Assembly: GCA_050246755.1 (NCBI GenBank)
Contig: JBFWVL010000001.1
Span: forward strand, 1,760,001 to 1,824,000
Origin: Bacteriovoracia bacterium
GTDB taxonomy: Bacteria > Bdellovibrionota > UBA1018 > CAIPTA01
Direction of reading: 5' to 3'
Length of the DNA stretch: 64,000 bases
How positions within the stretch are numbered: position 1 is the stretch's first letter; each line of letters opens with the position of its first letter. A model generated the notes under the pieces. That model was not told the DNA's origin, did not search any database, and saw only the letters and a list, made by a program, of their open reading frames with translations. Positions 1-64,000 of this stretch are shown one piece after another. A program made the translations under genes and the position numbers.

Positions 1-2
1 AG

Positions 3-545
3 GGCGTGATGAACGGCGCCTCAATGATTTTTCATCGGAGCCTGCTGGCCCGGGTGGGCGGCTTCGAGGTGGCGCTGAATCAGATCACCGACGATCTCTA
101 CCTCGCTAATAAATTTAACGGGCTCGGTGCCCGGTTCGCGCTTTTGCCCAATAATGTGGTGGAGCATATTCCGGCGCAGTCTTTTTCCGTTTTCTGGAAC
201 CGCGTTCTGCGTTGGCTGTTGATCGCGCGCTGCAACCGCAAAGATCTTTTCTACGGCGCGCCCACGAGCTGGGTATGGCAATGGAACTTGCTGATGCTGC
301 TGGTTACCTGCGATTCCCGCTTCCTGCTTCTCTTCGGAGCCGCGCTGGCTGGGCGCCTCCTGTTCTCGATGATTTTTCAGGGAACGCTAGCCGGATGGCG
401 TGAATGCTGGAAGGTGATCGTGATCCCGATCTACGATTTGCTGGGGCCCGTGGCCTGGACTATCTCCCTCTTTACGAAAAATATCGTGTGGGCCGGGAAC
501 GAGCTGATCGTGAGTTCGAGTGGTACTTTGGAGCACAAGAAGTAA
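3..545 (+). CDS. GT2 glycosyltransferase, HpnI / ceramide glucosyltransferase-like (C-terminal part, 5'-truncated by the window)
   Basis: Contains GGF...ITDD (third Asp motif), an RVLRW variant of QxxRW, and C-terminal TM helices ending IVWAG. Its stop abuts the cyclase ATG (TAAATG). Confidence 0.75.
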   Translation, partial: GVMNGASMIFHRSLLARVGGFEVALNQITDDLYLANKFNGLGARFALLPNNVVEHIPAQSFSVFWNRVLRWLLIARCNRKDLFYGAPTSWVWQWNLLMLLVTCDSRFLLLFGAALAGRLLFSMIFQGTLAGWRECWKVIVIPIYDLLGPVAWTISLFTKNIVWAGNELIVSSSGTLEHKK

Positions 546-2444
546 ATGGCCTATAGCCCCGCAATGAAAACCGCGATCGCTAAAGCGGAAGATTTTCTGC
601 TCGCTGCCCAGAACAAAGATGGCTCCTGGATCGGGGAGGTGGGCCTCAATCCCGGGCCTACGGCCCAGGCGGTGATGCTCTACGCGAGCCTGCAGAAAAA
701 ATTCCCGGCTTCGGTGGCACCGAAGGCGAAGCAGTATGTGCTGCGCACCCAAAATCCCGACGGGGGATGGAGCACGCATCCTGGTGCGCCCAGCGAGGTT
801 TCGCTTACCTGTGAATGCTACGTGGCGCTACGGCTCTTGGGAGTGCCTGCATCCGATCCCGTTTGCGCCAAAGCGCGGAGCGTGATCGAAGCGGCGGGGG
901 GAACGAGCGCGGCCAATCCCTGGACCCAGCTTTATCTTGGCATCCTGGGAGTTCTTCCTTGGGAAAAAATCCAAATCATTCCCATCGAGCTCGTGCTCCA
1001 GCCCGCATTTTCACCATTTTCGATCGAGCATCTAGCCTACTGGGTGAGGGTGATCACGGTGCCGATGATGCTCGTGGGCGCAATTGGCCCTTATCCGCTC
1101 GCGAAAATGGCGGGAGAGCTGGCCGAAGAACTCTCCACCGAAAATTTCGACTCGCGAAGAAATATGGGGATGATCGGAAAAATCATCGCGAAGTGCGCCG
1201 CCGTGGCGGGCCACGTGGGAGTGCCCGGGCTGCGCGCAGTGGCGATTAAAAAATCCCTGGAGTATATCCGCAGCTGGACCGAGAAACACGGCGACTTCGG
1301 CGGCAATACTTGCACTGCGATCAACGTGATCGTGGCGTATTCGAAAATCGGCGAACATGAAGAGGAAGTGCGCAAAGGGCTCGAAGCGTTCATGAGCTAC
1401 GCGATCGAGACGGAGGAGGAATGGCGCCTGCAAACCTGCCAGAGCCATGTCTGGGACGCGGCCTTCGTGATGCAGGCTTTGCGCGGGGAAAACCCCAGTG
1501 CGAAGGTAAAGGCCGCGCTCGAGCGCGGAGCGGAGTGGCTTACCGATCGCCAGATCGTGAAAACGCGCGGGCCCTGGAGCAAGAACGTGAAGGCCGCCCC
1601 GGGGGGGTGGTGTTTCGGGAATCGCCACGAGCATTTTCCCGTAACCGATTGCACGGCGGTTTCGGTTTTGGCGCTGAAAGATACCGTGCCCGATTATTGG
1701 AATACCCGCGGCTCCCGGCTCGCGGTGGACTGGCTCGTGGGGATGCAGCACGGCACGGGCGGCTGGTCGGCCTACGAAAAATTCGAGCGCGGCGAGCTCC
1801 TCAACCGCCTGGTGACGTTCAAGGATATTCCCGATGCCCTTGTGGATCGCCCGAAGGCCGACGTTTCGGCCAAGGTAGTGGAGGCGCTCTGCGCGGCAAG
1901 GCCCTGGCATCCGGAGCTTCATTCCGTATTGGCCGATGCCCGGGCCTTCCTGCTCGCGAAACGGGAAACTTCCTACCAGGTTTGGCGGGGGAACTACGGA
2001 ATAAATTATATTTATGGAACATCCTTCGCCGCCAAGGCTTTGCGGGCCATCGATGGGCATCCCAGCGTGGACTGGGCTCCCGCTGTGCTGCGCTTTTTCT
2101 TGAATCGCCAGAACGGAGATGGGGGCTGGGGTGAGAGCGACGCCAGCTACTTTCATAAGGAGAAGGCGGGGTACGGGCCCTCCACGGTTACCCAAACGGC
2201 CTGGGCTCTATTGGGTCTTATTCACGCGTTGGATCCGTCAAACCCCCCTAAAGAGGCCTTAAAAGCGATTAAAAATGGGGTAGAGTACCTGCTTAAAAAA
2301 CAGGAGGAAGCCGGCAATTGGACCGAGGAACTGTCTTTGTGCACGGTTTTTCCGGGCATGGTTTACTTCCACTACGAATTTTATCCCGTGGTATTTCCGC
2401 TGCTCGCTTTGCGCGAAGCGGGCAAAATACTGGCAGCTCACTAG
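546..2444 (+). CDS. Class II triterpene cyclase (squalene-hopene / oxidosqualene cyclase family) with DCTA catalytic motif
   Basis: 632 aa with QW repeats (QNKDGSW, QNPDGGW, QHGTGGW, QNGDGGWGE, QEEAGNW), SHVWD, GGWCF...PVTDCTA, and GINYIYGT. Confidence 0.92.
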   Translation: MAYSPAMKTAIAKAEDFLLAAQNKDGSWIGEVGLNPGPTAQAVMLYASLQKKFPASVAPKAKQYVLRTQNPDGGWSTHPGAPSEVSLTCECYVALRLLGVPASDPVCAKARSVIEAAGGTSAANPWTQLYLGILGVLPWEKIQIIPIELVLQPAFSPFSIEHLAYWVRVITVPMMLVGAIGPYPLAKMAGELAEELSTENFDSRRNMGMIGKIIAKCAAVAGHVGVPGLRAVAIKKSLEYIRSWTEKHGDFGGNTCTAINVIVAYSKIGEHEEEVRKGLEAFMSYAIETEEEWRLQTCQSHVWDAAFVMQALRGENPSAKVKAALERGAEWLTDRQIVKTRGPWSKNVKAAPGGWCFGNRHEHFPVTDCTAVSVLALKDTVPDYWNTRGSRLAVDWLVGMQHGTGGWSAYEKFERGELLNRLVTFKDIPDALVDRPKADVSAKVVEALCAARPWHPELHSVLADARAFLLAKRETSYQVWRGNYGINYIYGTSFAAKALRAIDGHPSVDWAPAVLRFFLNRQNGDGGWGESDASYFHKEKAGYGPSTVTQTAWALLGLIHALDPSNPPKEALKAIKNGVEYLLKKQEEAGNWTEELSLCTVFPGMVYFHYEFYPVVFPLLALREAGKILAAH

Positions 2445-2538
2445 GCAAAACCTCCACACCTGTACAAAAGATAAACAAAAAATGGGGGCCGGAATCGATA
2501 TTCCCCAACGAAACTCAGGTGTTTGCCCGAATTTATAC

Positions 2539-2570
2539 TTGACTGTTTTTGTCGGATTCTTTAGTATACT
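2539..2570 (+). promoter_or_regulatory. sigma70-type promoter, probably leaderless
   Basis: TTGACT-N17-TAGTAT, with overlapping TATACT (2565-2570) 6 nt before ATG 2577; no Shine-Dalgarno. Confidence 0.55.
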
Positions 2571-2576
2571 TGCACC

Positions 2577-3992
2577 ATGTTGAAGCTAAAGCTGTTGATG
2601 TTGCTTACCGTAGGTTCCACCGCGCTCGCCGCCAATTCCTTCGCTGGAGTTATATACGATAAAGGCGGGATGCCCCGCTGTATCTCGATGGAAGGAAGAG
2701 ACCTCCTTCTCCTCTGGGATGCATCAGACCTCTACTCCCGGGAGATCTATACCCTCGACACCGGTACCTATACGGCCCGCGATACCATGAATCCGCAGAC
2801 CTATAACTGCCACAGCTTGCCCGCGAAGCTGAGCGAAGTGCCAAAATCTGATTTAACCGTTCTCGCCAAAGGCGCCAAAAGCGTGGGCCCATTCAGCCTG
2901 GCCAGCGCCCGCATGCAGAAATCCTTAGACCAAATTCGCAATGGCGCTACCGCCTACCGCGAAGAAACCGACGCAAAATCCTTCCTGCGCAAGTACCCCA
3001 TTTCGAATTTCACGCTCGAAACCAACCGCCGGCTCACCGCGATGTATGGTGTGGGCTTCGTTTCCGAGATCTACGCCGAGATCATCGCCAGCGACCCAAA
3101 CAACAAGGCATTCTCCGATTTGATCAACGGCAACCTTCGTTCCCAGGCTTCCGATCTGGCCGCCGTGAAAAAGAATCGCACCGTGATCTACGTGAAAGGA
3201 ATCGGCCACGAGCTGAACAATTCCAAGCAGTACGATGTGTTCGTGGATAATCTCCGCAAAGGCGGCGTGGAAGTGAAAATCGTGAAAACTCACTCTTGGG
3301 ACACGATCGATACGAACGCCGCGATCGTGAAGAGAGCGCTCGAGATCGAGCTCAAGAAAGGCAAAAGCCTGATCTTGATCGGCCTTAGCAAGGGCGGCTC
3401 GGAATCCCTCCTCGCGCTTTCTATGCTTAGCAAGACTCTCGATGCGAAGCCCGCTGGCTACGGAAAAGTGGAAGCCTACCTCGGCCTCTCGGGCGTATAT
3501 GGCGGATCTTTCCTTGTGGACTGGGCCGGCAGCCTTCCCCAGCGCTTGATCATGAGTCATCTCATGAAAGACGAATATGAAAAAGAAGGCAAGAAGCTGC
3601 CCACGATCGACGGAATCCTCGACGTGAAATCCGAACCCGTGGCCGACGTGATGAAGCAAGTAGCCCATAACGGCTTGCCCCAGGAAACCACTTATTTCAG
3701 CATCGTGGGCGCGATCACCGGCGATGGTCTCGCCGCTAAAACTTCCTATATTCGCAGCTTGCAGCAAGACATCATCCGCGCGCAGCTCGACGGCTACGGC
3801 GCGAACGATGGATACATCGAGTATCCCGGAACCGCGGTACCGAAAAAATTAGTGAAGAAGTCCTATATCGGTAGCTTGAATGCGAGCCATTCCCTTGTGG
3901 ACGGCACGTACCAAGGGCAGCCGGTGGTGGGTGGCCCGGAAAACGTAGTGAACGCCATCTCGATGGCCGTTTTCCAGATTCTCGCAAAGTAA
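2577..3992 (+). CDS. Secreted alpha/beta-hydrolase (lipase/acyltransferase-like)
   Basis: Sec signal peptide. VKGIG oxyanion segment, GLSKG nucleophile elbow (3381-3395), and NDG and ASH as candidate Asp/His triad members. Confidence 0.75.
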   Translation: MLKLKLLMLLTVGSTALAANSFAGVIYDKGGMPRCISMEGRDLLLLWDASDLYSREIYTLDTGTYTARDTMNPQTYNCHSLPAKLSEVPKSDLTVLAKGAKSVGPFSLASARMQKSLDQIRNGATAYREETDAKSFLRKYPISNFTLETNRRLTAMYGVGFVSEIYAEIIASDPNNKAFSDLINGNLRSQASDLAAVKKNRTVIYVKGIGHELNNSKQYDVFVDNLRKGGVEVKIVKTHSWDTIDTNAAIVKRALEIELKKGKSLILIGLSKGGSESLLALSMLSKTLDAKPAGYGKVEAYLGLSGVYGGSFLVDWAGSLPQRLIMSHLMKDEYEKEGKKLPTIDGILDVKSEPVADVMKQVAHNGLPQETTYFSIVGAITGDGLAAKTSYIRSLQQDIIRAQLDGYGANDGYIEYPGTAVPKKLVKKSYIGSLNASHSLVDGTYQGQPVVGGPENVVNAISMAVFQILAK

Positions 3993-3997
3993 TCCTC

Positions 3998-4024
3998 GTT
4001 GTTGTTGAACCAGTTGTTGTTGTT
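3998..4024 (+). repeat. (GTT)3-GAACCA-(GTT)4 trinucleotide tract in the 5' UTR
   Basis: Read directly from the sequence, immediately before the GAGG SD (4025-4028). Confidence 0.8.
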
Positions 4025-4035
4025 GAGGTTTTGAA

Positions 4036-5427
4036 ATGTCGAACGTTGTTAATAAGAATAGTCCTGACTTTTTGATCGTTGGCGCTAGCATCGCGGGCAC
4101 CGCCCTGGCGGTTGGTCTCAGAGAAAAAGGTTTCAACGTGATGCTGATCGAGCGCGAAGCTTCGCCCCGTGAGCGCTTCAAGGGAGAATTTCTCCAGCCC
4201 TTCGCCGTGAAACAATTCACGAAGCTAGGCTTCGGCGATCTCTTCCACGCCGAAGGCACCCAGAAGATCCGCGAATTGAAATTCCGCGATCTCGACAAGG
4301 ACAATAACGTGGTGAGCGAAGTACTCGTGCCCTACCTGGGCCAAGATTTTGCCGCCGTGGTTCCCCATAAAGATTTGATCACCGGCCTCCAGAAGCGCGC
4401 CACCGAGCTTTTAGGCGAAAGCTTCCTACTCGGCACCACCGCGGAACCGCTGAACCAAGCTGACGCCGATTTTCTAGAGCACCCACGCTTCCTGATCAAG
4501 CGCGAAGGCCAAGAGTCCTTCGAGATCTCACCCCGTTTCGTGATCGGCTGCGACGGACGCCAGTCGGCGGTTCGTTCCTGGATGGGGGGCCCCAAGGCTC
4601 CCGCCATGGGTTCGCCCACCTTCGGCACCCAGCCCGAATTCATCGTGGGCGCCGAGCTTCACGGCAAACGTCCACTCCCTTGCCGTTACGAAGTGATCCG
4701 TACCGCGGGCCAAGGCACAATCGCGCTTTTCCAAACCCGGCCGGAATCGCAGCGCCTCTACTGGAACGCGCTCGCCGTTCCCGGTTCGAATAAAAAAACC
4801 TGGGAGAGCTCGCTCCAGAAGATCGTTCCCGAGCTGAAAGAGCTGGCCGACCTCGATTCCTCCGACGTGGAGAACGTAGCTGGCAGCCCCGCCGACCAAG
4901 TCTGGTTCGGCCCCGCCGCGAAATCGAACTTCTTCCTCGTGGGTGACGCGCTCGCCGTTACCTCTCCGCTCGGCGGACAGGGCATGACCTGCGCCATGCG
5001 CGAAGTGGAATCTCTTCTCCAGAGTTTCCAGCAGTACGTTGATGGTGTTTCTACCCTCGGCGAAGTACGGGAAGACTACTCTTCGCTCGCCCGCTCCACC
5101 TACTACCATATCTGCCTGCTGAACTTCGGCCTCTACTATCTCTTCTACGCCTCGGGCCGTATGTTCAAGCTCGTTTCCCGCTTCATTCTCGGGGAATGGA
5201 ATAAGCATCCCGAAATTTGCGCTCGCGTGGGCGCGCTCTTCAGCGGCATGAGCTTCGACACTCCCGGCCTCGGTGAGCTTCTCCGTCTTTGGGGAATCCT
5301 ATCCTGGGTACAACCCGCCGCCCACAAGCCGGCTCCTCGCAAATCCTTCATCGGCGCCGCGCTCTACCGCCGCCGTTATACGGATGCGCGCGAGCAGCAC
5401 CGCGCCAATAAAGCGCACTCCGCGTAA
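4036..5427 (+). CDS. FAD-dependent monooxygenase, squalene epoxidase-like
   Basis: N-terminal IVGASIAG...LIERE...GEFLQP (SQLE-type GE[FL]LQP), DG motif GCDGRQS, and GD motif GDALAVTSPLGGQGMT. Confidence 0.8.
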   Translation: MSNVVNKNSPDFLIVGASIAGTALAVGLREKGFNVMLIEREASPRERFKGEFLQPFAVKQFTKLGFGDLFHAEGTQKIRELKFRDLDKDNNVVSEVLVPYLGQDFAAVVPHKDLITGLQKRATELLGESFLLGTTAEPLNQADADFLEHPRFLIKREGQESFEISPRFVIGCDGRQSAVRSWMGGPKAPAMGSPTFGTQPEFIVGAELHGKRPLPCRYEVIRTAGQGTIALFQTRPESQRLYWNALAVPGSNKKTWESSLQKIVPELKELADLDSSDVENVAGSPADQVWFGPAAKSNFFLVGDALAVTSPLGGQGMTCAMREVESLLQSFQQYVDGVSTLGEVREDYSSLARSTYYHICLLNFGLYYLFYASGRMFKLVSRFILGEWNKHPEICARVGALFSGMSFDTPGLGELLRLWGILSWVQPAAHKPAPRKSFIGAALYRRRYTDAREQHRANKAHSA

Positions 5428-5451
5428 TTCTCGATCTCTCAACAACATGGT

Positions 5452-5487
5452 GGGGCCGAACTTTGGTTCGGCCCCTTTTTCTTTTTA
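5452..5487 (+). terminator. Rho-independent terminator
   Basis: Perfect 10-bp stem GGGGCCGAAC-TTTG-GTTCGGCCCC followed by a T-tract. Confidence 0.9.
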
Positions 5488-5642
5488 GCTCCGCAACGCC
5501 CACACTGCAGAGTGTTCGGTAAAAAAACACGTCTCTTTTTGGCTCGATTTTCGGCGAAAAGATAACAGGTAGAGGGGCCCGTTTTCCCTCGGGAAAAGCC
5601 CACCTAAGTTGACGGTTTTTTGAATCTAATCGATCATTAAAC

Positions 5643-6968
5643 ATGCCTTTTTCCGCCCCCCGAAAAGCAAAATCGCTTTCGCTCATTTTATTGAGCTGCG
5701 CGCTTTGCCCGGCGGCGGACGCGGCCCGGCCGATTTTAACGCCGCGAAAGGCCGCACCGCTGCTGATCTACGATATTGGGCTCGAATTGTGGGGCGCAGG
5801 CGGCGCACGCTCGCTCGCGAAAACCCCGGTGAATCCGGACAATCTCGTGGCGCGTATTCCGGAAACCGCGCTCACGGCGGAAGCGCGGCCAGACGTGCGC
5901 CTCCGCGTGAAAAAAGCCCGCGTAACGGCGCGGCCCCGCCTAATCTATACGCAAAACAATACGAAATCGGGCGCGGCCAAAACCACCAAGAACGTGGGCC
6001 GGATCCAGTGGAGCGAAGCCTACGCCTCGCTCGACATTTCGGATACGCTAGCGCTCGCCTACGGGTTGCAAAATTACCAGTGGGGCCCTTCTGAGTCGGC
6101 GAGCCCCAGCAATAGAATTTTCCGCGATACGGTAGAGGCCAAAGACGTGCTCTACGTAGTAAAGGGCAAACACCTCGTGCGCGTGAATTTTACTCCTCGG
6201 CCGGGGTGGAGCGAAGTGGCGCTCTTCGAAGTTTCCACGAACGGAAGCCCGGAATACGAAGCCCAGGAAAAGTTCGCCCAGAAGGCGCTCCTGAAATCGG
6301 AGTATTCCTGGGGCGGGGGCGCGGATTATGCCGGCATCGTTACGGGCTGGAGAAACCACGATGGGCTCTGGATCGGAGAGTACTTTAATTCCGACGTCTA
6401 CGAAGGCCTTTCGCTTTTTTTCGATATCAGCCACCAGATGGGAAGCCTGGCGTACTATCCCGTGGATAATTCCGGCGTCACCGTTCTTTCCCAGGCGCAT
6501 AAGTCCGATAAGAAAATTTATACCTTCGCCACCTTCGGCGGCCACTACGCGTTCGTGAACGGAATCGATCTCCGCTTCGAGGGAATTTTTCAGGAAGCCG
6601 GTTACAGCAAGAAACAAGTGCAGTCGGTATGGAACGCCCTCGCTTCGAACGTGCCGCAGCAGCAGGTTTTCTTCGCCATGAACTCGGCGCTGGCGTACCA
6701 GAACGGGCTCGAGTTTCCCGGGCAGAAATATCTATTCTCCTCCGTGCGCTATCCGAATTTTTTGAACGTGCGGAACTGGACGCTCTACGCGCGCGGCCTT
6801 CTTTCGCTGCAGGATTCCTCGAGCTCGGCCTTTCTGAGCTCGGAAAACGCCGTGGGCCAGCGCGGAACGATTTTCGCGAGCGTAGCCGCCTTCTCGGGAA
6901 AAATGGATTCGGAGCTGCGGGGCCTCGTGGCCTACGCGGGAATATTGGGGTACCGGCATGCCTGGTAG
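5643..6968 (+). CDS. Probable outer-membrane beta-barrel protein of the Lol-like ABC cassette
   Basis: Signal peptide, alternating aromatic/polar beta-strand pattern, C-terminal aromatic residue (GYRHAW); first gene of the cassette. Confidence 0.6.
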   Translation: MPFSAPRKAKSLSLILLSCALCPAADAARPILTPRKAAPLLIYDIGLELWGAGGARSLAKTPVNPDNLVARIPETALTAEARPDVRLRVKKARVTARPRLIYTQNNTKSGAAKTTKNVGRIQWSEAYASLDISDTLALAYGLQNYQWGPSESASPSNRIFRDTVEAKDVLYVVKGKHLVRVNFTPRPGWSEVALFEVSTNGSPEYEAQEKFAQKALLKSEYSWGGGADYAGIVTGWRNHDGLWIGEYFNSDVYEGLSLFFDISHQMGSLAYYPVDNSGVTVLSQAHKSDKKIYTFATFGGHYAFVNGIDLRFEGIFQEAGYSKKQVQSVWNALASNVPQQQVFFAMNSALAYQNGLEFPGQKYLFSSVRYPNFLNVRNWTLYARGLLSLQDSSSSAFLSSENAVGQRGTIFASVAAFSGKMDSELRGLVAYAGILGYRHAW

Positions 6969-6974
6969 GAGTGA

Positions 6975-7655
6975 GTGATGAGCAAGTCGATCATAAAATT
7001 GGAAAATATTTCGAAGGATTACCGCATGGGTCAGATCCGCGTGCCCGCGCTGAAATCCGTGAACCTGGATATTTTCGCCGGTGAATTCACCGCCGTGATC
7101 GGAGCTTCCGGCTCGGGCAAGAGCACGCTGCTGAATATGATTGGCTGCATCGATCAGCCCGATACCGGGAAGATCTTTCTCGACGGCGTGAATATCATTC
7201 CCCTGAGCGACGATAAGAAGAGCGATCTCCGGAACCAGAAAATTGGATTTATTTTTCAGTCGTTCAATCTCGTGCCGGTGCTTTCGGTATTCGAGAACGT
7301 AGAGCTTCCGCTGCTCATCAATCCCGCCATCTCGGCCGAAGACCGCAAAAAGCGCGTGCTCCAGGCCATCGACGATGTGGGTCTCCAGGCGTACGCCAAA
7401 AATCTTCCCGATCAGCTCTCGGGAGGGCAACGCCAGCGCGTGGCGATCGCCCGCGCCCTGGCCGGCAATCCCGTGCTGGTATTAGCCGACGAGCCTACCG
7501 CCAACCTCGATTCGGATTCTTCCAACAAGATCCTCGATCTGATGATCGATCTCAACTCCAAGCGCGGGATCACCTTTCTCTTCTCCACCCACGATGAAAA
7601 GCTGATGAAGCGCGTTTCCCGTATCATTCACATCAAAGACGGGGTGGTTGGCTGA
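6975..7655 (+). CDS. ABC transporter ATP-binding protein, LolD/MacB-like
   Basis: GASGSGKST, FQSFNL, LSGGQRQR, LADEPT and STHD motifs. Confidence 0.95.
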   Translation: MMSKSIIKLENISKDYRMGQIRVPALKSVNLDIFAGEFTAVIGASGSGKSTLLNMIGCIDQPDTGKIFLDGVNIIPLSDDKKSDLRNQKIGFIFQSFNLVPVLSVFENVELPLLINPAISAEDRKKRVLQAIDDVGLQAYAKNLPDQLSGGQRQRVAIARALAGNPVLVLADEPTANLDSDSSNKILDLMIDLNSKRGITFLFSTHDEKLMKRVSRIIHIKDGVVG

Positions 7656-9010
7656 TGTGGCAGTTCTGGTTCCTTTCCCTTAGAAACCTTCGTCGCAATT
7701 CCAAGCGGAATCTCGCCACGGGCTGCGCGATCGCGTTCGGTTTCTGCGGGATCCTGCTTTTGCAGGCCTACGCCTTTCGCGTGGAGAATTTTCTGCGCGT
7801 GCACACGCTCTACTCCCTGCACACTGGACATATCGTGTTGCTCGCGGACCAGGGCTTCGATAAATTTCGCTATAATCCCCGCAAGTATAGCCTCACGCCC
7901 GAAGACCAGCGCTTCATCCTGAACGCCTTGAAAGACGAGGCCGGGATCGAGGCGGTGGAGAAGCAAATCACCGGGCAGGGTCTGCTGGGGAACGGCTGTA
8001 TCTCGCTGCCGTTCATAGCGCGGGGATTAGAGCCCGCGGTCGACAAGATCCTCCGGGCGCACCCGCAAGTAAAGGAATGGATGCCCAACCAAAAATTCCT
8101 GAAATCAGGGCAGGGGCTTTCCGATTCTAAGGCAGGTGAAGGCCTACTCCTGAGTTTGGGGCTGGCTACGGCGCTAGGCAAAACCACGATGCTCGGCGAT
8201 ATTCCGCCTGGTGCGCCGATTACGCTCGTGGATTGCGCGGCTCCCGACGTGAAGGAGCAGCTGAAAAAAGATTCCAACGTGCAGCTGCTTTCCGGCACTT
8301 GGCGGGGAGCAATGTCGGCGGTGGATGGAGAAGCCATCGGAATCTTCCAGACCGGGTTCCAGGAAGCCGACAATTCCGCCATTTTGGCCGACGTGGCCTT
8401 GCTCCAAAAATTGTTCGATACCGAGAACGTGGAGAGAATTTCGGTCTGGCTTAAAGACGATAAAAAAATCCCCGAGCTTTCCAAAAAACTAAACGAAAAG
8501 TTCGCCGCCGCCGGGAAGAAATATGATCTCGTTTCTTGGAATGAAGAACGGCTTTCCCCTTACTATTTCGGCTCGAAGCAATTTCTCGACACTCTTTCGG
8601 CCTTCGTTTCGATGATCCTCGCCGCGGTGATCGCCCTCTCCGTGCTCAATTCCACCACCATGACGATCATGGAACGTTCCCAGGAAATCGGCATGTACCG
8701 CGCGATGGGATTCCGCCGCCGGCAGGTGCGACGCCTTTACCTGCAGGAATCGCTGCTGCTCTCCTTGATTTCGCTCGGGGTGGGCACGCTTCTAACCATC
8801 GCGGTGATCCTGGCCATCAATTCCGCCAATATTGTTTACTATCCGCCTGGTGTCTCAAACGGGATGGTCCTTCGTTTCGTGCTTAACGAAAGCTCTGCGG
8901 CGAAGGCCGCGGGGATGATCCTAGTCCTGGTTTTATTGGCTACGTTCATGGCGGTTTCTAGCCGGCTCCGGCAAAAACCCGCTGACTTATTGGGAGGTAC
9001 TTTACGATGA
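7655..9010 (+). CDS. ABC transporter permease, FtsX/LolC-E/MacB family
   Basis: N-terminal RNLRRN plus a TM helix, large periplasmic domain, ERSQEIGMYRAMGF, and 3 C-terminal TMs. Confidence 0.9.
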   Translation: MWQFWFLSLRNLRRNSKRNLATGCAIAFGFCGILLLQAYAFRVENFLRVHTLYSLHTGHIVLLADQGFDKFRYNPRKYSLTPEDQRFILNALKDEAGIEAVEKQITGQGLLGNGCISLPFIARGLEPAVDKILRAHPQVKEWMPNQKFLKSGQGLSDSKAGEGLLLSLGLATALGKTTMLGDIPPGAPITLVDCAAPDVKEQLKKDSNVQLLSGTWRGAMSAVDGEAIGIFQTGFQEADNSAILADVALLQKLFDTENVERISVWLKDDKKIPELSKKLNEKFAAAGKKYDLVSWNEERLSPYYFGSKQFLDTLSAFVSMILAAVIALSVLNSTTMTIMERSQEIGMYRAMGFRRRQVRRLYLQESLLLSLISLGVGTLLTIAVILAINSANIVYYPPGVSNGMVLRFVLNESSAAKAAGMILVLVLLATFMAVSSRLRQKPADLLGGTLR

Positions 9011-9777
9011 TCCGGTTTCTTATGGTTTTTTTCCTCAGCGTTTCCGCCATCGCCGCTTCGGGCCCTAAGGGCAAAGCTCCGGCTAAAGGAGAAGGTGTGA
9101 ATGCGCTCGAGCTTCTTAAGGTGAGTGACCGCGCACGCGGAGCCGCCGCCGCGCTCCAGGGCGTGAGCTGGACTTCCCAGGTGAAATCCGTGGAGGCCGA
9201 TGAGGAAAGCAGCGTAACCTACGCGATCAAGATCCGTGGGAACGACGCGCTCGCCGAAGCCATCGATCCTCCCCGCCAGAAAGGAGAGCTCGCGCTCTTC
9301 AACGACCGCACACTCTGGTTTTTTAAGCCGGGCCTGAAGAAACCCATTAGCATTTCTCTACGCCAGAAGCTCATGGGCCAGGCGGCAAACGGCGATATCG
9401 CTTCCACGCAGTACGCCCGCGACTACGAACCCGTTTCCACGAAGCAGGAAACCATCAACGGACACCTGGTTTGGCTCCTCGATCTCAAGGCGAAAGCCAA
9501 GAACGTGACCTACGACCGCATCCGTTACTGGATCACCGATAAAGAGAAGCTCGCCGTGAAAGCGGAGTTCCTCACCGTTTCTGGCCAGGTTTTTAAGATC
9601 GCGGAATTCAAGTATGGAAACACGATCGTGCTCAAAGGCACCAAGTTTCCTTTCGTGGGCGAGATGAAGATTCGCGACGCGAATAATCCCAAGAACGTGA
9701 CCACCATCACTTATAGAAATCCCCGGGAAGAAGCGCATGCTCCGAGCCTTTTCAACGTGAACAACTTGGTAAAGTAA
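9007..9777 (+). CDS. LolA-like outer-membrane lipoprotein-sorting family protein
   Basis: Signal peptide and motifs LWFFKPG..ISLRQKLMGQAANGDIA and TYDRI; lies between two permeases. Confidence 0.8.
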   Translation: MIRFLMVFFLSVSAIAASGPKGKAPAKGEGVNALELLKVSDRARGAAAALQGVSWTSQVKSVEADEESSVTYAIKIRGNDALAEAIDPPRQKGELALFNDRTLWFFKPGLKKPISISLRQKLMGQAANGDIASTQYARDYEPVSTKQETINGHLVWLLDLKAKAKNVTYDRIRYWITDKEKLAVKAEFLTVSGQVFKIAEFKYGNTIVLKGTKFPFVGEMKIRDANNPKNVTTITYRNPREEAHAPSLFNVNNLVK

Positions 9778-9779
9778 GA

Positions 9780-11105
9780 ATGTATACCTCGCGGAAACTA
9801 TTGATGCTCAAGCTGGCATCGAGAAATATCTTCCTGAACTGGCGCCATAGCTTGGCCACCGTGCTTGCGATCATGGCGGGCTTTACCTCCGTGGCGCTGC
9901 TGGACGGATTTATTTCCGCGATCAACGAAGTTTCTCAGGATGGCACCGTGAACAAGGGAATGACCGGGCATTTCTTGCTGGAAAAGCGCGGAGCCAAAGA
10001 TCATCTCTTCGAAGATCCTTGGCTCTATTCGCTGAGCAAAGAAGAGCAGGATAAAGTTTCGGGATGGCTTGAAGGTGATAAGCGCGTGAAAGCTTCGATG
10101 CGCTACCTCACGCTCAGTGGTCTCATTTCCAATGGGAAGAACTCGGCGATCTTCATTGGCGCCGGCATCGACGAAGCGCGCGGCCTGAAATTCCGCGGGG
10201 ATAAGTGGGCCTGGAATACCGTGGCCGGGAAACCTTTCTACCTCGATAATTCCGGATTCCAGATGGGCGTGGGTATGGCCACCCGGATGGACTGCAAGTT
10301 CAGCGAAAAGTACGACCTCAATAAAGACGGCTCCTATAAGGCCGAAGAGAGGCCGCTGGAATGCGCGAATCCCGTATTTCAAATTTCCGCTACCACGGAG
10401 CATGCTCAAGTGAACGCGCTCACGTTGAGCCCCACGGGCCTCGTGGATCTGCATATCCGAGAATACAACGATAAGATCATCTACTTGCCCCTCACGGCGG
10501 CCCAACAGCTCCTCGATACCGACCGGATCACTCGGTTCTCGGTACTGCTCAACGATGAAGGCACACGAAACGCCTTTGTTCGCGATTACGAAGAGAAAAT
10601 TAGGGCCTCGGGACTGGATCTTGAGGTCGTGCACTGGCTCGATCACCCCGTGGGCTCGGCTTCCAAAGGCGGGATGGCAGTGTTGAACATGTTCCGTTGG
10701 CTCTTCCTCACGATCGTGGCGGTGGTGGCCGTGATGTCGGTGGCTAATTCGCTGATGAAGAGCATCAACGAGCGGATCCGGGAGATCGGTACCCTGCGCA
10801 GCTATGGCTTCCGGCGTACCGATATCGTTCTTCTATTTTCGTTTGAAGGTCTGCTGCTGGGGTTCTTCGCCTGCCTGTTGGGAATAATCCTGAGTTCCGC
10901 CCTGGCTTTTGCGATTTCCAATGGAGGAATGACGTTCAATGCCGGCGTGATGAGCACGCCGCTGGCCATCAAGATCGATCTCGCGCTGGGCGTATGGGCA
11001 GGTTCTTCCTTCGTGCTGTGCCTGGTAACGTTCCTGGCTTCCTGGATTGTTTCCCGCCGGGCGGCGAAGATGACGATCGCCGATGCCTTACGGCATATCG
11101 CCTAA
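9780..11105 (+). CDS. ABC transporter permease, FtsX/LolC-E/MacB family
   Basis: RNIFLNWR plus TM, ERIREIGTLRSYGF, and C-terminal IADALRH. Confidence 0.9.
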   Translation: MYTSRKLLMLKLASRNIFLNWRHSLATVLAIMAGFTSVALLDGFISAINEVSQDGTVNKGMTGHFLLEKRGAKDHLFEDPWLYSLSKEEQDKVSGWLEGDKRVKASMRYLTLSGLISNGKNSAIFIGAGIDEARGLKFRGDKWAWNTVAGKPFYLDNSGFQMGVGMATRMDCKFSEKYDLNKDGSYKAEERPLECANPVFQISATTEHAQVNALTLSPTGLVDLHIREYNDKIIYLPLTAAQQLLDTDRITRFSVLLNDEGTRNAFVRDYEEKIRASGLDLEVVHWLDHPVGSASKGGMAVLNMFRWLFLTIVAVVAVMSVANSLMKSINERIREIGTLRSYGFRRTDIVLLFSFEGLLLGFFACLLGIILSSALAFAISNGGMTFNAGVMSTPLAIKIDLALGVWAGSSFVLCLVTFLASWIVSRRAAKMTIADALRHIA

Positions 11106-12016
11106 GCCAACCACCTCTTGCGCTTGAGCCAGAAGAAGATACATAGCTCGATCACGAGCATGGCACTAAGCGCGCCGGGATAGCCCCATTTTGTGTTTAG
11201 CTCCGGCATATGCGCGAAGTTCATCCCGTAGATACCGGTCACCAGATTTAGCGGTAAAACGAAGATGCTCACCAGGGTCAAGAGCCGCACCACGTCGCTC
11301 GTGCGGTTCGCGCTCAACGAAATCGAGAGCTGCACCAGGTCGGTGGTGGTTTCCACGAGATCGTCGGAATAAAAAAATAAACGATCGGCTTCTTCCTTCA
11401 ACGTTTGAATCGCCGCCGAATTGGGCTCGCCCAGTTTTGATACCGAAGGGAGGAGGTCGCGCGTGAGGCGGAGCATGCGCTTAAAGAGCGTGGCCCGTTT
11501 TTTCACGATCAGCGCGGTTTCAAGGATGGGGGCCGGGGCCGATGTGGACGAGTCGCGGAAGATGGCGTCTTCGAGCTCATCGAGAACCACGTTAGCGTGG
11601 TCGATCGGGGCATCGTAAGTGAAAAGGCATTCCTCCACGATATCGTGAAGCACGCTCGCAAGCTTGGGCGGTTCCCGGTTCGCGCTCTTTTCCCAAGCTA
11701 CGCGCACGCCCTCCAGCCAGGGAAGCTGTGCCCGGTGCACTGAAATCAAAAAGTTCTCGCCCCAGAAGAGCGCTACCTTGCGGGTGGTTTCCTGCACGCC
11801 GGTGGCCTGGCCGGGAGACTTTTCGTCGAAGGCCCGGAGCATGAGCAAGCCCCCGTTCGGCGTGCGCTGGAATTTGGGCAATAGATCGGGATCAAGGCAG
11901 TCGCGGAGAGGGGATTCAGGAAGACCGTACCTGGCGGCGAGTGCCGTAAGCTCACCGGGACTTGGCTCGTAGACATCGAGCCAATGGGAAGAGCCGAATT
12001 CGAGTTTGCGTTCCAT
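11102..12016 (-). CDS. corA: CorA-family Mg2+/Co2+ transporter
   Basis: C-terminal two TMs with YGMNF...MPEL signature. Confidence 0.9.
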   Translation of the reverse strand: MERKLEFGSSHWLDVYEPSPGELTALAARYGLPESPLRDCLDPDLLPKFQRTPNGGLLMLRAFDEKSPGQATGVQETTRKVALFWGENFLISVHRAQLPWLEGVRVAWEKSANREPPKLASVLHDIVEECLFTYDAPIDHANVVLDELEDAIFRDSSTSAPAPILETALIVKKRATLFKRMLRLTRDLLPSVSKLGEPNSAAIQTLKEEADRLFFYSDDLVETTTDLVQLSISLSANRTSDVVRLLTLVSIFVLPLNLVTGIYGMNFAHMPELNTKWGYPGALSAMLVIELCIFFWLKRKRWLA

Positions 12017-12025
12017 TCCCTTTTT

Positions 12026-12352
12026 CTAAAGCGCTTCGTATTCTCTTACGAGTACTTTCTTCTCGTTGATCGACCATTCTTCGCCGCTTCCATGCTTGGC
12101 GGTGCCGATGAAGGACTGGCCATCGCCTCCTATGCGGAGCTCGAGCTTCCATTCGTTGCATTGGTCGCCCTGGGAAGTGAATCCAATCTGATCCAAAGAA
12201 TTCGAGTAGGCATTGTATTCCGCATGGTAAGCGGCTTCTCCGCCGTAGATCGCGGCGAGGGAAGTTTTTGCGCAGTAAGGGTCTAGTGGCTTCTTTTCGG
12301 CGGCGAGGGCGCATACCGGAACCAAGAGCAGAAAAAGGGCGATTTTTCTCAT
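12026..12352 (-). CDS. Secreted type IV pilin head-like protein lacking the prepilin N-terminus
   Basis: Sec-type signal, then AKTSLAAIYGGEAAYHAEYNAYS..IGF and C-terminal WSINEKK, resembling the delta-proteobacterial PilA alpha1-C/head. SD AGGAG upstream. Confidence 0.6.
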   Translation of the reverse strand: MRKIALFLLLVPVCALAAEKKPLDPYCAKTSLAAIYGGEAAYHAEYNAYSNSLDQIGFTSQGDQCNEWKLELRIGGDGQSFIGTAKHGSGEEWSINEKKVLVREYEAL

Positions 12353-12409
12353 AAGCACTCCTATTTAAATAATAGCAAGGGCTCTAGTTGTGCGCCTAGG
12401 TGGCAATAC

Positions 12410-12964
12410 CTACAGTTTCGGCAGGGTGAGTCCCGGTTGATTCATGTACTTGCCGCTTTTGTCTTTATAGCTGGTTTGGCACGGTTCATCGCTCTCGAAA
12501 AAGAGGAGCTGGGCGATGCCTTCGTTGGAATATACCTTCGCGGGCAGCTGAGTGGTATTCGAGATCTCCAGCGTGAGGATGCCCTCCCACTCGGGCTCGA
12601 GGGGGGTAACATTCACGATTAATCCGCAGCGCGCGTAGGTGCTTTTTCCCACGCATACGGCCAATACGTTGCGAGGGATGCGGAAATGCTCCACGGTGGC
12701 CGCCAGGGCGAAGCTATTGGGCGGGATGATGCAATGGTCGGCGTTGATCGTCACGAAATTGCGATTATCGAAATTCTTAGGATCCACGAGAGTGGAGTTC
12801 ACGTTCGTGAAGATCTTATACTCGGTGCCCACGCGGATATCGTAGCCGTAGCTCGAAACGCCGTAGGAGATCTGGCCCTTACGAACTTGTTTCTCTTCGT
12901 AGGGCTCGATCATCTTATGTTCCCGGCACATGCGGGTGATCCACTTATCGCTCTTGATGCTCAT
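12410..12964 (-). CDS. dcd: dCTP deaminase
   Basis: [35 protein letters not shown], and GKY..Q motifs. Start moved to ATG 12964. Confidence 0.97.
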
Positions 12965-13173
12965 TATTTCTTTTTCTTGTTCTGCCAGAAGCCTTTGGGA
13001 AAATAGTCGCTGTGGGTGGAGATGAAACGGCGCATGGCCGTGTTCACGAGTTCTCCCTCGGGAATCTTCATGTTGTCGCTCATCACCTTTAGGCATTCGG
13101 CAACTTCGGCCTCCACGGGCACGGAGATCGACGAATCGAGCTTGAATGGTTCGCGGTATGGATTTTGTGGCAT
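12964..13173 (-). CDS. Small protein, possible ribbon-helix-helix DNA-binding protein
   Basis: 69 aa with a beta-strand (SISVPV) and two helices; stop overlaps the dcd start (TAATG); SD AGGGGG. Confidence 0.5.
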
Positions 13174-13219
13174 GTTCTGTCCCCCTGATTCGAGGGACAG
13201 ATTACTGTGGACTAGGGGA

Positions 13220-14002
13220 TTATTCCAGCACTACGGCCAGTTTGCGCGTGCTCTGAGCGGCGGCGGTTAACGCGGCCACGCTGGCGGAGTCTTCGGCTCC
13301 GCGGCGTATTTCGAGGTAGCCTTTATCTTCAGAAGGAAAGCCGAGGGAAATCTTCAGGTCCATCTCGAGCACTTTCACTTCTTCGGCGCCATTGTGCGTG
13401 GCGGCATCATCGGAAATCACGGCGAAAGAGCGGGCCCGCAGTTCTTTTAGCTCGGCCAAGAGGTGGTTATACAAAGCCTTGCGCGCGTTATTCTCGAAGT
13501 TTGCTTGAAGGTAATCGTTGAGGGCGATGCGCACGAAGCCTTCCCGCCATAGGGCCTGCTGCTGGTCCACGCTGAGGTTCACGGCGAATAGGGCTGCGCG
13601 TTTTTTAGCGGTCTGGCCACCCATGATTTTTTTGCGGCTATTGAAGCGAAGTTTTACTTCTTCTTCGCGCACGTTGCGTTCCGCCTGCAGGGCGGGAGCC
13701 GCAGTGAGGGCGAAGTCGGATTCGGAAATGATCGAGAGTCTCTCGCTGGAAAGGAGGTTCATCGAGCCGGAGATGGCGTTCTCGCGGAGTAGTTCCTCGT
13801 TATTGCCAAAGCCGATACGGGTGGGCTGGGCGCGAGGGCCGATTTCTTTTTCGGTGGAGGGAGCCAGCGGCGAACAGCGGCTGAGTACTAGCATGAGGCT
13901 AACGAGGGCCATGAATTGCAGCACTGGCTGCACGAGGTAGAAGGTGTGCAGGAAGCGCTTAGGGAGGGTGGCTTTGGGCGCTTTGGATTTTTTGGCTGGC
14001 AT
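13220..14002 (-). CDS. Hypothetical membrane-anchored/exported protein
   Basis: AGGAGA SD before ATG 14002; one hydrophobic segment followed by Cys (VLSRC). Confidence 0.6.
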   Translation of the reverse strand: MPAKKSKAPKATLPKRFLHTFYLVQPVLQFMALVSLMLVLSRCSPLAPSTEKEIGPRAQPTRIGFGNNEELLRENAISGSMNLLSSERLSIISESDFALTAAPALQAERNVREEEVKLRFNSRKKIMGGQTAKKRAALFAVNLSVDQQQALWREGFVRIALNDYLQANFENNARKALYNHLLAELKELRARSFAVISDDAATHNGAEEVKVLEMDLKISLGFPSEDKGYLEIRRGAEDSASVAALTAAAQSTRKLAVVLE

Positions 14003-14026
14003 AGAGGTATCTCCTGCAGGGGCAAT

Positions 14027-14043
14027 TGCAGGGGCTGTGCCGA
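14027..14043 (-). promoter_or_regulatory. sigma54 (-24/-12) promoter
   Basis: Minus strand TCGGCACAGCCCCTGCA has GG-N10-GC spacing; AT-rich tracts upstream (14060-14115). Confidence 0.6.
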
Positions 14044-14226
14044 GTTTCCCTTGGGACAATGCTTTGAATTTACTGATCTTTTTTGATTTTTCCGTCAATT
14101 TTCTGATCAGCTTTTGGACGGCTGTACACAGAATAGACGGACTCGGGGCAGAGGTTTTCTGGAGAGGTAGGCCTGGACAGCAAAGGAGGGCTCAACCCCA
14201 TAAGTTATTGAATTTATGAGGTTAAA

Positions 14227-16020
14227 TCAAGGCTTCACTTGGCGGGCGTTAGATGAATCGAAGCTCCAATAATACATCCGGCCCATCTCGTCTTCCCGCT
14301 GGTCCTGGCCCCACCGGACTTCCTTGGAAGAATCCACGCGCGTGGGATTCGCCGGGGAATTATCGTACTCGAATTCCACGCGTAGCCTCGAGCCCGCACT
14401 CACCGCGAGTGGCTTTTTATAGATCTGCGCGAGCTTATTTTTCAGCAGAAAGCGCGGCAAATTGCAGAGCGGCCGCAGTTTTCCGTCTCGCGAAATTTCC
14501 GAAAACTTCACTGATTTTCCCCGGGCGTGCATGTGAAAGCCGGTGGCGAGAATCTGAATATTTTTTTCCACCGTTTTTTCGGCGGCGGCCCAGGTGGACT
14601 CTGAGCCCGGCGGAATCCGCAGTTCTGCTAGCCAGATATTATTAAACTTCAATTCTCTCGGTGGCACGGAATCCGAGTATTTCTCTAGCGAAACTTTCAC
14701 GAATTCGGTTTCAGGTTTTCCCGTGGGGGTGAAGTGAAGCTCCAGGTAAACTCGGGAGCCCTTCGGAATTCTAAAGGCCAGGCCATTCTTCAGCTTATAC
14801 GGCCGCGGAACCGAAATGGTTCCCCAAAGCATCCCGCTCACGTTCTCGGGATCGGCCCATTCGGGCTCGAAGATATTTTGGGAAATATCGACAGGCTTCT
14901 GGGTATAGAAAATATTTACGTGATTGAGAACGGCTGGATTAGTGAACTCGAAATGATAGCCCGAGATCCACATTTCCTCCGCGGTTTCGGCGATGAGCTG
15001 TTCGTAGTGCCAGGGGAAGGAATCATCGGCTTTGATCTTCACCGGCGCTTTCATCTGCAGCACTAAATCGGGCCGGATGCTCGGGTAGTGGAATACTTCT
15101 TTTTTCTCTTTTACCGGCGGGCCCTCCGGATAGCCGGAATCCACCCAGGCGAAGATCGTGCGTTTTTCCTCGGCGGTGAGCGCCACGCTTTGCCCGAGAT
15201 CACATACGGTTTCATCGGCCTCCCAGGGAGGCATCCGCTCGGCACGGATCACTTCCCGGAGCATCCTTCCCCAGCCGCGTAGGTCGCGGTAGTGAATGAT
15301 ATTGGTGGGCGCCACTTTCTGGTTTACGTGGCAGGTATAGCATTTTGCTTCGAGGATAGGGCGCACGTGCTGGGTATACGTTACCGCGGGCGCCTTCAAG
15401 TATTCGATCGCGCAGCCGAGGGCGGGGATATTGGGATGGCTGATCGCCCGGCCGGCGAGAAACTGATCGGCGGCCCTTTCGAAATAATTTTCCGCGGCCT
15501 GGGGCTTGGAACTTCCGTAGCCGAAGCGATCGTCGATGGCGCCGCGGTAGAGGATGTTCCTCGATTTCGGCTCTACCAAAATAACCTCGCCGGTTCTTTC
15601 CACGTTCAGCCCGCGGAGCACGTCTTGGGTTTCGTCGAGGAGGATGGGGATTTTTATCCCGAATTCTTTGGCCTCGGCTTGCAGCGAGGCCCGGGTGTCC
15701 TGGGGGTTTGCGTCCACGAAGAAGAAGCGAATTCCCTTGGCGCTATACTTTTCGCGGAGCTGCTCGAGCTTCGGAAGCATTTTCCTCACGATGGGGCAGC
15801 CCACGCCGTAGGAGATCAGCGCCACCGCTTTGGCCGTGGTTTGGCGGGAAAATTCCATCATCGTGGCGTTCTGATCGAGGAGGGCGAAGTCCTCGATGCG
15901 GGTGCCTTCCGTAACTATTGGGACAGGGGAAGGGCTTCGGTAGCGGGCTGAGAAAAAGAAAATTCCCGCTCCCGCGGCCACCGCGCAAAGAAAGAGCAGA
16001 ATTTTATTTTTCGTGCTCAT
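14227..16020 (-). CDS. Redoxin + cytochrome c + copper type II monooxygenase-like multidomain protein
   Basis: N-terminal TM; AhpC/TSA-like GCPIV...YRGAIDD..GCAI; CYTCH heme motif; MPPW; HMHARG and DEM copper-monooxygenase-like motifs. Confidence 0.75.
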   Translation of the reverse strand: MSTKNKILLFLCAVAAGAGIFFFSARYRSPSPVPIVTEGTRIEDFALLDQNATMMEFSRQTTAKAVALISYGVGCPIVRKMLPKLEQLREKYSAKGIRFFFVDANPQDTRASLQAEAKEFGIKIPILLDETQDVLRGLNVERTGEVILVEPKSRNILYRGAIDDRFGYGSSKPQAAENYFERAADQFLAGRAISHPNIPALGCAIEYLKAPAVTYTQHVRPILEAKCYTCHVNQKVAPTNIIHYRDLRGWGRMLREVIRAERMPPWEADETVCDLGQSVALTAEEKRTIFAWVDSGYPEGPPVKEKKEVFHYPSIRPDLVLQMKAPVKIKADDSFPWHYEQLIAETAEEMWISGYHFEFTNPAVLNHVNIFYTQKPVDISQNIFEPEWADPENVSGMLWGTISVPRPYKLKNGLAFRIPKGSRVYLELHFTPTGKPETEFVKVSLEKYSDSVPPRELKFNNIWLAELRIPPGSESTWAAAEKTVEKNIQILATGFHMHARGKSVKFSEISRDGKLRPLCNLPRFLLKNKLAQIYKKPLAVSAGSRLRVEFEYDNSPANPTRVDSSKEVRWGQDQREDEMGRMYYWSFDSSNARQVKP

Positions 16021-16661
16021 CGCGAAAAATTTACTTCTCCCGGAATCGCGTCCATGCGGCGTTTCACTTCAAGTGCAACTTCTTCGTTGGATGCGCCACT
16101 TACGATCACCGGCTCACCGTATTCCACTTCCACGCGCGCGAAAGGTTTGGGCAGGTAGGTCTTATTCCAGGAACGTGGGAATCTCCAGGCGCGGTCGGCC
16201 CGGGTGCGCAGGGGGATGATGGGCTTGCCGGTTTTACGCGCGAGCTCGATCACGCCGGGCTTCACCACGTAGATCGGGCCGCGGGGGCCATCCACGGCCA
16301 TCGCGGATTGGGATCCATCGCGCACGGCCTTGATCAAGCCGATCAGCCCGCGCGCTCCGCCCTTCGAGGAAGAGCCGCGAAATACTTGGTAGCCCAGCAG
16401 CGTGAGGGTGCGGGCCATCAGCGTTCCGTCTTTGGAAAGAGAAGAGAGCACGGCGAGGCGGCGGTAGCAGTAGTAGCCCACGAGCACCAGCTCATCCCCA
16501 TGCCAGAAAGAATAATTGCAGGATTCGCTGGGGCCTTTGCGATCCACGTAACGCGCCAACACCTCGGAAGGGCCGAACTCGCGGATGCGCCAGGTGCAGC
16601 TCAGCAGGTAATAAATCGGCGCAAGTAGTGCGGGTAGAATGGCCTGGAGGATCGCGGTCAT
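16017..16661 (-). CDS. DUF374 / lysophospholipid acyltransferase family protein
   Basis: FWHG, SLSKDG, RGSSSKGG, DGPRGP and SWNK..LPKPF motifs. Confidence 0.88.
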   Translation of the reverse strand: MTAILQAILPALLAPIYYLLSCTWRIREFGPSEVLARYVDRKGPSESCNYSFWHGDELVLVGYYCYRRLAVLSSLSKDGTLMARTLTLLGYQVFRGSSSKGGARGLIGLIKAVRDGSQSAMAVDGPRGPIYVVKPGVIELARKTGKPIIPLRTRADRAWRFPRSWNKTYLPKPFARVEVEYGEPVIVSGASNEEVALEVKRRMDAIPGEVNFSR

Positions 16662-16743
16662 TCGGGAACTATAGCAAAGGAAGACAAGCGGAACGAGCCG
16701 GCAAGCCGGTTTTACTGAAAAAACCAACGAAGCGAACCAAGCC

Positions 16744-18732
16744 TTAGCTAGTGGCGTGATCCAAAATCTCCGCCACGTCTTTCACGAGCACTTGATCCTG
16801 CTTCTCTTTGCTCTTCACGCCGTCGGTGAGCATGGTGGAGCAGAAGGGGCAGCCTGATGCGATCACTTTCGCGCCGGTGCCTAAAGCTTCCTCGGTGCGT
16901 TCGATATTGATGCGCTTGCCAATGGTTTCTTCCATGAACATGCGCGCTCCGCCGGCGCCGCAGCAGAGGCCTTTATTTTTATTGCGCGGCATTTCTTTCA
17001 CGTTCAACTCAGGAATCGCATTCAAGATCGCGCGCGGATCTTCATACACATTGTTCCAGCGGCCGAGGTAGCAGGAATCGTGGAAGGTAACTTCGCCGGA
17101 ATCCGATTTCACGGGTTTTAGTTTTCCCTCGGTAATGAGATCCGCCAAGAAAGTAGTGTGGTGAACCACGTCGTACTGCGCGCCGAAGGCGGGGTACTCG
17201 TTCTTCAGCGTATTGAAGCAGTGCGGGCAGCCGGTGAGGATTTTTTTCGGCTTGTACTTGTTCAAGGTCTCCACGTTTTCCTTGATCAGCATCTGCGCCA
17301 GGTACTCGTTGCCGGCACGGCGGGCGGGGTCGCCGTTGCATTTCTCTTCTTTGCCGAGGATGGCAAAATCCACCTTGGCTTTTTTCAGGAGGCTCACGAT
17401 CGCCGTGGCCACTTTCTTGGCGCGGTCGTCGAAGGAGCCGGCGCAGCCCACGTAGTAGAGCACTTCGGCGTTCGGGTGGTCGGCCATTTGTTTCACGTCG
17501 AGATCGCGGCACCAGTCGGCGCGGGTATCGTGGCCGAAGGCCCAAGGGGTAAAATTATTTTCGAGGTTCTTGAACACGGTTTGCATTTCGGGCGGGAAGC
17601 GGGATTCCATCAGCACGAGGCTTTTGCGCGTTTCGAAAATGAGGTTGGTTTGCTCGATATACACCGGGCAGACTTCTTCACAGGCGCGGCAGCTCGTGCA
17701 GGCCCAGAGCACATCCTCGGTGAGGCCGGAATCGGCGCGTACGGGGTGGGGAATGCCTTCATGATTTTTGGCGAGCACTAGGTCTTTTTGCTTGAGCAGT
17801 TCCACCTTGAAATCGTGCACGAGGCGCGCGGGGGAAAGGGGTTTGCCGGTGATCGCCGCGGGGCAAACCTCTTCGCAGCGCCCGCACTCGGTGCAGGCGT
17901 AGAGATCGAGGGTATTTTTCCAGGAGAGATCGGAAATTTTATTGATGCCGAAGCTGGTGGCGTTCTCGTCTTCGAGATTGGTTTTCTCCATTGCCTTGGG
18001 AACGCCGAGGTGCTTGAAGAAAATATTCGGGGCGGCGGCCAGGATGTGGAGGTGCTTCGAGTTCGGGATATAGCAGAGGAAACCCAGCACCAGGAGGAGG
18101 TGGGTCCAGTAGAACATTTCCTGGCCCACGAAGGCGGCCTCGGGACTTACTCCCGGCAGCAGGCTGGCCCATAGATGAGCGGAGATCGGGAAGAAGCTGG
18201 CGTAGAAACCGGGATCCGTGCCCACGCGGAAAGCATTCATCGCAAACAGCGAAAGCATAAGGCAGGCCGTGATGGCCAAAATGAAAAGCGCATCGGGGCC
18301 AGTGCGCAAGTAGTGGGGCTTGATCACGAGGCGGCGGAAAAAACCAAATCCTACCCCGAGCAGAACGGCGAGCGTCATCACGTCGGCCACGGTATTGTAG
18401 GTTCCGAACACGCGGTCTCCGAGAAGGCGTAGGTTCACGCCGTGGAAAATACCTTCGATCATCATTTCGGTGGTGCCGATGGTGATGATGATGAAGCCCC
18501 AGAAAATCATGGTGTGGGCGGTGCCGGGAGCTTTTTTGCGGCGTACGGATCTTTGCCCGAGAACGTCGATCAACACGTACCAGAAGCGGGCGAGGGGATG
18601 GGAGAGGCGATCGGGGCCGGGCCGGGTTACGGATTGCATCACCGTTACCAGGGATCTAGCGCAGATGGCGAAGTAGGCATTAGCGCCCACCACGGCGGCT
18701 AAAACGAGAAAAGGTTTGATCGTCCAGTACAT
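16744..18732 (-). CDS. Membrane Fe-S oxidoreductase, FadF/HdrD-like (CCG domains)
   Basis: N-terminal TMs, two CxxCxxCxxxCP clusters, and CNG/CCGAGG CCG domains. Confidence 0.92.
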   Translation of the reverse strand: MYWTIKPFLVLAAVVGANAYFAICARSLVTVMQSVTRPGPDRLSHPLARFWYVLIDVLGQRSVRRKKAPGTAHTMIFWGFIIITIGTTEMMIEGIFHGVNLRLLGDRVFGTYNTVADVMTLAVLLGVGFGFFRRLVIKPHYLRTGPDALFILAITACLMLSLFAMNAFRVGTDPGFYASFFPISAHLWASLLPGVSPEAAFVGQEMFYWTHLLLVLGFLCYIPNSKHLHILAAAPNIFFKHLGVPKAMEKTNLEDENATSFGINKISDLSWKNTLDLYACTECGRCEEVCPAAITGKPLSPARLVHDFKVELLKQKDLVLAKNHEGIPHPVRADSGLTEDVLWACTSCRACEEVCPVYIEQTNLIFETRKSLVLMESRFPPEMQTVFKNLENNFTPWAFGHDTRADWCRDLDVKQMADHPNAEVLYYVGCAGSFDDRAKKVATAIVSLLKKAKVDFAILGKEEKCNGDPARRAGNEYLAQMLIKENVETLNKYKPKKILTGCPHCFNTLKNEYPAFGAQYDVVHHTTFLADLITEGKLKPVKSDSGEVTFHDSCYLGRWNNVYEDPRAILNAIPELNVKEMPRNKNKGLCCGAGGARMFMEETIGKRINIERTEEALGTGAKVIASGCPFCSTMLTDGVKSKEKQDQVLVKDVAEILDHATS

Positions 18733-18854
18733 GCAGTCCCTCGAGAATGAGTGTGTGGATAAGGTGTATAAGTCGGGGAAGAATTTTGCAATGGCGGGGC
18801 GCGTAAACTTGATTCTGCCTGGTGGCCCCGCGGCTTCGAGAATAAGATTTTACC

Positions 18855-19481
18855 ATGAGAAAAATTCTAGCCCTTCTTTGCCTTCTCCTCGCCTGGCCCG
18901 CCTACGCCTCTACCCCTTCGGTTCATGGCCATGAATTCGTGGCGGAATCGGAGCGTGCCGATCCACCAAGCGAAGAATTAACCGAACGCTTGGCTAGGGA
19001 TTCCGAGTTCGTGGACGAAACCGGAAGCATGGGCTTTCCCAAGGCGGTAGCTACCCTCCAGCGCATCTACGATTCGAAGGAAATTTATTGGGAAACCAGG
19101 GAAGAGGCCTTGCGCACCTTGCTCCTGCGTTTCGAGCGTTCGCCCGGCAAGAAAGCCCGTACTTTGCAAAAATACTTAATCGGAAAGCTACGCACGAAGA
19201 AAGAGCCGCTCGAGGCCAAGAAGCTGATTTACGATTCAATCGCGGGCCAGGCGAATAAAGCCGCCATTCCCGCGATGGTAACGGTGGCGAGCGATCCCGC
19301 CGTGCACGAGTTCGTGCGTTTCGAAGCGTGTAAAGACCTTGCTTCCGAGAAACTAAAGCCCGGCCAAAAGCAGATCGTGCGCAAGGCGCTAAATCAGATC
19401 GCTTCCCTTAAGGCCGTGAAGGCGGGGGAAGTGGAAGGCATGAACGTGGCCGAAGTGGAAAGCCTATTGAAGAAATTTTAG
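18855..19481 (+). CDS. Secreted helical (HEAT-like) hypothetical protein
   Basis: Signal peptide (AYA cleavage site) and HEAT-like helical repeats (VRFEACKDL). Confidence 0.6.
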   Translation: MRKILALLCLLLAWPAYASTPSVHGHEFVAESERADPPSEELTERLARDSEFVDETGSMGFPKAVATLQRIYDSKEIYWETREEALRTLLLRFERSPGKKARTLQKYLIGKLRTKKEPLEAKKLIYDSIAGQANKAAIPAMVTVASDPAVHEFVRFEACKDLASEKLKPGQKQIVRKALNQIASLKAVKAGEVEGMNVAEVESLLKKF

Positions 19482-19533
19482 GGAAAATCCTAAGGTGCGA
19501 GAGCAAATGATTTTGATTTTGCGCGATGCCAAA

Positions 19534-19553
19534 TTGTAACCATTTCGTTACAA
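19534..19553. promoter_or_regulatory. Palindromic transcription-factor site
   Basis: Perfect inverted repeat TTGTAAC-CATTTC-GTTACAA in the AT-rich region upstream of cheW. Confidence 0.55.
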
Positions 19554-19650
19554 ATGTAAGGTCGCTCTGTCATAAAAAATCTAGTGAAATGTAGCTAAGT
19601 AAATCTACTAGTATTCCAAGCGGCTACAATAGATTTTTTTTTATTTTTAT

Positions 19651-19677
19651 TAAGGCCTCTCTGGTTCCGATCGATAG
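19651..19677 (+). promoter_or_regulatory. sigma28 (FliA)-type promoter
   Basis: TAAG-N15-ATCGATAG versus consensus TAAA-N15-GCCGATAA; upstream of chemotaxis genes. Confidence 0.55.
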
Positions 19678-19719
19678 GAGTATGTACCGCAATCGCGGTT
19701 TCATTATCCCGGAGAGCAC

Positions 19720-20223
19720 GTGAACGAAACTAATCTACCAGTCGACCAAAAAGAAAAATCAGTCTACGAAGAGCGTTTCCTCGCCTTCACTCTTTGCAAA
19801 GAGCAGTACGCTATTCCTTTACAGCAAGTGAAAGAGGTGATCGGCTATCAGAATGCTACGCCGGTCCCCCAGGCCCCGAATTACTTTAAGGGAGTAATCA
19901 ATCTACGCGGCCAGATTATTTCGATTGTGGACCTTCGCACTAAGCTGAAGCTCATCAATCCCGAGCTCGGCCCCGAGACGGCCATAATTATTCTCGACCT
20001 GAATCCTTTTTGCCTCGGCGTGGTGGTGGATACCATTGATTGTGTGCATGCTTTCGCTAAGTCTGACATCGATGACTCCAATGGCATCGAGAACTATGCG
20101 AAGCAACATTATATTACCGGCATCGCCAAAAAAGATAAGCAGCTGGTGATTCTGCTCGACGTGAAGGCCACCATCGATCCGGCCGACGCACAAATTCTAA
20201 ATCAAAATAAAAAAGCCGCTTAA
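19720..20223 (+). CDS. cheW: Chemotaxis coupling protein CheW
   Basis: FLAF.L..EQYAIPL..VKEVI, TPVPQAP..KGVINLRGQI, and GVVVD motifs. Confidence 0.95.
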   Translation: MNETNLPVDQKEKSVYEERFLAFTLCKEQYAIPLQQVKEVIGYQNATPVPQAPNYFKGVINLRGQIISIVDLRTKLKLINPELGPETAIIILDLNPFCLGVVVDTIDCVHAFAKSDIDDSNGIENYAKQHYITGIAKKDKQLVILLDVKATIDPADAQILNQNKKAA

Positions 20224-20244
20224 TTTAATTATACCGAGGAAAAT

Positions 20245-21990
20245 ATGAAGAATAAGAGCCTGCGCGCCAAACTGTTCCTGCTTTCTGGATTTCTCATTGC
20301 CGTTGCCTTAGTGGTGGGGGCGGTGGGATATTGGTCTTCCGAAAAGATCACCGAAAAGTTCACCGTAATCACCGATGTGAGCTTGCCTAATATTAAAGGC
20401 CTGCTTGAGATGGACGGAAACATCCGCCTGGCCACTGTGCAGGTTCTTTACCTCACCTTGCCAGGAGCTACCGAAGAACAGGATGCCCGCGCCATCAAAA
20501 CCGAGGAAGAGCAATGGGCCGAATTTGATAAGACGATCAAGGAGTATGAATCCATTCCCTTCACCGAGGGGGAAAAAGAGCTTTTCGAAGACTTTAAAAA
20601 GAAAGCGCTGGTCGTACAGGAACACCTTGGCCGTGCCATGGTTTTGGCTAAAAAGAATAAAGATCCACAATCGGCCGAGCGCAAAGAGCTGATTCACCTG
20701 ATGATGACTGACGTGAGAAATTCCGCCCGTGAATCCCGTGCCGCCGTAGCCAAGCTCAAAGAGTTTCATGTGAAAGCGGCTGAATTCAACCAGAAAGCCG
20801 CCGATAATGCCTCCAATCTAGGAGTTTTGCTCTCCGTACTTACCCTGTTAGTTGGTTGCGTCAGTGGCGGTGCATTTGCTTGGTTCTTCTCCGGCTCCCT
20901 GGTGAAAACCCTGCGTTCCATCAGCGATTCCATCTCGGAATCCAGCCTGCAAGTTTCCTCGGCCTCCGGCCAGATCGCGGCTTCTTCGCAGCAGCTCTCG
21001 CAAGCGGCTACGGAACAGGCAGCCTCGCTCGAAGAAACCGCCAGCTCGATCGAAGAGATGAGCGCGATGGTGAAGAAAAACAGCGACAACGCCAAGAATA
21101 CCGCGTCGGTTTCTACCGACTCGCAGAACTCCGCCGAAAAGGGCAAGCAAGCTGTGGAGAAAATGCTTCACTCGATGGATGCCATTAATCAAAGCAATGC
21201 CGTGATCATGCAGCAGATCGATCATAGCAATAATCAAATCGGCGAGATCGTTAAGGTGATCGCGGAGATCGGCAATAAAACAAAAGTAATCAACGATATC
21301 GTTTTCCAGACGAAGCTGCTTTCCTTTAATGCCTCCGTGGAGGCCGCACGGGCCGGGGAGCACGGGAAAGGTTTCGCCGTAGTGGCCGAAGAAGTGGGCA
21401 ATCTCGCGCAAATGAGCGGAAACGCCGCCAAGGAAATCTCCTCGCTGCTGGAGAGCAGCACCCAAAAGGTAGAGGGTATCGTGCACGAAACGAAGACCAA
21501 AGTGGGCACCCTCGTGGCCGATGGAAAAGCGAAGGTGGAAGAGGGAACCAACGTGGCCAAGGAATGCAGCGAGATCCTGAACGAGATCGTGAAGAACGTG
21601 GCCAGCGTTTCCTTGATGTCCACGGAGATCGCCACCGCCAGTGAAGAGCAGTCGCGCGGCGTGAACGAGATCACCAAGGCCATGGGCCAGCTGGATGCGG
21701 TAACCCAAACCAATGCGGCCACTTCCGAAGAGGCCGCGAGCGCGGCCGAGGAGCTTTCCGCTCAAGCGGAATCGCTGAAAGGGCTCGTGAATGAGCTCGT
21801 GGTGGCGGTGAACGGGAGAGCCGATGGCTTCGCCGCTCCCGTGATGGTGGCCAAGCAAGTTCCCGCGAAAAGCGCGGGCGGCAAGGTTGTTCCCTTCGCG
21901 GCCCGTGCCTCCCAGCCGGCGGCGCCCATGAAAAAAGCCGCGGGTGATGAGCGTCCCAGCTACGACGACTCGCGCTTTACCGAAGTTTAG
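20245..21990 (+). CDS. Methyl-accepting chemotaxis protein (4HB sensor)
   Basis: Two TMs, QTKLLSFNASVEAARAGEHGKGFAVVAEEV hairpin tip, and methylation helices EQAASLEE / SEEAASAAEE. Confidence 0.97.
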   Translation: MKNKSLRAKLFLLSGFLIAVALVVGAVGYWSSEKITEKFTVITDVSLPNIKGLLEMDGNIRLATVQVLYLTLPGATEEQDARAIKTEEEQWAEFDKTIKEYESIPFTEGEKELFEDFKKKALVVQEHLGRAMVLAKKNKDPQSAERKELIHLMMTDVRNSARESRAAVAKLKEFHVKAAEFNQKAADNASNLGVLLSVLTLLVGCVSGGAFAWFFSGSLVKTLRSISDSISESSLQVSSASGQIAASSQQLSQAATEQAASLEETASSIEEMSAMVKKNSDNAKNTASVSTDSQNSAEKGKQAVEKMLHSMDAINQSNAVIMQQIDHSNNQIGEIVKVIAEIGNKTKVINDIVFQTKLLSFNASVEAARAGEHGKGFAVVAEEVGNLAQMSGNAAKEISSLLESSTQKVEGIVHETKTKVGTLVADGKAKVEEGTNVAKECSEILNEIVKNVASVSLMSTEIATASEEQSRGVNEITKAMGQLDAVTQTNAATSEEAASAAEELSAQAESLKGLVNELVVAVNGRADGFAAPVMVAKQVPAKSAGGKVVPFAARASQPAAPMKKAAGDERPSYDDSRFTEV

Positions 21991-21999
21991 TTCCAATCA

Positions 22000-22040
22000 A
22001 ACGGCCCTCCTTGTTTTTTAGGAGGGGCCGTTCTCATTTT
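22000..22040 (+). terminator. Stem-loop / probable terminator between mcp and cheR
   Basis: AACGGCCCTCC...GGAGGGGCCGTT near-perfect stem followed by CTCATTTT. Confidence 0.6.
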
Positions 22041-22042
22041 AG

Positions 22043-22891
22043 GTGACTATGTCTGCGGCGATCATAGCTTCTTTTAGTGTTGGTCCGGAAATGGAGCTTT
22101 CCGCGAAGGAATTCTCCTATTTTTCTGGTCTATTAAGACAAGTTGCCGGTATCCACCTTGCGCCCGCGAAGATGCAGCTTTTACAGGGTCGTCTCCGGCA
22201 ACGCGTACTGTCGCTGGGGCTGAAATCGTTTGCTGAGTACCAGCATCGCCTCGCCGCTTTGTCGAATGGCGATCCAGAGCTGCAAGAGTTCGTGAATTTA
22301 CTGACCACGAACAAAACCGAGTTTTTCCGCGAGTGCGGGCATTTCGAATTTCTCGCCCAGGTTTTGGCGCAACGAAACTCTCCGGTGCGGATCTGGTGCG
22401 CGGCCTCGTCCACCGGGGAAGAGCCCTATACGCTCGCCATTTTACTGCACCACCTAGGCGTGGCCGACTTCGAGATCTTTGCTTCGGACATCGATACCGA
22501 AGTACTTTCCGTGGCCGCAAGCGCCGTATACTCGCGGGAAAAGCTCCGCGAGATTCCGGAAGAATACCAGAAGACGGCGTTTGACTTCGGAACCAAAGGA
22601 ATCGAAGATTGGATGCGGGTAAAGCCCGCCATCCGTCGCCGCGTGAAGTTTGGGCAGCATAATCTGATCGATCCTCGGTTGCCGGCCAACGGCTTGTTCG
22701 ATTTCGTTTTCTGCCGCAACGTCTTGATCTACTTCACGCCGGAAACCTGCGAGCAGATCATGAATAAGCTTTATCAGGCCACGAAGCCGGGAGGCATGGC
22801 GTTTATCGGGCACTCCGAATCGCTGCAGAATATGAAAACCGGCTGGAAGCCGCTTCGTGCTTCGGTTTACCAGAGAAAGAGTGGCAAGTGA
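22043..22891 (+). CDS. cheR: Chemotaxis methyltransferase CheR
   Basis: TTNKTEFFRE, IWCAASSTGEEPY, ASDID, FCRNVLIYF and IGHSE motifs. Start could be 22049 or 22091. Confidence 0.95.
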   Translation: MTMSAAIIASFSVGPEMELSAKEFSYFSGLLRQVAGIHLAPAKMQLLQGRLRQRVLSLGLKSFAEYQHRLAALSNGDPELQEFVNLLTTNKTEFFRECGHFEFLAQVLAQRNSPVRIWCAASSTGEEPYTLAILLHHLGVADFEIFASDIDTEVLSVAASAVYSREKLREIPEEYQKTAFDFGTKGIEDWMRVKPAIRRRVKFGQHNLIDPRLPANGLFDFVFCRNVLIYFTPETCEQIMNKLYQATKPGGMAFIGHSESLQNMKTGWKPLRASVYQRKSGK

Positions 22892-23370
22892 TCATCGATC
22901 CCGCCACGCAAGTGCCCATCGGCATCGGAGAGCTCGCGGTGTTGAAAGAGCCAAAAGTAATCACCACGGTGCTGGGATCCTGCGTTTCCGTGTGCCTCTA
23001 CGCGCCCGCCCACCGAGCTGGGGGCATGAATCACTTTGCCATGCCGAAAAAGCTAAATGGAGCCCAGGGGCATAACCAATACCACTTCGGTACCGACGCG
23101 ATTCCCGCCCTGGTGGAAAAACTGAAGCAGTTAACCGGAGCTCAGGCTACGGATTTCGTAGCGAAAATAGTGGGGGGCGCGCAAGGATTGTCGAGTAGTT
23201 CCGGCTCGGTAGGCAAAGAAAATATTGCTTTGGCTTTGGCGATGCTGCAGCAATATAAAATTAAAATACTCGGAACCGATACCGGCGGGAATCTGGGCCG
23301 CAAAGTACTGTTTTATCCTGAATCAGGGCGGCTTTTAGTGGCCTTATTGGATGCGCAGGCCGCTGCCTAG
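22888..23370 (+). CDS. cheD: Chemoreceptor glutamine deamidase CheD
   Basis: TVLGSCVSVC, GGMNHF, AKIVGGA and DTGG..GRK motifs. Confidence 0.93.
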   Translation: MIIDPATQVPIGIGELAVLKEPKVITTVLGSCVSVCLYAPAHRAGGMNHFAMPKKLNGAQGHNQYHFGTDAIPALVEKLKQLTGAQATDFVAKIVGGAQGLSSSSGSVGKENIALALAMLQQYKIKILGTDTGGNLGRKVLFYPESGRLLVALLDAQAAA

Positions 23371-23417
23371 GGTATAGTGGAGGCAGGTGGACTAACCGCC
23401 TGAATTCGAGGTATTCC

Positions 23418-23993
23418 ATGCGCGCTCTTTTTTTGATTTTACTCGCCGTTCCCGGCTTATCGTTCGCTTCCCCGAAGGCGAGCCCGCCGCAAACCGAGAC
23501 GGCCCTCTTCGCCGCCGGCTGCTTCTGGGGCAGCGAAGAATTTTTTCGCAAGATTCCCGGGGTAATGAGCACCAGCGTGGGCTACGCCGGCGGAAAAATG
23601 GAAAATCCTAGCTATGAAGCGGTGAGCGCGGGAAAAACCGGCCACGCCGAAGTGGTGAAGGTGGAATTCGATCCGAAAAAAGTAAGCTACGAAAAGCTGC
23701 TCGATCAATTTTTCAAAATGCACGATCCCACCACGCTGAATCGCCAGGGCAATGATGTGGGCCCCCAATACCGCTCGGCGATTTTCTTTGAGAGCGGCGC
23801 GCAGAAAAAAATAGCCGAAGAGTTTAAGCGGAAGGTGGAAAAATCAGGTGCCTGGAAAGGCAAGATCACCACCGAGATCGCGCCCGCGAGTAAGTTCTTT
23901 CCGGCGGAAGACTATCACCAGCATTACTTGATCAAGAATCCCGACGGCTACGATAATCATTACCTGCGGAATATTTCGTTCGAAAAAAAGTAG
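23418..23993 (+). CDS. msrA: Peptide-methionine (S)-S-oxide reductase, exported
   Basis: AGCFWG, GHAE, DPT..NRQG.D.G.QYRS and AEDYHQ motifs; N-terminal signal peptide. Confidence 0.95.
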   Translation: MRALFLILLAVPGLSFASPKASPPQTETALFAAGCFWGSEEFFRKIPGVMSTSVGYAGGKMENPSYEAVSAGKTGHAEVVKVEFDPKKVSYEKLLDQFFKMHDPTTLNRQGNDVGPQYRSAIFFESGAQKKIAEEFKRKVEKSGAWKGKITTEIAPASKFFPAEDYHQHYLIKNPDGYDNHYLRNISFEKK

Positions 23994-24175
23994 GTGCATG
24001 CTCTCGCTGGCCCCAAAATATCTCCATAGATCGGGTAGTTGGGTAAAAGAGTAGCTTGCCTTACACTCTAGCGGTTCATGCGCTGAATTAGCGGTAGCGG
24101 ATTTCGTAAGAGGAATTTATTTAGTTTATCCTTAGGTAAGCCGTTAAGAAATCAGGCCTCAAAGGAAGAGACTGA

Positions 24176-27100
24176 ATGCAACGATGTTTCCCCAAATTTT
24201 TTTCACGCGCAGCCCGTTCGGGCCTGAGCCTCGCCGCGGGCGTGACCGCATTGGCCTTTCTCTCCGCTTGCGGCATCACGAATAAGTCCGGCAAATCCGA
24301 CACCAAGGCTTCTTTCTCGAGCGGCGGCATCAGCGTAAGCGAAGCTTCTCCCTCGGTGCAAATCCCCGTGGTTCTCAGCCAGTCCGTGCAGTTTGCATCG
24401 TCGGTGAGCTACAGCATCGTGGGCGGAAGCGCCATCAACGGCAGTGATTTTACGGCTGCCACCTCCGGCTCGCTTAGTTTTCCAGCCGGATCCCGCGTGG
24501 CTTATATCAACGTAAATCTGATTCAGAATGCGGTGGTGAATTCCGACCGCACGGTGGTGTTTAAGCTCAGCGGCGCGAAGGTCATTTCCGGTATCGGTGC
24601 CCAGTCTTCTTTTACCCTTACGATCGTGGACGACGATTCGCAGGCGGAAGTAAACTTCTCCACCTCCGCCCAAACCGTTGCCGAGGCGGCGGGCACCGCT
24701 TTGGTAACCGCCACGCTGGCCACTTCGAAATCGTTCGACGTTACCATTCCCGTTTCGGTTTCCGGCACGGCTACGCAAAACGTGGACTATACTCTCTCGG
24801 GCACCACGATCACGATTCCCGCCGGGAGCACCTCCGCATCCCTCACCGTAAATCTTGTCAGCGACGGCGTCGTGGATGCGGATGAGACGATCATTTTCAC
24901 CATGGACACGCCCACTAACGCCACGGTGGGGAGCATTAATTCCCAAACGATTACCATCACCGATTCGGGTGGAACCGCGCTTCCGACCGTCAGTTTTTCT
25001 GCCGCTACCCAGCTGGTGAGCGAGAACGCAGGTAGCGTGACGGTGACCGTGGATCTTTCCGTGGCCGCGCCGGCCGCCACCGTGGTGCCTATTTTTATCG
25101 GTTCGGGAACTGCCACCGAGGGTGCCGATTTTAGTCTTTCCTCTACCAGCCTGTCTTACGCGATTGGAGAAATTTCGAAATCGTTTACCGTTACCATCGT
25201 GGACGATACCGCTTCCGAGGGAACGGAGTCCATCGTGCTGGGGATCGGTACTCCCGTGAACGCCACCGTGGGAGCCACGGGCACCCAGACGATTTCCATT
25301 ACTGACAACGACGCTGCCGCTTTCTCGATCACGAGCGTGAATCCCGACAGCGGGCCAGCCCAGGGGGAGAACCGCGTAACCGTTTACGGAAATGGTTTCA
25401 CCGGTGTAACGAGCGTGACCCTGGCCGGGATCGCGTGCGGTTCCGTGAACGCGATCAGCTCCAACGAGCTCACTTGCATCGCCGGTGCGGGCGCGGCCGG
25501 CACGGGCGACGCCGACGTAACCGTCGCCGGCCCGACTACTACCACCTTGGTGAACGCCTATACTTACCTGGACTGGACGCCCACCGCCGCCGGCTCCGCC
25601 CCCGCGGCCCGTTACTTCCATTCTTCCGTTTGGACTGGATCCGAGATGATCATCTGGGGCGGCACGAACGAAGTGGGAACCTATTTCGGCAACGGGGCTC
25701 GCTTTAACCCGGCCACGAATTCTTGGACCACGATTGCCGCGAGCGCCACGAACGAACCTTCCTCCCGTGGTGACCACACCGGTACTTGGACCGGCAGCCA
25801 AATGATTATTTGGGGCGGAACTAACGGCACGAGCTACCTAGCCGACGGCGCGAAGTTTACTCCCGTGCTCGGAACCTGGACCGCCATGGCCAGCACTTCG
25901 GCTCCTTCGGCACGCAGCCGCCATACCGCTACGTGGTGCCCCGATGGGCTGCTTGCGGTGTGGGGCGGTTTCAACGGCACCGCGCTCGGCAGCGGCGCAA
26001 GATATAATCCTACGGCGGATACTTGGGTGGCGATGACGGCGCCCCCCGCAGCGGTGGTTCCGCGGTTCGGGCATACGGCGGTACTTTCGCTATCCAGCGG
26101 GTTGTTCCGATTGATCATCTGGGGCGGAAGCGACGGTTCGAACGAATTATCCAGCGGCGGGATGTATAACTTATCCGGAGGTACTTGGACCACCACGCAG
26201 ACTACCGGCGTGCCCTCCGGCAGGACGGGCCATTCGGCGATATGGGATGGTAGCTCGATGATCGTGTGGGGGGGAGTATCCTCCACCATCGCGCAGGGTG
26301 GTGGTGCGAAGTTCACTCCTCCTACGACCGCCGTGAACGGCGGAACCTGGGTGACTATCAGCAATACCAGCGCGCCCGCAGCGCGCGAGTCGCATTCCAC
26401 CGTTTGGACCGGCCTCGAAATGCTGGTTTGGGGCGGACGCAATGGGTCTTCCATCTTCAACGACGGCGGACGCTACAATTCTAGTTTAGATTCTTGGACG
26501 ACGATTTCTACCACCGGCGCGCCCACGGCGCGTTTCGATCAATCGGCGGAATATACCGGCGACCGCATGATCGTATGGGGCGGGAACGACGGGGCGGCCG
26601 CCTTGGCTTCGGGATCGCAGTTCTTCGCGCCCAACGCGAGCTCCAATACCTGGACGGCCACCGCCGTGCCTACTTCTCCGGCTCTCGCCGCCCGCCAGTA
26701 CCACTCCGCGGTGTGGACTGGCTCGGAAATTATTCTCTGGGGCGGTTCCACGCTCGCTTCCGCCACCGACTGCGTAAATACCGGCGCGCGATTCAATCCC
26801 GCCACGAACGCCTGGAGCACGGTGGGCGTAAGCACCACCTCGGCCCCGACCGCGCGTTGCGAGCATTCCGCCGTTTGGACCGGCGGCAGAATGATTATCT
26901 GGGGCGGCCGGACGGCGGCCAACGTGAGTACGGCCACGGGCGGATTGTATAGCCCGGTCGCCAATACCTGGACCACGGCGCTGGCGGGCACCGGCACGAA
27001 TAATCCCAGCGCGCGCTTCGCCCATTCTGCCGTTTGGACCGGCCAGCGCATGATCATCTGGGGCGGGATCGATAGCGGCACGACTAAATCAGATGGATTT

Positions 27101-27724
27101 ATCTATAATCCCGATGCCACCACCACGGCACTTGCCTGGACGGCGCTTCCCTCCACCGGCACCCCCGCCGCCCGCCTGCGCCACGTGGCCGTTTGGACTG
27201 GGAGCCAGATGATTATCTGGGGCGGAAAAAGTGCGATCAGTGCCCCCACCTATTTTGCAACGGGGGCCATTTATGATTTGGCGGGCAATACCTGGACGGC
27301 TACCGCCGCGGGCAGCGCGCCCACCGGCCGAGAGGGCCATACCGCGGTGTGGACCGGCTCGAGAATGATCGTATGGGGCGGATACGACGGATCTTCCCGC
27401 CTGAATACCGGCGCGGAACTAGATCCAATCGGAAATGCCTGGACGGTTCTTACCACTACCAATGCTCCTACCGCGCGTAGCGATCACTCCGCCGTGTGGA
27501 CGGGGACCAAGATGATTATCTGGGGAGGTTTCTCCACGGGATCGGCCCATACGGGAGCGGAATATAATCCGACGAGTACCAGCTGGACAGTGATGACGAC
27601 CAACTCCGCTCCGGCCGGCCGCTTCCGCCATACCGCTATATGGACCGGCGATCGCATGGTAATATTGGGCGGAGTAGACAATGGCACTTCGATCTTCAAT
27701 ACCGGCGGCATGTATATTCCCTAG
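24176..27724 (+). CDS. Large lipoprotein: 3 Calx-beta + IPT/TIG + 14 Kelch-like repeats
   Basis: Lipobox FLSAC; three Calx-beta units ending TIVDDD / TITDS / SITDND; IPT (SVNPDSGPAQG); 14 R..H[ST]AVWTG..MIIWGG repeats. Confidence 0.85.
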   Translation: MQRCFPKFFSRAARSGLSLAAGVTALAFLSACGITNKSGKSDTKASFSSGGISVSEASPSVQIPVVLSQSVQFASSVSYSIVGGSAINGSDFTAATSGSLSFPAGSRVAYINVNLIQNAVVNSDRTVVFKLSGAKVISGIGAQSSFTLTIVDDDSQAEVNFSTSAQTVAEAAGTALVTATLATSKSFDVTIPVSVSGTATQNVDYTLSGTTITIPAGSTSASLTVNLVSDGVVDADETIIFTMDTPTNATVGSINSQTITITDSGGTALPTVSFSAATQLVSENAGSVTVTVDLSVAAPAATVVPIFIGSGTATEGADFSLSSTSLSYAIGEISKSFTVTIVDDTASEGTESIVLGIGTPVNATVGATGTQTISITDNDAAAFSITSVNPDSGPAQGENRVTVYGNGFTGVTSVTLAGIACGSVNAISSNELTCIAGAGAAGTGDADVTVAGPTTTTLVNAYTYLDWTPTAAGSAPAARYFHSSVWTGSEMIIWGGTNEVGTYFGNGARFNPATNSWTTIAASATNEPSSRGDHTGTWTGSQMIIWGGTNGTSYLADGAKFTPVLGTWTAMASTSAPSARSRHTATWCPDGLLAVWGGFNGTALGSGARYNPTADTWVAMTAPPAAVVPRFGHTAVLSLSSGLFRLIIWGGSDGSNELSSGGMYNLSGGTWTTTQTTGVPSGRTGHSAIWDGSSMIVWGGVSSTIAQGGGAKFTPPTTAVNGGTWVTISNTSAPAARESHSTVWTGLEMLVWGGRNGSSIFNDGGRYNSSLDSWTTISTTGAPTARFDQSAEYTGDRMIVWGGNDGAAALASGSQFFAPNASSNTWTATAVPTSPALAARQYHSAVWTGSEIILWGGSTLASATDCVNTGARFNPATNAWSTVGVSTTSAPTARCEHSAVWTGGRMIIWGGRTAANVSTATGGLYSPVANTWTTALAGTGTNNPSARFAHSAVWTGQRMIIWGGIDSGTTKSDGFIYNPDATTTALAWTALPSTGTPAARLRHVAVWTGSQMIIWGGKSAISAPTYFATGAIYDLAGNTWTATAAGSAPTGREGHTAVWTGSRMIVWGGYDGSSRLNTGAELDPIGNAWTVLTTTNAPTARSDHSAVWTGTKMIIWGGFSTGSAHTGAEYNPTSTSWTVMTTNSAPAGRFRHTAIWTGDRMVILGGVDNGTSIFNTGGMYIP

Positions 27725-28574
27725 GTTCGGGCGGAGCCTCGCCGTTCTCGTTTGTGCCCTCGCCGTTTTTTCCTGCACTGGAAAACAGAATAGAATTTTG
27801 GCCGAAGTGGGCCGCTTTACTATCACGGCCGGCGACGCTAAGTACCGCGACGAAATGATCCAAGTATTTTACCCTGGGTCGAAAGAGCCCGACGCGGGCT
27901 TCCTTCAATTACGTGAAGTTTTTATTCAGGCGCAGGTACTGGAAAATAACGGAGTGAAGTTCGGCGAAGATGCCATTGATCGTGAGGCGGCGCGGATCGA
28001 TAAGGAAACGCAGGCGCCGGCCACCCTGGAAAAGATCAAAGCCATCTTCGCGAAGAATCCCGCCGCCTATAGAAAAATTTTCGTGCTGCCCACTCTGGTA
28101 GAGCGCACGATCTATTTTGATTTTTTCTTGCGCAACCCGCAGGTGCAGGCCGGGCCCATTGCCGTGGTGAAGGCATTGCTGGCGGCCCTGCCCGCGGAGC
28201 TAAGCGGGGAAGCAAAAAAGCGCGGTCTCACTCGGCTGGAGCTCGAGTATGAGGCTTCGAGAGGATTTTTTAAAAAAGGCCAGGTGGTTCCGGAGCAGAA
28301 GCCTGCGAACGAAGCCTCGGCGCGGGCGCTGGGCGATATGCGGAAGAAGGCGCTGGATTTCGACAACGCTTATTTTCTGAAGCATGCCGCGGAGATTCAG
28401 GCGGGCAAGCCGCTAGGGGAGCCTCTGGACCGGGGCGAAGTATGGCTGGTGCTTCAGCCTAAAAAGAAAGGCGGAAAGATTTTTTCCGCCTTCGTGGTGC
28501 CTAAAATTTCTTACGAGGACTGGTTGCGAGCGGAACAGAGAAAAGTTACGGTCCGCGAATTCAGCCAAAACTGA
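27681..28574 (+). CDS. Hypothetical lipoprotein (weak SurA/PrsA N-domain-like); start uncertain
   Basis: Lipobox VFSC, then LAEVGRFTIT; C-terminal YEDWL..E..KVTV. Confidence 0.5.
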   Translation: MALRSSIPAACIFPRFGRSLAVLVCALAVFSCTGKQNRILAEVGRFTITAGDAKYRDEMIQVFYPGSKEPDAGFLQLREVFIQAQVLENNGVKFGEDAIDREAARIDKETQAPATLEKIKAIFAKNPAAYRKIFVLPTLVERTIYFDFFLRNPQVQAGPIAVVKALLAALPAELSGEAKKRGLTRLELEYEASRGFFKKGQVVPEQKPANEASARALGDMRKKALDFDNAYFLKHAAEIQAGKPLGEPLDRGEVWLVLQPKKKGGKIFSAFVVPKISYEDWLRAEQRKVTVREFSQN

Positions 28575-28578
28575 ACTC

Positions 28579-29553
28579 TTAGTGCTGCAGTTTTTTCAGT
28601 TCTTCCGTTAGCGCGGGAGCCACTTGAAAAAGATCGCCTACCACGCCGTAGTCAGCTTTTTGGAAAATCGGGGCGCTGGGATCGGAATTTACCGCCACGA
28701 TCACTTTCGAGCTGCGCATTCCGGCGAGATGCTGGATCGCGCCGCTGATGCCGAAGGCCATGTAGAGCTTGGGCGAAACGGTTTTTCCGGTTTGTCCCAC
28801 TTGATCCGAATGCGGGCGGTAGCCGGCATCCACGGCCGCGCGGCTCGCCCCCACGGTGGCGCCAATCACGGAAGCCAGGTCTTCGAGGATCTTGAAGTTT
28901 TCAGAATTTTTCAGGGAGCGTCCGCCGGAAACGATCCGCTCGGCCTCGGTGAGATCGGCTTTCGCGGCGCCGCCGGCCTTCGCCACTACTTCTTTCACGG
29001 AGGTGCGGGGAGTGCCGGGATCTACGCTGAGTTTATTGATGGCAGCGGTGCCGGGTTTTTCGGCCTTCATGCCCAGCGCATTAGGGCGCACAGTGGCGAT
29101 GGCGGGCTTGGCGCCGAGGAAGTCCACGGTGCCCAAGCACTTGCCGGAATACATCGGGCGCTTCGCTTCAAGCTTGTCGCCGGCAATCGTGATCTCCGTG
29201 CAGTCGGAGGCCATGCCGGTATCGAGCTTCACGGCCACGCGCGGAAAGAAATCTTTCGTTTGCGCGGAGAGAGAGGCGAGGAGCGCATCGGCGCCGGCCG
29301 CTTTGGCGGCATCTGCCACTGCTTTGCTGAATCCTTCGGCGGAATAATGCGCGAGGGCGGCGTGCTCCGCGAGGTGCAAAGTTTTCGGGGCGAATTTATT
29401 TACCTCACCGGCAAGAGCTTCGAGGGTGCCAGGGGCACCTATGAGCAGTGCTTCGGCTTCCACGCCGGCCCACTGGGCGGCGTTTGAAAGGAGCTCTAAT
29501 GCGCCTTTTTTGATTTTTCCGTTCGCGGCTTCGCAATAAATAAGAACTTTCAT
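28579..29553 (-). CDS. etfA: Electron transfer flavoprotein alpha subunit
   Basis: VSGGR, GASRAAVDAG, QVGQTGKTV and GISGAIQHLAGM motifs. Confidence 0.97.
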   Translation of the reverse strand: MKVLIYCEAANGKIKKGALELLSNAAQWAGVEAEALLIGAPGTLEALAGEVNKFAPKTLHLAEHAALAHYSAEGFSKAVADAAKAAGADALLASLSAQTKDFFPRVAVKLDTGMASDCTEITIAGDKLEAKRPMYSGKCLGTVDFLGAKPAIATVRPNALGMKAEKPGTAAINKLSVDPGTPRTSVKEVVAKAGGAAKADLTEAERIVSGGRSLKNSENFKILEDLASVIGATVGASRAAVDAGYRPHSDQVGQTGKTVSPKLYMAFGISGAIQHLAGMRSSKVIVAVNSDPSAPIFQKADYGVVGDLFQVAPALTEELKKLQH

Positions 29554-29560
29554 TTTAACC

Positions 29561-30331
29561 TCAAATCACTTTCGCTTCGTCGTGGAGAACGCGGGCCAAT
29601 TCTTTCGCGGCGGCGGCGGCATCGCCCGCGATCATTTTGCAAGCGCTGCGATCCGGGGGGAGCGAGAGCGCTTTGTAGCCGATCTTTTTCTGCGATTCGG
29701 AAAGATCAAGATCGGCCAGGGACATTTTCTTAATTTCTTTTTTCTTCGCCTTCATGATGTTCGGCAAAGAGGCATAGCGCGGCTCGTTCATCCCTTTTTG
29801 GGCGGCGATCACGCAAGGCGTGGGTAAATCGTATTTCTCGATCGTGCCGCCCTCGATTTCGCGCTCCACTTGGATGGTGGCGCCGTAGGCGGCGCGCAGC
29901 ACTACCGAAACGGCGGGCAGGTTCATGAATTCCGCCATGCCTTGGTGCACCTGGGCGGCATCGTCGTCGATGGCCTGCTTACCCGTGAACACGATATGGG
30001 CCGGGCCGTTCTTTTCGATGGAGCGGGCCAAAGACTTAGCGGCCAGGTAGGAGTCGGAATTTTCCGGCAGGCTCACGTGAATGGCTTCGTCGCATCCCAT
30101 GGCCAAAGCGGTACGCAAAGAATCCACCACGCGATCCGGGCCAGCGCTCACTACGGTAACCGTGGCGCCCGCATTTTTTTCCTTAAATCGGATAGCTTCT
30201 TCCACTGCAAATTCATCGTAGGGGCAAAGGATCCATTTGATCCCGGCCGTATCGATAGATTTTCCGTCGGCACCGATTTTGATTTTGGTCTCGGTATCGG
30301 GCACTTGCTTGATGCAAACAAAAACTTTCAT
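29561..30331 (-). CDS. etfB: Electron transfer flavoprotein beta subunit
   Basis: CIKQVPD, PYDEFAVEEA, ALAMG, GKQAIDDD and NEPRYASL motifs. Confidence 0.97.
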   Translation of the reverse strand: MKVFVCIKQVPDTETKIKIGADGKSIDTAGIKWILCPYDEFAVEEAIRFKEKNAGATVTVVSAGPDRVVDSLRTALAMGCDEAIHVSLPENSDSYLAAKSLARSIEKNGPAHIVFTGKQAIDDDAAQVHQGMAEFMNLPAVSVVLRAAYGATIQVEREIEGGTIEKYDLPTPCVIAAQKGMNEPRYASLPNIMKAKKKEIKKMSLADLDLSESQKKIGYKALSLPPDRSACKMIAGDAAAAAKELARVLHDEAKVI

Positions 30332-30416
30332 GCACTGCTCCAATTGAAGAAAGGTGGGACGCTCTTTTCTAGCATAAGTTTTAGGATTGCATAGAGCCGA
30401 AAGCGCTTAGCGTGGC

Positions 30417-30599
30417 CTAGTTTTTCGTGCCCTGGGGCTTATACTTCGGATCCCGGACGTCGCAATCTGGCTCTAAGGGAGAACAGCTGAGTTTACGCAG
30501 ATCGGCGGGCTTTTCTTCCGGGGCAATGGGAGGAGCTTTCACTCCGCAGGCGGAGAGGAGTAGGGCAAAACAAAGGATAAGGGCAGCCGGGATACGCAT
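30417..30599 (-). CDS. Small lipoprotein, LptM/YifL-like (CGxKxP)
   Basis: Lipobox LLSAC followed by GVKAPP. Confidence 0.65.
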   Translation of the reverse strand: MRIPAALILCFALLLSACGVKAPPIAPEEKPADLRKLSCSPLEPDCDVRDPKYKPQGTKN

Positions 30600-31609
30600 T
30601 AAAATTTTACCACCAGGCCCACGAGGAAACCGTCGCTGCCGGCTTCGGCCCGGGTATCTACGGAACTGTTCATGAGCAGCTGTGCGCCCACGCCGCCCAG
30701 TAGGCGCCCGCCCGCGAGCGGCTGGAGGTCGGTCACGGTTCCGTTCGTGGCGCTCACTACGTTATTTTGGTAACCCACGTAGGGATATAGCTTTAGTAAT
30801 TTGTTTACTTCCACGAGGTAGCGCATCTCTACGCCGATGGGGATTACGCGCACCTGCGCCACGCGATCGCTGGGAAGAGTATGATTGAAATTGTAGATCC
30901 CCGCGGTAAGTTCCGCGCTGAGCAGGGCCATCGCGTCGGATCGCAGCCAATAGTGGCTGCGAAAGGTGTAGGCGTAGCGAACCGCCCATCCCTGGTAGGT
31001 AGTATAGGGAATCCCTCTATTCGTGCCGTCGTTTTCGTTCGCGGTATCGCCTTCGGCGGTAACCGTGGGGAGAACGTGGTTGCGGAACATCGCGAGGCCC
31101 ACCGTCAAGTTATGCGGATTGAAGCTGCTCGGCTGTGGCATACGCGGCCGGAGGGTGACTTCGGGCGAATAACTGTCGTCGTCCAGCTCTGGATTTAATT
31201 CTTTTCCGTCCGGCGTGAAGAAGCGCTCATTGGCCGGGTTGTCCGTTTCGTTTTCCCGGTCGGCTATATAGTCGGGAAGATTATCGGCTTCGGGGAAGGG
31301 CTCGCCGTACAAAATATCGTATTCAAAATCTACGGCCGGAGTTTCGGCGCTGTATTTTTCCAGAACCGCTACGATCGCGGTTCCTCCGTCCAAGCGGATC
31401 ACGCGTCCGGCCGCAACCTTACGGTCTCCCGAGCTGAATAGTACGGGGCCATTCATTTCCAGCCCGGCGGAATTCCCGGCATTCAGGCGCACGAGTCGTC
31501 CGCTGCTACTGGTTTCCAATATCGATACCGCACGACGCGCAGCGTGTGCGGGGGCAATGAGAAACGGTAGGGTAAAAGCAATGAGGCAAAGCCGGCTCTT
31601 GTGGATCAT
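30599..31609 (-). CDS. Exported hypothetical protein with probable C-terminal beta-barrel
   Basis: Signal peptide, acidic linker, and amphipathic beta-strands ending in GLVVKF. Confidence 0.6.
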   Translation of the reverse strand: MIHKSRLCLIAFTLPFLIAPAHAARRAVSILETSSSGRLVRLNAGNSAGLEMNGPVLFSSGDRKVAAGRVIRLDGGTAIVAVLEKYSAETPAVDFEYDILYGEPFPEADNLPDYIADRENETDNPANERFFTPDGKELNPELDDDSYSPEVTLRPRMPQPSSFNPHNLTVGLAMFRNHVLPTVTAEGDTANENDGTNRGIPYTTYQGWAVRYAYTFRSHYWLRSDAMALLSAELTAGIYNFNHTLPSDRVAQVRVIPIGVEMRYLVEVNKLLKLYPYVGYQNNVVSATNGTVTDLQPLAGGRLLGGVGAQLLMNSSVDTRAEAGSDGFLVGLVVKF

Positions 31610-31663
31610 CTTTCATAACGATAGTGTGGCGTGTAATCTAAGTCAAACCCGCCGGGAGCCTTC

Positions 31664-32686
31664 ATGAGTATCCAATTTCCAGCGCGCGGCAGCTGGGCCC
31701 GACTGCCCACGCCCATCCATAAGCTTGAGAAAATCTCTTCGGAGTTGGGGGCGGAAATTTATTTGAAGCGCGACGACCAAACCGGCTTCGAATGGAGCGG
31801 AAATAAGATCCGTAAGCTGGAATTTTTGGCACACGATGCTTTGCAAAAAGGCGCTACCTGCCTCGTTACCTGCGGAGGGGTTCAGTCGAATCATTGCCGG
31901 GCTACCGCGGCCCTGGCCGCTAAGCTCGGGCTGCGCTGCGTTTTGCTTCTCCGGGGCGAGGCGCCGGCACAGGCACTTTCGAATAATCTGCTCGATCGCC
32001 TTTTGGGCGCCGAAATATTTTATCTCACCAACGAACAGTACTACGAGGGCATGACGGAGGTGCGAGCGATGATAGATTCGCAGATCCGTTCCACCGGTGG
32101 CAGTTCGTATTTCATTCCGGAAGGCGGCTCGAACGGGCTCGGCTGCTTCGGCTACGCGGAAGCCTGGCGCGAAATCGAAAGCCAGCGCCAGGCCGGGGAA
32201 ATCCTAGGGCTAAAAGAGCCGTTCGACTCCATCGTGGTGGCGCACGGAAGCGGGGGCACGCAGGCGGGCTTAATCCTCGGAAAATTAGCCGGCGGCCCGG
32301 AAGCGCCCGATACCAGAATCGTGGGGGTGAACGTTTGCTATGGCGCCAAGGAAAGCTTCGGCTTGGTAAAAGACGCCCTTTGGCAGGCCATCCAGCAGTA
32401 TCATTTTCCGCTCGCCTTCATGACCGAAGATATTGAAATGCTCGATGGATTCGTGGGCCGTGGCTACGCGCTCAGCACCAAGGAAGAATTGGTTTTCCTG
32501 AAAAAAGTGGCCAGCGAAGAGGGCGTGCTCCTCGATCCGGTCTACACCGGCAAGGCATTCTACGGGATGTTCCACACGATTAAAAAAGATCCCTCCAAGC
32601 TCGGGAAAAAAATTCTTTTCATCCATACCGGCGGCGCCTTCGGTTTGTTCAAAATGGAAGAAGAATGGCGCGAGGTTCTCGCATGA
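31664..32686 (+). CDS. D-cysteine desulfhydrase / ACC deaminase family PLP enzyme
   Basis: KRDD, GNKIRKLEF, QSNH, GSGGT, LDPVYTGK and HTGG motifs. Confidence 0.92.
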   Translation: MSIQFPARGSWARLPTPIHKLEKISSELGAEIYLKRDDQTGFEWSGNKIRKLEFLAHDALQKGATCLVTCGGVQSNHCRATAALAAKLGLRCVLLLRGEAPAQALSNNLLDRLLGAEIFYLTNEQYYEGMTEVRAMIDSQIRSTGGSSYFIPEGGSNGLGCFGYAEAWREIESQRQAGEILGLKEPFDSIVVAHGSGGTQAGLILGKLAGGPEAPDTRIVGVNVCYGAKESFGLVKDALWQAIQQYHFPLAFMTEDIEMLDGFVGRGYALSTKEELVFLKKVASEEGVLLDPVYTGKAFYGMFHTIKKDPSKLGKKILFIHTGGAFGLFKMEEEWREVLA

Positions 32687-33639
32687 AGCAATTGGTGCTA
32701 CCCCTGCTTTTATTTTTGCTTTCTCAGAGCGGGTGGGCAGCCAAATCCCAGTCCACGCTGGCGTACCAGAACTATACCCGCGGGGTGGAGCTGGCGTCGA
32801 AAAAAAAATGGGCAGAGGCACTGGAGAAGTTTCAGTCGGCCATCGATTTGAATCCGGGCTACGTGGCCTCTTACTTGGAGTACGCGCGCACCGCCGTGAT
32901 GATGGGCCACCGGAAAAGCGGCCTGCAGAAGCTGACCGCGGCCCTAGAATTTGCCCATAACCGGGAAGATCGCGAACGCGTGGCGAAGGAGCGCGATAAT
33001 CTTTCGGAAATTTTCTATACCAACGAAACGTTTCAGCTCTACCAGAACGGCTTGAACTACTTGAAGCTCGACCGGGCGAGCTCGGCGCTTGAGGCACTCG
33101 AGATGGCGCTAAAAACGGAGCCCGATAACGTGATGGTGCTCACCGCTTACGGACGTACCCTTCGCGAGCAGGACCGGGTGCGCGAAGCGCAGGAAGTTCT
33201 CGAGCGCGCCCTCGCGCTGAACGACGGCAAGCGCGAAGTAAGGATCGAGCTGGCAAATATTCTTCTACCCACCAAGCCGGAGCGCGCCCTGCTTCTCGTG
33301 CAGCCGCTCCTGGCGGGCCTCACCGATGAGCGGCTGGCTTTTATTCACGCACAGGGCCTCTCGGGCACGAAAAAAAACCGGGAAGCCATCGAGTTTTTAA
33401 AAAATTCCTATGAAAAGCAACCTTCCTGGACATTTGCCCCGCTCTGGCTGGGCCGTCTTTATGCCCAGGAGCCCGATGGAGGGTGGAACGCTCGGAAGTA
33501 TCTGATGATTTTTTTGCGTCGCACGGAAGTTGAGACCCAGGGCGCAACGGCCGATACGAGTCCAGAAGCCTTAAAAATCAAGGCGGCGCGGGCCGAGGCC
33601 GAAGCGATTTTGGCGCGCGTCAATCGCGCCCTCGAGTAA
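32683..33639 (+). CDS. Exported tetratricopeptide-repeat protein
   Basis: Signal peptide and TPR-like units (A...F..AI.LNP). Confidence 0.8.
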   Translation: MKQLVLPLLLFLLSQSGWAAKSQSTLAYQNYTRGVELASKKKWAEALEKFQSAIDLNPGYVASYLEYARTAVMMGHRKSGLQKLTAALEFAHNREDRERVAKERDNLSEIFYTNETFQLYQNGLNYLKLDRASSALEALEMALKTEPDNVMVLTAYGRTLREQDRVREAQEVLERALALNDGKREVRIELANILLPTKPERALLLVQPLLAGLTDERLAFIHAQGLSGTKKNREAIEFLKNSYEKQPSWTFAPLWLGRLYAQEPDGGWNARKYLMIFLRRTEVETQGATADTSPEALKIKAARAEAEAILARVNRALE

Positions 33640-33730
33640 AATTTTCCGCAACCTATTTCCTACAGTTTTCCGTGTGCATTTGCCTTGACCAAGCTTCTTG
33701 GCCTCGATACCAATATTGGGAGGGGAAATA

Positions 33731-34399
33731 ATGTCGGGAAAGCTATTCATCACGATTGCCGGAAATATCGGCACGGGAAAAACCACGCTCACGCGCATGC
33801 TTGCCGATCACTACGGTTGGAAGCCACACTTCGAATCGGTGGCCGACAATCCTTACCTGAAGGATTTCTACGGCGACATGGCTCGCTGGAGCTTTCCTCT
33901 TCAAATTTATTTTTTGAACCACCGCTATAAGACTCACCGCGAAGTGGGCTTCGGCAATAGCAGCTGCATCCAAGACCGCTCCATCTACGAAGATAGCCAT
34001 ATTTTCGCCCGTAATCTTTTCGAGGGCGGGAAGATGGAAGAGCGTGATTACCGCAATTATCTCGATCTCTATAATGAGATGATCAAGCACCTTTCGCCGC
34101 CGGATCTGATGATCTATTTGCGGAAGTCGGTTCCAAAATTGGTTAGCCAGATTCAGAAGCGTGGCCGTGATTTCGAACAAAATATTCCGGTAGACTACCT
34201 GACCTGCCTGAACCGTTTTTACGAAGACTGGATTGGGAATTATACTACGGGTCCCTTGCTCGTGATCGATACCGACGAGCTGGACTTCGTGGCGAAGCCG
34301 GAAGATTTCGATCTGATCGCTAAGCAGATCCTCGAAAAGCTGGACCAGCGCGAGCTCTTTCTTCCGCTCGCATCCTTGGCACGATCCGGTACCAGGTAA
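33731..34399 (+). CDS. Deoxynucleoside kinase (dCK/dGK family)
   Basis: IAGNIGTGKTT, DRSIYED, PDLMIYL and KRGRDFE motifs. Confidence 0.95.
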   Translation: MSGKLFITIAGNIGTGKTTLTRMLADHYGWKPHFESVADNPYLKDFYGDMARWSFPLQIYFLNHRYKTHREVGFGNSSCIQDRSIYEDSHIFARNLFEGGKMEERDYRNYLDLYNEMIKHLSPPDLMIYLRKSVPKLVSQIQKRGRDFEQNIPVDYLTCLNRFYEDWIGNYTTGPLLVIDTDELDFVAKPEDFDLIAKQILEKLDQRELFLPLASLARSGTR

Positions 34400-34482
34400 A
34401 TCGAATTCATTTTTGATCTCGGCCACTTTTCCGTTACAATTAGGGAATATACGTTCTGCTGCGCTCACGGAGGAGATGCAAC

Positions 34483-35442
34483 ATGTTGCTGTCCAGACAG
34501 AAAATTTTATTGCTCGCGCTTTGCGCACTGCTTTCTACCGGCTACGGCTGCTCCAACTCGCAGACGGCTAGCGAAGGCGAACTAGCCGAAGGCTCCGTGC
34601 CTGATTCCCAGGCCGACAGCGTGGGCAGCATTCCCGAAGATCTTCTAGCTAGCGAAGAAAAAGGCCAGTCCACCGAGAATGCCGAATCTGCGGACCCTTT
34701 CTCCGATCTGCAGGAAGGTGAGAAGCACGAGGAAGCCGCCGTTGCTCCTCCCGCCGCCGGCGAATCCGAAGCCCCGATGTCGCTAATTGAAAACGGCGAC
34801 GAGAAAGCCGCCGAGGTCGAGCATTCCAGCGGTTCCGGCAATATGGAAACCTACACCGTAAAATCGGGCGATACCCTGATGAAGATTGCCTTCACGATCT
34901 ACGGAGACATCGATCGCTGGAAAGACCTTCAGGAATGGAATAGCGGCAAAATTAAAAAGGCCGCCGCGCTCCGCCGGGGGATGAAGCTGAAGTACGAGGC
35001 TCCGATGAGCGCATTCGAGCCCGAGCAGCACGCCCATACTTATACGATCAAGAAGGGCGATACCCTCGCCAATATCGCTGATGAAGTGTACGGCCGGAAA
35101 ATGAAATATAAGAAGCTGCAGAATTATAATTCGAAGCTGATTCGTAACCCCAACCGCATCTTCGCGGGCTTCACGATCTACTACGACATCACCGCCAAGG
35201 AAATCGCCGAGGCCGAAGCGCGCCGCCAAGAGCGTTTGGCCGCGAGCGGCGGCAGCGTAACGCCGGCTCCCACGAGCATGGTGCCCAGCGCGATTTCTCC
35301 TCCGGCCCAGGATTTCGCACCCACCGCGCCGGCCCCGATCGCGATCGCTCCCCAGCCGCTAACGCCCTCGAATAACGGCGCCGTGCCCGCGCCGGCTTCG
35401 ACGAACGAACTGGCGCCCCCGCCGCCCCCGATGAACCAGTAA
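34483..35442 (+). CDS. LysM-domain lipoprotein (2 LysM)
   Basis: Lipobox GYGC; YTVKSGDTL and YTIKKGDTL; acidic N-terminal linker and Pro-rich tail. Confidence 0.88.
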   Translation: MLLSRQKILLLALCALLSTGYGCSNSQTASEGELAEGSVPDSQADSVGSIPEDLLASEEKGQSTENAESADPFSDLQEGEKHEEAAVAPPAAGESEAPMSLIENGDEKAAEVEHSSGSGNMETYTVKSGDTLMKIAFTIYGDIDRWKDLQEWNSGKIKKAAALRRGMKLKYEAPMSAFEPEQHAHTYTIKKGDTLANIADEVYGRKMKYKKLQNYNSKLIRNPNRIFAGFTIYYDITAKEIAEAEARRQERLAASGGSVTPAPTSMVPSAISPPAQDFAPTAPAPIAIAPQPLTPSNNGAVPAPASTNELAPPPPPMNQ

Positions 35443-35462
35443 GCTATCCTTGAAGACAAAAG

Positions 35463-35497
35463 AAAAAGGACCACGTTTCGCAACGTAGTCCTTTTTT
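35463..35497. terminator. Bidirectional rho-independent terminator
   Basis: AAAAAGGAC-CACGTT-TCGC-AACGTA-GTCCTTTTT between convergent genes. Confidence 0.85.
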
Positions 35498-35524
35498 GTT
35501 TTCCGCTGAAGAAAACCGGAGAGC

Positions 35525-36100
35525 CTAGCGGCCGCCGAATTTCGTGAGCTTAAGGGTCATGGTGATTTGGGCTTCGATGATCTGCTGAGCAGCGCCGTCG
35601 AGGGCGATGTCACGGGGATTCATCCAAACTTGGATCTTCTGGCCTTTTTCGTCTTTCGCCGTGATGTGAACGGTTTCGAAAGTGCCGGCAGGAACGGTGA
35701 TCGAAGCGGTTTCTTGATCGATGATCTCGAGTTTCGAATCAGGGATCTGCTGGGGTTTGCCGTCTTGCTTGAGCTCAACGATTTTCGCCGTAGCGCGGTC
35801 CATTTTCGCTTCTACCAAGTGCTTGCCGATCAAGCTGCCATCCATTTGCTGGTTGAGCCAGATGAAGTTTCCTTCTTCGCTAGCAACCACTTTGTGGATG
35901 GTGCCCAATGGCATGCCGAAACCTTCGATATTCATGTCGCTGTATTCGCCCACTTTCCAGTTGATCACGTTGAGGGCAGAAGGGCCGGTAAGTTGCGAAA
36001 GGGCGATCTGACGTACGAGCGCGTCCACGTCGCTATTGGCTTGAGCTACGCCGAAGGTAGCCAAGAGTCCGGCAAGCATTGCCAAAGTAAGTTTTTTCAT
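35525..36100 (-). CDS. Secreted hypothetical protein (VPAG.F motif)
   Basis: AGGAGGAG SD before ATG 36100; signal peptide; ITVPAGTFET. Confidence 0.75.
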   Translation of the reverse strand: MKKLTLAMLAGLLATFGVAQANSDVDALVRQIALSQLTGPSALNVINWKVGEYSDMNIEGFGMPLGTIHKVVASEEGNFIWLNQQMDGSLIGKHLVEAKMDRATAKIVELKQDGKPQQIPDSKLEIIDQETASITVPAGTFETVHITAKDEKGQKIQVWMNPRDIALDGAAQQIIEAQITMTLKLTKFGGR

Positions 36101-36229
36101 AAATCTCCTCCTAGTTAAGTTGTACCCGAGAGAGTGTAAGCAGGCTTTTTTGGGAAAACAACGGATCTCTTCTGCACTTTGCTCTAACGCAAGGCGATAG
36201 TTGCTTTTCGTATGTATAATTGAAGGACG

Positions 36230-37054
36230 ATGCGAACCCTTGTTCTCTCTATGATTTTTGCGTTTCTTGCTTCCTGCTCCACGCAGCAGTCGGAGCAGGA
36301 CGGCGGCAATCTGACGCGAAGCGAAGTGGAACTTCTTTCCCACCGGATGTCGGAGGCCATAGAGCAGGAATTTCCTCTTCTTCAGCACAAAGTGGTGAAT
36401 CGCTACGTGAACACTCTCGGGCAGTCCTTGATCTCGCGCGCCGCGAATATGCCTCCGCTTCCCTATGAGTTCCGCGTGCTCAAGACGAACGAGATGCTAG
36501 CCTTCTCTCTTCCGGGCGGAGTTGTTTACCTCTCGCTCGGGATGCTGAGAAACGTTACCTCGGAGGGGGAGCTAGCCTCCGCGCTCGCCCACGAGTTGGC
36601 CCACCAGCAACTCAGCCACCAGCTGATGCAGTGGCGCCGCCGGGTGAATAGCAATCGTGGGGAACATTACCTCCTCGACTTCAGCGGTGACTGGCGCGAG
36701 CGTTTTCTCGGCAAGGGCGGAGCCCTCGAGCTGACGCCGGGAATGGAACAAGAGGCCGACGAGCTGGCTCCGTTGCTTCTCTACCAGGCTCACATCGAGC
36801 CCCGTATTTATCTTTCCTATCTTCAGTTGCTCAAGCGCAAGGAACAGACCGAACTCAGCGAGGTGGCGGGTATGATCCGCACGCATCCTCCGCTCAACGA
36901 TCGGATCAATTGGTCCAAGGCCGCAATGGCGAAACTTCCGCCGCTCAAGGATCCGGCGGGTTCTTCCTCTTCGTTTCAGCAGGTGAAAAGCCTGCTGCGG
37001 GAAACCGCCAAAAAGAACGAGAAAGCCGCACCGGGAAAGGGCAAACAAGAATGA
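36230..37054 (+). CDS. M48-family metallopeptidase lipoprotein
   Basis: Lipobox LASC; AFSLPGG, AHELAH, EQEAD and THP motifs. Confidence 0.88.
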   Translation: MRTLVLSMIFAFLASCSTQQSEQDGGNLTRSEVELLSHRMSEAIEQEFPLLQHKVVNRYVNTLGQSLISRAANMPPLPYEFRVLKTNEMLAFSLPGGVVYLSLGMLRNVTSEGELASALAHELAHQQLSHQLMQWRRRVNSNRGEHYLLDFSGDWRERFLGKGGALELTPGMEQEADELAPLLLYQAHIEPRIYLSYLQLLKRKEQTELSEVAGMIRTHPPLNDRINWSKAAMAKLPPLKDPAGSSSSFQQVKSLLRETAKKNEKAAPGKGKQE

Positions 37055-38058
37055 GCCAAAACTTACTGAACCAGGCCCACGCCTTGATCCAGGTGGATAA
37101 TCTCACCGATCCGCAATGCCAGATTCATAAATTGGCGGGAGACGCCTCGCTCCGCCGCTACTACCGCCTCCGCACCCCCGAAAATACTTTCATCCTCATG
37201 CTGATCGAGCCTTTCGACGCCGCCAAAAATGATTTTTTGCTCGTGCGCGCGCACCTCGAAAAATGCGAAGTGCCCGTGCCCCGCCTGCTTGCGGTGGATG
37301 CGGCCAAGGGCGCGATCCTCCTCGAGGATTTAGGCGATTGCACCATGCTTCACCGGCTCGGAGATAAAAATGAACCCGAAGCCGAGCAGGGATTGTTCCG
37401 TGAATCTTTGGATCTGCTCGCAAAATTTCATTCCAATACCAGGGCTAAGCCGGGAACCCAACCCACGCCGGGCTACGCGCTCGCGTTCGACGAACCCAAA
37501 CTGATGTGGGAGGTGGATTTCGCGCTCGAGCATCTTTTCGGTAGCTACCTAAAGCGCCAGATTCCCGAAAAAGAATTCCGCGTGATCCGTGAGTCCTTTG
37601 TGGATATCTGCCGCCGTCTCGCCGCCGAACCCCGAGTTTTCACGCATCGCGATTACCATAGCCGCAATATTATGATTCCCGATCGCGGGGGAATGGTGTG
37701 CATCGATTTTCAGGATGCGCGCATGGGCCTGCGGGCCTATGATCTCGCCTCCATTCTTCGCGATTCCTACTATCAGCTGAGTGAAGAGCGCGTATACGAT
37801 CTCGTGAATTACTATTGCGGCTTAGCCGATAAGGACGAAATCATCGACCGCCGGCACTTCGTGCAGGTTTTCGATCTCATGAGCATCCAGCGAAATTTCA
37901 AGGCGATCGGCAGCTTCACTTCCTTCTACGGCAAGCGCAACGACGCGAGCTATATCCGCTTCGTGGGCAATACCTTCGAAAATATCCGCCGCAATCTCGC
38001 GAAATTCCCGGAATACCGCGAACTGCGCAAATTACTTTTTCAGTACTACTACTTTTAG
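37051..38058 (+). CDS. amgK: AmgK-like MurNAc/GlcNAc anomeric kinase (phosphotransferase family)
   Basis: GDASLRRYYR, LEDLGD, HRDYHSRN and IDFQDA motifs; adjacent to a MurU-like gene. Confidence 0.8.
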   Translation: MSQNLLNQAHALIQVDNLTDPQCQIHKLAGDASLRRYYRLRTPENTFILMLIEPFDAAKNDFLLVRAHLEKCEVPVPRLLAVDAAKGAILLEDLGDCTMLHRLGDKNEPEAEQGLFRESLDLLAKFHSNTRAKPGTQPTPGYALAFDEPKLMWEVDFALEHLFGSYLKRQIPEKEFRVIRESFVDICRRLAAEPRVFTHRDYHSRNIMIPDRGGMVCIDFQDARMGLRAYDLASILRDSYYQLSEERVYDLVNYYCGLADKDEIIDRRHFVQVFDLMSIQRNFKAIGSFTSFYGKRNDASYIRFVGNTFENIRRNLAKFPEYRELRKLLFQYYYF

Positions 38059-38066
38059 GGGTTGGG

Positions 38067-38789
38067 ATGCGTGCTCTGATCATGGCCGCAGGACTCGGTA
38101 CCCGGCTTAGACCGCTCACCGATCATTCTCCGAAGCCGCTCGTGCCCGTGCTCGGCCGTCCCATGGTGGAATATGTCCTCGAGGTGCTCGCTCAGCATGG
38201 CTACCCCGAAACGCTGATGAACGTGCATTACTTGCCGGAAAAAATGCGTGCCTTCGCCGAGCAGTGGAATTCAGCGGGCAAGGCCCCACGTATCGAACTC
38301 CAGGATGAGACCAATGAGATCCTCGGTAGCGGCGGAGCCCTCGCCAAAGCCCAGGCCTGGCTTTTCGAGAAGGATTCTACTGCGCTCATCTGCAATGCCG
38401 ACGTGATCGCGCGGCCTAATTTGGATGCCTTGCTGAAGGCGCACCAAAATGCGGGGGCCGAATGCACCATGGCGCTCACTCCGCATCCTGAAGCCGGCAG
38501 GAAGTACAACGGCGTGATCTTGGAAAACGGCCTGGTAAAGGGATTTTCCCAGCCCGGCACTCCTGATCCCAAGCTGCTGCATTTTTTTGGCTACTACCTG
38601 ATAAATAAGAGCTGTATGGCTCGTCTCGCGCCTGCCGGCCAGAAAAGCAATATCCTGGAAGACGTATGGAAGCCGCTCATGAAAGTGGGCAAGCTCGGCG
38701 GCTGGAAATACGAAGATTATTACTTGGATTTAGGCACGCCCGAAGACCTTCGCGAAGCGGAAGCTTTTCTTAAAAACCAGAATCGCTGA
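38067..38789 (+). CDS. murU: MurU-like nucleotidyltransferase
   Basis: MAAGLGTRLRPLT..PKPL, ILGSGG, NAD and DLGTP motifs. Confidence 0.75.
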   Translation: MRALIMAAGLGTRLRPLTDHSPKPLVPVLGRPMVEYVLEVLAQHGYPETLMNVHYLPEKMRAFAEQWNSAGKAPRIELQDETNEILGSGGALAKAQAWLFEKDSTALICNADVIARPNLDALLKAHQNAGAECTMALTPHPEAGRKYNGVILENGLVKGFSQPGTPDPKLLHFFGYYLINKSCMARLAPAGQKSNILEDVWKPLMKVGKLGGWKYEDYYLDLGTPEDLREAEAFLKNQNR

Positions 38790-39924
38790 CGGGATCGCGG
38801 AATCCTGAGTCGGCTTTCGCGCCGTCCAGCAACCCCAGCGCGGTGGGCAGAGCGTTCTGCGGCTTTCCCGCCGGTGCCAGCCACGTAGATCCTTCCGGCA
38901 CGATGCTTTCGCGCAGGTTATTTTTGGGCCGGTAGGCTGAATCGAGCGAAAGCAAATTCACGATCGGAAAACCCTGCCCCAGGGGCGGGCTGCGCTCGAG
39001 GTTTTCCCGGTACACGCGATAAGCATCCGCCTTTGCCTCCGCGGCCGAAGCGGCCACCGGATCCAGGGCCAAGCTTGCGGGGGCGCGGGTCTCGGCCGGG
39101 GCTTCGCCGTATAATTTTCCGTTCAGGTTCACCCAGCCCCTGATCTCCATTTTTTTCCGGAGGCCGGGATAAAGATCGAGCGCACGGTAGATCACGCCGC
39201 CGGCCTGGTTCTGGCTGAAGAGAACGATTTTCTTTTCGTTGCGCTGGGAGAGTGCCTGCACCAGTTCGGTGGCCTGATCGTCGGCGCTGGAGAAAGGCGT
39301 GATATCGAGTGATTCCAGGGCATAGCCTGCTTTCGCCAGCTGCTTTTGCCATTCCAGCATTTCTTTCTGGGCGGCAGTTTTATGCTTCAAGGAGTCTTCG
39401 AGAGTAACGGTTCGCACCCAGAGAACCTTTTGCTTTTCTGGAGCAGGGTTGATCGGCAGTGCTGGTAAATCCCGCGCCGCGAATACCACCTTAAAGAACG
39501 CTTCCTCGGTTTTCTTGCCGAACCATTCGTTCACGGCTTCCCAGTCTACGAGAGAAAAGAGATTGGCCTGAGGAAAGGCGGCCACGAGAAAATCGAGACC
39601 CTCTTTGTCCACGGCGAGATCGGAGGCCTTTTTCTTTTTCGTCACTTGCAGCACGCGCGCTCTTTGCCAGGCGGAAAACGATGTATCTTCGGCGTGAGCT
39701 AGATCGTAAAAGTGGATACGCGCCTGGGTTAAATCGGCCGCCACTTTTTGGGCGGCGGCGGGAAGCTTTTCTTCCTTGATCCCGGAGTAGGAGAGGAGGG
39801 CCTGCTCCCGCTCCAGGCGGCGCATTTTGCTGTAGGCTATAAAGGCGTCACGGAACGGGGTACTGGCTTCCGCGTGTAAGCTGAAGAGAGAGGCTAGGAG
39901 AAGGAGAACGAGTGCCCGTGTCAT
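38770..39924 (-). CDS. Secreted protein with degenerate alpha/beta-hydrolase-like C-terminal half
   Basis: Signal peptide; IVLFSQNQAGG at the position of the nucleophile elbow. Confidence 0.55.
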   Translation of the reverse strand: MTRALVLLLLASLFSLHAEASTPFRDAFIAYSKMRRLEREQALLSYSGIKEEKLPAAAQKVAADLTQARIHFYDLAHAEDTSFSAWQRARVLQVTKKKKASDLAVDKEGLDFLVAAFPQANLFSLVDWEAVNEWFGKKTEEAFFKVVFAARDLPALPINPAPEKQKVLWVRTVTLEDSLKHKTAAQKEMLEWQKQLAKAGYALESLDITPFSSADDQATELVQALSQRNEKKIVLFSQNQAGGVIYRALDLYPGLRKKMEIRGWVNLNGKLYGEAPAETRAPASLALDPVAASAAEAKADAYRVYRENLERSPPLGQGFPIVNLLSLDSAYRPKNNLRESIVPEGSTWLAPAGKPQNALPTALGLLDGAKADSGFRDPVSDSGF

Positions 39925-39932
39925 ATACGAGC

Positions 39933-39959
39933 TCTTCGGTCTAATTTCCGATCAAATTA
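39933..39959 (-). promoter_or_regulatory. sigma28 (FliA)-type promoter
   Basis: Minus strand TAAT-N15-ACCGAAGA, 8 nt before ATG 39924. Confidence 0.45.
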
Positions 39960-39993
39960 ATATGTTATTTACTATTTAGAAAAGCCTGTAAAA

Positions 39994-40266
39994 TTATAGG
40001 CTTGGGTGCTGGGGGTTTTTAGAGAGCTTCTTTTGGCGCTTGGTTTCAGGCTTTACCACCTCATAGGCGATGGTTTTCGCGTTCTGGGCCACGCGCTGGC
40101 CGAGCAGAAAGGCACGAGCGGGAAATTCTTCGCTCTTTTCCAAGATGGCTACACGCTTAGCCTGTTGGATGGCGCGACCAATCTCTTCGAAGGGCTGTTG
40201 CTGTTCCACGGAAGCAAAAGCCGATCCGGCCACTAGACTTGAGAGTAAGAGAGTTTGGTAAAGCAT
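39994..40266 (-). CDS. Small secreted hypothetical protein
   Basis: GAGGA SD, ATG 40266, signal peptide ending AFA. Confidence 0.55.
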   Translation of the reverse strand: MLYQTLLLSSLVAGSAFASVEQQQPFEEIGRAIQQAKRVAILEKSEEFPARAFLLGQRVAQNAKTIAYEVVKPETKRQKKLSKNPQHPSL

Positions 40267-40357
40267 GCTGATCCTCATCTTTGCCGCGAGGCACTTACTA
40301 AAGTTTCCCACGGGAACCGTCTTTGACGCAATTCTTTCCCCTTGTTATAGAGCATAG

Positions 40358-41425
40358 GTGCCCACTCGTAAAGCCCCCGCCACGCGACGCGTTAACTTTT
40401 CTCATAAGAAAGCCTTCCTTCTGCGGAGGGAGAAGATTATCCGATCAATTAGATCTGTTTTTATGGGCCAGGATTTCCTTGAAGTACAAACCCCGGCCCT
40501 GCAGGTTTCCCCTGGTTTGGAGCCTCATCTGCAGGCATTCCGCACGGAATTGAAAGACCCGCGGGGTAATCGCACTTCCACGCGCTACCTTCACACGTCA
40601 CCGGAATTTGCGATGAAGAAGCTCCTCGCGTCGGGCCTAGAACGGATTTATCAAATCGCTCAGGTCTACCGGAACCAGGAGAGATCCAGCACCCATCACC
40701 CGGAATTCTCCATGCTCGAGTGGTATCGGGTGGGTCAGCCCTACACGATACTTATGGAGGACTGTGAGGGACTCCTGCGAGCGTGTAAAGATGCAGCGGG
40801 GGGCGATTCCTTGCTTACCTGGAAAGGGGTAAAATCCGATCCGTTTTTGCCCTTTGAGCGCCTCAGCGTTCAGCAAGCTTTCGTCCGCTACGCGGAAACG
40901 GATCTTTTGGGCTCGATTTCTGACCCCCTTCAACCATCCCCTGAGCTATTGCGCGCAAGTTGCCGGAAGTTGGGCATTCATTGTGTTGAGAGCGATTCCT
41001 GGGAAGACCTCTTCTTCCGGATTTTTCTCGAAAAGATCGAACCGAAGCTGGGAATTGGCCGACCCACGATCCTCTACGACTACCCAATCTCGATGGCGGC
41101 CCTCGCGCGGCCGAAAGCTTCCGATCCGAAACTGGCGGAACGCTTCGAGCTCTACGTTTGTGGGCTCGAGCTGGCCAATGCCTTTGGCGAGCTTACGGAT
41201 GTGAAGGCCCAGCGGGCTAGGTTCGAATCCGACATGGATAAGAAGCAACGCCTCTATGGCGAGCGCTATCCGATCGACGAAGATTTCCTTCAGGCCCTCG
41301 AAGAGGGCTTGCCCGAAAGCTCTGGAATTGCCCTCGGCGTGGATCGCCTGGTGATGCTTTGCACGGGGGCGGAGCATATCGAGGATGTGCTTTGGTTGCC
41401 GGTGGCGGAGCCGGATTCTAATTAG
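40358..41425 (+). CDS. epmA: EF-P lysine aminoacylase EpmA (GenX/PoxA)
   Basis: YLHTSPEFAMKKLL, HHPEFSMLEWY, ERFELY..ELANAF.EL and GIALGVDRL motifs; no anticodon-binding domain. Confidence 0.93.
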   Translation: MPTRKAPATRRVNFSHKKAFLLRREKIIRSIRSVFMGQDFLEVQTPALQVSPGLEPHLQAFRTELKDPRGNRTSTRYLHTSPEFAMKKLLASGLERIYQIAQVYRNQERSSTHHPEFSMLEWYRVGQPYTILMEDCEGLLRACKDAAGGDSLLTWKGVKSDPFLPFERLSVQQAFVRYAETDLLGSISDPLQPSPELLRASCRKLGIHCVESDSWEDLFFRIFLEKIEPKLGIGRPTILYDYPISMAALARPKASDPKLAERFELYVCGLELANAFGELTDVKAQRARFESDMDKKQRLYGERYPIDEDFLQALEEGLPESSGIALGVDRLVMLCTGAEHIEDVLWLPVAEPDSN

Positions 41426-43233
41426 CTTGGGTGTGTCACTGAGCTCTGTAGCTTCACGAATCTTGCGTAGGTAGAGTTCGCCGCGAGCAGCTCGCTGTGG
41501 GAACCTTGCTCGATAAGCTTCCCGTGATCCAAGACCAAAATCCTATTGGCTTCGCGCACGGTCTCGAGGCGATGGGCGATCACGAGGGAAGAGCGTTCCT
41601 TCATGAGCTCCTTCGTGGCCAGCTGCAGCTGACGCTCGGAATCCCGGTCCACGCTGGAAGTGGCTTCATCGAGAATAAGAATTTCCGGCTTCTGCAAGTA
41701 TACCCGCGTGAACGCTAAAATCTGGCGCTCGCCTAAAGACAAATTCGATCCGCGTTCGTCGAGGGCGGTGTCCAGCCCCTTCGGCAACCGCGCCACGATC
41801 TTGGCGAAACCCGTGTGCTCGCAGCCCTCGAGGATGGCTTTGTCGCTGAGGCCGGAGCGCAGGAGCATGAGGTTCTCGCGGAGCGTTCCCGAAAAAAGAA
41901 ATACGTCCTGCTGCACGAATCCAATGCGTTGGCGGAGCTCGAGTTTAGGGATTTCTTTCAGGTTTTTTCCGCCGAGAAGGATTTTTCCCGAATCGGGTTC
42001 GTAAAAACGGAAGAGCAAAGAGGCGATGGTGGTTTTGCCGGCGCCGGTATGGCCCACGATCGCCACGGTTTCGCCTTCGGCCAGGGAAAACGTCAGGCCA
42101 TCGAGGGCGGGTGTGCGCGCGGCGCTTTCGCCGGTGGGGTAGGTGAAGCGTACGTTTTCAAATTGTAGCGCGCCCACCTTGCCGGCTTCAGCGCGGTTTT
42201 CCATCGAGGTAGGCCCGCGAAGATCAGATTCCTCCGCCATGTCCATGAGCGTGAAGATGCGTTCCGCGCTCGACATCGCCGCCAGAAACACATTGTAGCG
42301 ATCGGTGATATTGCGCACGGGCTGGTAGAGGATCTGCACGTAGGCGAGGAAGGTAACGAAAGTTCCGAGAGCGAAATCTCCGCGCTGCATAAAGCCCGGG
42401 CCGAACCAGAGCACGAGGGCTACCGAGGCCGCGCTGAGGATGGTGATCGCGGGATGGAAGAGGGAATAGATATAAACGCCCTGGAACTGGCGGTTCCGAT
42501 ATTCTTTCGAGAGCTCGTGGAAAGATTGGCGCTCGAATTTTTCCCTCTCCATGAGTTGCACGATCGGCATCCCGGCCATTCTCTCGGCGAAGAATGCGTT
42601 CAGGCGGGCGAGCAATTCACGGGAGTGGCGGAAGGCGTGGCGGAGCCGGCCGGAAAAATAGTACATGAAGAAAAGCATCAGCGGGAAAACGGAGATGGCG
42701 ATCAGGCCGAGCTGCCAATGAATGGCGATCATGGCGGCGATCACGCCCACGATGATGAGGGTATCACTGAGGAGGAGCACGAAGCCGGCGCTGAAAAGTT
42801 CGGAGAGGTTCACGGTATCGTTGGTCACGCGAGTTACGAGCTTGCCGGTGGGATTTTTGTCGAAAAAGGGCACCGGCATGCGCAGCAGGCGGCCGAAGAG
42901 ATCGCGGCGGATCTGGTGCATCACGGACTGGCCGATGCTCTGGAGCTGGTAGCTTTGCAGAAAGCCCGAGGCGATGCGCAGGAGTTCGAGGCCGGCAAAG
43001 AGCAAAGCGAGTTTTTGCAGTAGGCTATAGTCTTTCGGGATGAGGGCTTGGTCCACGATGCGGCCCAGAAGCTTGGGCGCGTATAGCGCGATGCCCGCGG
43101 AGAAAAACACGAGGAGAACGGCGCCGGTGAAGCGTAGCAGGTGAGGGCGCAAATAGGGGAGGAGGCGGAAGACCACGCGATCGTCGAGTTTTTTTCCGCT
43201 GATATCGTCGAATAGGGCCTGGAATTTTTTCAT
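41422..43233 (-). CDS. ABC exporter TMD-NBD subunit (MdlB/YheH-like)
   Basis: GHTGAGKTT, LSLGERQ (degenerate signature), LDEATS and IAHRL motifs. Start moved to 43233. Confidence 0.92.
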   Translation of the reverse strand: MKKFQALFDDISGKKLDDRVVFRLLPYLRPHLLRFTGAVLLVFFSAGIALYAPKLLGRIVDQALIPKDYSLLQKLALLFAGLELLRIASGFLQSYQLQSIGQSVMHQIRRDLFGRLLRMPVPFFDKNPTGKLVTRVTNDTVNLSELFSAGFVLLLSDTLIIVGVIAAMIAIHWQLGLIAISVFPLMLFFMYYFSGRLRHAFRHSRELLARLNAFFAERMAGMPIVQLMEREKFERQSFHELSKEYRNRQFQGVYIYSLFHPAITILSAASVALVLWFGPGFMQRGDFALGTFVTFLAYVQILYQPVRNITDRYNVFLAAMSSAERIFTLMDMAEESDLRGPTSMENRAEAGKVGALQFENVRFTYPTGESAARTPALDGLTFSLAEGETVAIVGHTGAGKTTIASLLFRFYEPDSGKILLGGKNLKEIPKLELRQRIGFVQQDVFLFSGTLRENLMLLRSGLSDKAILEGCEHTGFAKIVARLPKGLDTALDERGSNLSLGERQILAFTRVYLQKPEILILDEATSSVDRDSERQLQLATKELMKERSSLVIAHRLETVREANRILVLDHGKLIEQGSHSELLAANSTYARFVKLQSSVTHPS

Positions 43234-45035
43234 CGCAGCAGATCCATCCCTTCCAGCTCTTGGCGCCGCGCGAGCTCGGCGAGGGTTTCGTTGGAGCGCT
43301 TGAGCTCGGCGAGAGGGCCGAAGCCCGCCACTTGACCTTGGTCGAGCACGAGCACTGAATCGAGGTAGTCGAAGGAGGAAACCCGGTGCGAGGCCACGAT
43401 GAGGCTGATCCCGCTCGCGGCTTCGAGGATTCCGTCCAGGAGGCGTTTTTCGGTTTCGGCGTCGATGGCGCTCATGCAATCGTCGAGCAAAAGCAATTCG
43501 GGATCGCGCGCGATCGCGCGGGCGATGGTGAAGCGCTGGCGTTGTCCCCCGGAAAGATTGGTGCCGCGTTCGCCGAGCAGGGTTTTGTAGGCTTGCGGGA
43601 GGCGGAGGGCATCGCCATCCACGGCGGCGAGCTTTGCGGCCTTGCGCGCTTCATTTAGGCGTGCTGGCTCGTCTATGGATTCAAAAGATTCGCTGCCGTA
43701 GAGAATATTGTCTTCGACGCTGCGGGAAAAAAGAAAAGCTTCTTGGGGTACGAAGGCGATATCGCGCCGGAACTCGCTCATGGGGAGCTCGGTCACGTCG
43801 ATATCGTCGAAAAAAATCGTGCCGGAGGGCACGCTCACGGTGCGCGCAAGGCAGGCCAGCAGCGTGGATTTTCCCGAGCCGATTCCGCCCGCGATGCCGA
43901 GTTTTTCCCCCGCAGGAAGCTCGAAGGAAATATTTTTCAGGCTGGGCTGGGCGGCGCCCGGGTGGGTATAACTGAGATTCTCCACGCGGATGGCGGGTGG
44001 GCCGCGGTGTTTACGGTGTTGAGGCGCAGCGGCTTCGGGCTGGGGTTTTTCGGCGAGCACTTCGTCTACGCGTTGCTGGGAAGCCATGGAGCGCTGGAAA
44101 ATATTGGCGGCGAGACCGATGCTTTCCATCGGCCAGCTGAGTTTTTGAATATAGCGCTGGAAGGCCACGAACACGCCGAGCGAAACCTTTTCCTGGATCA
44201 CGTAGGCGCCAGCCGCTAAAAATAAAATTGTGGTCGAGGCCGAGAGCGTAAAATCGAGCCCGGCCGAAAGGGTGGACTGGGTTACCGCCGCTTTCATATT
44301 CGCCTCTCGGTATTTTTCTCCCAACTGGTCGAACTCCCGTTCCTTGAAGCGTTCGAGGGCCGAGCCTTTCACGATGCGCACGCCGCCGAGCGCCTCTTGG
44401 CAATTAGAAGCCAGCTCGGAAAACTTATCCTGTACGGTGCGGTAACGCTTCTGGATCGCGCTTTCCATCTTTCGAACAAAGAAAGGCATAAGGCAAAGAG
44501 GCAAAAAGGCGACGAGGGTAAGCTTGGGAGAGATCCACAGCATGATGGGCGGGATGGTAATGAAATAGAAAATCGCGTCGAAAAGCGTGAGCGCACCAGG
44601 CCCGAGGGCGAAGCGCATGGCTTCGATGTCGTTGGTGGATAAACTTACGAGCTCACCCACGCGGCGCTTCTGAAAAAATCCCGGCGGCAAAGAGCTGAGG
44701 TGGGTGAAGAGTTCCCCGCGCATATCGTGGGAAGCGAGCATCGAGGTGCGGATGATATATTTGCGCCAGAAAAAACGCATGAGCCCCTGAATGGCCGCGA
44801 TCGCCATATAGGCCGCGAGGATTTTTAGGAGGAAGCGGCTCATCTCGGGGCCGAACTGGCTGGTAGTGAGCTCATCCACCGCGCTCTTAAGAAGGAGAGG
44901 AGGGAAGGCTTCGAGGCCGTCCACCACCACGAGCGCGAGAATGCCATATACGTAAAAGCGCCGGTATTTCCGGAAATAAAACCGGAATACGCGCGAGTTA
45001 TCGCGCCAGCGCTGAAAGTAAGTGGAGATTTTCAT
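43230..45035 (-). CDS. ABC exporter TMD-NBD subunit (MdlA/YheI-like)
   Basis: GGIGSGKST, LSGGQRQR and LDDCMSA (Asp in place of the catalytic Glu); heterodimer partner of the previous gene. Confidence 0.92.
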   Translation of the reverse strand: MKISTYFQRWRDNSRVFRFYFRKYRRFYVYGILALVVVDGLEAFPPLLLKSAVDELTTSQFGPEMSRFLLKILAAYMAIAAIQGLMRFFWRKYIIRTSMLASHDMRGELFTHLSSLPPGFFQKRRVGELVSLSTNDIEAMRFALGPGALTLFDAIFYFITIPPIMLWISPKLTLVAFLPLCLMPFFVRKMESAIQKRYRTVQDKFSELASNCQEALGGVRIVKGSALERFKEREFDQLGEKYREANMKAAVTQSTLSAGLDFTLSASTTILFLAAGAYVIQEKVSLGVFVAFQRYIQKLSWPMESIGLAANIFQRSMASQQRVDEVLAEKPQPEAAAPQHRKHRGPPAIRVENLSYTHPGAAQPSLKNISFELPAGEKLGIAGGIGSGKSTLLACLARTVSVPSGTIFFDDIDVTELPMSEFRRDIAFVPQEAFLFSRSVEDNILYGSESFESIDEPARLNEARKAAKLAAVDGDALRLPQAYKTLLGERGTNLSGGQRQRFTIARAIARDPELLLLDDCMSAIDAETEKRLLDGILEAASGISLIVASHRVSSFDYLDSVLVLDQGQVAGFGPLAELKRSNETLAELARRQELEGMDLLR

Positions 45036-45049
45036 AGCGAGCCGAAAGG

Positions 45050-45955
45050 TTATTTCGCGGGCTCGGCAAAATCAAGGTTGCGGAAGTCTTGCGGCATCGG
45101 GGCGTAGAAGGATTTCCCGAGGATATCCAGGCGCCAGGCGTGGAGCATTAAACGCGGTACGCCGGGAAACTGCACTCCGTAGGTATGATCACCCAAAATA
45201 GGCAGGTTATTTTCGCTCAGGTGCACCCGGATCTGATGAGTGCGGCCCGTTTTGGGCGCGGCCTCTAGGAGGGAAATAACGCGGCCCCGGGAGTTACTCG
45301 TGGCCATGGAGCGCACGAGGGTTTCGGCGAATTTTCCTCCCCGGGCCACGGTGGCTTGCTGGCGCTTATTTTTGGGGCTGGGGCCGAGAAAGCTTTTGAT
45401 CGCGATGGGTTTAGGCAGCCCGCCCAGCGAGATGGCCAAATAGGTTTTGCGCACTTCCTGCGCCTGAAAGGCCTGGGCCACGGCGGCGTTGGCCTCGGTT
45501 CTTTTGGTAAAGAGGATCACGCCCGAAGTATCGCGATCCAGGCGGTGGTGGATGCCCAAATAGACGTTCTGCGGCTTTCCTCCGTCGCGCTCGGCGAGGA
45601 ACTCTTTCAGGGCGAGCACGAGGTGGTGGCGCGAAGTATCGCGGGTCTCATGGGTGGGCAGGAGAGGGGGCTTATTCACCACGATGATATCTTTGTTTTC
45701 GAAAAGGATCTGATCGGCGGTGAGCTTCACGTCTTCCTGGTCTTTCTCCAGGGCGGCGAGCATAACGCGCACCTTATCGCCCACGTGGATTTCCTTAGCG
45801 TTCATCTTGCAGCGCTTGCGGTTCACGTAAACGGAGCCGTTTTCGATGAGCTTGCGGGCCGCGGAACGCGAGATATTCTCCACGTAGAAAGGGATCACTT
45901 TGTCTAAGCGCGGCTCGTCGGGGAGCTTATCGATCGAGAAGTCTAATTGGGACAT
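45050..45955 (-). CDS. RluA/RluD-family pseudouridine synthase with S4 domain
   Basis: RLDK (S4), NKP, HRLDRDTSG, TGRTHQIRVH and LHA motifs. Confidence 0.93.
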   Translation of the reverse strand: MSQLDFSIDKLPDEPRLDKVIPFYVENISRSAARKLIENGSVYVNRKRCKMNAKEIHVGDKVRVMLAALEKDQEDVKLTADQILFENKDIIVVNKPPLLPTHETRDTSRHHLVLALKEFLAERDGGKPQNVYLGIHHRLDRDTSGVILFTKRTEANAAVAQAFQAQEVRKTYLAISLGGLPKPIAIKSFLGPSPKNKRQQATVARGGKFAETLVRSMATSNSRGRVISLLEAAPKTGRTHQIRVHLSENNLPILGDHTYGVQFPGVPRLMLHAWRLDILGKSFYAPMPQDFRNLDFAEPAK

Positions 45956-46108
45956 CGGGGGGTCATACCGCTCCGCCCCAAAAAGGGCCAGTGATTTCCC
46001 CGTTTTACCGTCTATCTTGGGCTGCGACCGAATTGCGAAAATTGGGGGAGAGGATTAAGATCCCTGAACCTATTTGCTGGTCGTTTTATTGGGTTTTAGG
46101 GAGTGGCG

Positions 46109-47056
46109 ATGGCCGTATTCGAGTCTTTGGAGAACGTGACGATTTTGGGTTCCGGCCCTGCGGGGCTTTCGGCCGCTATTTACGTGGCCCGCGCCAACCT
46201 GAAGCCTTTGCTCATCCACGGTGGCCAGCCCGGCGGACAGCTCACCACCACCACCGAAGTCGAGAACTATCCTGGTTTCGAAAAGGGCATTCAAGGCCCC
46301 GAGCTGATGGAGATTTGCACCAAGCAGGCCGAGCGTTTCGGCACGCGTTTCATCCAGGCTCAAGTAACGAGCGTGGATCTTTCCAAGCGTCCCTTCAAGG
46401 TAACGATGGATAACGGCGAGAGCTTCCACACCAAGACGCTGATCGCCGCCACGGGCGCCACCGCTAAATACCTCGGCTTGCCGAACGAGATGAGCTTGGT
46501 GGGCCGCGGCGTTTCCGCCTGCGCTACCTGCGACGGATTCTTTTTTCGTGGCCAGGAAGTGGCCATCGTGGGCGGAGGCGATACCGCCGCCGAAGAAGCT
46601 ACCTTTCTCACCCGTTTCGCATCCATGGTTTACCTCATTCACCGCCGCGATACCTTGCGTGCCTCCAAAGCGATGCAGGCCCGCGTGTTCGCCAATCCCA
46701 AGATCAAGATGATCTGGGACACGGCCGTGGAAGAGATCGTGGGCGAAGGTGAAGTAAAGGGCGTCAAGCTCAAGAATCTGAAGACCGGCGCCGTTTCGCA
46801 TCTCGGGGTTACGGGCTTATTCGTGGCGATCGGTCACAAGCCTAATTCTGATTTGTTTAAGGGCTACGTGGACATGGACGAAGCGGGCTACGTGAAAACC
46901 GTACCCGGCACCACCAAGACGAAAGTTCCGGGATTCTTTGCCTGCGGAGACTTGCAGGATCACGTGTATCGCCAGGCCGTTACGGCGGCCGGTACGGGTT
47001 GTATGTCCGCGCTCGACGCGGAGAGATTTTTAGGCGCCGAAGAAGCGGCGAAATAA
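46109..47056 (+). CDS. trxB: Thioredoxin-disulfide reductase
   Basis: GSGPAG, GGQL, ENYPGF, CATCDG and GGGDTA motifs. Confidence 0.97.
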   Translation: MAVFESLENVTILGSGPAGLSAAIYVARANLKPLLIHGGQPGGQLTTTTEVENYPGFEKGIQGPELMEICTKQAERFGTRFIQAQVTSVDLSKRPFKVTMDNGESFHTKTLIAATGATAKYLGLPNEMSLVGRGVSACATCDGFFFRGQEVAIVGGGDTAAEEATFLTRFASMVYLIHRRDTLRASKAMQARVFANPKIKMIWDTAVEEIVGEGEVKGVKLKNLKTGAVSHLGVTGLFVAIGHKPNSDLFKGYVDMDEAGYVKTVPGTTKTKVPGFFACGDLQDHVYRQAVTAAGTGCMSALDAERFLGAEEAAK

Positions 47057-47081
47057 TTTTTTAGAATAAGAGGGGAATGAA

Positions 47082-48359
47082 ATGTCGGACATCATGAACG
47101 AAAGCGTATTTTTCTCGAACGAGCTTTTCAAAAACGTGAGCAAGCAGATCGAAGAGTGCTGTGTGCTCGCGGGAGTGGATCCCAACGTGGGTGATCGCCT
47201 GAAGCGCCCCAAGCGAGCCCTCGTGGTGAGCGTGCCGGTGCGGATGGACGACGGCTCCATCCACGTGTTCGAAGGCTACCGCGTGCAGCACAATATGACC
47301 CTTGGCCCCGGTAAGGGCGGTATCCGTTACCACCAAGACGTTTCTCTCTCGGAGGTGGCCGCGCTCGCGACCCTCATGACGATGAAGTGCTCCCTCGTGG
47401 GCCTGCCCCTTGGCGGCGCCAAGGGCGGTATCCGCGTGAACCCGAATTTGCTCTCGCGCGCCGAAAAGCAAGCCATGACTCGGCGATATACGGTGGAGAT
47501 CGCTAACGTGATCGGTCCCGACAAAGATATTCCCGCTTCCGACGTGGGCACGGGCGGCCAGGAAATGGCCTGGATCATGGACACTTTCTCGCAGATCAAA
47601 GGCTACGCGATCCCCGGTGTGGTTACCGGCAAGCCCGTGGAAATCGGCGGTTCCCTAGGCCGCGAAGAATCCACCGGCCGCGGCGTGGTTTATTGTGCCG
47701 AAGAAGCCGCGAAGATTTTGAAGATCCCCATGGGAAGCAGCACCTCGGTGGCCGTGCACGGCTTCGGTAAGGTGGGCTCGGTGGCCGCGCTCGAAATGCA
47801 GCTGCTGAACAATAAAGTGGTAGCCGTGAGCGATGTTTCCGGCGGTATCTACAATAAGGCCGGCCTCGACATCAAAGATTGCATGAAGTGGGTTTCCCAG
47901 CACGGCGTGCTCAAGGGCTACCCAAAGGCCGAGCCGATCTCGAACGAAGATCTGCTCGAACTCGACGTGGACATTCTCCTGCCTTGCGCAATGGAGAACG
48001 TGATTCATATCGGCAACGCCGACAAGATCAAGGCCAGGCTCATCTCCGAAGGCGCGAACGGCCCGATCACCCACGATGCCCATGAGCACCTCTCGAAAAA
48101 AGGCGTATACGTGGTGCCCGATATCCTCGCGAACGCTGGTGGCGTGATCGTGAGCTACTTCGAGTGGGTACAGGACATCGCCTCCTTCTTCTGGCAAGAG
48201 CGCGAAGTGAACGAGAAGTTAAAGACCGTGATCGTGCAAGCGTTCCACGAAGTGCATAAAACTTCCCAGGAGCTAAAGTGCGATATGCGCCAGGCCGCCA
48301 TGGCCCGTGCCATCCGCCGTCTTGAGCGCGCGATGCTGCTTCGCGGTCTTTTCCCGTAA
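47082..48359 (+). CDS. gdh: Glu/Leu/Phe/Val dehydrogenase (glutamate dehydrogenase)
   Basis: GPGKGGIRY, GGAKGG, VVTGKP, GFGKVG and ANAGGVIVSYFEW motifs. Confidence 0.93.
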   Translation: MSDIMNESVFFSNELFKNVSKQIEECCVLAGVDPNVGDRLKRPKRALVVSVPVRMDDGSIHVFEGYRVQHNMTLGPGKGGIRYHQDVSLSEVAALATLMTMKCSLVGLPLGGAKGGIRVNPNLLSRAEKQAMTRRYTVEIANVIGPDKDIPASDVGTGGQEMAWIMDTFSQIKGYAIPGVVTGKPVEIGGSLGREESTGRGVVYCAEEAAKILKIPMGSSTSVAVHGFGKVGSVAALEMQLLNNKVVAVSDVSGGIYNKAGLDIKDCMKWVSQHGVLKGYPKAEPISNEDLLELDVDILLPCAMENVIHIGNADKIKARLISEGANGPITHDAHEHLSKKGVYVVPDILANAGGVIVSYFEWVQDIASFFWQEREVNEKLKTVIVQAFHEVHKTSQELKCDMRQAAMARAIRRLERAMLLRGLFP

Positions 48360-48379
48360 GCCATCCTTTCGCCGCCGGC

Positions 48380-48407
48380 TAAATTTTCACGCGCATGCTT
48401 CCGATAC
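48380..48407 (+). promoter_or_regulatory. sigma28-type promoter overlapping a hairpin
   Basis: TAAA-N16-TCCGATAC, 6 nt before ATG 48414; inverted repeat CGCGCATGC...GCATGCGCG covers the start codon. Confidence 0.45.
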
Positions 48408-48413
48408 GAAGGC

Positions 48414-49298
48414 ATGCGCGTTTTCTTTTTTCTATTTTTCTTTTTGGCCCAGGCCGTTTGGGGCGCCGATATTTCCCGCAATCCCGAAGTGGAAATAGTG
48501 CTGAAGGAAAACCGTGTAAACGCCAAGGCGGGGGGGAACTACCAAATTTCTCAGCCCAGCGAGACCAGCACGGTAGTCAGCGGCCCCGAAAATTATCTGC
48601 TCCAGGTGAAGTCCCAGGGCGACGTGGCCCTCGTGAGCGAGGCCTGGCTCCAGCCCGATAAGGGCGGATCTTTCCGTCTCGACCGTAATCGTTTTACCAA
48701 GCTGAGGATTTCCGACGGAAAAATCGAGCGCGTGATTTCTTGCGCCTCCGCCACCGTTTTTGCGAACACGAACAAATTGGGCTTCGCGGTATTCCAAAGC
48801 CGGGAGTTCGGAGCTCAGGGTTGCGCCACGATCGATGCTACCTTTTGCTCCGCCCTCAAACGCCGCGATTCCTGGGACTGGCCGGGCGGTAAGGGCGAAA
48901 TTAAAAAGCTGAAGAGCCTCGCCGAGGTGCGAGAAAAGGTGCTGGCCTGTCAGTCGCTTAGCGAGAGCTTGGCCGCGGGCGCCGGGGATAAGTGGCGCCG
49001 CGATAAAACGGTGAAGGAAACCGAGGAGGCGAAAAATCAACTCAATGATTTCATGACGGCCGCCACGAACCGACATTTCCCCATGAAGATACTGGCTCCG
49101 ATGGATCGCTCCGCCCCCGGAAAAGAGATTTTGGCCCGCGAGCAGTCGCCCCTTCGGGCTGCTGCTCGCTCACTACGGCAGCTGGAAGATGCTTTATTGA
49201 TCTGTGATCAGTTTGAGGCTCAGATGGTGCCTGAAGGCCAGCTGGGCGCCGGGCTTCCTACACGGAAAGAGGATTCATCTTCTTCGGCCGCCGATTAA
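48414..49298 (+). CDS. Secreted hypothetical protein
   Basis: Signal peptide; several Cys; no recognised motif. Confidence 0.65.
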   Translation: MRVFFFLFFFLAQAVWGADISRNPEVEIVLKENRVNAKAGGNYQISQPSETSTVVSGPENYLLQVKSQGDVALVSEAWLQPDKGGSFRLDRNRFTKLRISDGKIERVISCASATVFANTNKLGFAVFQSREFGAQGCATIDATFCSALKRRDSWDWPGGKGEIKKLKSLAEVREKVLACQSLSESLAAGAGDKWRRDKTVKETEEAKNQLNDFMTAATNRHFPMKILAPMDRSAPGKEILAREQSPLRAAARSLRQLEDALLICDQFEAQMVPEGQLGAGLPTRKEDSSSSAAD

Positions 49299-49309
49299 CG
49301 ATAGCAACT

Positions 49310-49336
49310 TCAGTAATTCCGCCAACTTGCCGAAAA
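49310..49336 (+). promoter_or_regulatory. sigma28 (FliA)-type promoter
   Basis: TCAG-N15-GCCGAAAA. Confidence 0.6.
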
Positions 49337-49353
49337 GATAGGGAGTGATCCCT

Positions 49354-50808
49354 ATGAAAACAAAAATTATCTTATCTCTCTTGGTATTGGCTCTTTCCGC
49401 CTGTGCCTCTCTCGGTGGATCGGAGCCTAACCGTACGATCGCCCAGGTGGCCATCGATCACGAAGCCACTCTTCGCTGGCAGGAAAAAATATTTCAGGAT
49501 CTACTTTCTTCGCCTACTCCCAGTGCGGATTTTCTGCGCCAGATGGACCGCTTAACCTCCCTTTATTTCCGCGCCCAGAAATTTCTGATGGATTTCGACC
49601 AGGAGCAGGCGAGCGAGGATCTTAATGCCCTCAACCGCTCGGAACCCTATTCTAAGCTGCAGGTAATCCGGGTGCTGCAGGAGCAGCAATCGGAGCTGCT
49701 GGTTTTTCTCTATGGCCGCTTGGTAGACCTAAAAAAATCCGGAAGTGCCGAAGAATCCAAGAAAGCCGGCGCGGTGCTTTCCAATTTTGGCCGTTACATG
49801 CTCATGAATCGCAATAAGCTGAATCGCTTGGCGATGCAGGAATTCGTGCGCGATCTGCGCCTAGCGCGCGCCGGGCACGACAAGCAGAGCGCCGATCTCG
49901 AGCCCGTTACCTTCCGTACCCCCGAAGAGATCACGGATTTCCTGGGTGAGAAGGAAGGCGGGCTTAACCGCCGCGACGCCCTCGCTGCCGCCGCCCAGCG
50001 CGAAGCCACGCAAAAAGACCCCGAGTTCGAGGAGGCCTTCGCGCAGTTCACCGCCTCCGCCATCCGGGGCGCCGCCCGCGATCCTCAATCGCAAATCAAT
50101 TATTTTCCCAATACCGGCCCTAGCGGAAATCTTTTCGGCCACGAGCTTCCCATCGGCACCTTCGCCCTCACGTTCGACGATGGCCCTTCCTGGGAATGGA
50201 CTCCGCAAATTCTCCAGGAACTCCATAAAAATGGGCAGCGCACCACGTTCTTTTGGCTCGCCAAAAACCTACGGAGCCACGGAATGGACGAAATCGTGCA
50301 AATGGCGCGCAACGATGGCCATACCCTCGGCAACCACTCCTATACCCACGCCGATCTCTCCAAGGCCGGCGCCGATCTCGAAAAAGAAGTGCGGGAATCT
50401 ACGGAAGTGGACAAAGAAGTCTATGGCTTTCGTCCCTCCTATTTCCGCTGCCCTTACGGCTCCTGCATCTACAAGAACGTAGCGAGCGTGCGTAAGGCGC
50501 TCGCCGATCTTCGTATGCTGCACGTAACTTGGAGCATCGATTCTCTCGACTGGCAGGATAAAGATCCGGCTTCCGTGTATCGGCGCGTGATCCGCCAGGT
50601 GGAACGCAATGGGCGCGGGATCATTCTCTTCCACGATATCCATCCGCAGAGTTTTGCCGCTTCGCGATCGGTGATGCGCTATTTCCGCGAGCATAAAGAC
50701 GAGTTAAAATTACGTACGATCTCGCAAATCGTGCGCGAGCTGAACTCCCTGCCGCAGCAGGAAACGCCGTCGATTTTTAAATGGTTGCCCTGGGGTAAGA
50801 GCGAATAA
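49354..50808 (+). CDS. CE4/NodB polysaccharide (peptidoglycan GlcNAc) deacetylase lipoprotein with N-terminal helical domain
   Basis: Lipobox LSAC; TFDDGP, HSYTH, RCPYG, DSLDW and LFHD motifs. Confidence 0.92.
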   Translation: MKTKIILSLLVLALSACASLGGSEPNRTIAQVAIDHEATLRWQEKIFQDLLSSPTPSADFLRQMDRLTSLYFRAQKFLMDFDQEQASEDLNALNRSEPYSKLQVIRVLQEQQSELLVFLYGRLVDLKKSGSAEESKKAGAVLSNFGRYMLMNRNKLNRLAMQEFVRDLRLARAGHDKQSADLEPVTFRTPEEITDFLGEKEGGLNRRDALAAAAQREATQKDPEFEEAFAQFTASAIRGAARDPQSQINYFPNTGPSGNLFGHELPIGTFALTFDDGPSWEWTPQILQELHKNGQRTTFFWLAKNLRSHGMDEIVQMARNDGHTLGNHSYTHADLSKAGADLEKEVRESTEVDKEVYGFRPSYFRCPYGSCIYKNVASVRKALADLRMLHVTWSIDSLDWQDKDPASVYRRVIRQVERNGRGIILFHDIHPQSFAASRSVMRYFREHKDELKLRTISQIVRELNSLPQQETPSIFKWLPWGKSE

Positions 50809-50825
50809 TTCAACTGGAGGTACGT

Positions 50826-51116
50826 ATGAAAATTCTAGCCGTTCTGATGGTTCTTGGTTTATTTCAGGCCACGTTCGCGCGTGCCGACGAGGAGATTTCC
50901 TGCGCCACCGACGATCAATGCCAGCGTGACAAGGTAGAAGCCGGCTACAAAGAATTCCAGCGCAGCCAGGCGCGCGAGGCCCGCCACGCCAAGAAAAACA
51001 AATCGCATAAACCTAAAGACGAAGAACAATACGTGCCCTGCGCCGCGAGCGATGATTGCCAGCGCTCCAAGCTGGACGCGATCGACCACGCCAACGGCGA
51101 AGAAGTAGAAGATTAG
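50826..51116 (+). CDS. Small secreted protein with duplicated Cys motif
   Basis: GGAGG SD; signal peptide; CATDDQCQRDK and CAASDDCQRSK. Confidence 0.75.
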   Translation: MKILAVLMVLGLFQATFARADEEISCATDDQCQRDKVEAGYKEFQRSQAREARHAKKNKSHKPKDEEQYVPCAASDDCQRSKLDAIDHANGEEVED

Positions 51117-51141
51117 GCCCTTATCTTATAGGAGGAAATGT

Positions 51142-51693
51142 ATGAAAGTTTCGATGTTTGCATTTTTATTGCTCGCGATCGCTAGCTTTTCTGCCCAGGC
51201 CAAAGAAACTACCTACAAGGCCGTTTCCTCCTGCAATACCGGTGATGGGCCAATGGACCACGGCCTGCTGCAAGAGAAGAGCGGGAAGTATGATTTCTTG
51301 GCTTTCCGCAAGGGCGACATCAATCCGGTGGAATTCGATTTCGGTAAACTGGGCAAAGTTTCCGCCTGCGGAAAATCCAAAGGCAACAAAAGCGATTTCA
51401 GCGGCGAAGTAAAAGGACGCACGATCAAGCAGGGCAATTCTCTCGTTTACCAAGAAACCGGCTGTAAAGAAGACGAGGGCTGGAAAGCAGTTCGGCATAT
51501 CCGCTTTCTTGATAAGGAATTCGCGGAGATTAAATTCTTCCCCGAGTCCCGCCCCTGCCGCCTGAAGATATTTACGAAACGCGCCCAGGCCGCTCAGCGC
51601 GAAGCCGCCGTGCGTGCCGAGCCATTGAGCGAGGAAGCCTTGGCTCCCGACGCGATCGAAGAAGAGCAATCGGTAGACGTTGAGCTGAAGTAA
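51142..51693 (+). CDS. Secreted hypothetical protein (4 Cys)
   Basis: AGGAGG SD; signal peptide ending AQA. Confidence 0.7.
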   Translation: MKVSMFAFLLLAIASFSAQAKETTYKAVSSCNTGDGPMDHGLLQEKSGKYDFLAFRKGDINPVEFDFGKLGKVSACGKSKGNKSDFSGEVKGRTIKQGNSLVYQETGCKEDEGWKAVRHIRFLDKEFAEIKFFPESRPCRLKIFTKRAQAAQREAAVRAEPLSEEALAPDAIEEEQSVDVELK

Positions 51694-51696
51694 TTT

Positions 51697-53517
51697 TTAC
51701 TCTTTGTACAGCGCTTCGAGCTGTTCTTTATATTTCGCGCTTACTTGCTTGCGCTTCACCTTCATCGAGGGGGTGAGGCTTCCGTCTTCCACGGTGAATT
51801 CCTTCGGCAGCACGATATATTTCTTGATCGTTTCCCAGCGCGCGAGCTTGGCATTCAGCTGGTCGATGGCGTTCGCCACGAGTTTGAGCACTTCGGGATG
51901 TTTCACGAGCTCGGAGTAATCGCTGGTGATGATCCGGTGCGACTGCGCGAATTCCATCACGTATTCTTGGCTGAGGGTAATCAGCGCGGAGGCGAAGGGT
52001 TTCTGATCGCCGTAGAGCACCACTTGGCTGAGCACCTTGAAATCTTTGGCCATGCTCTCGATCTTTTGGGGCGCGATGAACTTTCCGCCCGCCGTTTTGA
52101 TCAGGTCTTTTTTCCGGTCGGTGATGCAGAGGTAGCCATCCTTATCGAGGTGGCCAATATCGCCGGTATAGAACCAGCCCGCGCGGAGCGACTCCGCCGT
52201 GGCTTCGGGGTTTTTGTAGTACTCTTTAAAATTTTTCGCCGTCTTGATAAGGATCTCGCCGTCTTCCGCGATCTTTACCAGCACTTCGGGCAGAAGCTTT
52301 CCTACCGAGCCGAAACGGTTATTGCCCGGCAAATTCACCGAGACGGGCGCGCAGGTTTCGGTGAGGCCGTAGCCCTCGTAAACGGGCACTCCCACGATAT
52401 GCATGAACTCCTGGATATTTTTGGCCAGCGGCGCCGATCCGCTCACGCAGAATTTCAGGCGTCCGCCGAAACGGCTGGAGACTTTGCTGAATACCAGGCG
52501 TTTCGCCAGTTCGTACTGAGCGGTTTGCGCCAGCGAGGGGCTTTTGCCCTGGCTCTTGGCTTCGAGCACCTCGCGGCCCACGCCAAGCGCCCACTCGAAG
52601 AGCTTCTTTTTTACCGCGGAAGAGTGATCCACCTGGCCGAGAATCTTGCTGTAGATTTTTTCGAACACGCGGGGAACCGAGATCCAGAGGGTGGGCTTTA
52701 CCTCGCCGAGATTGGTCACTAGGGTATCGATCGACTCGGCGAAGTTCGTGGTCCAGCCGAGGTAGTAAGGCGTGAGGCTTTCCCATTTACCGAAGATATG
52801 GCTCATCGGTAGGAAAGTGAGGAGTTGCTCGCGGTTAGTGACGATTCCCGTCATCACGATTTCCACGTCGCGGTAGGTGGAGCTGATGGCCGAATGCTGG
52901 AGTACCACGCCCTTGGGGAGCCCGGTGGTTCCCGAGGTATAGCAAATCGTGAAGGTATCTTCGGGTTTTGCCTCGGTAAAAAAAGCATCCACTTTCGCGC
53001 CGAGCGCTTTTTCCTGATTGAGGCCGAGGTCGTAGAGGGCGTTCCAGGTAATGATCTCGAAGGGAGCCTTTACGTCGCCCGCGCGGAACTCGAAGTTTAC
53101 GATCACGAGCTTGAGGGCCGGGCAATCCTTGGCGATGGCAATGATTTTCTGCAGGTTCTTGAAATCGTCCACGAACAGAACCGTGGCCTCGCAGTGATTG
53201 AAAATATACTGGGTATCTTCGGGGGTATTGGTGGGGTAGATCGGCACCGTGATTCCGCCCGCGCCGAGAATGGCCAGGTCCATCTGCGCCCAGTAAATCG
53301 AGGTTTGCGCGAGGATGGAGACGCGCCCGCCCTTTTTTACGCCGGAATGAATGAGCCCGCAGGCGAGGCGGCGCACGGTTTCGAGGTGTTCCTTGAAGGT
53401 GACTTCGATCCAGGCGCCGTCCTTCTTGTAGCTGGCATACACCTGATCAGGATTGGCCTTGGTGCGGCGGAGGAGGGCTTCGGTAATAGTTTTGGATTCG
53501 GAAATAAGAGATGCCAT
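51697..53517 (-). CDS. fadD: Long-chain-fatty-acid--CoA ligase (FadD15/AMP-binding)
   Basis: YTSGTTGLPKG, EGYGLTET, TGDIG and DRKKDLI motifs. Confidence 0.92.
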   Translation of the reverse strand: MASLISESKTITEALLRRTKANPDQVYASYKKDGAWIEVTFKEHLETVRRLACGLIHSGVKKGGRVSILAQTSIYWAQMDLAILGAGGITVPIYPTNTPEDTQYIFNHCEATVLFVDDFKNLQKIIAIAKDCPALKLVIVNFEFRAGDVKAPFEIITWNALYDLGLNQEKALGAKVDAFFTEAKPEDTFTICYTSGTTGLPKGVVLQHSAISSTYRDVEIVMTGIVTNREQLLTFLPMSHIFGKWESLTPYYLGWTTNFAESIDTLVTNLGEVKPTLWISVPRVFEKIYSKILGQVDHSSAVKKKLFEWALGVGREVLEAKSQGKSPSLAQTAQYELAKRLVFSKVSSRFGGRLKFCVSGSAPLAKNIQEFMHIVGVPVYEGYGLTETCAPVSVNLPGNNRFGSVGKLLPEVLVKIAEDGEILIKTAKNFKEYYKNPEATAESLRAGWFYTGDIGHLDKDGYLCITDRKKDLIKTAGGKFIAPQKIESMAKDFKVLSQVVLYGDQKPFASALITLSQEYVMEFAQSHRIITSDYSELVKHPEVLKLVANAIDQLNAKLARWETIKKYIVLPKEFTVEDGSLTPSMKVKRKQVSAKYKEQLEALYKE

Positions 53518-53575
53518 GAAGGTATTGTAGCCGGAAGAAGCCGGATTTTGCACGCCTCGCCGGGGCGAACTAACG

Positions 53576-54040
53576 CTACCGTTTGCGGCTGCGGTCCATC
53601 TCGCGCTTGGATTCTTTTTCTTTGATGCTCTGGCGTTTGTCGTGGAGCTTTTTCCCTTTGCCCACGCCGATCTCGATCTTGGCTTTGCCCTTCAGGAAAT
53701 ACATCTGGGTGGGCACGATCGTGAGGCCTTTTTCTTCCAGGGCCGCGGCGATCTTGGTGAGCTCTTCCTTATGCAGGAGTAATTTCCGGGTGCGCATGGG
53801 AGCATGATTCTCCCGGTTGCCGTGGGAGTATTCCCCGATATGCATATTGGAGAGGAAGGCCTCGCCGCCCTGAATATACACGTAGGCATCGCTCATCTGC
53901 ACCTTTGCCGCGCGCAGGGCTTTTACTTCGGTGCCGAGCAGGGCGATGCCAGCTTCGTAGGTGTCCGAAATAAAATAGCGGAAGCGCGCGTCTTTGTTGG
54001 TGGAGATGATTTTGCGGCTATTTTCTTTATTCGCGGCCAT
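53576..54040 (-). CDS. smpB: SsrA-binding protein
   Basis: EAGIALLGTEVK, RKLLLH and GKKLHDKR motifs. Confidence 0.97.
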   Translation of the reverse strand: MAANKENSRKIISTNKDARFRYFISDTYEAGIALLGTEVKALRAAKVQMSDAYVYIQGGEAFLSNMHIGEYSHGNRENHAPMRTRKLLLHKEELTKIAAALEEKGLTIVPTQMYFLKGKAKIEIGVGKGKKLHDKRQSIKEKESKREMDRSRKR

Positions 54041-54087
54041 GGCCCCTTGAACTCACCAGGAATCGGCGGAAAAGGCAAGCGCTTGGC

Positions 54088-54954
54088 TTAGGCCTTACCC
54101 AGCGCGGCGAAGAGTTTTCCGAATTCCTCGATGGAGATCGTCTCCGCCCGGCGCATCCCATCGATGCCCACGGATTTCAGGATTTCCTGCAGGTTTGCCT
54201 TGGCGATTCCCTTGAGCCACCAGAGCTTGGCCATGTCCATCGAGAGAGAATTTTCTACCGTCTTGCGGCGGTGGGCGAAGCACGCTCTCACCATCGCGAG
54301 GAAGCGGTCCTTCTCATCTTTGCTCAGCGCGAGGCGCGGCTGCGCACGGCGGTGGAATTCGAGCACGATGGAGTCTACTTTCGGGCTGGGCCGGAAGGCG
54401 CCGGGTTTCAGGATCTGCTGGATTTTCACGTCGTAGAAAAGCTGTACCGCCACGGAGATGGCGCCGTATTCCTTACCGCCCGGCTGCGCGGCGATGCGCT
54501 GGCCCACTTCCTTTTGGAACATCAGCACCATCAGCGGAATTTTTTCCTGCAGGCCCACGAGGCGGAAAAGAATTTCGGTGGCCACGTTGTAGGGGAGATT
54601 GGCGGCCACGGTGAGGGGGGTGGTGAGGGGGAGGCCGTTATCCACCCAGAGACGGAGCCAATCGAAATCGAGCGCGTCGGCATGGAAAACTCTGTGTGCG
54701 CGGCTGCCGTGGATGAAGAGGGTTCCCTCGATTTTTTCGGCAAAGAGATCGTCTTTTTCCAGGAGGGAGAATTTCTGCGCGCGTTTGTAGAGCTCGGTGG
54801 AAAGGGCGCCGCGGCCGGGCCCGATTTCGAGGAGGAGGGGCGTGTTTTCGGGCACGGCTTCCACGATTTTTTTTATGGCGTTGGCGTCTACGAGGAAATT
54901 TTGCCCGAGAGATTTTTTGGCGAATTGTTCTTTCTGGGGGCCGCGTTTTTCCAT
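54088..54954 (-). CDS. rsmA: 16S rRNA adenine dimethyltransferase
   Basis: KKSLGQNFL, EIGPG, ANLPYN, MFQKEV and PKVDS motifs. Confidence 0.96.
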   Translation of the reverse strand: MEKRGPQKEQFAKKSLGQNFLVDANAIKKIVEAVPENTPLLLEIGPGRGALSTELYKRAQKFSLLEKDDLFAEKIEGTLFIHGSRAHRVFHADALDFDWLRLWVDNGLPLTTPLTVAANLPYNVATEILFRLVGLQEKIPLMVLMFQKEVGQRIAAQPGGKEYGAISVAVQLFYDVKIQQILKPGAFRPSPKVDSIVLEFHRRAQPRLALSKDEKDRFLAMVRACFAHRRKTVENSLSMDMAKLWWLKGIAKANLQEILKSVGIDGMRRAETISIEEFGKLFAALGKA

Positions 54955-55072
54955 TGGGGGTATGTAACACGGACGTGCCCAGGACGGAAATCGGAGGCCG
55001 AGCGGGGAAAGAATAGGGTTTGCGGGCGGTTTCCCTGGGCGGAGCTGGCCAGGGTTTTTCATCCCGGCGGGA

Positions 55073-55861
55073 ATGGAATTAGATCATTTGAGCGACGCGA
55101 AACTTTTGGCAAACACGGAACTGCTGGTGCGTGAGGAGAGGCGACGGCTGTATGCGGCGCTGGGGTATTCTTCACTGTTTCAGTATGCGGTGAGGAAGTT
55201 GGGGTATCCTGACAGCCAAGCGCATCGAAGAATGGTCGCCGTAAAAATGTTGAGGGAGTTACCGGAGATAGAAGAAAAAATCGCCAAGGGAAGCCTTAAC
55301 CTCACTCATATCAGCATGGCCAAAATTGTTTTCCGCACCAAGGGATTGGATCGCGCAGAGAAAATTGCCCTCCTTGAAAGGTTGGAGGGCAAATCTACGA
55401 GAGAAGCCTCGGCCATCCTCGCCGAAATTGCACCTCAGTCAGCTAGGCCGGATAAAATCCGCATGATAACTGGGGACACTATCGAGCTTCGCTTTGTGGC
55501 GTCGAAAGCCTTGCGGGAGAAAATCGAAATCCTTAAAGGCCGACTCGCCCACAACAACCCATGCCTGGATCTTGGCCGATTATTTGAATTTTTATGCGAT
55601 GAACAGTTAAGGACGATTAACAAACTTGCGGCGCCGACAGGCGGGGTGCGTCAATCCTTCTCCTCCCTCCGTAAATCCCTACTCTCACGCGGAAGCTGCG
55701 AAAACTGCGGGTCCACCTACGCCCTAGAAATAGACCACCGGCACCCCGTCGCCCTCGGCGGTACGAATGCTCCCGAAAATCTCCGCGTTCTTTGCCGCGC
55801 TTGCAACCAACGCGCGGCCATAGAAGCGTTCGGCCAAAAAAAAATGGACCTCTACCTGTAG
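55073..55861 (+). CDS. HNH endonuclease with N-terminal helical (DUF222-like) domain
   Basis: C-terminal CENCG...EIDHRHP...GG....NLRVLCRACN; N-terminal GYSSLF.Y....LGY....A.RR; codon style differs from neighbours. Confidence 0.85.
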   Translation: MELDHLSDAKLLANTELLVREERRRLYAALGYSSLFQYAVRKLGYPDSQAHRRMVAVKMLRELPEIEEKIAKGSLNLTHISMAKIVFRTKGLDRAEKIALLERLEGKSTREASAILAEIAPQSARPDKIRMITGDTIELRFVASKALREKIEILKGRLAHNNPCLDLGRLFEFLCDEQLRTINKLAAPTGGVRQSFSSLRKSLLSRGSCENCGSTYALEIDHRHPVALGGTNAPENLRVLCRACNQRAAIEAFGQKKMDLYL

Positions 55862-55914
55862 CCGGCTTGCCGCAATTTCTGGCCGAACCTGCGAGCCTCC
55901 CCTATACTATAAAC

Positions 55915-56358
55915 ATGAAAACTCTATTTTTAATCGCCATGCTCCTCACCCCCCAAGCCCGCGCCAGCGACTGCCGCGAAGAATCCCTTGTGCATTTTTT
56001 CTCGCAAGGGGCGGAAGTAAGCTCCGAGGTAATCGGCGCCGCGGATCCTTGCGATGAGTTCGGCGGCAACCTCGTCTACACCCCGAAGCACCATCTTTTT
56101 CTTTACGTAAATTTTAATATTCCGGGGAATATCGATCTCGACGAGTACGAGCAAGCGTTCGTGAACGGCGGATCGAATAAATTTTTCTACAACTTCCAGG
56201 TGGCGATCGTGGACAAGGGCTTTATCAAGCGCATGTACAATTCCCCTAAAGATGCCGTGCTGAGCATCGGCGGCGATACGCTGTTCATCTCGGAGGTCGT
56301 GGTTGCGGAAGGCCGCCTCACCGAATTGATGAACGATTTTTTTAGCTCCGGGCCTTGA
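55915..56358 (+). CDS. Secreted hypothetical protein
   Basis: MKTLFLIAMLL signal peptide; TATACT 6 nt upstream. Confidence 0.6.
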   Translation: MKTLFLIAMLLTPQARASDCREESLVHFFSQGAEVSSEVIGAADPCDEFGGNLVYTPKHHLFLYVNFNIPGNIDLDEYEQAFVNGGSNKFFYNFQVAIVDKGFIKRMYNSPKDAVLSIGGDTLFISEVVVAEGRLTELMNDFFSSGP

Positions 56359-56359
56359 G

Positions 56360-56860
56360 CTAAGGCAGGAATTCGCAGCTCAGCCAATTTCCCGAGAGGT
56401 AAGAGATTTCTTCGGTCATCCAGCCGTTGCTCAGATCCGTCATTAGCAGCCGAACCGAACTGGAGTCATAGTCGGTCTGGAATTTTCCCCAATAATTTAC
56501 TTCCGTAAATTTAATGTCTCCGAAGCAATGCCCCACTCGCGAGCAGTAGCCGAACGCCACCACCTTGCCGTCGTCGGAAGATCCGTCGTAGGGGCCCACG
56601 AAGGCATTATACCAAGCGCTCGTGGTTAGCGGCGGGCGGCCGTCGCTGAACGTTTTTAGCGTCTTGAGCAGGTATTTTCCCGCGCCGAGAGCGTAACGCT
56701 CGGACTCCAGGCGGTAGCCTTTTTCCGGAACCACGATGAATTTTTTGCCGGGGCGATCCAGCCGGTACACCGTGCCGGTGCCGGTATAGGTGCAGTCCGG
56801 CGGGGGAAGTTCGCTCGCGGAAACGGAGAACGAAAAAATTAGCGAAAGAATGGCGATCAT
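56360..56860 (-). CDS. Secreted hypothetical protein
   Basis: GAGGT SD; signal peptide; 4 Cys; beta-rich. Confidence 0.65.
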   Translation of the reverse strand: MIAILSLIFSFSVSASELPPPDCTYTGTGTVYRLDRPGKKFIVVPEKGYRLESERYALGAGKYLLKTLKTFSDGRPPLTTSAWYNAFVGPYDGSSDDGKVVAFGYCSRVGHCFGDIKFTEVNYWGKFQTDYDSSSVRLLMTDLSNGWMTEEISYLSGNWLSCEFLP

Positions 56861-56885
56861 AAGTACCTACCTCGAGTGGAAGATT

Positions 56886-57923
56886 TCATTGTTTTCCCCG
56901 CGCACTTTTGGCCTCGGAGCCGGGGTTTACCTCTACAGAAAATAGTTCCGCGCCGGTAAGATAATTCTTCTCGCGAAAGCGAACCGCGCTGAGGGCGGCG
57001 ATCATGGCGCCGTTGTCGGTGCAGAATTTCGGGGAGGGAATATGCAGGCGCACGCCTTCGGGCAGCGCCGAAATCATCTTCTCCCGCAGCCGCTGGTTTG
57101 CGGCCACTCCGCCGGCCACCACGAGATCGCGGTAGCCGCCGGCCTCGGCGGCGGCGGCGGTTTTCGTCACGAGGGAATCCACGATTGCTTCCTGGAAGGA
57201 GGCGCAGACGTCGGGCAAGGCCGGTGTGGGATGATCGCGCAAGTAGGTGGCGATCGAGGTTTTGAGTCCCGAAAAGGAAAAATCGGGCTGGTTCCAGGAA
57301 TTCAGCGCCCGAGGGAAAGCGACCGCGGAAGGATTTCCCTGGGCCGCCAAGCGCGCCACCTCGGGGCCGCCGGGGTAGGGAAGTCCCATTAGCCGGGCAC
57401 CCTTATCGAAAGCTTCGCCGGCGGCGTCGTCGCGGGTATGCCCGAGGGCTCGGCCCAGCCGCCAGCCTTCCGTGATTTCATACAAAGAAGTATGGCCCCC
57501 GGAAATGATCAGGCCTAGGCAGGGGAATTGGATTTGCGCGCCTTCGAGCGTGACGGCCGCGAGGTGAGCTTCGAGGTGGTGAATCGGGATCAGCGGGATG
57601 CGCAGGCCGTAACATAATGTTTTCACGGCGTTCACGCCGATCATCAGCGAGCCGATGAGGCCGGGGCGATTGGTTACGCCGATCGCGCTCAATTGTTGGT
57701 AGGAGATTCCAGCTTTATCCAAAGAGGCGCGGACCACCGGCAGCAAGCTCTCCAAGTGTCGTCGCGAAGCGAGCTCTGGAACTACGCCGCCAAAGCGCAC
57801 GTGCACTTCTTCCTGGCGCGCCGTGATGTCGGAAAGTAGCGTCATTCCCGATGCATCGAGACGCACCACGGCGGCCGACGTTTCGTCGCAGCTGGATTCA
57901 ATTCCAAGCACGTGAAAAAGCAT
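56886..57923 (-). CDS. tsaD: tRNA N6-adenosine threonylcarbamoyltransferase
   Basis: LGIESSCDET, GGVVPELASR.H, HHLEAH, SGGHT, DDAAGEAFDK and CTDNGAMI motifs. Confidence 0.97.
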   Translation of the reverse strand: MLFHVLGIESSCDETSAAVVRLDASGMTLLSDITARQEEVHVRFGGVVPELASRRHLESLLPVVRASLDKAGISYQQLSAIGVTNRPGLIGSLMIGVNAVKTLCYGLRIPLIPIHHLEAHLAAVTLEGAQIQFPCLGLIISGGHTSLYEITEGWRLGRALGHTRDDAAGEAFDKGARLMGLPYPGGPEVARLAAQGNPSAVAFPRALNSWNQPDFSFSGLKTSIATYLRDHPTPALPDVCASFQEAIVDSLVTKTAAAAEAGGYRDLVVAGGVAANQRLREKMISALPEGVRLHIPSPKFCTDNGAMIAALSAVRFREKNYLTGAELFSVEVNPGSEAKSARGKQ

Positions 57924-57993
57924 GCCTTTTGTTAATCCAAAGGGAGCCAGGAATCCATTGAAATAGGGCCCTATCCGTGGGTATAGTGCCGGC

Positions 57994-58965
57994 ATGGTTC
58001 TCCCAGCCACTCGCTCCCAGCTGCATATCTTCTCCGGTGGGTCTAATCGGCCCCTGGCGCAGAAAATTGCGGAGAGCCTCGGGGTGGAATTAGGCCGAAC
58101 CGATCTGCGCCGCTTCAGCGACAAAGAAATCTTCGTAGAAATCCAGGAAAGCGTTCGTGGCCGCGATGTGTACGTGGTGCAAAGTACCTGCGCGCCGGTG
58201 AACGATAACCTGATGGAGCTTCTAGTCATGGTGGACGCTTTGAAGCGCGCCTCCGTGAACTCCATCACCGCCGTGATGCCCTACTACGGTTACGCCCGGC
58301 AGGATCGAAAAGTGCAGCCGCGCACGCCGATCACCGCCAAGCTCGTGGCCGATTTGCTCACCGCCGCGGGCGTGAACCGGGTGGTTTCGATGGACCTTCA
58401 TTCCGGGCAGATTCAGGGCTTCTTCAATATTCCCTTCGACAACCTTTTCGCCCGTCCCGTGATGCTGAACTATATTCGCGAAAATCTTTTGGGTAACGCC
58501 AATGGCGAGGATCTCGTGATCGTTTCACCCGACGCCGGCGGCGTGGAGCGCGCCCGCGCCTACGCGAAAAAAGTGAACGCGAAAGTGGCGATGATCGACA
58601 AGCGCCGCACGGGCCCGAACGTGGCCAAAGCGATGTTTATCGTGGGCGAAGTAGAAGGCCATCGCGCGCTGATTCTCGACGATATGGTGGATACCGCCGG
58701 CACGCTCACCGAAGCCGCCGACACGCTGATGAAGCACGGAGCGAAGGAAGTATACGCCTGCGCTACCCACCCGGTGCTTTCGGGCCCCGCGATTGGCCGC
58801 CTCAAGGAATCCTGCATTAAGCGTTTCATTTGCACCGACACGATCCCGCTTTCCCCGGAAGCCCTGGCTTGCGGAAAAATCGAGTCGCTCTCGGTGGCCG
58901 GGATTCTCGGAGAAGCGATCCGCCGCATTCACTTTCATGATTCCGTAAGCTCCCTTTTCGACTAA
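57994..58965 (+). CDS. prs: Ribose-phosphate pyrophosphokinase
   Basis: [33 protein letters not shown] and DDMVDTAGT motifs. Confidence 0.98.
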
Positions 58966-58966
58966 A

Positions 58967-59536
58967 ATGTATCTCTTAGTTGGTCTCGGAAATCCTGGGC
59001 GCGAGCATGTGATCAACCGCCACAATCTCGGTTTTTTGGCGGTGGAGGCCTGGGTTCTTCTCAAGGGCGAGGAGTTCCGGAAAAAAGAATTTCATTCCGA
59101 AACCGCCCGGCTGAAAGTGGGCGGAGAAGAAGTGCTGGCGATGAAGCCGCAAACCTACATGAACCGCTCGGGAGATGCAGTTCACGAGGCCATGCAGTTT
59201 TATAAGGTGCCGATGGAGAACGTGATCGTGCTGCACGACGAGATCGATCTCCTGCCGAAAACTTTCCGCATCAAGCGGGGCGGGGGGCACGCCGGGCATA
59301 ATGGCTTGCGCTCGCTCATGCATCACGGAGAAAATTTTCTCCGCTTCCGCATGGGAGTGGGCCGACCGCCGCATAAGGATATGGACGTAGCGGATTACGT
59401 GCTCGGAAATTTGGATAAGGACGAGCTGAGTTTTTGGGAAGAAGAAATGCCGAACGTATGCGCGGCGATTGATCTCTGTCTGCAGGGAAAAATGGACCAG
59501 GCGATGAATCAGTTTCACAAGAAAGCGAAGGAATAG
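58967..59536 (+). CDS. pth: Peptidyl-tRNA hydrolase
   Basis: [22 protein letters not shown] and GHNGLRS motifs. Confidence 0.97.
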
Positions 59537-59539
59537 TTT

Positions 59540-60640
59540 ATGGGTCTTAGTTGCGGAATCGTTGGGTTGCCCAACGTAGGTAAATCCACTCTCTTTAATG
59601 CGCTCACCAACGCGAAGGTGGCGGCCTCTAATTTCCCCTTCTGCACCATTGATCCGAACGTAGGCATCGTGAAAGTGCCGGACGTTCGCCTCGATGAAAT
59701 CACCAAGCGGGTGAAACCGCAGAAAACAGTTCCCGCCGCCATGGAATTCGTGGACATCGCCGGTATCGTGAAGGGCGCCTCCAAGGGAGAGGGCCTCGGC
59801 AATAAATTTCTCGCCAATATCCGCGAAGCCAATGCCATCGTGCACGTGGTGCGCTGCTTCGACGATCCCAACGTGATCCACGTGGATGGCTCGGTGGATC
59901 CGATCCGCGACGTGACCGTGATCGACATGGAGCTCATGCTCGCCGACCTCGAGGCCGTTTCGAAGCGTTACCCGATCGTGGAGAAATCCGCCGCCCGTGA
60001 TCCAAAGGCGTTCGGAATGCAGGTCCAGGCCCTCAAAAAAATTAAGGAAGCCCTCGAAAAGGGGATTCCCGTGCGCGCGCTCAGCCTCGAGGAGGAGGAG
60101 TGGAAGGCCGTGGCTGATCTGCACCTCATGAGCCAGAAAAAAGTTCTCTACGTGGGTAATGTGGACGAGAACAACGTGGCCGATCCCATGAAGAGCCCTT
60201 TCTATCCCAAGCTCGTGGAATACGCGGCAAAGGAAAAAAGTGGCGTGGTGCCGATCTGCGGAAAGATCGAGAGCGAGCTCGTGGAGCTCGAGGGCGCCGA
60301 TAAGAAAGAAATGCTCGAAAGCCTAGGCCTGAAGGAAGATGGCCTTTCTCGTCTGATCCGCGAGGCGTATAAGCTCCTCGGCCTCTGCACCTACTTCACT
60401 GCGGGCGAGCAGGAAGTGCGCGCCTGGACCTTTCACCAAGGCTGGAAGGCCCCCCAAACTGCGGGCGTGATCCATACCGACTTCGAGCGCGGTTTCATCA
60501 AGGCCGAAGTCTATCACTACGACGACCTCGTTAAGCTCGGTACCGAAGCCGAGATCAAAGCGAAGGGGCTGATGCGCCTCGAGGGCAAAGAATACGTGGT
60601 GCGTGATGGCGACATCATGCACTTCCGCTTTAATGTTTAA
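59540..60640 (+). CDS. ychF: Ribosome-binding ATPase YchF
   Basis: [31 protein letters not shown] and [10 protein letters not shown] motifs. Confidence 0.98.
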
Positions 60641-61602
60641 TGAGAAAGAACGATCTCCAGGAAAGCTTTAACTTCAGCGCCCCAGGCTCGGGCGCGCTCG
60701 TGAACCCTCCCTTCGATCCGCGGGAGCTAGCGCGGCTGGCCGCGCAGGGTATCTACCTCGGCACTTGTTCCTGGAAGTACCGGGGCTGGGAGGGAATGAT
60801 CTACCAGGGAGGTTATTCTTCCGAGGCTCAGTTCCAGCGCTCCTCTCTGCGCGAATACACCTCTTCTTTTCCCACCGTGGGCGTGGATTTTACCTACTTC
60901 GCCTGGCCCATGCGCGACATGATGGCCTACCTCGTGGAGTCCACCCCCGAGAATTTTCGCCTTTGTCCAAAAGTTACGAAGCGGATCACGCTGTCGACAT
61001 TTCCAAATCTTCCGGCCTATGGAAAGTGGGCTGGGCAAGCCAATCCCGACTTCCTCAACGCCGATTTATTTCGCGAGCAGTTCTTGGCGCCGATTGCGGT
61101 GCTCAAGGATCGCATGGGCATCGTGCTCTTCGAATTTTCGGGCCCAGAAAAAACGGAGCTGAAAGCCTTCGAACAATTTTTCCGTTCCATTCCCCGCGAT
61201 TTCCCCTATGCGGTGGAGATCCGCAATCCTGAGCTCGTGACGCCGGAATTTTATTCGTTGCTGCGCTCCCTTGAGATTGCGCCGGTTTTCTCGCACTGGA
61301 CAAAAATGCCGGCCATGCAGGAACAATGGAATGCTTATATCGCATCGGGCGGCGCGGCCGACCACGGCCCCATGGTGGCCTTATCGCTGGTGACGCCCGG
61401 GCGGAGTTTCGAGGAGGCCGTGCGGCTTTTCCAGCCCTATAACGAAGTGAAGGAGCCCGGCGAGGCGGTTCGGGCTGATTTGGCCGCGATCGGATCTTTT
61501 GCGATGCGCGCGGGCCGCAAGGCCTTTATACTCGTGAGCAACCGCGTGGAAGGTTCTGCGCCTTTCACGATTGGAGCGGTAGCGGAAAAAATTAGGGGTT
61601 AG
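60640..61602 (+). CDS. DUF72 (YecE) family protein
   Basis: YLGTCSWKY.GW, TV.VDFTYF and AVEIRN motifs. Confidence 0.88.
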   Translation: MRKNDLQESFNFSAPGSGALVNPPFDPRELARLAAQGIYLGTCSWKYRGWEGMIYQGGYSSEAQFQRSSLREYTSSFPTVGVDFTYFAWPMRDMMAYLVESTPENFRLCPKVTKRITLSTFPNLPAYGKWAGQANPDFLNADLFREQFLAPIAVLKDRMGIVLFEFSGPEKTELKAFEQFFRSIPRDFPYAVEIRNPELVTPEFYSLLRSLEIAPVFSHWTKMPAMQEQWNAYIASGGAADHGPMVALSLVTPGRSFEEAVRLFQPYNEVKEPGEAVRADLAAIGSFAMRAGRKAFILVSNRVEGSAPFTIGAVAEKIRG

Positions 61603-61606
61603 GTAT

Positions 61607-62146
61607 ATGTGGAAAATTTTAGGCCTGAGTCTTCTGGTTGTATTCGCGTCCTGCACGAAGAAGCCCGCCGGCACGGTGGTTTCCGGAGAGCCCTTGGTCT
61701 CGCCGGTATCGGATCCAAACCGAATTATTTTTGACGCGATGGTCACGCTCCCCGCCGAGCATAAGGGAAAATTGAAACGTACCGACGTATTGATCTGGGA
61801 TCTCAAGGACGGCAAGGGAGACGTTTTGGCTTCCCAAATCATCCCCGTGCCCAGCTTCCCTCACCACCTCACCGTGCAGGCCCGCCAGCTTCAGCGTGCC
61901 ACTCCCGAAAGCACCACCCTGCTGTTTGCCGCCCGGGTGGCTCATTTCGGCGAGGAGCGTAAACCGCCCGCCAAAGGACAGTTAAACGTGCTCGTGGGCG
62001 TGGTGCCCTCTAAAGACGAAGTGCAAAATCCCAATGTGGACCAGAAGCGTTTTGCGAAATGGGCGAAAAAAAATAACGTGGTGGAAGAAAAAGTACTGAA
62101 GATCGGCTCGAAGGTAGAGGCCTCGTTGACTCCTAGCCTATGGTAA
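61607..62146 (+). CDS. Lipoprotein, CcmI/CcmH C-terminal Ig-like domain-like
   Basis: Lipobox FASC; pattern VTLP.E......DVL....LA.....FP..L..AARV. Confidence 0.5.
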   Translation: MWKILGLSLLVVFASCTKKPAGTVVSGEPLVSPVSDPNRIIFDAMVTLPAEHKGKLKRTDVLIWDLKDGKGDVLASQIIPVPSFPHHLTVQARQLQRATPESTTLLFAARVAHFGEERKPPAKGQLNVLVGVVPSKDEVQNPNVDQKRFAKWAKKNNVVEEKVLKIGSKVEASLTPSLW

Positions 62147-62201
62147 ACACAGGCTTTTCTTCGCCCTTGTGCGATCCCAAACTTTCCGCTAATCATGGGG
62201 C

Positions 62202-62471
62202 ATGGCCTGGCACAAGAGTCTCACTCGCCTTCTTCATTCTCTGCAGCATGGTCCTGCCCAGCGCGTAGTATTTTACTATCCTGGCGAAGAACCGACCTTC
62301 GTGGAAGACGCCCACGTTACGGTTTTCCGTAACGGCATGGTGGAAGTGAAGCACCGGCACGAACATGTTTCTACCCATATTCAGAATGTAGAGATTTTGT
62401 GGACGAGCGCTCCGGATCAAAAGTCTCCGGGACGCGCCTTCACCCTGATCAAATCGGATATCTCTAAGTAG
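62202..62471 (+). CDS. Small hypothetical protein
   Basis: 89-aa ORF filling the gap between genes, in the same orientation as the upstream operon. Confidence 0.55.
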   Translation: MAWHKSLTRLLHSLQHGPAQRVVFYYPGEEPTFVEDAHVTVFRNGMVEVKHRHEHVSTHIQNVEILWTSAPDQKSPGRAFTLIKSDISK

Positions 62472-62942
62472 CTAGCTATTCCAGGCCCGCGGCCTGCCGT
62501 TCTCATCCACCGACACAAATACCAATTCGCAGCGGCAGATCTCGGATTCCGCTTTTACGGCATAGTTATTCAGTGGCGACTTGGCTTGCGCCGGATCGTC
62601 CGCGAAAGACCTCCGCGCCACGAGCGTGCTCACGGTGAGCGAGGTGGTTCCCGCCCGCGAAACCTTACACCAGATCTCGAGCATATCGCCGAGCTTGGCG
62701 GGCTGATTGAAAACCAGTTCAGAGATTTTCGCCGTCACCACGCGGCGGGCGTCCATCTGGCAACTGGCGAAAATCGCGGTGCCTTCGTCGATCCAGGCCA
62801 CGAGCTTACCTCCGAATATAGTTCCGGCGGCGTTCAGGTCTTCGTACATCACTATTCTTCGGTAGGAGCGGAAGTATCCGAGCTTTTCGGGGTCGACGGT
62901 ATTGGGTTTGCCGGTTCCGGCTTTTTTACTGGGTTTTGCCAT
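62472..62942 (-). CDS. Hotdog-fold acyl-CoA thioesterase
   Basis: DLNAAGTIFGG, WIDE, VVT, GTTS and FVSVDENGRP motifs. Confidence 0.9.
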   Translation of the reverse strand: MAKPSKKAGTGKPNTVDPEKLGYFRSYRRIVMYEDLNAAGTIFGGKLVAWIDEGTAIFASCQMDARRVVTAKISELVFNQPAKLGDMLEIWCKVSRAGTTSLTVSTLVARRSFADDPAQAKSPLNNYAVKAESEICRCELVFVSVDENGRPRAWNS

Positions 62943-64000
62943 TGGAATGCGAGCTCCTGTACGCTTTCAATCGTAGCATCATTTCCGAGCAGCTTGTACC
63001 AGGCAAAATTCCTTAGGATCGAGCCCACGTATTTCCGCGTTTCGGTGAAAGGGATCGAGTCGATGAAGGTATCGATGTCGAAGGTGGCTTTCATCGAAGT
63101 GGATTCTAGCATTAGCCTTTGCCATTGCTGCGCCCGGCTTGGACCGGCATTGTAGCCGGCGAGCGCGAGGGCGATATTTCCCTGAAAGCGATCGATAAGC
63201 TTTTTAAGGTACTGCGCTCCGAGCATGGAATTCACCGCGGGATCGAAGAGCTCCGCCCGCTTGAGGTCGGATTTCATTTCCTGGCCGGTGGAAGGCAATA
63301 GTTGCATGAGGCCGAGCGCATCGGCGCGGGAAAGTGCGTTGGGGATGAAAGCCGATTCCTGCTTCGTAACGGAATAGAGGAGGGCGGGGTGCAATCCGGT
63401 AACCAAGGAGGCCGCCGCGAATTCCGCGGTAAAATTCTGGGGGAAAATAAGCGCCAAGGCATCGTGCCCAAATAAATCCTTATTGAAGGAGATAGCGCTG
63501 TAGGCGTGGGAGAAAGCGGCGAGCGGATAGCCGGCCTCGGTAAAGAGCTTGGCCACCATCAGCGCGCCGAGGCTGTCTTCCTGACCAAACGTGGAGCCGG
63601 ATGGGCGATACAGGAAGAAAAATTTCGCTTCTTCACGGGCCTGCTCGATTAGCCCGGCTTCCATCAAGCCGCGTAGTTTCCACAGCGAAGCGGCCTGGCG
63701 GGTAAGCAGGGCGCCGGTGAGGCGGGGTGCGGGCGCGTTTTCGGCCTTAGGCGGAATCAATAAGGTGCGGGGGTCTTTTTTTAGGCGGAGCGCGCTCTGA
63801 AGGCCGTAGTAGGAAAGGGGGGAGTCGGCGAGGATTTGCTCGTAGCGCGCTTTGGCGGCTTCACCATTGCCGATTTTTTCGTCGGTGCGGGCGGTCCAGT
63901 AGTTGGCCGAATCCAGCCGCTCCGATTGGGGGAAATCTGCCGCGAGCTTCTTGAAGAGGTTGTTCGCGTCGAGCCATTTTTCCTTCAGTACCGCTTGCAT
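62852..64000 (-). CDS. Soluble lytic transglycosylase (Slt70-like), 5'-truncated
   Basis: TPR-like N-terminal part; QESAF, GLMQL, AGYNAG and IPFTETRKY motifs. Confidence 0.92.
   Translation of the reverse strand: MQAVLKEKWLDANNLFKKLAADFPQSERLDSANYWTARTDEKIGNGEAAKARYEQILADSPLSYYGLQSALRLKKDPRTLLIPPKAENAPAPRLTGALLTRQAASLWKLRGLMEAGLIEQAREEAKFFFLYRPSGSTFGQEDSLGALMVAKLFTEAGYPLAAFSHAYSAISFNKDLFGHDALALIFPQNFTAEFAAASLVTGLHPALLYSVTKQESAFIPNALSRADALGLMQLLPSTGQEMKSDLKRAELFDPAVNSMLGAQYLKKLIDRFQGNIALALAGYNAGPSRAQQWQRLMLESTSMKATFDIDTFIDSIPFTETRKYVGSILRNFAWYKLLGNDATIESVQELAFQWQNPVKKPEPANPIPSTPKSSDTSAPTEE

What the first reader, a model, noticed from the sequence alone, without database searches (positions are those of the whole stretch)
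3..5487. Candidate new triterpenoid glycolipid pathway: GT2 - DCTA cyclase - secreted acyl-hydrolase - squalene epoxidase
Seen: four co-oriented genes, with GT and cyclase translationally coupled (TAAATG), ending at a strong terminator (5452-5487). The epoxidase-like gene and the epoxide-type cyclase motif support each other. Inference: squalene is epoxidised, cyclised to a 3-OH triterpene, then glycosylated by the HpnI/ceramide-glucosyltransferase-like enzyme. The periplasmic GxSxG enzyme may then acylate or deacylate it, by analogy to eukaryotic steryl glucosides and acyl steryl glucosides. No sterol demethylase/reductase or hpnH/hpnG genes are in the window. I know of no described cluster with this composition in Bdellovibrionota-like bacteria, but could not search. 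This is the best candidate for an undescribed system here.
Basis: partly seen in the sequence, partly recalled or inferred. Interest (0 to 1): 0.85.

Follow-up and report, generated by a model that had tools for sequence, protein, structure and literature searches.

The report
Sterol-style cyclase on hopanoid scaffold
This cluster pairs an apparently undescribed triterpene cyclase, built like a bacterial hopanoid cyclase but carrying the catalytic motif of sterol cyclases, with a divergent squalene-epoxidase-like gene that travels with it, so it likely makes an oxygen-dependent 3-hydroxy triterpenoid that a neighbouring sugar transferase may glycosylate, and it may be a living sister lineage of the enzymes that start sterol synthesis.

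Summary
The four genes and the terminator are real, and a squalene synthase lies just upstream of the window. The core is the cyclase plus the epoxidase. The cyclase belongs to a distinct 31-member clade with invariant VTDC (sterol-cyclase type) on a squalene-hopene-cyclase body. In 127 genomes of the class, this cyclase and the epoxidase occur in the same 7 and are neighbours in all 7. Every free tree joins the clade with oxidosqualene cyclases (OSC), also without the motif columns, but AU tests (p 0.20, 0.29) do not reject grouping with hopene cyclases. The GT21 glycosyltransferase forms its own clade, found beside the cyclase in 2 of 7 genomes and on three further metagenome contig sets; a ceramide acceptor is not excluded. 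The secreted hydrolase is not co-conserved (0 of 6) and is probably a passenger, so the acylation step is unsupported. Against: 4 of the other 6 genomes show no squalene synthase, one genome has the epoxidase without this cyclase, and two catalytic tyrosines of human epoxidase are changed. Likely product: a non-sterol 3-hydroxy triterpenoid, unproven. I found no description in print.

The parts
1..545 (+). C-terminal part of a 387-aa GT21 (ceramide-glucosyltransferase/HpnI-like) glycosyltransferase that starts 618 bp before the window; accessory part. Just upstream of it, outside the window (G000:C1:1758172-1759260, +), lies a squalene synthase native to the host family
   Evidence: GT: PF13506 96 bits; TIGR03472 HpnI 173 bits, below cut-off 310; own clade of 10, SH-aLRT 99, catalytic motifs intact. 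Synthase: PF00494 86 bits, all 10 PDB hits squalene synthases or their trypanosomal homologues, only PF00494 hit in the genome, orthologues in 6 of 8 family members
546..2444 (+). Class II triterpene cyclase, SHC-like body, OSC-type VTDCTA motif; core part
1623..1640 (+). Codons of the V360-T-D362-C-T-A catalytic motif
   Evidence: invariant V360 T361 D362 C363 in 30 of 30 aligned members
2539..2567 (+). sigma70-like promoter match before the hydrolase (weak evidence)
   Evidence: count not above chance
2577..3992 (+). Alpha/beta hydrolase-like protein with signal-peptide-like N-terminus (Ser271 in GLSKG, conserved Asp411 and His438); probably a passenger
   Evidence: no Pfam/NCBIfam hit; PGAP1/LCAT-like look-alikes only as leads; homologues in 7 other class genomes, none found beside this cyclase
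4036..5427 (+). Divergent squalene-epoxidase-like FAD monooxygenase; core part
   Evidence: best PDB match human squalene monooxygenase; PF08491 just over cut-off; co-occurrence
5452..5487 (+). Intrinsic terminator

Best explanation
The cluster encodes a squalene synthase, a squalene-epoxidase-like monooxygenase and a cyclase with a sterol-type catalytic motif, which together likely turn farnesyl diphosphate into squalene, then 2,3-oxidosqualene, then a 3-hydroxy triterpenoid that is probably not a sterol, and the GT21 enzyme possibly glycosylates that hydroxyl. Shown: gene identities by profile and fold, invariant VTDC motif, cyclase-epoxidase linkage and co-divergence, a cyclase-linked GT clade. 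Inferred: epoxide-only protonation (loss of the SHC D374 and D377 equivalents; about 0.75); all-chair, SHC-like folding because the OSC-specific indels, including the deletion at SHC G600, are absent (about 0.65); a skeleton other than plain hopanol, such as a dammarane-type or other truncated ring system, because SHC F605, W489, I261 and P263 equivalents are changed to V, Y, N and C (recalled mutant data; about 0.5); glycosylation to an amphipathic membrane glycolipid in the GT-bearing subset (about 0.5). The hydrolase is likely a passenger (about 0.7).
For: Cyclase clade: 27 top hits (self plus 26 at 42-54% identity) then a drop to 32-35%, all VTDC; 31 members form one clade. Same 7 of 127 class genomes hold the clade cyclase and the epoxidase; adjacent in 6 of 6 other loci against 0 of 14 other cyclase loci fetched; 9 of the 19 cyclase contigs of 10 kb or more share their exact length with an epoxidase contig; pairwise identities co-vary over 14 pairs (rho 0.61, 0 of 5000 shuffles; 9 core pairs rho 0.40, p 0.027). 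Epoxidase profile: human SQLE 125 bits against 83 for the next structure; 23 of 37 members match PF08491; shares a GE(F/Y)LQP-type motif and the C-terminal LxxxLYxxF helix with human SQLE and OSC-linked myxobacterial monooxygenases. Squalene synthase upstream and mevalonate pathway gene present. SHC D377C loses pentacyclisation of squalene and D377C/V380E/V381A cyclises oxidosqualene (PMC6127371, PMC9634032). GT clade distinct from the class-wide GT21 (SH-aLRT 99) and linked with several cyclase subgroups.
Against: No product or activity was tested. 4 of the 6 other clade genomes (G019 97% complete, G076, G077, G084) have no PF00494 hit, and G038 has only an HpnD/CrtB-like piece at a contig end. 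G347 (97% complete) has the epoxidase 53 bp from a contig end and only a DVDD cyclase. The closest epoxidase relatives (70%) share contigs with GT relatives, yet no cyclase of 55-99% identity was returned. Human SQLE Y195 and Y335 correspond to L81 and F232; myxobacterial monooxygenases also lack the first but keep the second, and score 45-89 bits on PF08491 against 21.6 here. The GT is missing from 5 of 7 clade genomes and the genome has an SPT-like gene. An invariant Lys437 at the SHC H451/R position could keep the acid strong enough for squalene (inference). Contig-length matches are indirect and several are the same species-level cluster.
Confidence: 0.58

Rival explanations
1. Epoxidase and cyclase make a free 3-hydroxy triterpenoid; the GT21 is a ceramide glucosyltransferase (or acts on another lipid) that travels on the same membrane-lipid island.
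For: GT21 is the ceramide-glucosyltransferase family; sources name two relatives so; G000 and G107 carry SPT-like genes and the cluster GT is their only strong GT21 match; 5 of 7 clade genomes lack the GT; two GT relatives share a contig with the epoxidase but with no cyclase found.
Against: The cluster GTs are a separate clade from the class-wide GT21 that sits in a PHP-GT21-GH1 arrangement; 6 of 9 GT clusters share a contig length with a clade cyclase or epoxidase; G019, G038 and G084 have SPT-like genes but no GT21 match, so the GT does not track SPT.
Confidence: 0.25
2. The cyclase is a functional sterol (protosterol) synthase making lanosterol, cycloartenol or parkeol, and the GT makes a steryl glucoside.
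For: VTDCTA motif, Y404 and E405 as in OSC; groups with OSC in all free trees; early-branching bacterial OSCs make sterols (PMC12414744).
Against: TIGR03463 261 bits against cut-off 851 and against 537-849 for myxobacterial OSCs; 14 of 27 diagnostic columns SHC-like, 7 OSC-like, including absence of OSC insertions and of the G600 deletion, and D433-V434 for OSC E-C; no P450 in the genome.
Confidence: 0.12
3. The pair works on a substrate other than home-made squalene (scavenged squalene, or another polyprenyl chain) or stops at a mono- to tricyclic alcohol of the achilleol type.
For: No squalene synthase found in 4 of 6 other clade genomes; SHC D377C gives a monocyclic product (PMC6127371); several cavity aromatics are changed; epoxidase tyrosines changed.
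Against: Full two-domain fold with TM 0.89 to SHC and OSC against 0.60 or less to sesqui- and diterpene cyclases; W297, F351, Y484, F596, Y604, Y607 conserved; G000 and G107 have squalene synthase; missing genes may reflect incomplete assemblies.
Confidence: 0.15
4. One reading: all four genes form one pathway, with the secreted hydrolase acylating or deacylating the triterpenol glycoside.
For: The hydrolase lies inside the cluster, shares codon pattern with the epoxidase, resembles PGAP1/LCAT-type folds as a lead, and its best class homologue is in G107, the other GT-bearing genome.
Against: 0 of 6 other clade loci carry it; 6 of its 7 other host genomes lack the clade cyclase; in G107 it is on another contig with no end overlap and another gene precedes the epoxidase; the nucleophile elbow is poorly conserved among 6 homologues.
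Confidence: 0.08
5. On the evolutionary question only: the clade is a fast-evolving SHC offshoot that converged on the OSC motif after gaining an epoxidase, and is drawn to OSC by long-branch attraction.
For: AU tests do not reject grouping with core SHCs (p 0.286; p 0.204); both stems are long (0.7-0.8 and 1.1-1.3); mean identity to SHC 30% against 27% to OSC; McShea et al. report possible reversions to epoxide use inside SHC.
Against: The grouping with OSC persists without 42 active-site columns and in each domain alone, and under LG+C20 with motif columns removed, unrooted and rooted (SH-aLRT 99); constrained trees are 13-14 log units worse.
Confidence: 0.4

Closest known systems
Bacterial SQMO-OSC sterol clusters (myxobacteria, Methylococcales, Gemmata; Santana-Molina 2020 PMC7306690, Hoshino and Gaucher 2021 PMC8237579)
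   Same: Squalene synthase, squalene monooxygenase and a xxDCTA cyclase lie together; mevalonate route.
   Different: Cyclase is outside the OSC clade and lacks OSC indels; epoxidase is a separate clade; no P450 found; a GT21 is attached; Hoshino and Gaucher list Oligoflexia as having MVA+SQS but not known to make steroids.
Squalene-hopene cyclase (A. acidocaldarius SHC, TIGR01507)
   Same: Best sequence and fold match (E 4e-78; TM 0.89-0.90), same length and indel pattern, W169, D447, V448, F601, Y609, Y612 equivalents kept.
   Different: DxDD replaced by VTDC; W489Y, G600V, F605V, I261N, H451K equivalents; linked to an epoxidase; no HpnH over cut-off; score 399 below cut-off 431.
Oxidosqualene-only, hopanol-forming cyclases inside the SHC crown (strains HM163, HM164 of McShea 2025, PMC12414744)
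   Same: SHC-type body that works on oxidosqualene (shown there, inferred here).
   Different: Those keep DxD[D] and lie in the SHC crown; no linked epoxidase or GT is reported in the parts read.
SQMO beside an 'SHC-like' undefined enzyme in Plesiocystis and Enhygromyxa (Santana-Molina 2020, Fig. 5 legend)
   Same: A monooxygenase next to a non-OSC cyclase homologue.
   Different: That paper says only the planctomycetal-type SHC-like sequences keep the catalytic residues; the clade here keeps the catalytic Asp and is far from the two verrucomicrobial SHC-like sequences sampled. The myxobacterial sequences themselves were not compared.
GT21 glycosyltransferases: ceramide glucosyltransferase and HpnI
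   Same: PxKG, NxK, DxD, xDD and RxxRW motifs; N- and C-terminal hydrophobic segments.
   Different: Below HpnI cut-off; separate clade; HpnI acts on the side chain of extended hopanoids (recalled), which need HpnH, not found over cut-off here.

Membership tests
Oxidosqualene cyclase (OSC) | xxDCTA(E) catalytic motif | tested here: met
   VTDC invariant in 31 of 31; residue after TA is not the OSC Glu
Oxidosqualene cyclase (OSC) | Score over the TIGR03463 cut-off or in the range of bacterial OSCs | tested here: not met
   261 bits; cut-off 851; 28 myxobacterial OSCs 537-849
Oxidosqualene cyclase (OSC) | Inside the OSC clade; OSC-specific indels incl. deletion at SHC G600; E532/C533 | tested here: not met
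   outside a 100-support OSC clade; indels and D433-V434 SHC-like
Oxidosqualene cyclase (OSC) | Cyclises oxidosqualene but not squalene | not testable with these tools
   needs expression assay
Squalene-hopene cyclase (SHC) | DxDD motif | tested here: not met
   0 of 31; D at first position in 142 of 145 and at last in 134 of 145 reference SHC-type rows
Squalene-hopene cyclase (SHC) | TIGR01507 over cut-off | tested here: not met
   398.6 against 431.1; over cut-off only for the joint family TIGR01787
Squalene-hopene cyclase (SHC) | Nested in the SHC clade | tested here: inconclusive
   free trees say no; AU p 0.286 and 0.204
Class II triterpene cyclase superfamily | beta-gamma double alpha6-alpha6 barrel, QW motifs, catalytic Asp | tested here: met
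   PF13249+PF13243, pLDDT 92.6, TM 0.89
Squalene monooxygenase (SQLE/SQMO) | Closest characterised relative is SQLE; PF08491 | tested here: met
   23 of 37 members at E up to 0.001
Squalene monooxygenase (SQLE/SQMO) | Conserved Q168, Y195, Y335 of the human enzyme | tested here: not met
   Q kept; Y195 is L, Y335 is F; myxobacterial enzymes lack Q168 and Y195 too but keep Y335
Squalene monooxygenase (SQLE/SQMO) | Epoxidises squalene at C2-C3 | not testable with these tools
   needs assay
HpnI | TIGR03472 over cut-off and hpnH context | tested here: not met
   173 against 310; HpnH best 69 against 225
GT21 ceramide glucosyltransferase | PF13506 and catalytic motifs | tested here: met
GT21 ceramide glucosyltransferase | Ceramide as acceptor | not testable with these tools
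   SPT-like gene present, below cut-off

The most novel reading that the evidence does not exclude
The clade is the surviving sister lineage of all sterol cyclases: an enzyme that gained the epoxide-specific active site before the structural changes that give the sterol boat fold, still inherited with its own squalene-epoxidase lineage, and making an unknown 3-hydroxy triterpenoid that some members glycosylate into a home-made bacterial saponin-like membrane lipid by a GT21 with a new acceptor.
Probability: 0.35. Interest if true: 0.9.

Novelty: new variant of a known kind. Interest (0 to 1): 0.74.

Why it matters
How sterol cyclases arose from, or alongside, hopene cyclases, and whether epoxide or alkene use came first, is an open question (PMC12414744). 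A third deep lineage with an OSC-type acid on an SHC-type body, tied to its own epoxidase, can be tested directly in the existing E. coli squalene/oxidosqualene system. Its product could be a new bacterial source of oxygen-dependent triterpane biomarkers, it would give a use for the mevalonate and squalene-synthase genes of Bdellovibrionota-like bacteria not known to make steroids (PMC8237579), and a triterpenol-accepting GT21 would be a new activity in that family.

Tried and rejected
A search for planctomycete outgroups through G427 found only ordinary SHC-level matches. Hydrolase: no Pfam, NCBIfam or PDB match; a possible hydrolase-epoxidase link across two G107 contigs was tested and not found. 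PF01222 (ERG4/24) was not found but no control genome rang, so it shows nothing. No RNA holder was listed; not used as evidence. The Atlas returned only general SHC clusters for the cyclase. No paper passage on SHC F605, W489 or I261 mutants was found, so those effects are recalled. Earlier findings by sequence and by words: nothing shown. Rejected: HpnI/extended-hopanoid role for the GT; conserved translational coupling; a single four-gene operon; plain SHC or plain OSC annotation.


Full report
Observation. The window starts inside a glycosyltransferase (3-545), followed by a 632-aa cyclase (546-2444), a 471-aa protein (2577-3992) and a 463-aa FAD monooxygenase (4036-5427), all on +, then a strong terminator. 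The window is G000:C1:1760001-1824000. Upstream, the GT is 387 aa and is preceded by a squalene synthase (C1:1758172-1759260), the only PF00494 gene in this 95.7% complete genome. HMG-CoA reductase is present and DXR was not found; no HpnH over cut-off and no P450. The host is probably Bdellovibrionota (inference: the hydrolase's nearest Atlas cluster is mostly that phylum; no tool names the genome).

The cyclase. By sequence and fold it is closer to SHC than to OSC (PDB E 4e-78 against 8e-45; model pLDDT 92.6, TM by target 0.90 against 0.77; TIGR01507 399 bits, TIGR03463 261 bits, both below cut-off). Its catalytic motif is PVTDCTA where SHC has PDVDDTA and human OSC VSDCTA. The homologue search listed 120 of 297 hits; the top 27 are the protein itself and 26 at 42-54%, all with VTDC, then identity drops to 32-35%. 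With four genome-derived sequences and one 50%-cluster representative, and without one partial hit, the clade has 31 members. Against 46 OSC and 145 SHC-type rows, 27 columns separate OSC from SHC; the clade follows SHC in 14 (mostly indels), OSC in 7 (including both motif positions, Y404, E405) and neither in 6. Clade-specific invariants are Y478, V595, V600, N248, K437 and G352 at SHC W489, G600, F605, I261, H451 and Q366. SHC D377C gives a monocyclic product from squalene at low activity (PMC6127371, passages); D377C/V380E/V381A cyclises oxidosqualene and deletion of G600 makes SHC specific for (3S)-oxidosqualene (PMC9634032, passages); DCTAE and DXDDTA are the OSC and SC initiation motifs (PMC10320381, passages). 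That F605, I261 and P263 changes shorten or redirect the cascade is recalled, not from a call.

Position in the tree. FastTree on 222 sequences joins the clade with OSC (0.989), also without 42 active-site columns and in each domain alone (0.92-0.98). IQ-TREE LG+C20 quick trees without the 13 motif columns give the same on 59 of those rows (SH-aLRT 99) and on 43 rows (40 of the 59, one SqhC-like and two verrucomicrobial SHC-like outgroup rows; SH-aLRT 99, stem 0.47). Forcing the clade together with core SHCs costs 12.9 and 14.4 log units but is not rejected (AU p 0.286; 0.204). No bootstrap was run, stems are long, the outgroup is two sequences, and no eukaryotic OSC, STC or epoxy-polyprenyl cyclase was labelled in the set. 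Sister to OSC is preferred, not shown.

The epoxidase. Best solved relative is human squalene monooxygenase for the protein (E 4e-16, next 5e-8) and for the 37-member profile (125 bits, next 83); 23 of 37 members match PF08491. The family is small and sharply bounded (39 of 40 hits) and separate from OSC-linked myxobacterial monooxygenases. Against: human Y195 and Y335, both important there (PMC6327030, passages), are L and F here; the myxobacterial enzymes also lack Y195 but keep Y335.

Linkage. Of 127 class genomes, 13 match the clade profile at E up to 1e-100; 7 score above 500 bits and have VTDCTA, the other 6 have DxDD. The epoxidase is found in exactly those 7. In the 6 besides G000 it is divergently adjacent (5) or separated only by the GT (G107), against 0 of 14 other cyclase loci fetched. 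In metagenome proteins, 9 of 19 cyclase contigs of 10 kb or more share their exact length with an epoxidase contig; two of these are one species-level cluster and one is G084's protein, so 7 are new. Identities co-vary over 14 pairs (kin are not independent). In a 401-genome phylum draw, 7 have the epoxidase; one, G347, has it at a contig end without this cyclase. None of the 8 family relatives of G000 has the cyclase while 6 of 8 have the squalene synthase, so the module was likely inserted beside a native synthase. Four of the other six clade genomes show no squalene synthase family gene, which is unexplained.

The GT. It is a GT21 below the HpnI cut-off. 40 of 127 genomes have a GT21 match, but only G107's is an orthologue (40%), and it lies between epoxidase and cyclase. 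The 10 cluster-type GTs form one clade (SH-aLRT 99) apart from the class-wide GT21s (17 of the 38 other genomes sampled), which in 8 of 10 loci inspected sit with a PHP-like gene, a GH1-like glycosidase or both. Six of 9 GT clusters share a contig length with a clade cyclase (4, own included) or epoxidase only (2); three are unmatched, two of them on contigs under 4 kb. G000 has an SPT-like gene (498 bits, cut-off 640) followed by an ORF that resembles bacterial ceramide synthase (recalled resemblance; no NCBIfam hit), so ceramide remains a possible acceptor.

The hydrolase. No family hit; alpha/beta-hydrolase look-alikes are leads only. Homologues occur in 7 other class genomes, only one of which (G107) has the clade cyclase, on another contig. 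It shares codon pattern with the epoxidase, unlike GT and cyclase. The acyl step is unsupported.

Comparison with print. McShea et al. 2025 (PMC12414744; parts 1-5 of 10 read; supplement searched twice) describe epoxide-only cyclases inside SHC that keep DxD[D]; none of eight clade motifs was found in their supplement, whose long alignment runs are cut, so this is weak. Santana-Molina et al. 2020 (PMC7306690; passages, section 10, supplement part 2 of 80 and passages) mention SQMO beside SHC-like enzymes in two myxobacteria; figure S10 could not be seen and may bear on novelty. Hoshino and Gaucher 2021 (PMC8237579; passages) state that Oligoflexia have MVA and SQS but are not known to make steroids. 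PMC4191879 (passages) gave nothing relevant. Searches listed no paper on this clade or on a bacterial cyclase-epoxidase-GT21 cluster; subscription journals and bioRxiv supplements are not covered.

Verdict. Real, and more than an annotation quirk: a bounded cyclase clade that is neither SHC nor OSC by their defining tests, co-inherited with its own epoxidase clade, likely making a 3-hydroxy triterpenoid, with an accessory GT21 and a probable passenger hydrolase. New variant of a known kind; interest 0.74.

Noticed in passing
G000:C2:26710-28599 (-), locus L017: Second, very divergent cyclase with DVDD motif and no obvious hpn genes nearby; similar cyclases in G038 and G347.
   Followed up: partly
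L234, L236, L237, L239, L241, L244, L247, L249: Class-wide GT21 paralogue in a recurring PHP-phosphoesterase - GT21 - GH1 glycosidase arrangement, possibly glycolipid synthesis and turnover (gene labels from sequence appearance, not scanned).
   Followed up: partly
L299:1426-3769 (G000:C1, near 1,623,500-1,625,900): SPT-like gene followed by an ORF resembling bacterial ceramide synthase: likely sphingolipid synthesis.
   Followed up: partly
G019, G076, G077, G084: Carry the cyclase-epoxidase pair but no squalene/phytoene synthase family hit; squalene source unknown.
   Followed up: partly
L205-L209: In the sister subclade the cyclase-epoxidase pair lies near TolC-like and RND efflux genes and, in three loci, a TetR-like regulator (labels from sequence appearance).
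   Followed up: no
window 5643-11105: Downstream unit: 441-aa protein without family hit, ABC ATPase, two FtsX-type permeases and a LolA-like protein; lies after the terminator, and the 441-aa gene was not found at the 20 other loci checked.
   Followed up: partly
L283, L293, P0300, P0314, P0322, P0331, P0336: Myxobacterial-type fusions of squalene monooxygenase and OSC; some OSC loci carry a second monooxygenase-like domain.
   Followed up: no
window 3993-4035: Short GTT-rich repeat tract between hydrolase and epoxidase.
   Followed up: no

Follow-up and report, generated by a model that had tools for sequence, protein, structure and literature searches.

Hopanes and steranes rank among the main molecular fossils, and the question of which type of triterpene cyclase, with which substrate (squalene or the O2-dependent oxidosqualene), came first is linked to the history of oxygen and to how sterol synthesis began. 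According to section 9 and the conclusions of McShea et al. 2025, the published framework recognizes two big families, the squalene-hopene cyclases (SHCs) and the oxidosqualene cyclases (OSCs), with the root between them and the ancestral substrate undecided. Table 1 of the same paper lists cyclases (strains HM163 and HM164) that belong to the SHC crown and retain DxD[D] but act on oxidosqualene only, yielding hopanol or 3-hydroxy hopanoids, and its section 7 describes early-branching bacterial OSCs as inactive on squalene, a substrate that needs the greater acidity of SHCs. Engineered variants of AaSHC have been summarized in a review (PMC9634032), according to which the D377C/V380E/V381A mutant cyclizes 2,3-oxidosqualene (Dang & Prestwich 2000) and a G600 deletion made by Hoshino and co-workers accepts only (3S)-oxidosqualene. 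The cyclase described here, from a Bacteriovoracia bacterium of the phylum Bdellovibrionota, is compared with all of these.

The cyclase and its active site

The window, a stretch of 64,000 nucleotides, carries on the plus strand (546..2444) the gene for a class II triterpene cyclase of 632 amino acids, with an ATG start and two alpha/alpha-barrel domains, which represents what we denote the PVTDCTA lineage. The catalytic segment is GGWCFGNRHEHFPVTDCTAV (FPVTDCTAV), and its motif, V366-T367-D368-C369-T370-A371 (1641..1658, plus strand), is an OSC-type Asp-Cys acid that corresponds in phmmer alignments to D374-V375-D376-D377-T378-A379 of AaSHC (1gsz) and to V453-S454-D455-C456-T457-A458 of human OSC (1w6k).

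The same motif is found throughout the clade to which this protein belongs. PVTDC[TS]A is present in all 27 of the closest database homologues (26 by regular expression; P0017 has PVTDCSA) and in 5/5 additional clade members from genomes of the same phylum, so that an assembly error in the Cys codon is ruled out, whereas the next 18 homologues examined all have D-x-D-D. In the 32 clade rows of the alignment, V, T, D and C each occupy their columns at 100%, compared with I (69%) or V (30%), S (81%) or T (15%), D (100%) and C (98%) in the OSC rows, and D (97%), V (39%), D (95%) and D (91%) in the SHC-like rows. The sequence D-L-D-C-T-A also occurs in P0193 and P0268, inside the SHC-like group, apparently as a few convergent cases. 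The clade members are only 35-54% identical, with the motif and the pocket conserved, and the catalytic Asp along with about 50 other columns is invariant among 34 aligned sequences. Full-length representatives of the clade number only 3 among 1.84 billion cluster representatives, and the next matches are ordinary SHCs with ~33% identity. The searches differ in reach: a word-indexed homologue search missed divergent clade members that were recovered by other searches, a search of genome contigs with the cyclase protein alone gave a single match, an SqhC-type locus of Scopulibacillus with 26% identity, and the viral contigs scanned for the OSC motif contained one chance match and no cyclase. 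In searches of the open-access literature, no account of the clade was found; the text of McShea et al. 2025 has 0 matches for ‘DCTA' and ‘Bdellovibrio', with trees that could contain the clade as unnamed stem branches, and a term search of its supplement finds neither the strain names nor ‘DCTA', the clade being unmatched to the enzymes tested there.

An earlier note on this DNA had claimed, from the sequence alone, that an SHC-like scaffold carries the OSC acid and has no D-x-D-D, and both the translation and the codons (GAT TGC ACG GCG at 1647-1658) bear this out. The SHC-like strings that it singled out (AYWVRVITVP, QTCQSHVWD, DRPKADVSAK and GINYIYGT) are all in the translation. As it also held, there is no OSC N-terminal extension (the median trimmed length is 633 amino acids in the clade, 664 in OSCs and 642 in SHCs) and no GGP[ML]F, the clade having L-N-P-G-P at the site of the OSC G-P-[ML]-F-L, and the AYE stretch is indeed OSC-like. 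The pair Y410-E411 in this stretch (1773..1778, plus strand), which is Y420-D421 in AaSHC, is of the OSC type, with Y410 retaining Tyr503 of human OSC: in the first of these columns, Y is universal in the clade (100%) and usual in OSCs (94%), compared with F in 89% of SHCs, and in the second, 91% of the clade and 98% of OSCs have E, compared with D in 78% of SHCs, with R415 in the OSC state, too. The description of the protein as a hybrid likewise fits, given that, among 22 columns that discriminate OSCs from SHCs, the clade shows the SHC state in 12, the OSC state in 7 and a state of its own in 3.

Family models place the protein in the class II triterpene cyclase superfamily (TIGR01787, 412.4 bits, cut-off 322.7), with both barrel domains recognized (PF13249, 212 bits; PF13243, 262 bits), and below the cut-offs of the SHC equivalog TIGR01507 (398.6 bits vs 431.1) and of the OSC model TIGR03463 (261 bits vs 851), with which the DxDD SHCs in this phylum reach as much as 283 bits. 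Pairwise comparison yields 266 bits with the SHC 1gsz vs 156 bits with human OSC 1w6k and, by the measure of such sequence scores, the cyclase is closer overall to SHCs than to OSCs. The AF2 model (pLDDT 93) matches both folds in Foldseek, with TMq of 0.87-0.89 and TMt of 0.89-0.91 for SHC and TMq of 0.89 for human OSC (1sqc/2sqc/1w6k).

The pocket is a mosaic of OSC, SHC and clade-specific states. The OSC-like positions are V366, T367, C369, Y410 and E411, the SHC-like ones W166 (site of OSC His232), D439, V440 (site of OSC Cys533) and K443, and the clade-specific ones N254, Y484 and V601; the residues that are both invariant and unique to the clade include N254, G358, Y484, V601, V606 and F608. 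In human OSC, Cys533 is reportedly a second activating cysteine, His232 and Tyr503 are said to form a base pair, and a role is also ascribed to Tyr98. All OSC rows (100%) have Cys533, where the clade has V440 throughout (100%); His232 (94% of OSC rows) is W166 in 100% of the clade, Tyr98 (76% of OSC rows) is V or L, and Glu459, the Glu right after DCTA (100% of OSC rows), is L, V or C. With the Cys533 equivalent missing and the SHC-like basic K443 kept, the acidity of the catalytic residue is not readable from the sequence. The clade keeps the triterpene-cyclase aromatics W166, W303, F357, Y410, F425, Y490, F602, Y610 and Y613, and has an invariant Val at the position of AaSHC G600.

A third lineage among the triterpene cyclases

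In an unrooted tree of 67 rows, 37 of them SHC-like (IQ-TREE, LG+C20 PMSF), one branch sets off the clade with a support of 100/100, another the OSCs with 100/100, and a further one the complete set of 37 SHC-like rows with 99/94, so that the clade does not group with SHC, SqhC and STC-type sequences. On this unrooted split, it is thus a third triterpene cyclase lineage that lies on the SHC-OSC internode and is nested in neither family. The OSC reference rows were fished with the pattern SDCTAEGLK among intron-free ORFs only, and for the SHCs, the rows nearest to the query were taken. A FastTree tree of 238 rows has the clade as the sister of 54 OSC rows with a support of 97, the split is retained (SH-aLRT 96) when the 58 columns that belong to the pocket or are diagnostic are left out, and the AU test against nesting in SHCs gives p 0.0075 for groups that were named after the tree was seen.

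Two of the outcomes that the earlier note had named beforehand as contrary to its reading could be checked computationally, and neither is seen: the protein does not nest within ordinary bacterial OSCs, the clade lying outside the OSC group in all trees, and the Cys codon is conserved throughout the clade. An ordinary bacterial OSC is ruled out jointly by the TIGR03463 score, the tree and the pocket residues. That note had offered an evolutionary intermediate and an independent origin of epoxide specificity side by side. A separate, deep lineage outside the sampled SHC-like proteins favors the intermediate, and of the second option, the part that did not survive is an SHC that picked up DCTA by convergence inside the SHC crown, which is ruled out by the trees and the AU test.

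Whether or not the clade is the sister of the OSCs depends on the position of the root. The very divergent cyclase-like proteins of the phylum that have no DxDD (L180-L182) nest inside SHC-like subgroups and hence are unusable as outgroups; in this tree without an outgroup, minimum-variance rooting marginally prefers a root on the OSC side (variance of 0.112 vs 0.125 and 0.125). Under such a root, the clade would be the sister of the SHCs, the DCTA acid and an epoxidized substrate would be ancestral to all triterpene cyclases, and DxDD and the use of squalene would have come later, a tentative scenario that we consider improbable but worth entertaining. If it were true, the clade and its partner oxygenase would be a surviving witness of the ‘epoxy ancestor', an idea raised in the conclusions of McShea et al. 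2025.

Gene neighborhood and the partner monooxygenase

The cyclase gene is part of a co-directional string on the plus strand. Two genes upstream of it, beyond the window (L003 16173..17261), is the gene for a squalene synthase (SQS; PF00494, 86 bits; TIGR01559, 91 bits), the sole match to PF00494 (SQS/PSY family) in the genome. The intervening gene, which starts upstream of the window (L003 17383), encodes a GT2/GT21 glycosyltransferase of 387 amino acids, with the C-terminal 179 encoded in the window (6..545), and its TAA stop codon (543-545) abuts the cyclase ATG at 546; this HpnI-like protein scores 95.8 bits with Pfam Glyco_transf_21 and 173 bits with NCBIfam HpnI, below the cut-off of 310. 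Downstream of the cyclase, between this gene and that of the monooxygenase, orf471 (2577..3992) encodes a predicted secreted protein of 471 amino acids that is in no curated family, has no match in Pfam, NCBIfam and PDB sequence searches, and has no BLAST match at the clade-cyclase loci of five relatives; solely on leads from the ESM Atlas, it is possibly an LCAT/PGAP1-like alpha/beta-hydrolase. The last gene (4036..5427) encodes a group-A FAD monooxygenase of 463 amino acids, the conserved partner of the cyclase and a candidate squalene epoxidase, after which a terminator-like hairpin (5452..5475, plus strand; 10 pairs, 8 of them G-C, and a T-run) closes the string; of the 13 sites found in a consensus scan for hairpins, compared with 9.4 expected from shuffled sequences, it is the one with the longest stem. 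A search of the genome (95.7% complete) for P450 found none, and for HpnH nothing above the cut-off (best score 69 bits vs 225); given this completeness, tailoring genes are to be described as not found rather than absent.

The association of the monooxygenase with the cyclase is consistent across genomes. An ortholog (37-43% identity) adjoins the clade cyclase in each of the five relatives, which together with the present genome makes 6/6. Among 401 genomes of the phylum, the monooxygenase is detected (E<=1e-20) in seven, namely, all six with the clade cyclase and one more, G283, in which SQS was found and the clade cyclase was not, on a contig that ends 134 bp past the monooxygenase. The sizes of metagenomic contigs point the same way: 6 of the 26 cyclase contigs are equal in bp to monooxygenase contigs (39148, 59361, 65944, 37055, 40679 and 12349), as are 5/8 of those of at least 30 kb, with the non-matches being uninterpretable because the homologue search missed divergent members.

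The specificity of the monooxygenase is less sharply marked. The protein scores 91 bits with PF01494 and 21.6 bits with the SE domain PF08491 (cut-off 20.1), and its best match among PDB sequences is human squalene monooxygenase (SQLE; E 4.4e-16, with the next at 5.4e-8). Among seven clade monooxygenases scanned, the SE score is 16-29 bits in five and absent in two, compared with 70-97 bits in four canonical SQMOs located beside true OSCs. The hhalign match to canonical SQMOs (E 3.9e-32, score 240) does not surpass that to an assortment of other flavoproteins (E 6.1e-37, score 281), and in Foldseek, SQLE comes second, statistically tied with p-hydroxybenzoate-type hydroxylases. The monooxygenase tree, in which two outgroups with long branches fall with the SQMOs, gives no support for a sister relationship between the monooxygenase and SQMOs. 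The protein, then, resembles SQLE (PDB 6c6n) and bacterial SQMOs in the group-A flavoprotein fold (highest Foldseek TMq 0.72, 23% identity) and in its genomic pairing with a cyclase, but differs from them in that the SE domain is marginal and that neither profile nor fold comparison separates it from aromatic hydroxylases. Its identification as a putative squalene epoxidase is only moderately supported.

As for the supply of squalene in the relatives, a PF00494 gene was found in only one of the five (G181), and with the SQS of the present string as the query, none was found in the other four, including a 97%-complete genome; the five relatives are MAGs with 76-97% completeness. An SQS homologue and another clade cyclase are on contigs of equal size, 11,204 bp.

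Proposed reaction, alternatives and comparison with known systems

The enzyme is probably, though with considerable room for doubt, an oxidosqualene-specific cyclase that makes a non-sterol 3-hydroxy triterpenoid. Our inferences, which extend from the epoxidase activity, the substrate and the way it is folded to the product and any tailoring, run as follows. The squalene synthase encoded two genes upstream would make squalene, which the neighboring, conserved FAD monooxygenase would convert to 2,3-oxidosqualene. Asp368 would then open the epoxide, its acidity tuned by Cys369, as in OSCs, and backed by the SHC-type Asp439/Lys443 pair in place of the second OSC cysteine. The polyene would be folded in a pocket that has neither the boat-enforcing Tyr98 nor the His232 base of OSCs. 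The predicted product is a 3-hydroxy polycyclic triterpenoid whose skeleton is most likely either all-chair, like that of hopanol or dammarenol, or new, and its 3-hydroxyl might be glycosylated or acylated by enzymes of the cluster; the lipid-type glycosyltransferase as well as the possible LCAT-like hydrolase would, it may weakly be argued, require a hydroxyl. The case for oxidosqualene as the substrate gains support from the conserved flavin monooxygenase, from the presence of SQS in the string and from the engineered SHC mutants that switch to this substrate.

It is conceivable that the cyclase still acts on squalene as an SHC-type enzyme, with Asp368 made acidic enough together with Asp439, Lys443 and Tyr490, and with the flavoprotein modifying the cyclized product. 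The monooxygenase without a specific epoxidase signature, the overall sequence nearer to SHCs and the retention of D447/H451 equivalents (D439 and the basic K443) and of Y495 (Y490) would be compatible with such activity, but no clade member retains either of the carboxylates that flank the acid in SHC-like rows (97% and 91%), the D377C triple mutant is tabulated in the review (PMC9634032) with 2,3-oxidosqualene as the substrate, and the OSC-type enzymes reported as tested by McShea et al. are inactive on squalene, so we regard this activity as distinctly unlikely. Unlikely as well, if not to the same degree, is a different epoxidized isoprenoid as the substrate, which the partner monooxygenase would form from a precursor other than squalene; a meroterpenoid, an epoxy-polyprenyl chain and 2,3;22,23-dioxidosqualene are examples. 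Section 6 of McShea et al. 2025 describes epoxy-polyprenyl cyclases as forming a clade of their own close to the triterpenoid cyclases, the pocket does have invariant residues unique to the clade, and a squalene/phytoene-synthase gene was not found in 4/5 relatives; yet these genomes are MAGs that are 76-97% complete, the present genome has a squalene synthase within the gene string, the 11,204-bp contig with an SQS homologue is equal in size to that with another clade cyclase, and most of the triterpene-cyclase aromatic residues of the pocket are kept.

The V[ST]DCTA motif (some canonical OSCs carry I-T-DCTAE), the Y410-E411 pair and a monooxygenase neighbor as at bacterial OSC loci could suggest a bacterial lanosterol or cycloartenol synthase that is divergent but otherwise ordinary, but such a sterol synthase is very improbable with a TIGR03463 score no higher than that of the DxDD SHCs of the phylum, a position outside the OSC group (100/100), no equivalents of His232, Cys533, Tyr98 and Glu459, and no P450 found in the genome. 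The pocket without Tyr98 and His232 equivalents points to a product other than lanosterol or cycloartenol; judged by the OSC model score (261 vs 851), W166, V/L at the Tyr98 site and the P450 not found, the enzyme is not expected to be a sterol synthase. That the fold has here lost its catalytic activity or serves a function other than cyclization is hardly credible: divergent cyclase-like proteins without a DxDD-type motif do exist in the phylum, but here 34 aligned sequences agree without exception in the catalytic Asp and in some 50 further columns, the model is confident (pLDDT 93) and the motif and pocket persist among members that are only 35-54% identical.

The combination of an OSC acid, an SHC-sized and partly SHC-like pocket and a divergent oxygenase of its own makes the clade relevant to the origin of sterol-type chemistry, and a natural lineage that splits the long SHC-OSC internode provides expressible enzymes for testing the order of events. 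The predicted 3-hydroxy triterpenoid, possibly a glycoside or an ester, would make Bdellovibrionota-type bacteria a potential new source of biomarkers, and the cyclase is a potential new scaffold for cyclase engineering.

Among the known systems, OSCs (lanosterol, cycloartenol and arborinol synthases; 1w6k) share with the clade V/I-[ST]-D-C-T-A, the Tyr-Glu pair, the R415, F307 and M174 states, an adjoining flavin monooxygenase gene and the two-domain fold (TMq 0.89), but the clade cyclase has neither the OSC-specific one-residue deletion beside Tyr98 nor the extra length, and its partner monooxygenase is far from the canonical SQMOs of bacterial OSC loci. The size, the architecture, the highest pairwise and model scores and the equivalents of W169, D447, a basic residue at H451, F434, Y495, Y609 and Y612 are those of SHCs (AaSHC, 1gsz/2sqc), whereas D374V, D377C, G600V, W489Y, I261N and R488N set the cyclase apart from AaSHC. 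The engineered AaSHC mutants, as summarized in the review (PMC9634032), similarly have an SHC-sized scaffold with D-C-T-A or an altered position 600, but they are crown SHCs that keep D374, whereas the clade is a natural, ancient lineage with D374V and many other changes in the pocket. The cyclases of HM163 and HM164, bacterial and SHC-sized like the clade, are natural examples of the proposed chemistry, but by their description in McShea et al. 2025 they are set apart, the clade lying outside the SHC group and being devoid of DxD[D].

A triterpene cyclase with the oxidosqualene cyclase acid motif

The ORF at 546..2444 (+) is real: it starts with ATG, encodes a triterpene cyclase of 632 aa and, as read earlier from the DNA alone, carries a DCTA motif, with the codons GAT TGC ACG GCG at 1647-1658 within the segment GGWCFGNRHEHFPVTDCTAV. 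All other sequence strings named in that earlier note are found in the translation. In phmmer alignments with proteins of solved structure, V366-T367-D368-C369 occupy the positions of D374-V375-D376-D377 of the A. acidocaldarius squalene-hopene cyclase (AaSHC) and of V453-S454-D455-C456 of the human oxidosqualene cyclase (OSC), the catalytic Asp being retained and both flanking SHC carboxylates exchanged exactly as in OSCs. Several canonical OSCs at metagenome loci (L076, L096, L105, L110, L115-L117, L119 and L124) read I-T-D-C-T-A-E, not the usual I/V-S-D-C-T-A-E, so that Thr preceding the catalytic Asp is not unique to this protein and its relatives.

Searching 5.8 billion proteins by indexed words yields 26 homologs at 42-54% identity, all of them metagenome- or MAG-derived, followed by a fall to SHCs at ≤35%. 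The window protein and these homologs carry PVTDC[TS]A without exception (27/27), which rules out an assembly error in the Cys codon, and all 18 of the next homologs examined beyond this clade have D-x-D-D. Judged by these sequences, the PVTDC[TS]A proteins are a discrete family. HMMER, run exhaustively against 1.84 billion representatives clustered at 50% identity, returned 4940 relatives at E≤0.001, of which only three full-length representatives (P0008, P0026 and P0170) and four fragments exceed the 298 bits at which the SHC background sets in. A sample of 401 genomes from the same phylum includes 49 with some cyclase match, and the PVTDCTA type is represented within the 30 best loci by the genome under study (G000) and five relatives (G398, G362, G073, G356 and G181); none of four same-genus genomes has it, and none of the 401 encodes a canonical OSC. 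No account of the clade was found in the running text of the openly available full-text literature, and the terms ‘DCTA' and ‘Bdellovibrio' are absent from the searchable text of McShea et al. 2025.

The protein passes the superfamily model TIGR01787 (412 bits vs a cut-off of 323), falls just short of the SHC equivalog TIGR01507 (399 vs 431) and misses the OSC model TIGR03463 (261 vs 851), on which ordinary DxDD SHCs of the phylum reach 283 bits. The AF2 model, built on an input alignment of 34 sequences, is confident (pLDDT 93), and Foldseek aligns it with SHC at TMq 0.87-0.89 and TMt 0.89-0.91, and with human OSC at TMq 0.89 and TMt 0.78; the predicted structure has the fold common to SHC and OSC and is of SHC-type size.

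Phylogenetic position and active-site pocket

For OSC references, metagenome contigs were scanned with a back-translated SDCTAEGLK pattern, which gave a motif-bearing ORF at 61 of 80 loci; long intron-free ORFs were used, along with OSC-type and SHC-type representatives from the HMMER pass. In a FastTree phylogeny of 238 rows, 32 clade rows are sister to 54 OSC rows (support 97); one true OSC row bore a wrong label from its motif pattern. A more careful tree comprises 67 diverse rows, namely, 12 from the clade, 18 OSC (skewed to one motif variant and intron-free ORFs) and 37 SHC-like (those nearest the query, taking in SqhC-type, STC-type and D-x-D-C oddities). Under IQ-TREE LG+C20+F+G4 (PMSF), the SHC-like (99/94), OSC (100/100) and clade (100/100) sequences each form one side of a branch, and the clade arises on the SHC-like/OSC internode of this unrooted three-group tree. 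The split persists at SH-aLRT 96 with 58 pocket and diagnostic columns removed, and the AU test rejects nesting of the clade between two SHC subgroups, named after the tree was seen (delta lnL 38.8, p 0.0075). The addition of four long-branch divergent cyclase-like proteins, which nest in SHC subgroups, leaves the groups unchanged.

In genomes of family f22 of the phylum, there are full-length cyclase-like proteins of 615-672 aa with both domains (L180 912..2927 (+), L181 1311..3236 (-) and L182 1328..3172 (-)) that lack any DxDD-type motif and form very long branches within SHC-like subgroups; their catalysis may have been lost or changed.

In a tree of three groups, it is the root that decides between a clade sister to OSC, one sister to SHC and a basal one. 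Minimum-variance rooting places the root where the three groups meet, and the variance is nearly the same for each of the three stems. Parsimony of the acid motif would favor the clade as sister to OSC because class II cyclases other than the triterpene ones use DxDD.

In human OSC, Asp455 acts with Cys456 and Cys533, His232 acts with Tyr503, and Tyr98 enforces the B-ring boat; in SHC, D376 acts with H451. Of 22 columns with differing consensus in OSC (≥80%) and SHC (≥60%), the clade agrees with SHC in 12 and with OSC in 7, and in the remaining 3 it has a state of its own. The OSC-like residues are V366, T367 and C369 of the catalytic motif, Y410-E411 at the human Tyr503 site, R415, F307, M174 and L134, and column statistics uphold the OSC-like character previously ascribed to the AYE...R stretch. 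The SHC-like residues are W166 (where 94% of OSCs have His232), D439 (Glu in OSC), V440 (the OSC Cys533 site, Cys in 100%), K443 (basic, cf. SHC H451/R), F425 and V/L at the human Tyr98 site, where the clade keeps an adjoining residue that is deleted in all OSCs. Unique and invariant in the clade are N254 (Ile in both SHC and OSC), G358, Y484 (Trp in 95-100% of both), V601 at the AaSHC G600 site, V606 and F608. The pocket is a mosaic of OSC-like, SHC-like and unique residues.

Gene neighborhood, partner monooxygenase and substrate

The only SQS/PSY-family gene of the genome, which scores 91 bits on TIGR01559 and 86 bits on PF00494, lies upstream of the window, and between this squalene synthase (SQS) gene and the cyclase is a GT2/GT21 HpnI-like glycosyltransferase gene, the stop codon of which abuts the cyclase ATG. 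The source names of SQS homologs and the ESM Atlas taxa are consistent with Bdellovibrionota as the phylum. Next to the cyclase, 2577..3992 (+) encodes a predicted secreted protein of 471 aa that matches nothing in Pfam, NCBIfam or the PDB and is not conserved at the loci of cyclase-bearing relatives; its ESM Atlas neighbors include LCAT/PGAP1-like alpha/beta-hydrolases and it contains a nucleophile-elbow-like string, G-L-S-K-G. An acyltransferase of LCAT type would be in keeping with a 3-hydroxyl that becomes acylated. The FAD monooxygenase of 463 aa follows at 4036..5427 (+), with a strong terminator-like hairpin at 5452..5475. The gene at 5643..6968 (+), for a predicted secreted protein of 441 aa without a Pfam or NCBIfam family match, is past this hairpin and hence probably outside the cluster. 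Directly past the cluster, a Lol-like set (6975..11105 (+)) consists of an ABC ATPase, two FtsX-type permeases and a LolA-like protein; that it serves outer-membrane export of a hydrophobic product is pure speculation.

A monooxygenase ortholog (37-43% identity) directly adjoins the clade cyclase in all five relatives, and no other cluster gene does so at these loci. Because four relatives belong to one genus, the pairing represents about three independent lineages, not six. The monooxygenase is found in seven of the 401 phylum genomes, that is, all six with the clade cyclase and G283, and six cases of contigs equal in size tie further cyclase homologs to monooxygenase homologs. The identification of this enzyme as a candidate squalene epoxidase has moderate support. 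For it are human squalene monooxygenase (SQLE) as its nearest solved protein in sequence (E 4.4e-16, against 5.4e-8 for the next) and the Foldseek hit of highest TMq and identity, and marginal matches to the SE domain (PF08491); against it count the SE scores (16-29 bits or none in clade monooxygenases vs 70-97 bits in canonical squalene monooxygenases beside true OSCs), hhalign, which does not prefer these enzymes over other flavoproteins, and the Foldseek tie of SQLE with p-hydroxybenzoate-type hydroxylases. In the monooxygenase tree, two long-branch outgroups group with the canonical squalene monooxygenases.

The interpretation in the earlier note, cyclization of oxidosqualene by an SHC scaffold with an OSC-type acid, is supported in substance. 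With somewhat better than even confidence, we favor an enzyme specific for oxidosqualene, from a third cyclase lineage not described before, that would work with its own divergent epoxidase and convert oxidosqualene to a non-sterol 3-hydroxy triterpenoid. Several observations count against so simple a pathway. A PF00494 gene is found in only one of the five relatives (G181), and the window's SQS as query finds none in the other four, one of them 97% complete; prey uptake, an unrecognized synthase or a different substrate are possibilities there. In G283, which encodes the monooxygenase and an SQS ortholog, the search for a clade cyclase gave none; a histidine kinase gene lies upstream of the monooxygenase, and the contig ends 134 bp past it. 

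Another epoxy-isoprenoid as the substrate, to which the relatives with no SQS found may point, is unlikely. Slightly less probable still is that squalene remains the substrate. An ordinary sterol synthase, with which the motif agrees but the tree and the OSC model score do not, is very improbable, and an inactive protein, in a clade with an invariant catalytic Asp, is the least probable of all.

The second triterpene cyclase of the genome (L002 1396..3285 (-), equal to G000 contig 2, 26815-28557; 629 aa, DPDVDDTSA) also needs squalene, so that SQS need not serve this pathway alone. Among NCBIfam models it scores highest on TIGR04277, the tetrahymanol synthase of eukaryote type (371 bits vs a cut-off of 500; hopene cyclase, 318 bits), and relatives with A-P-D-x-D-D-T-A-E occur in several phylum genomes (L021, L025, L030, L033 and L034); these proteins may be relevant to how squalene-tetrahymanol cyclases arose in bacteria.

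Comparison with known oxidosqualene-using cyclases

Cyclization of oxidosqualene on an SHC scaffold has precedents. According to a review (PMC9634032), AaSHC D377C/V380E/V381A cyclizes 2,3-oxidosqualene and the G600 deletion mutant accepts only (3S)-oxidosqualene. In McShea et al. 2025 (PMC12414744), of which section 6 mentions DxDD as canonical, two SHC-crown enzymes use oxidosqualene only, producing hopanol, with DxD[D] kept. A few proteins of the SHC-like group (P0193 and P0268) read D-L-D-C-T-A, with D374 kept and Cys in place of D377, apparently an independent event within SHCs, and might be these same enzymes. The same study sets the triterpenoid cyclase root between SHC and OSC, reports a raised active-site rate on the SHC stem and names an epoxy-substrate ancestor as a possibility. 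The clade subdivides this SHC-OSC internode, which bears the long-standing question of the origin of sterol-type chemistry, and can be put to direct test with published expression strains.
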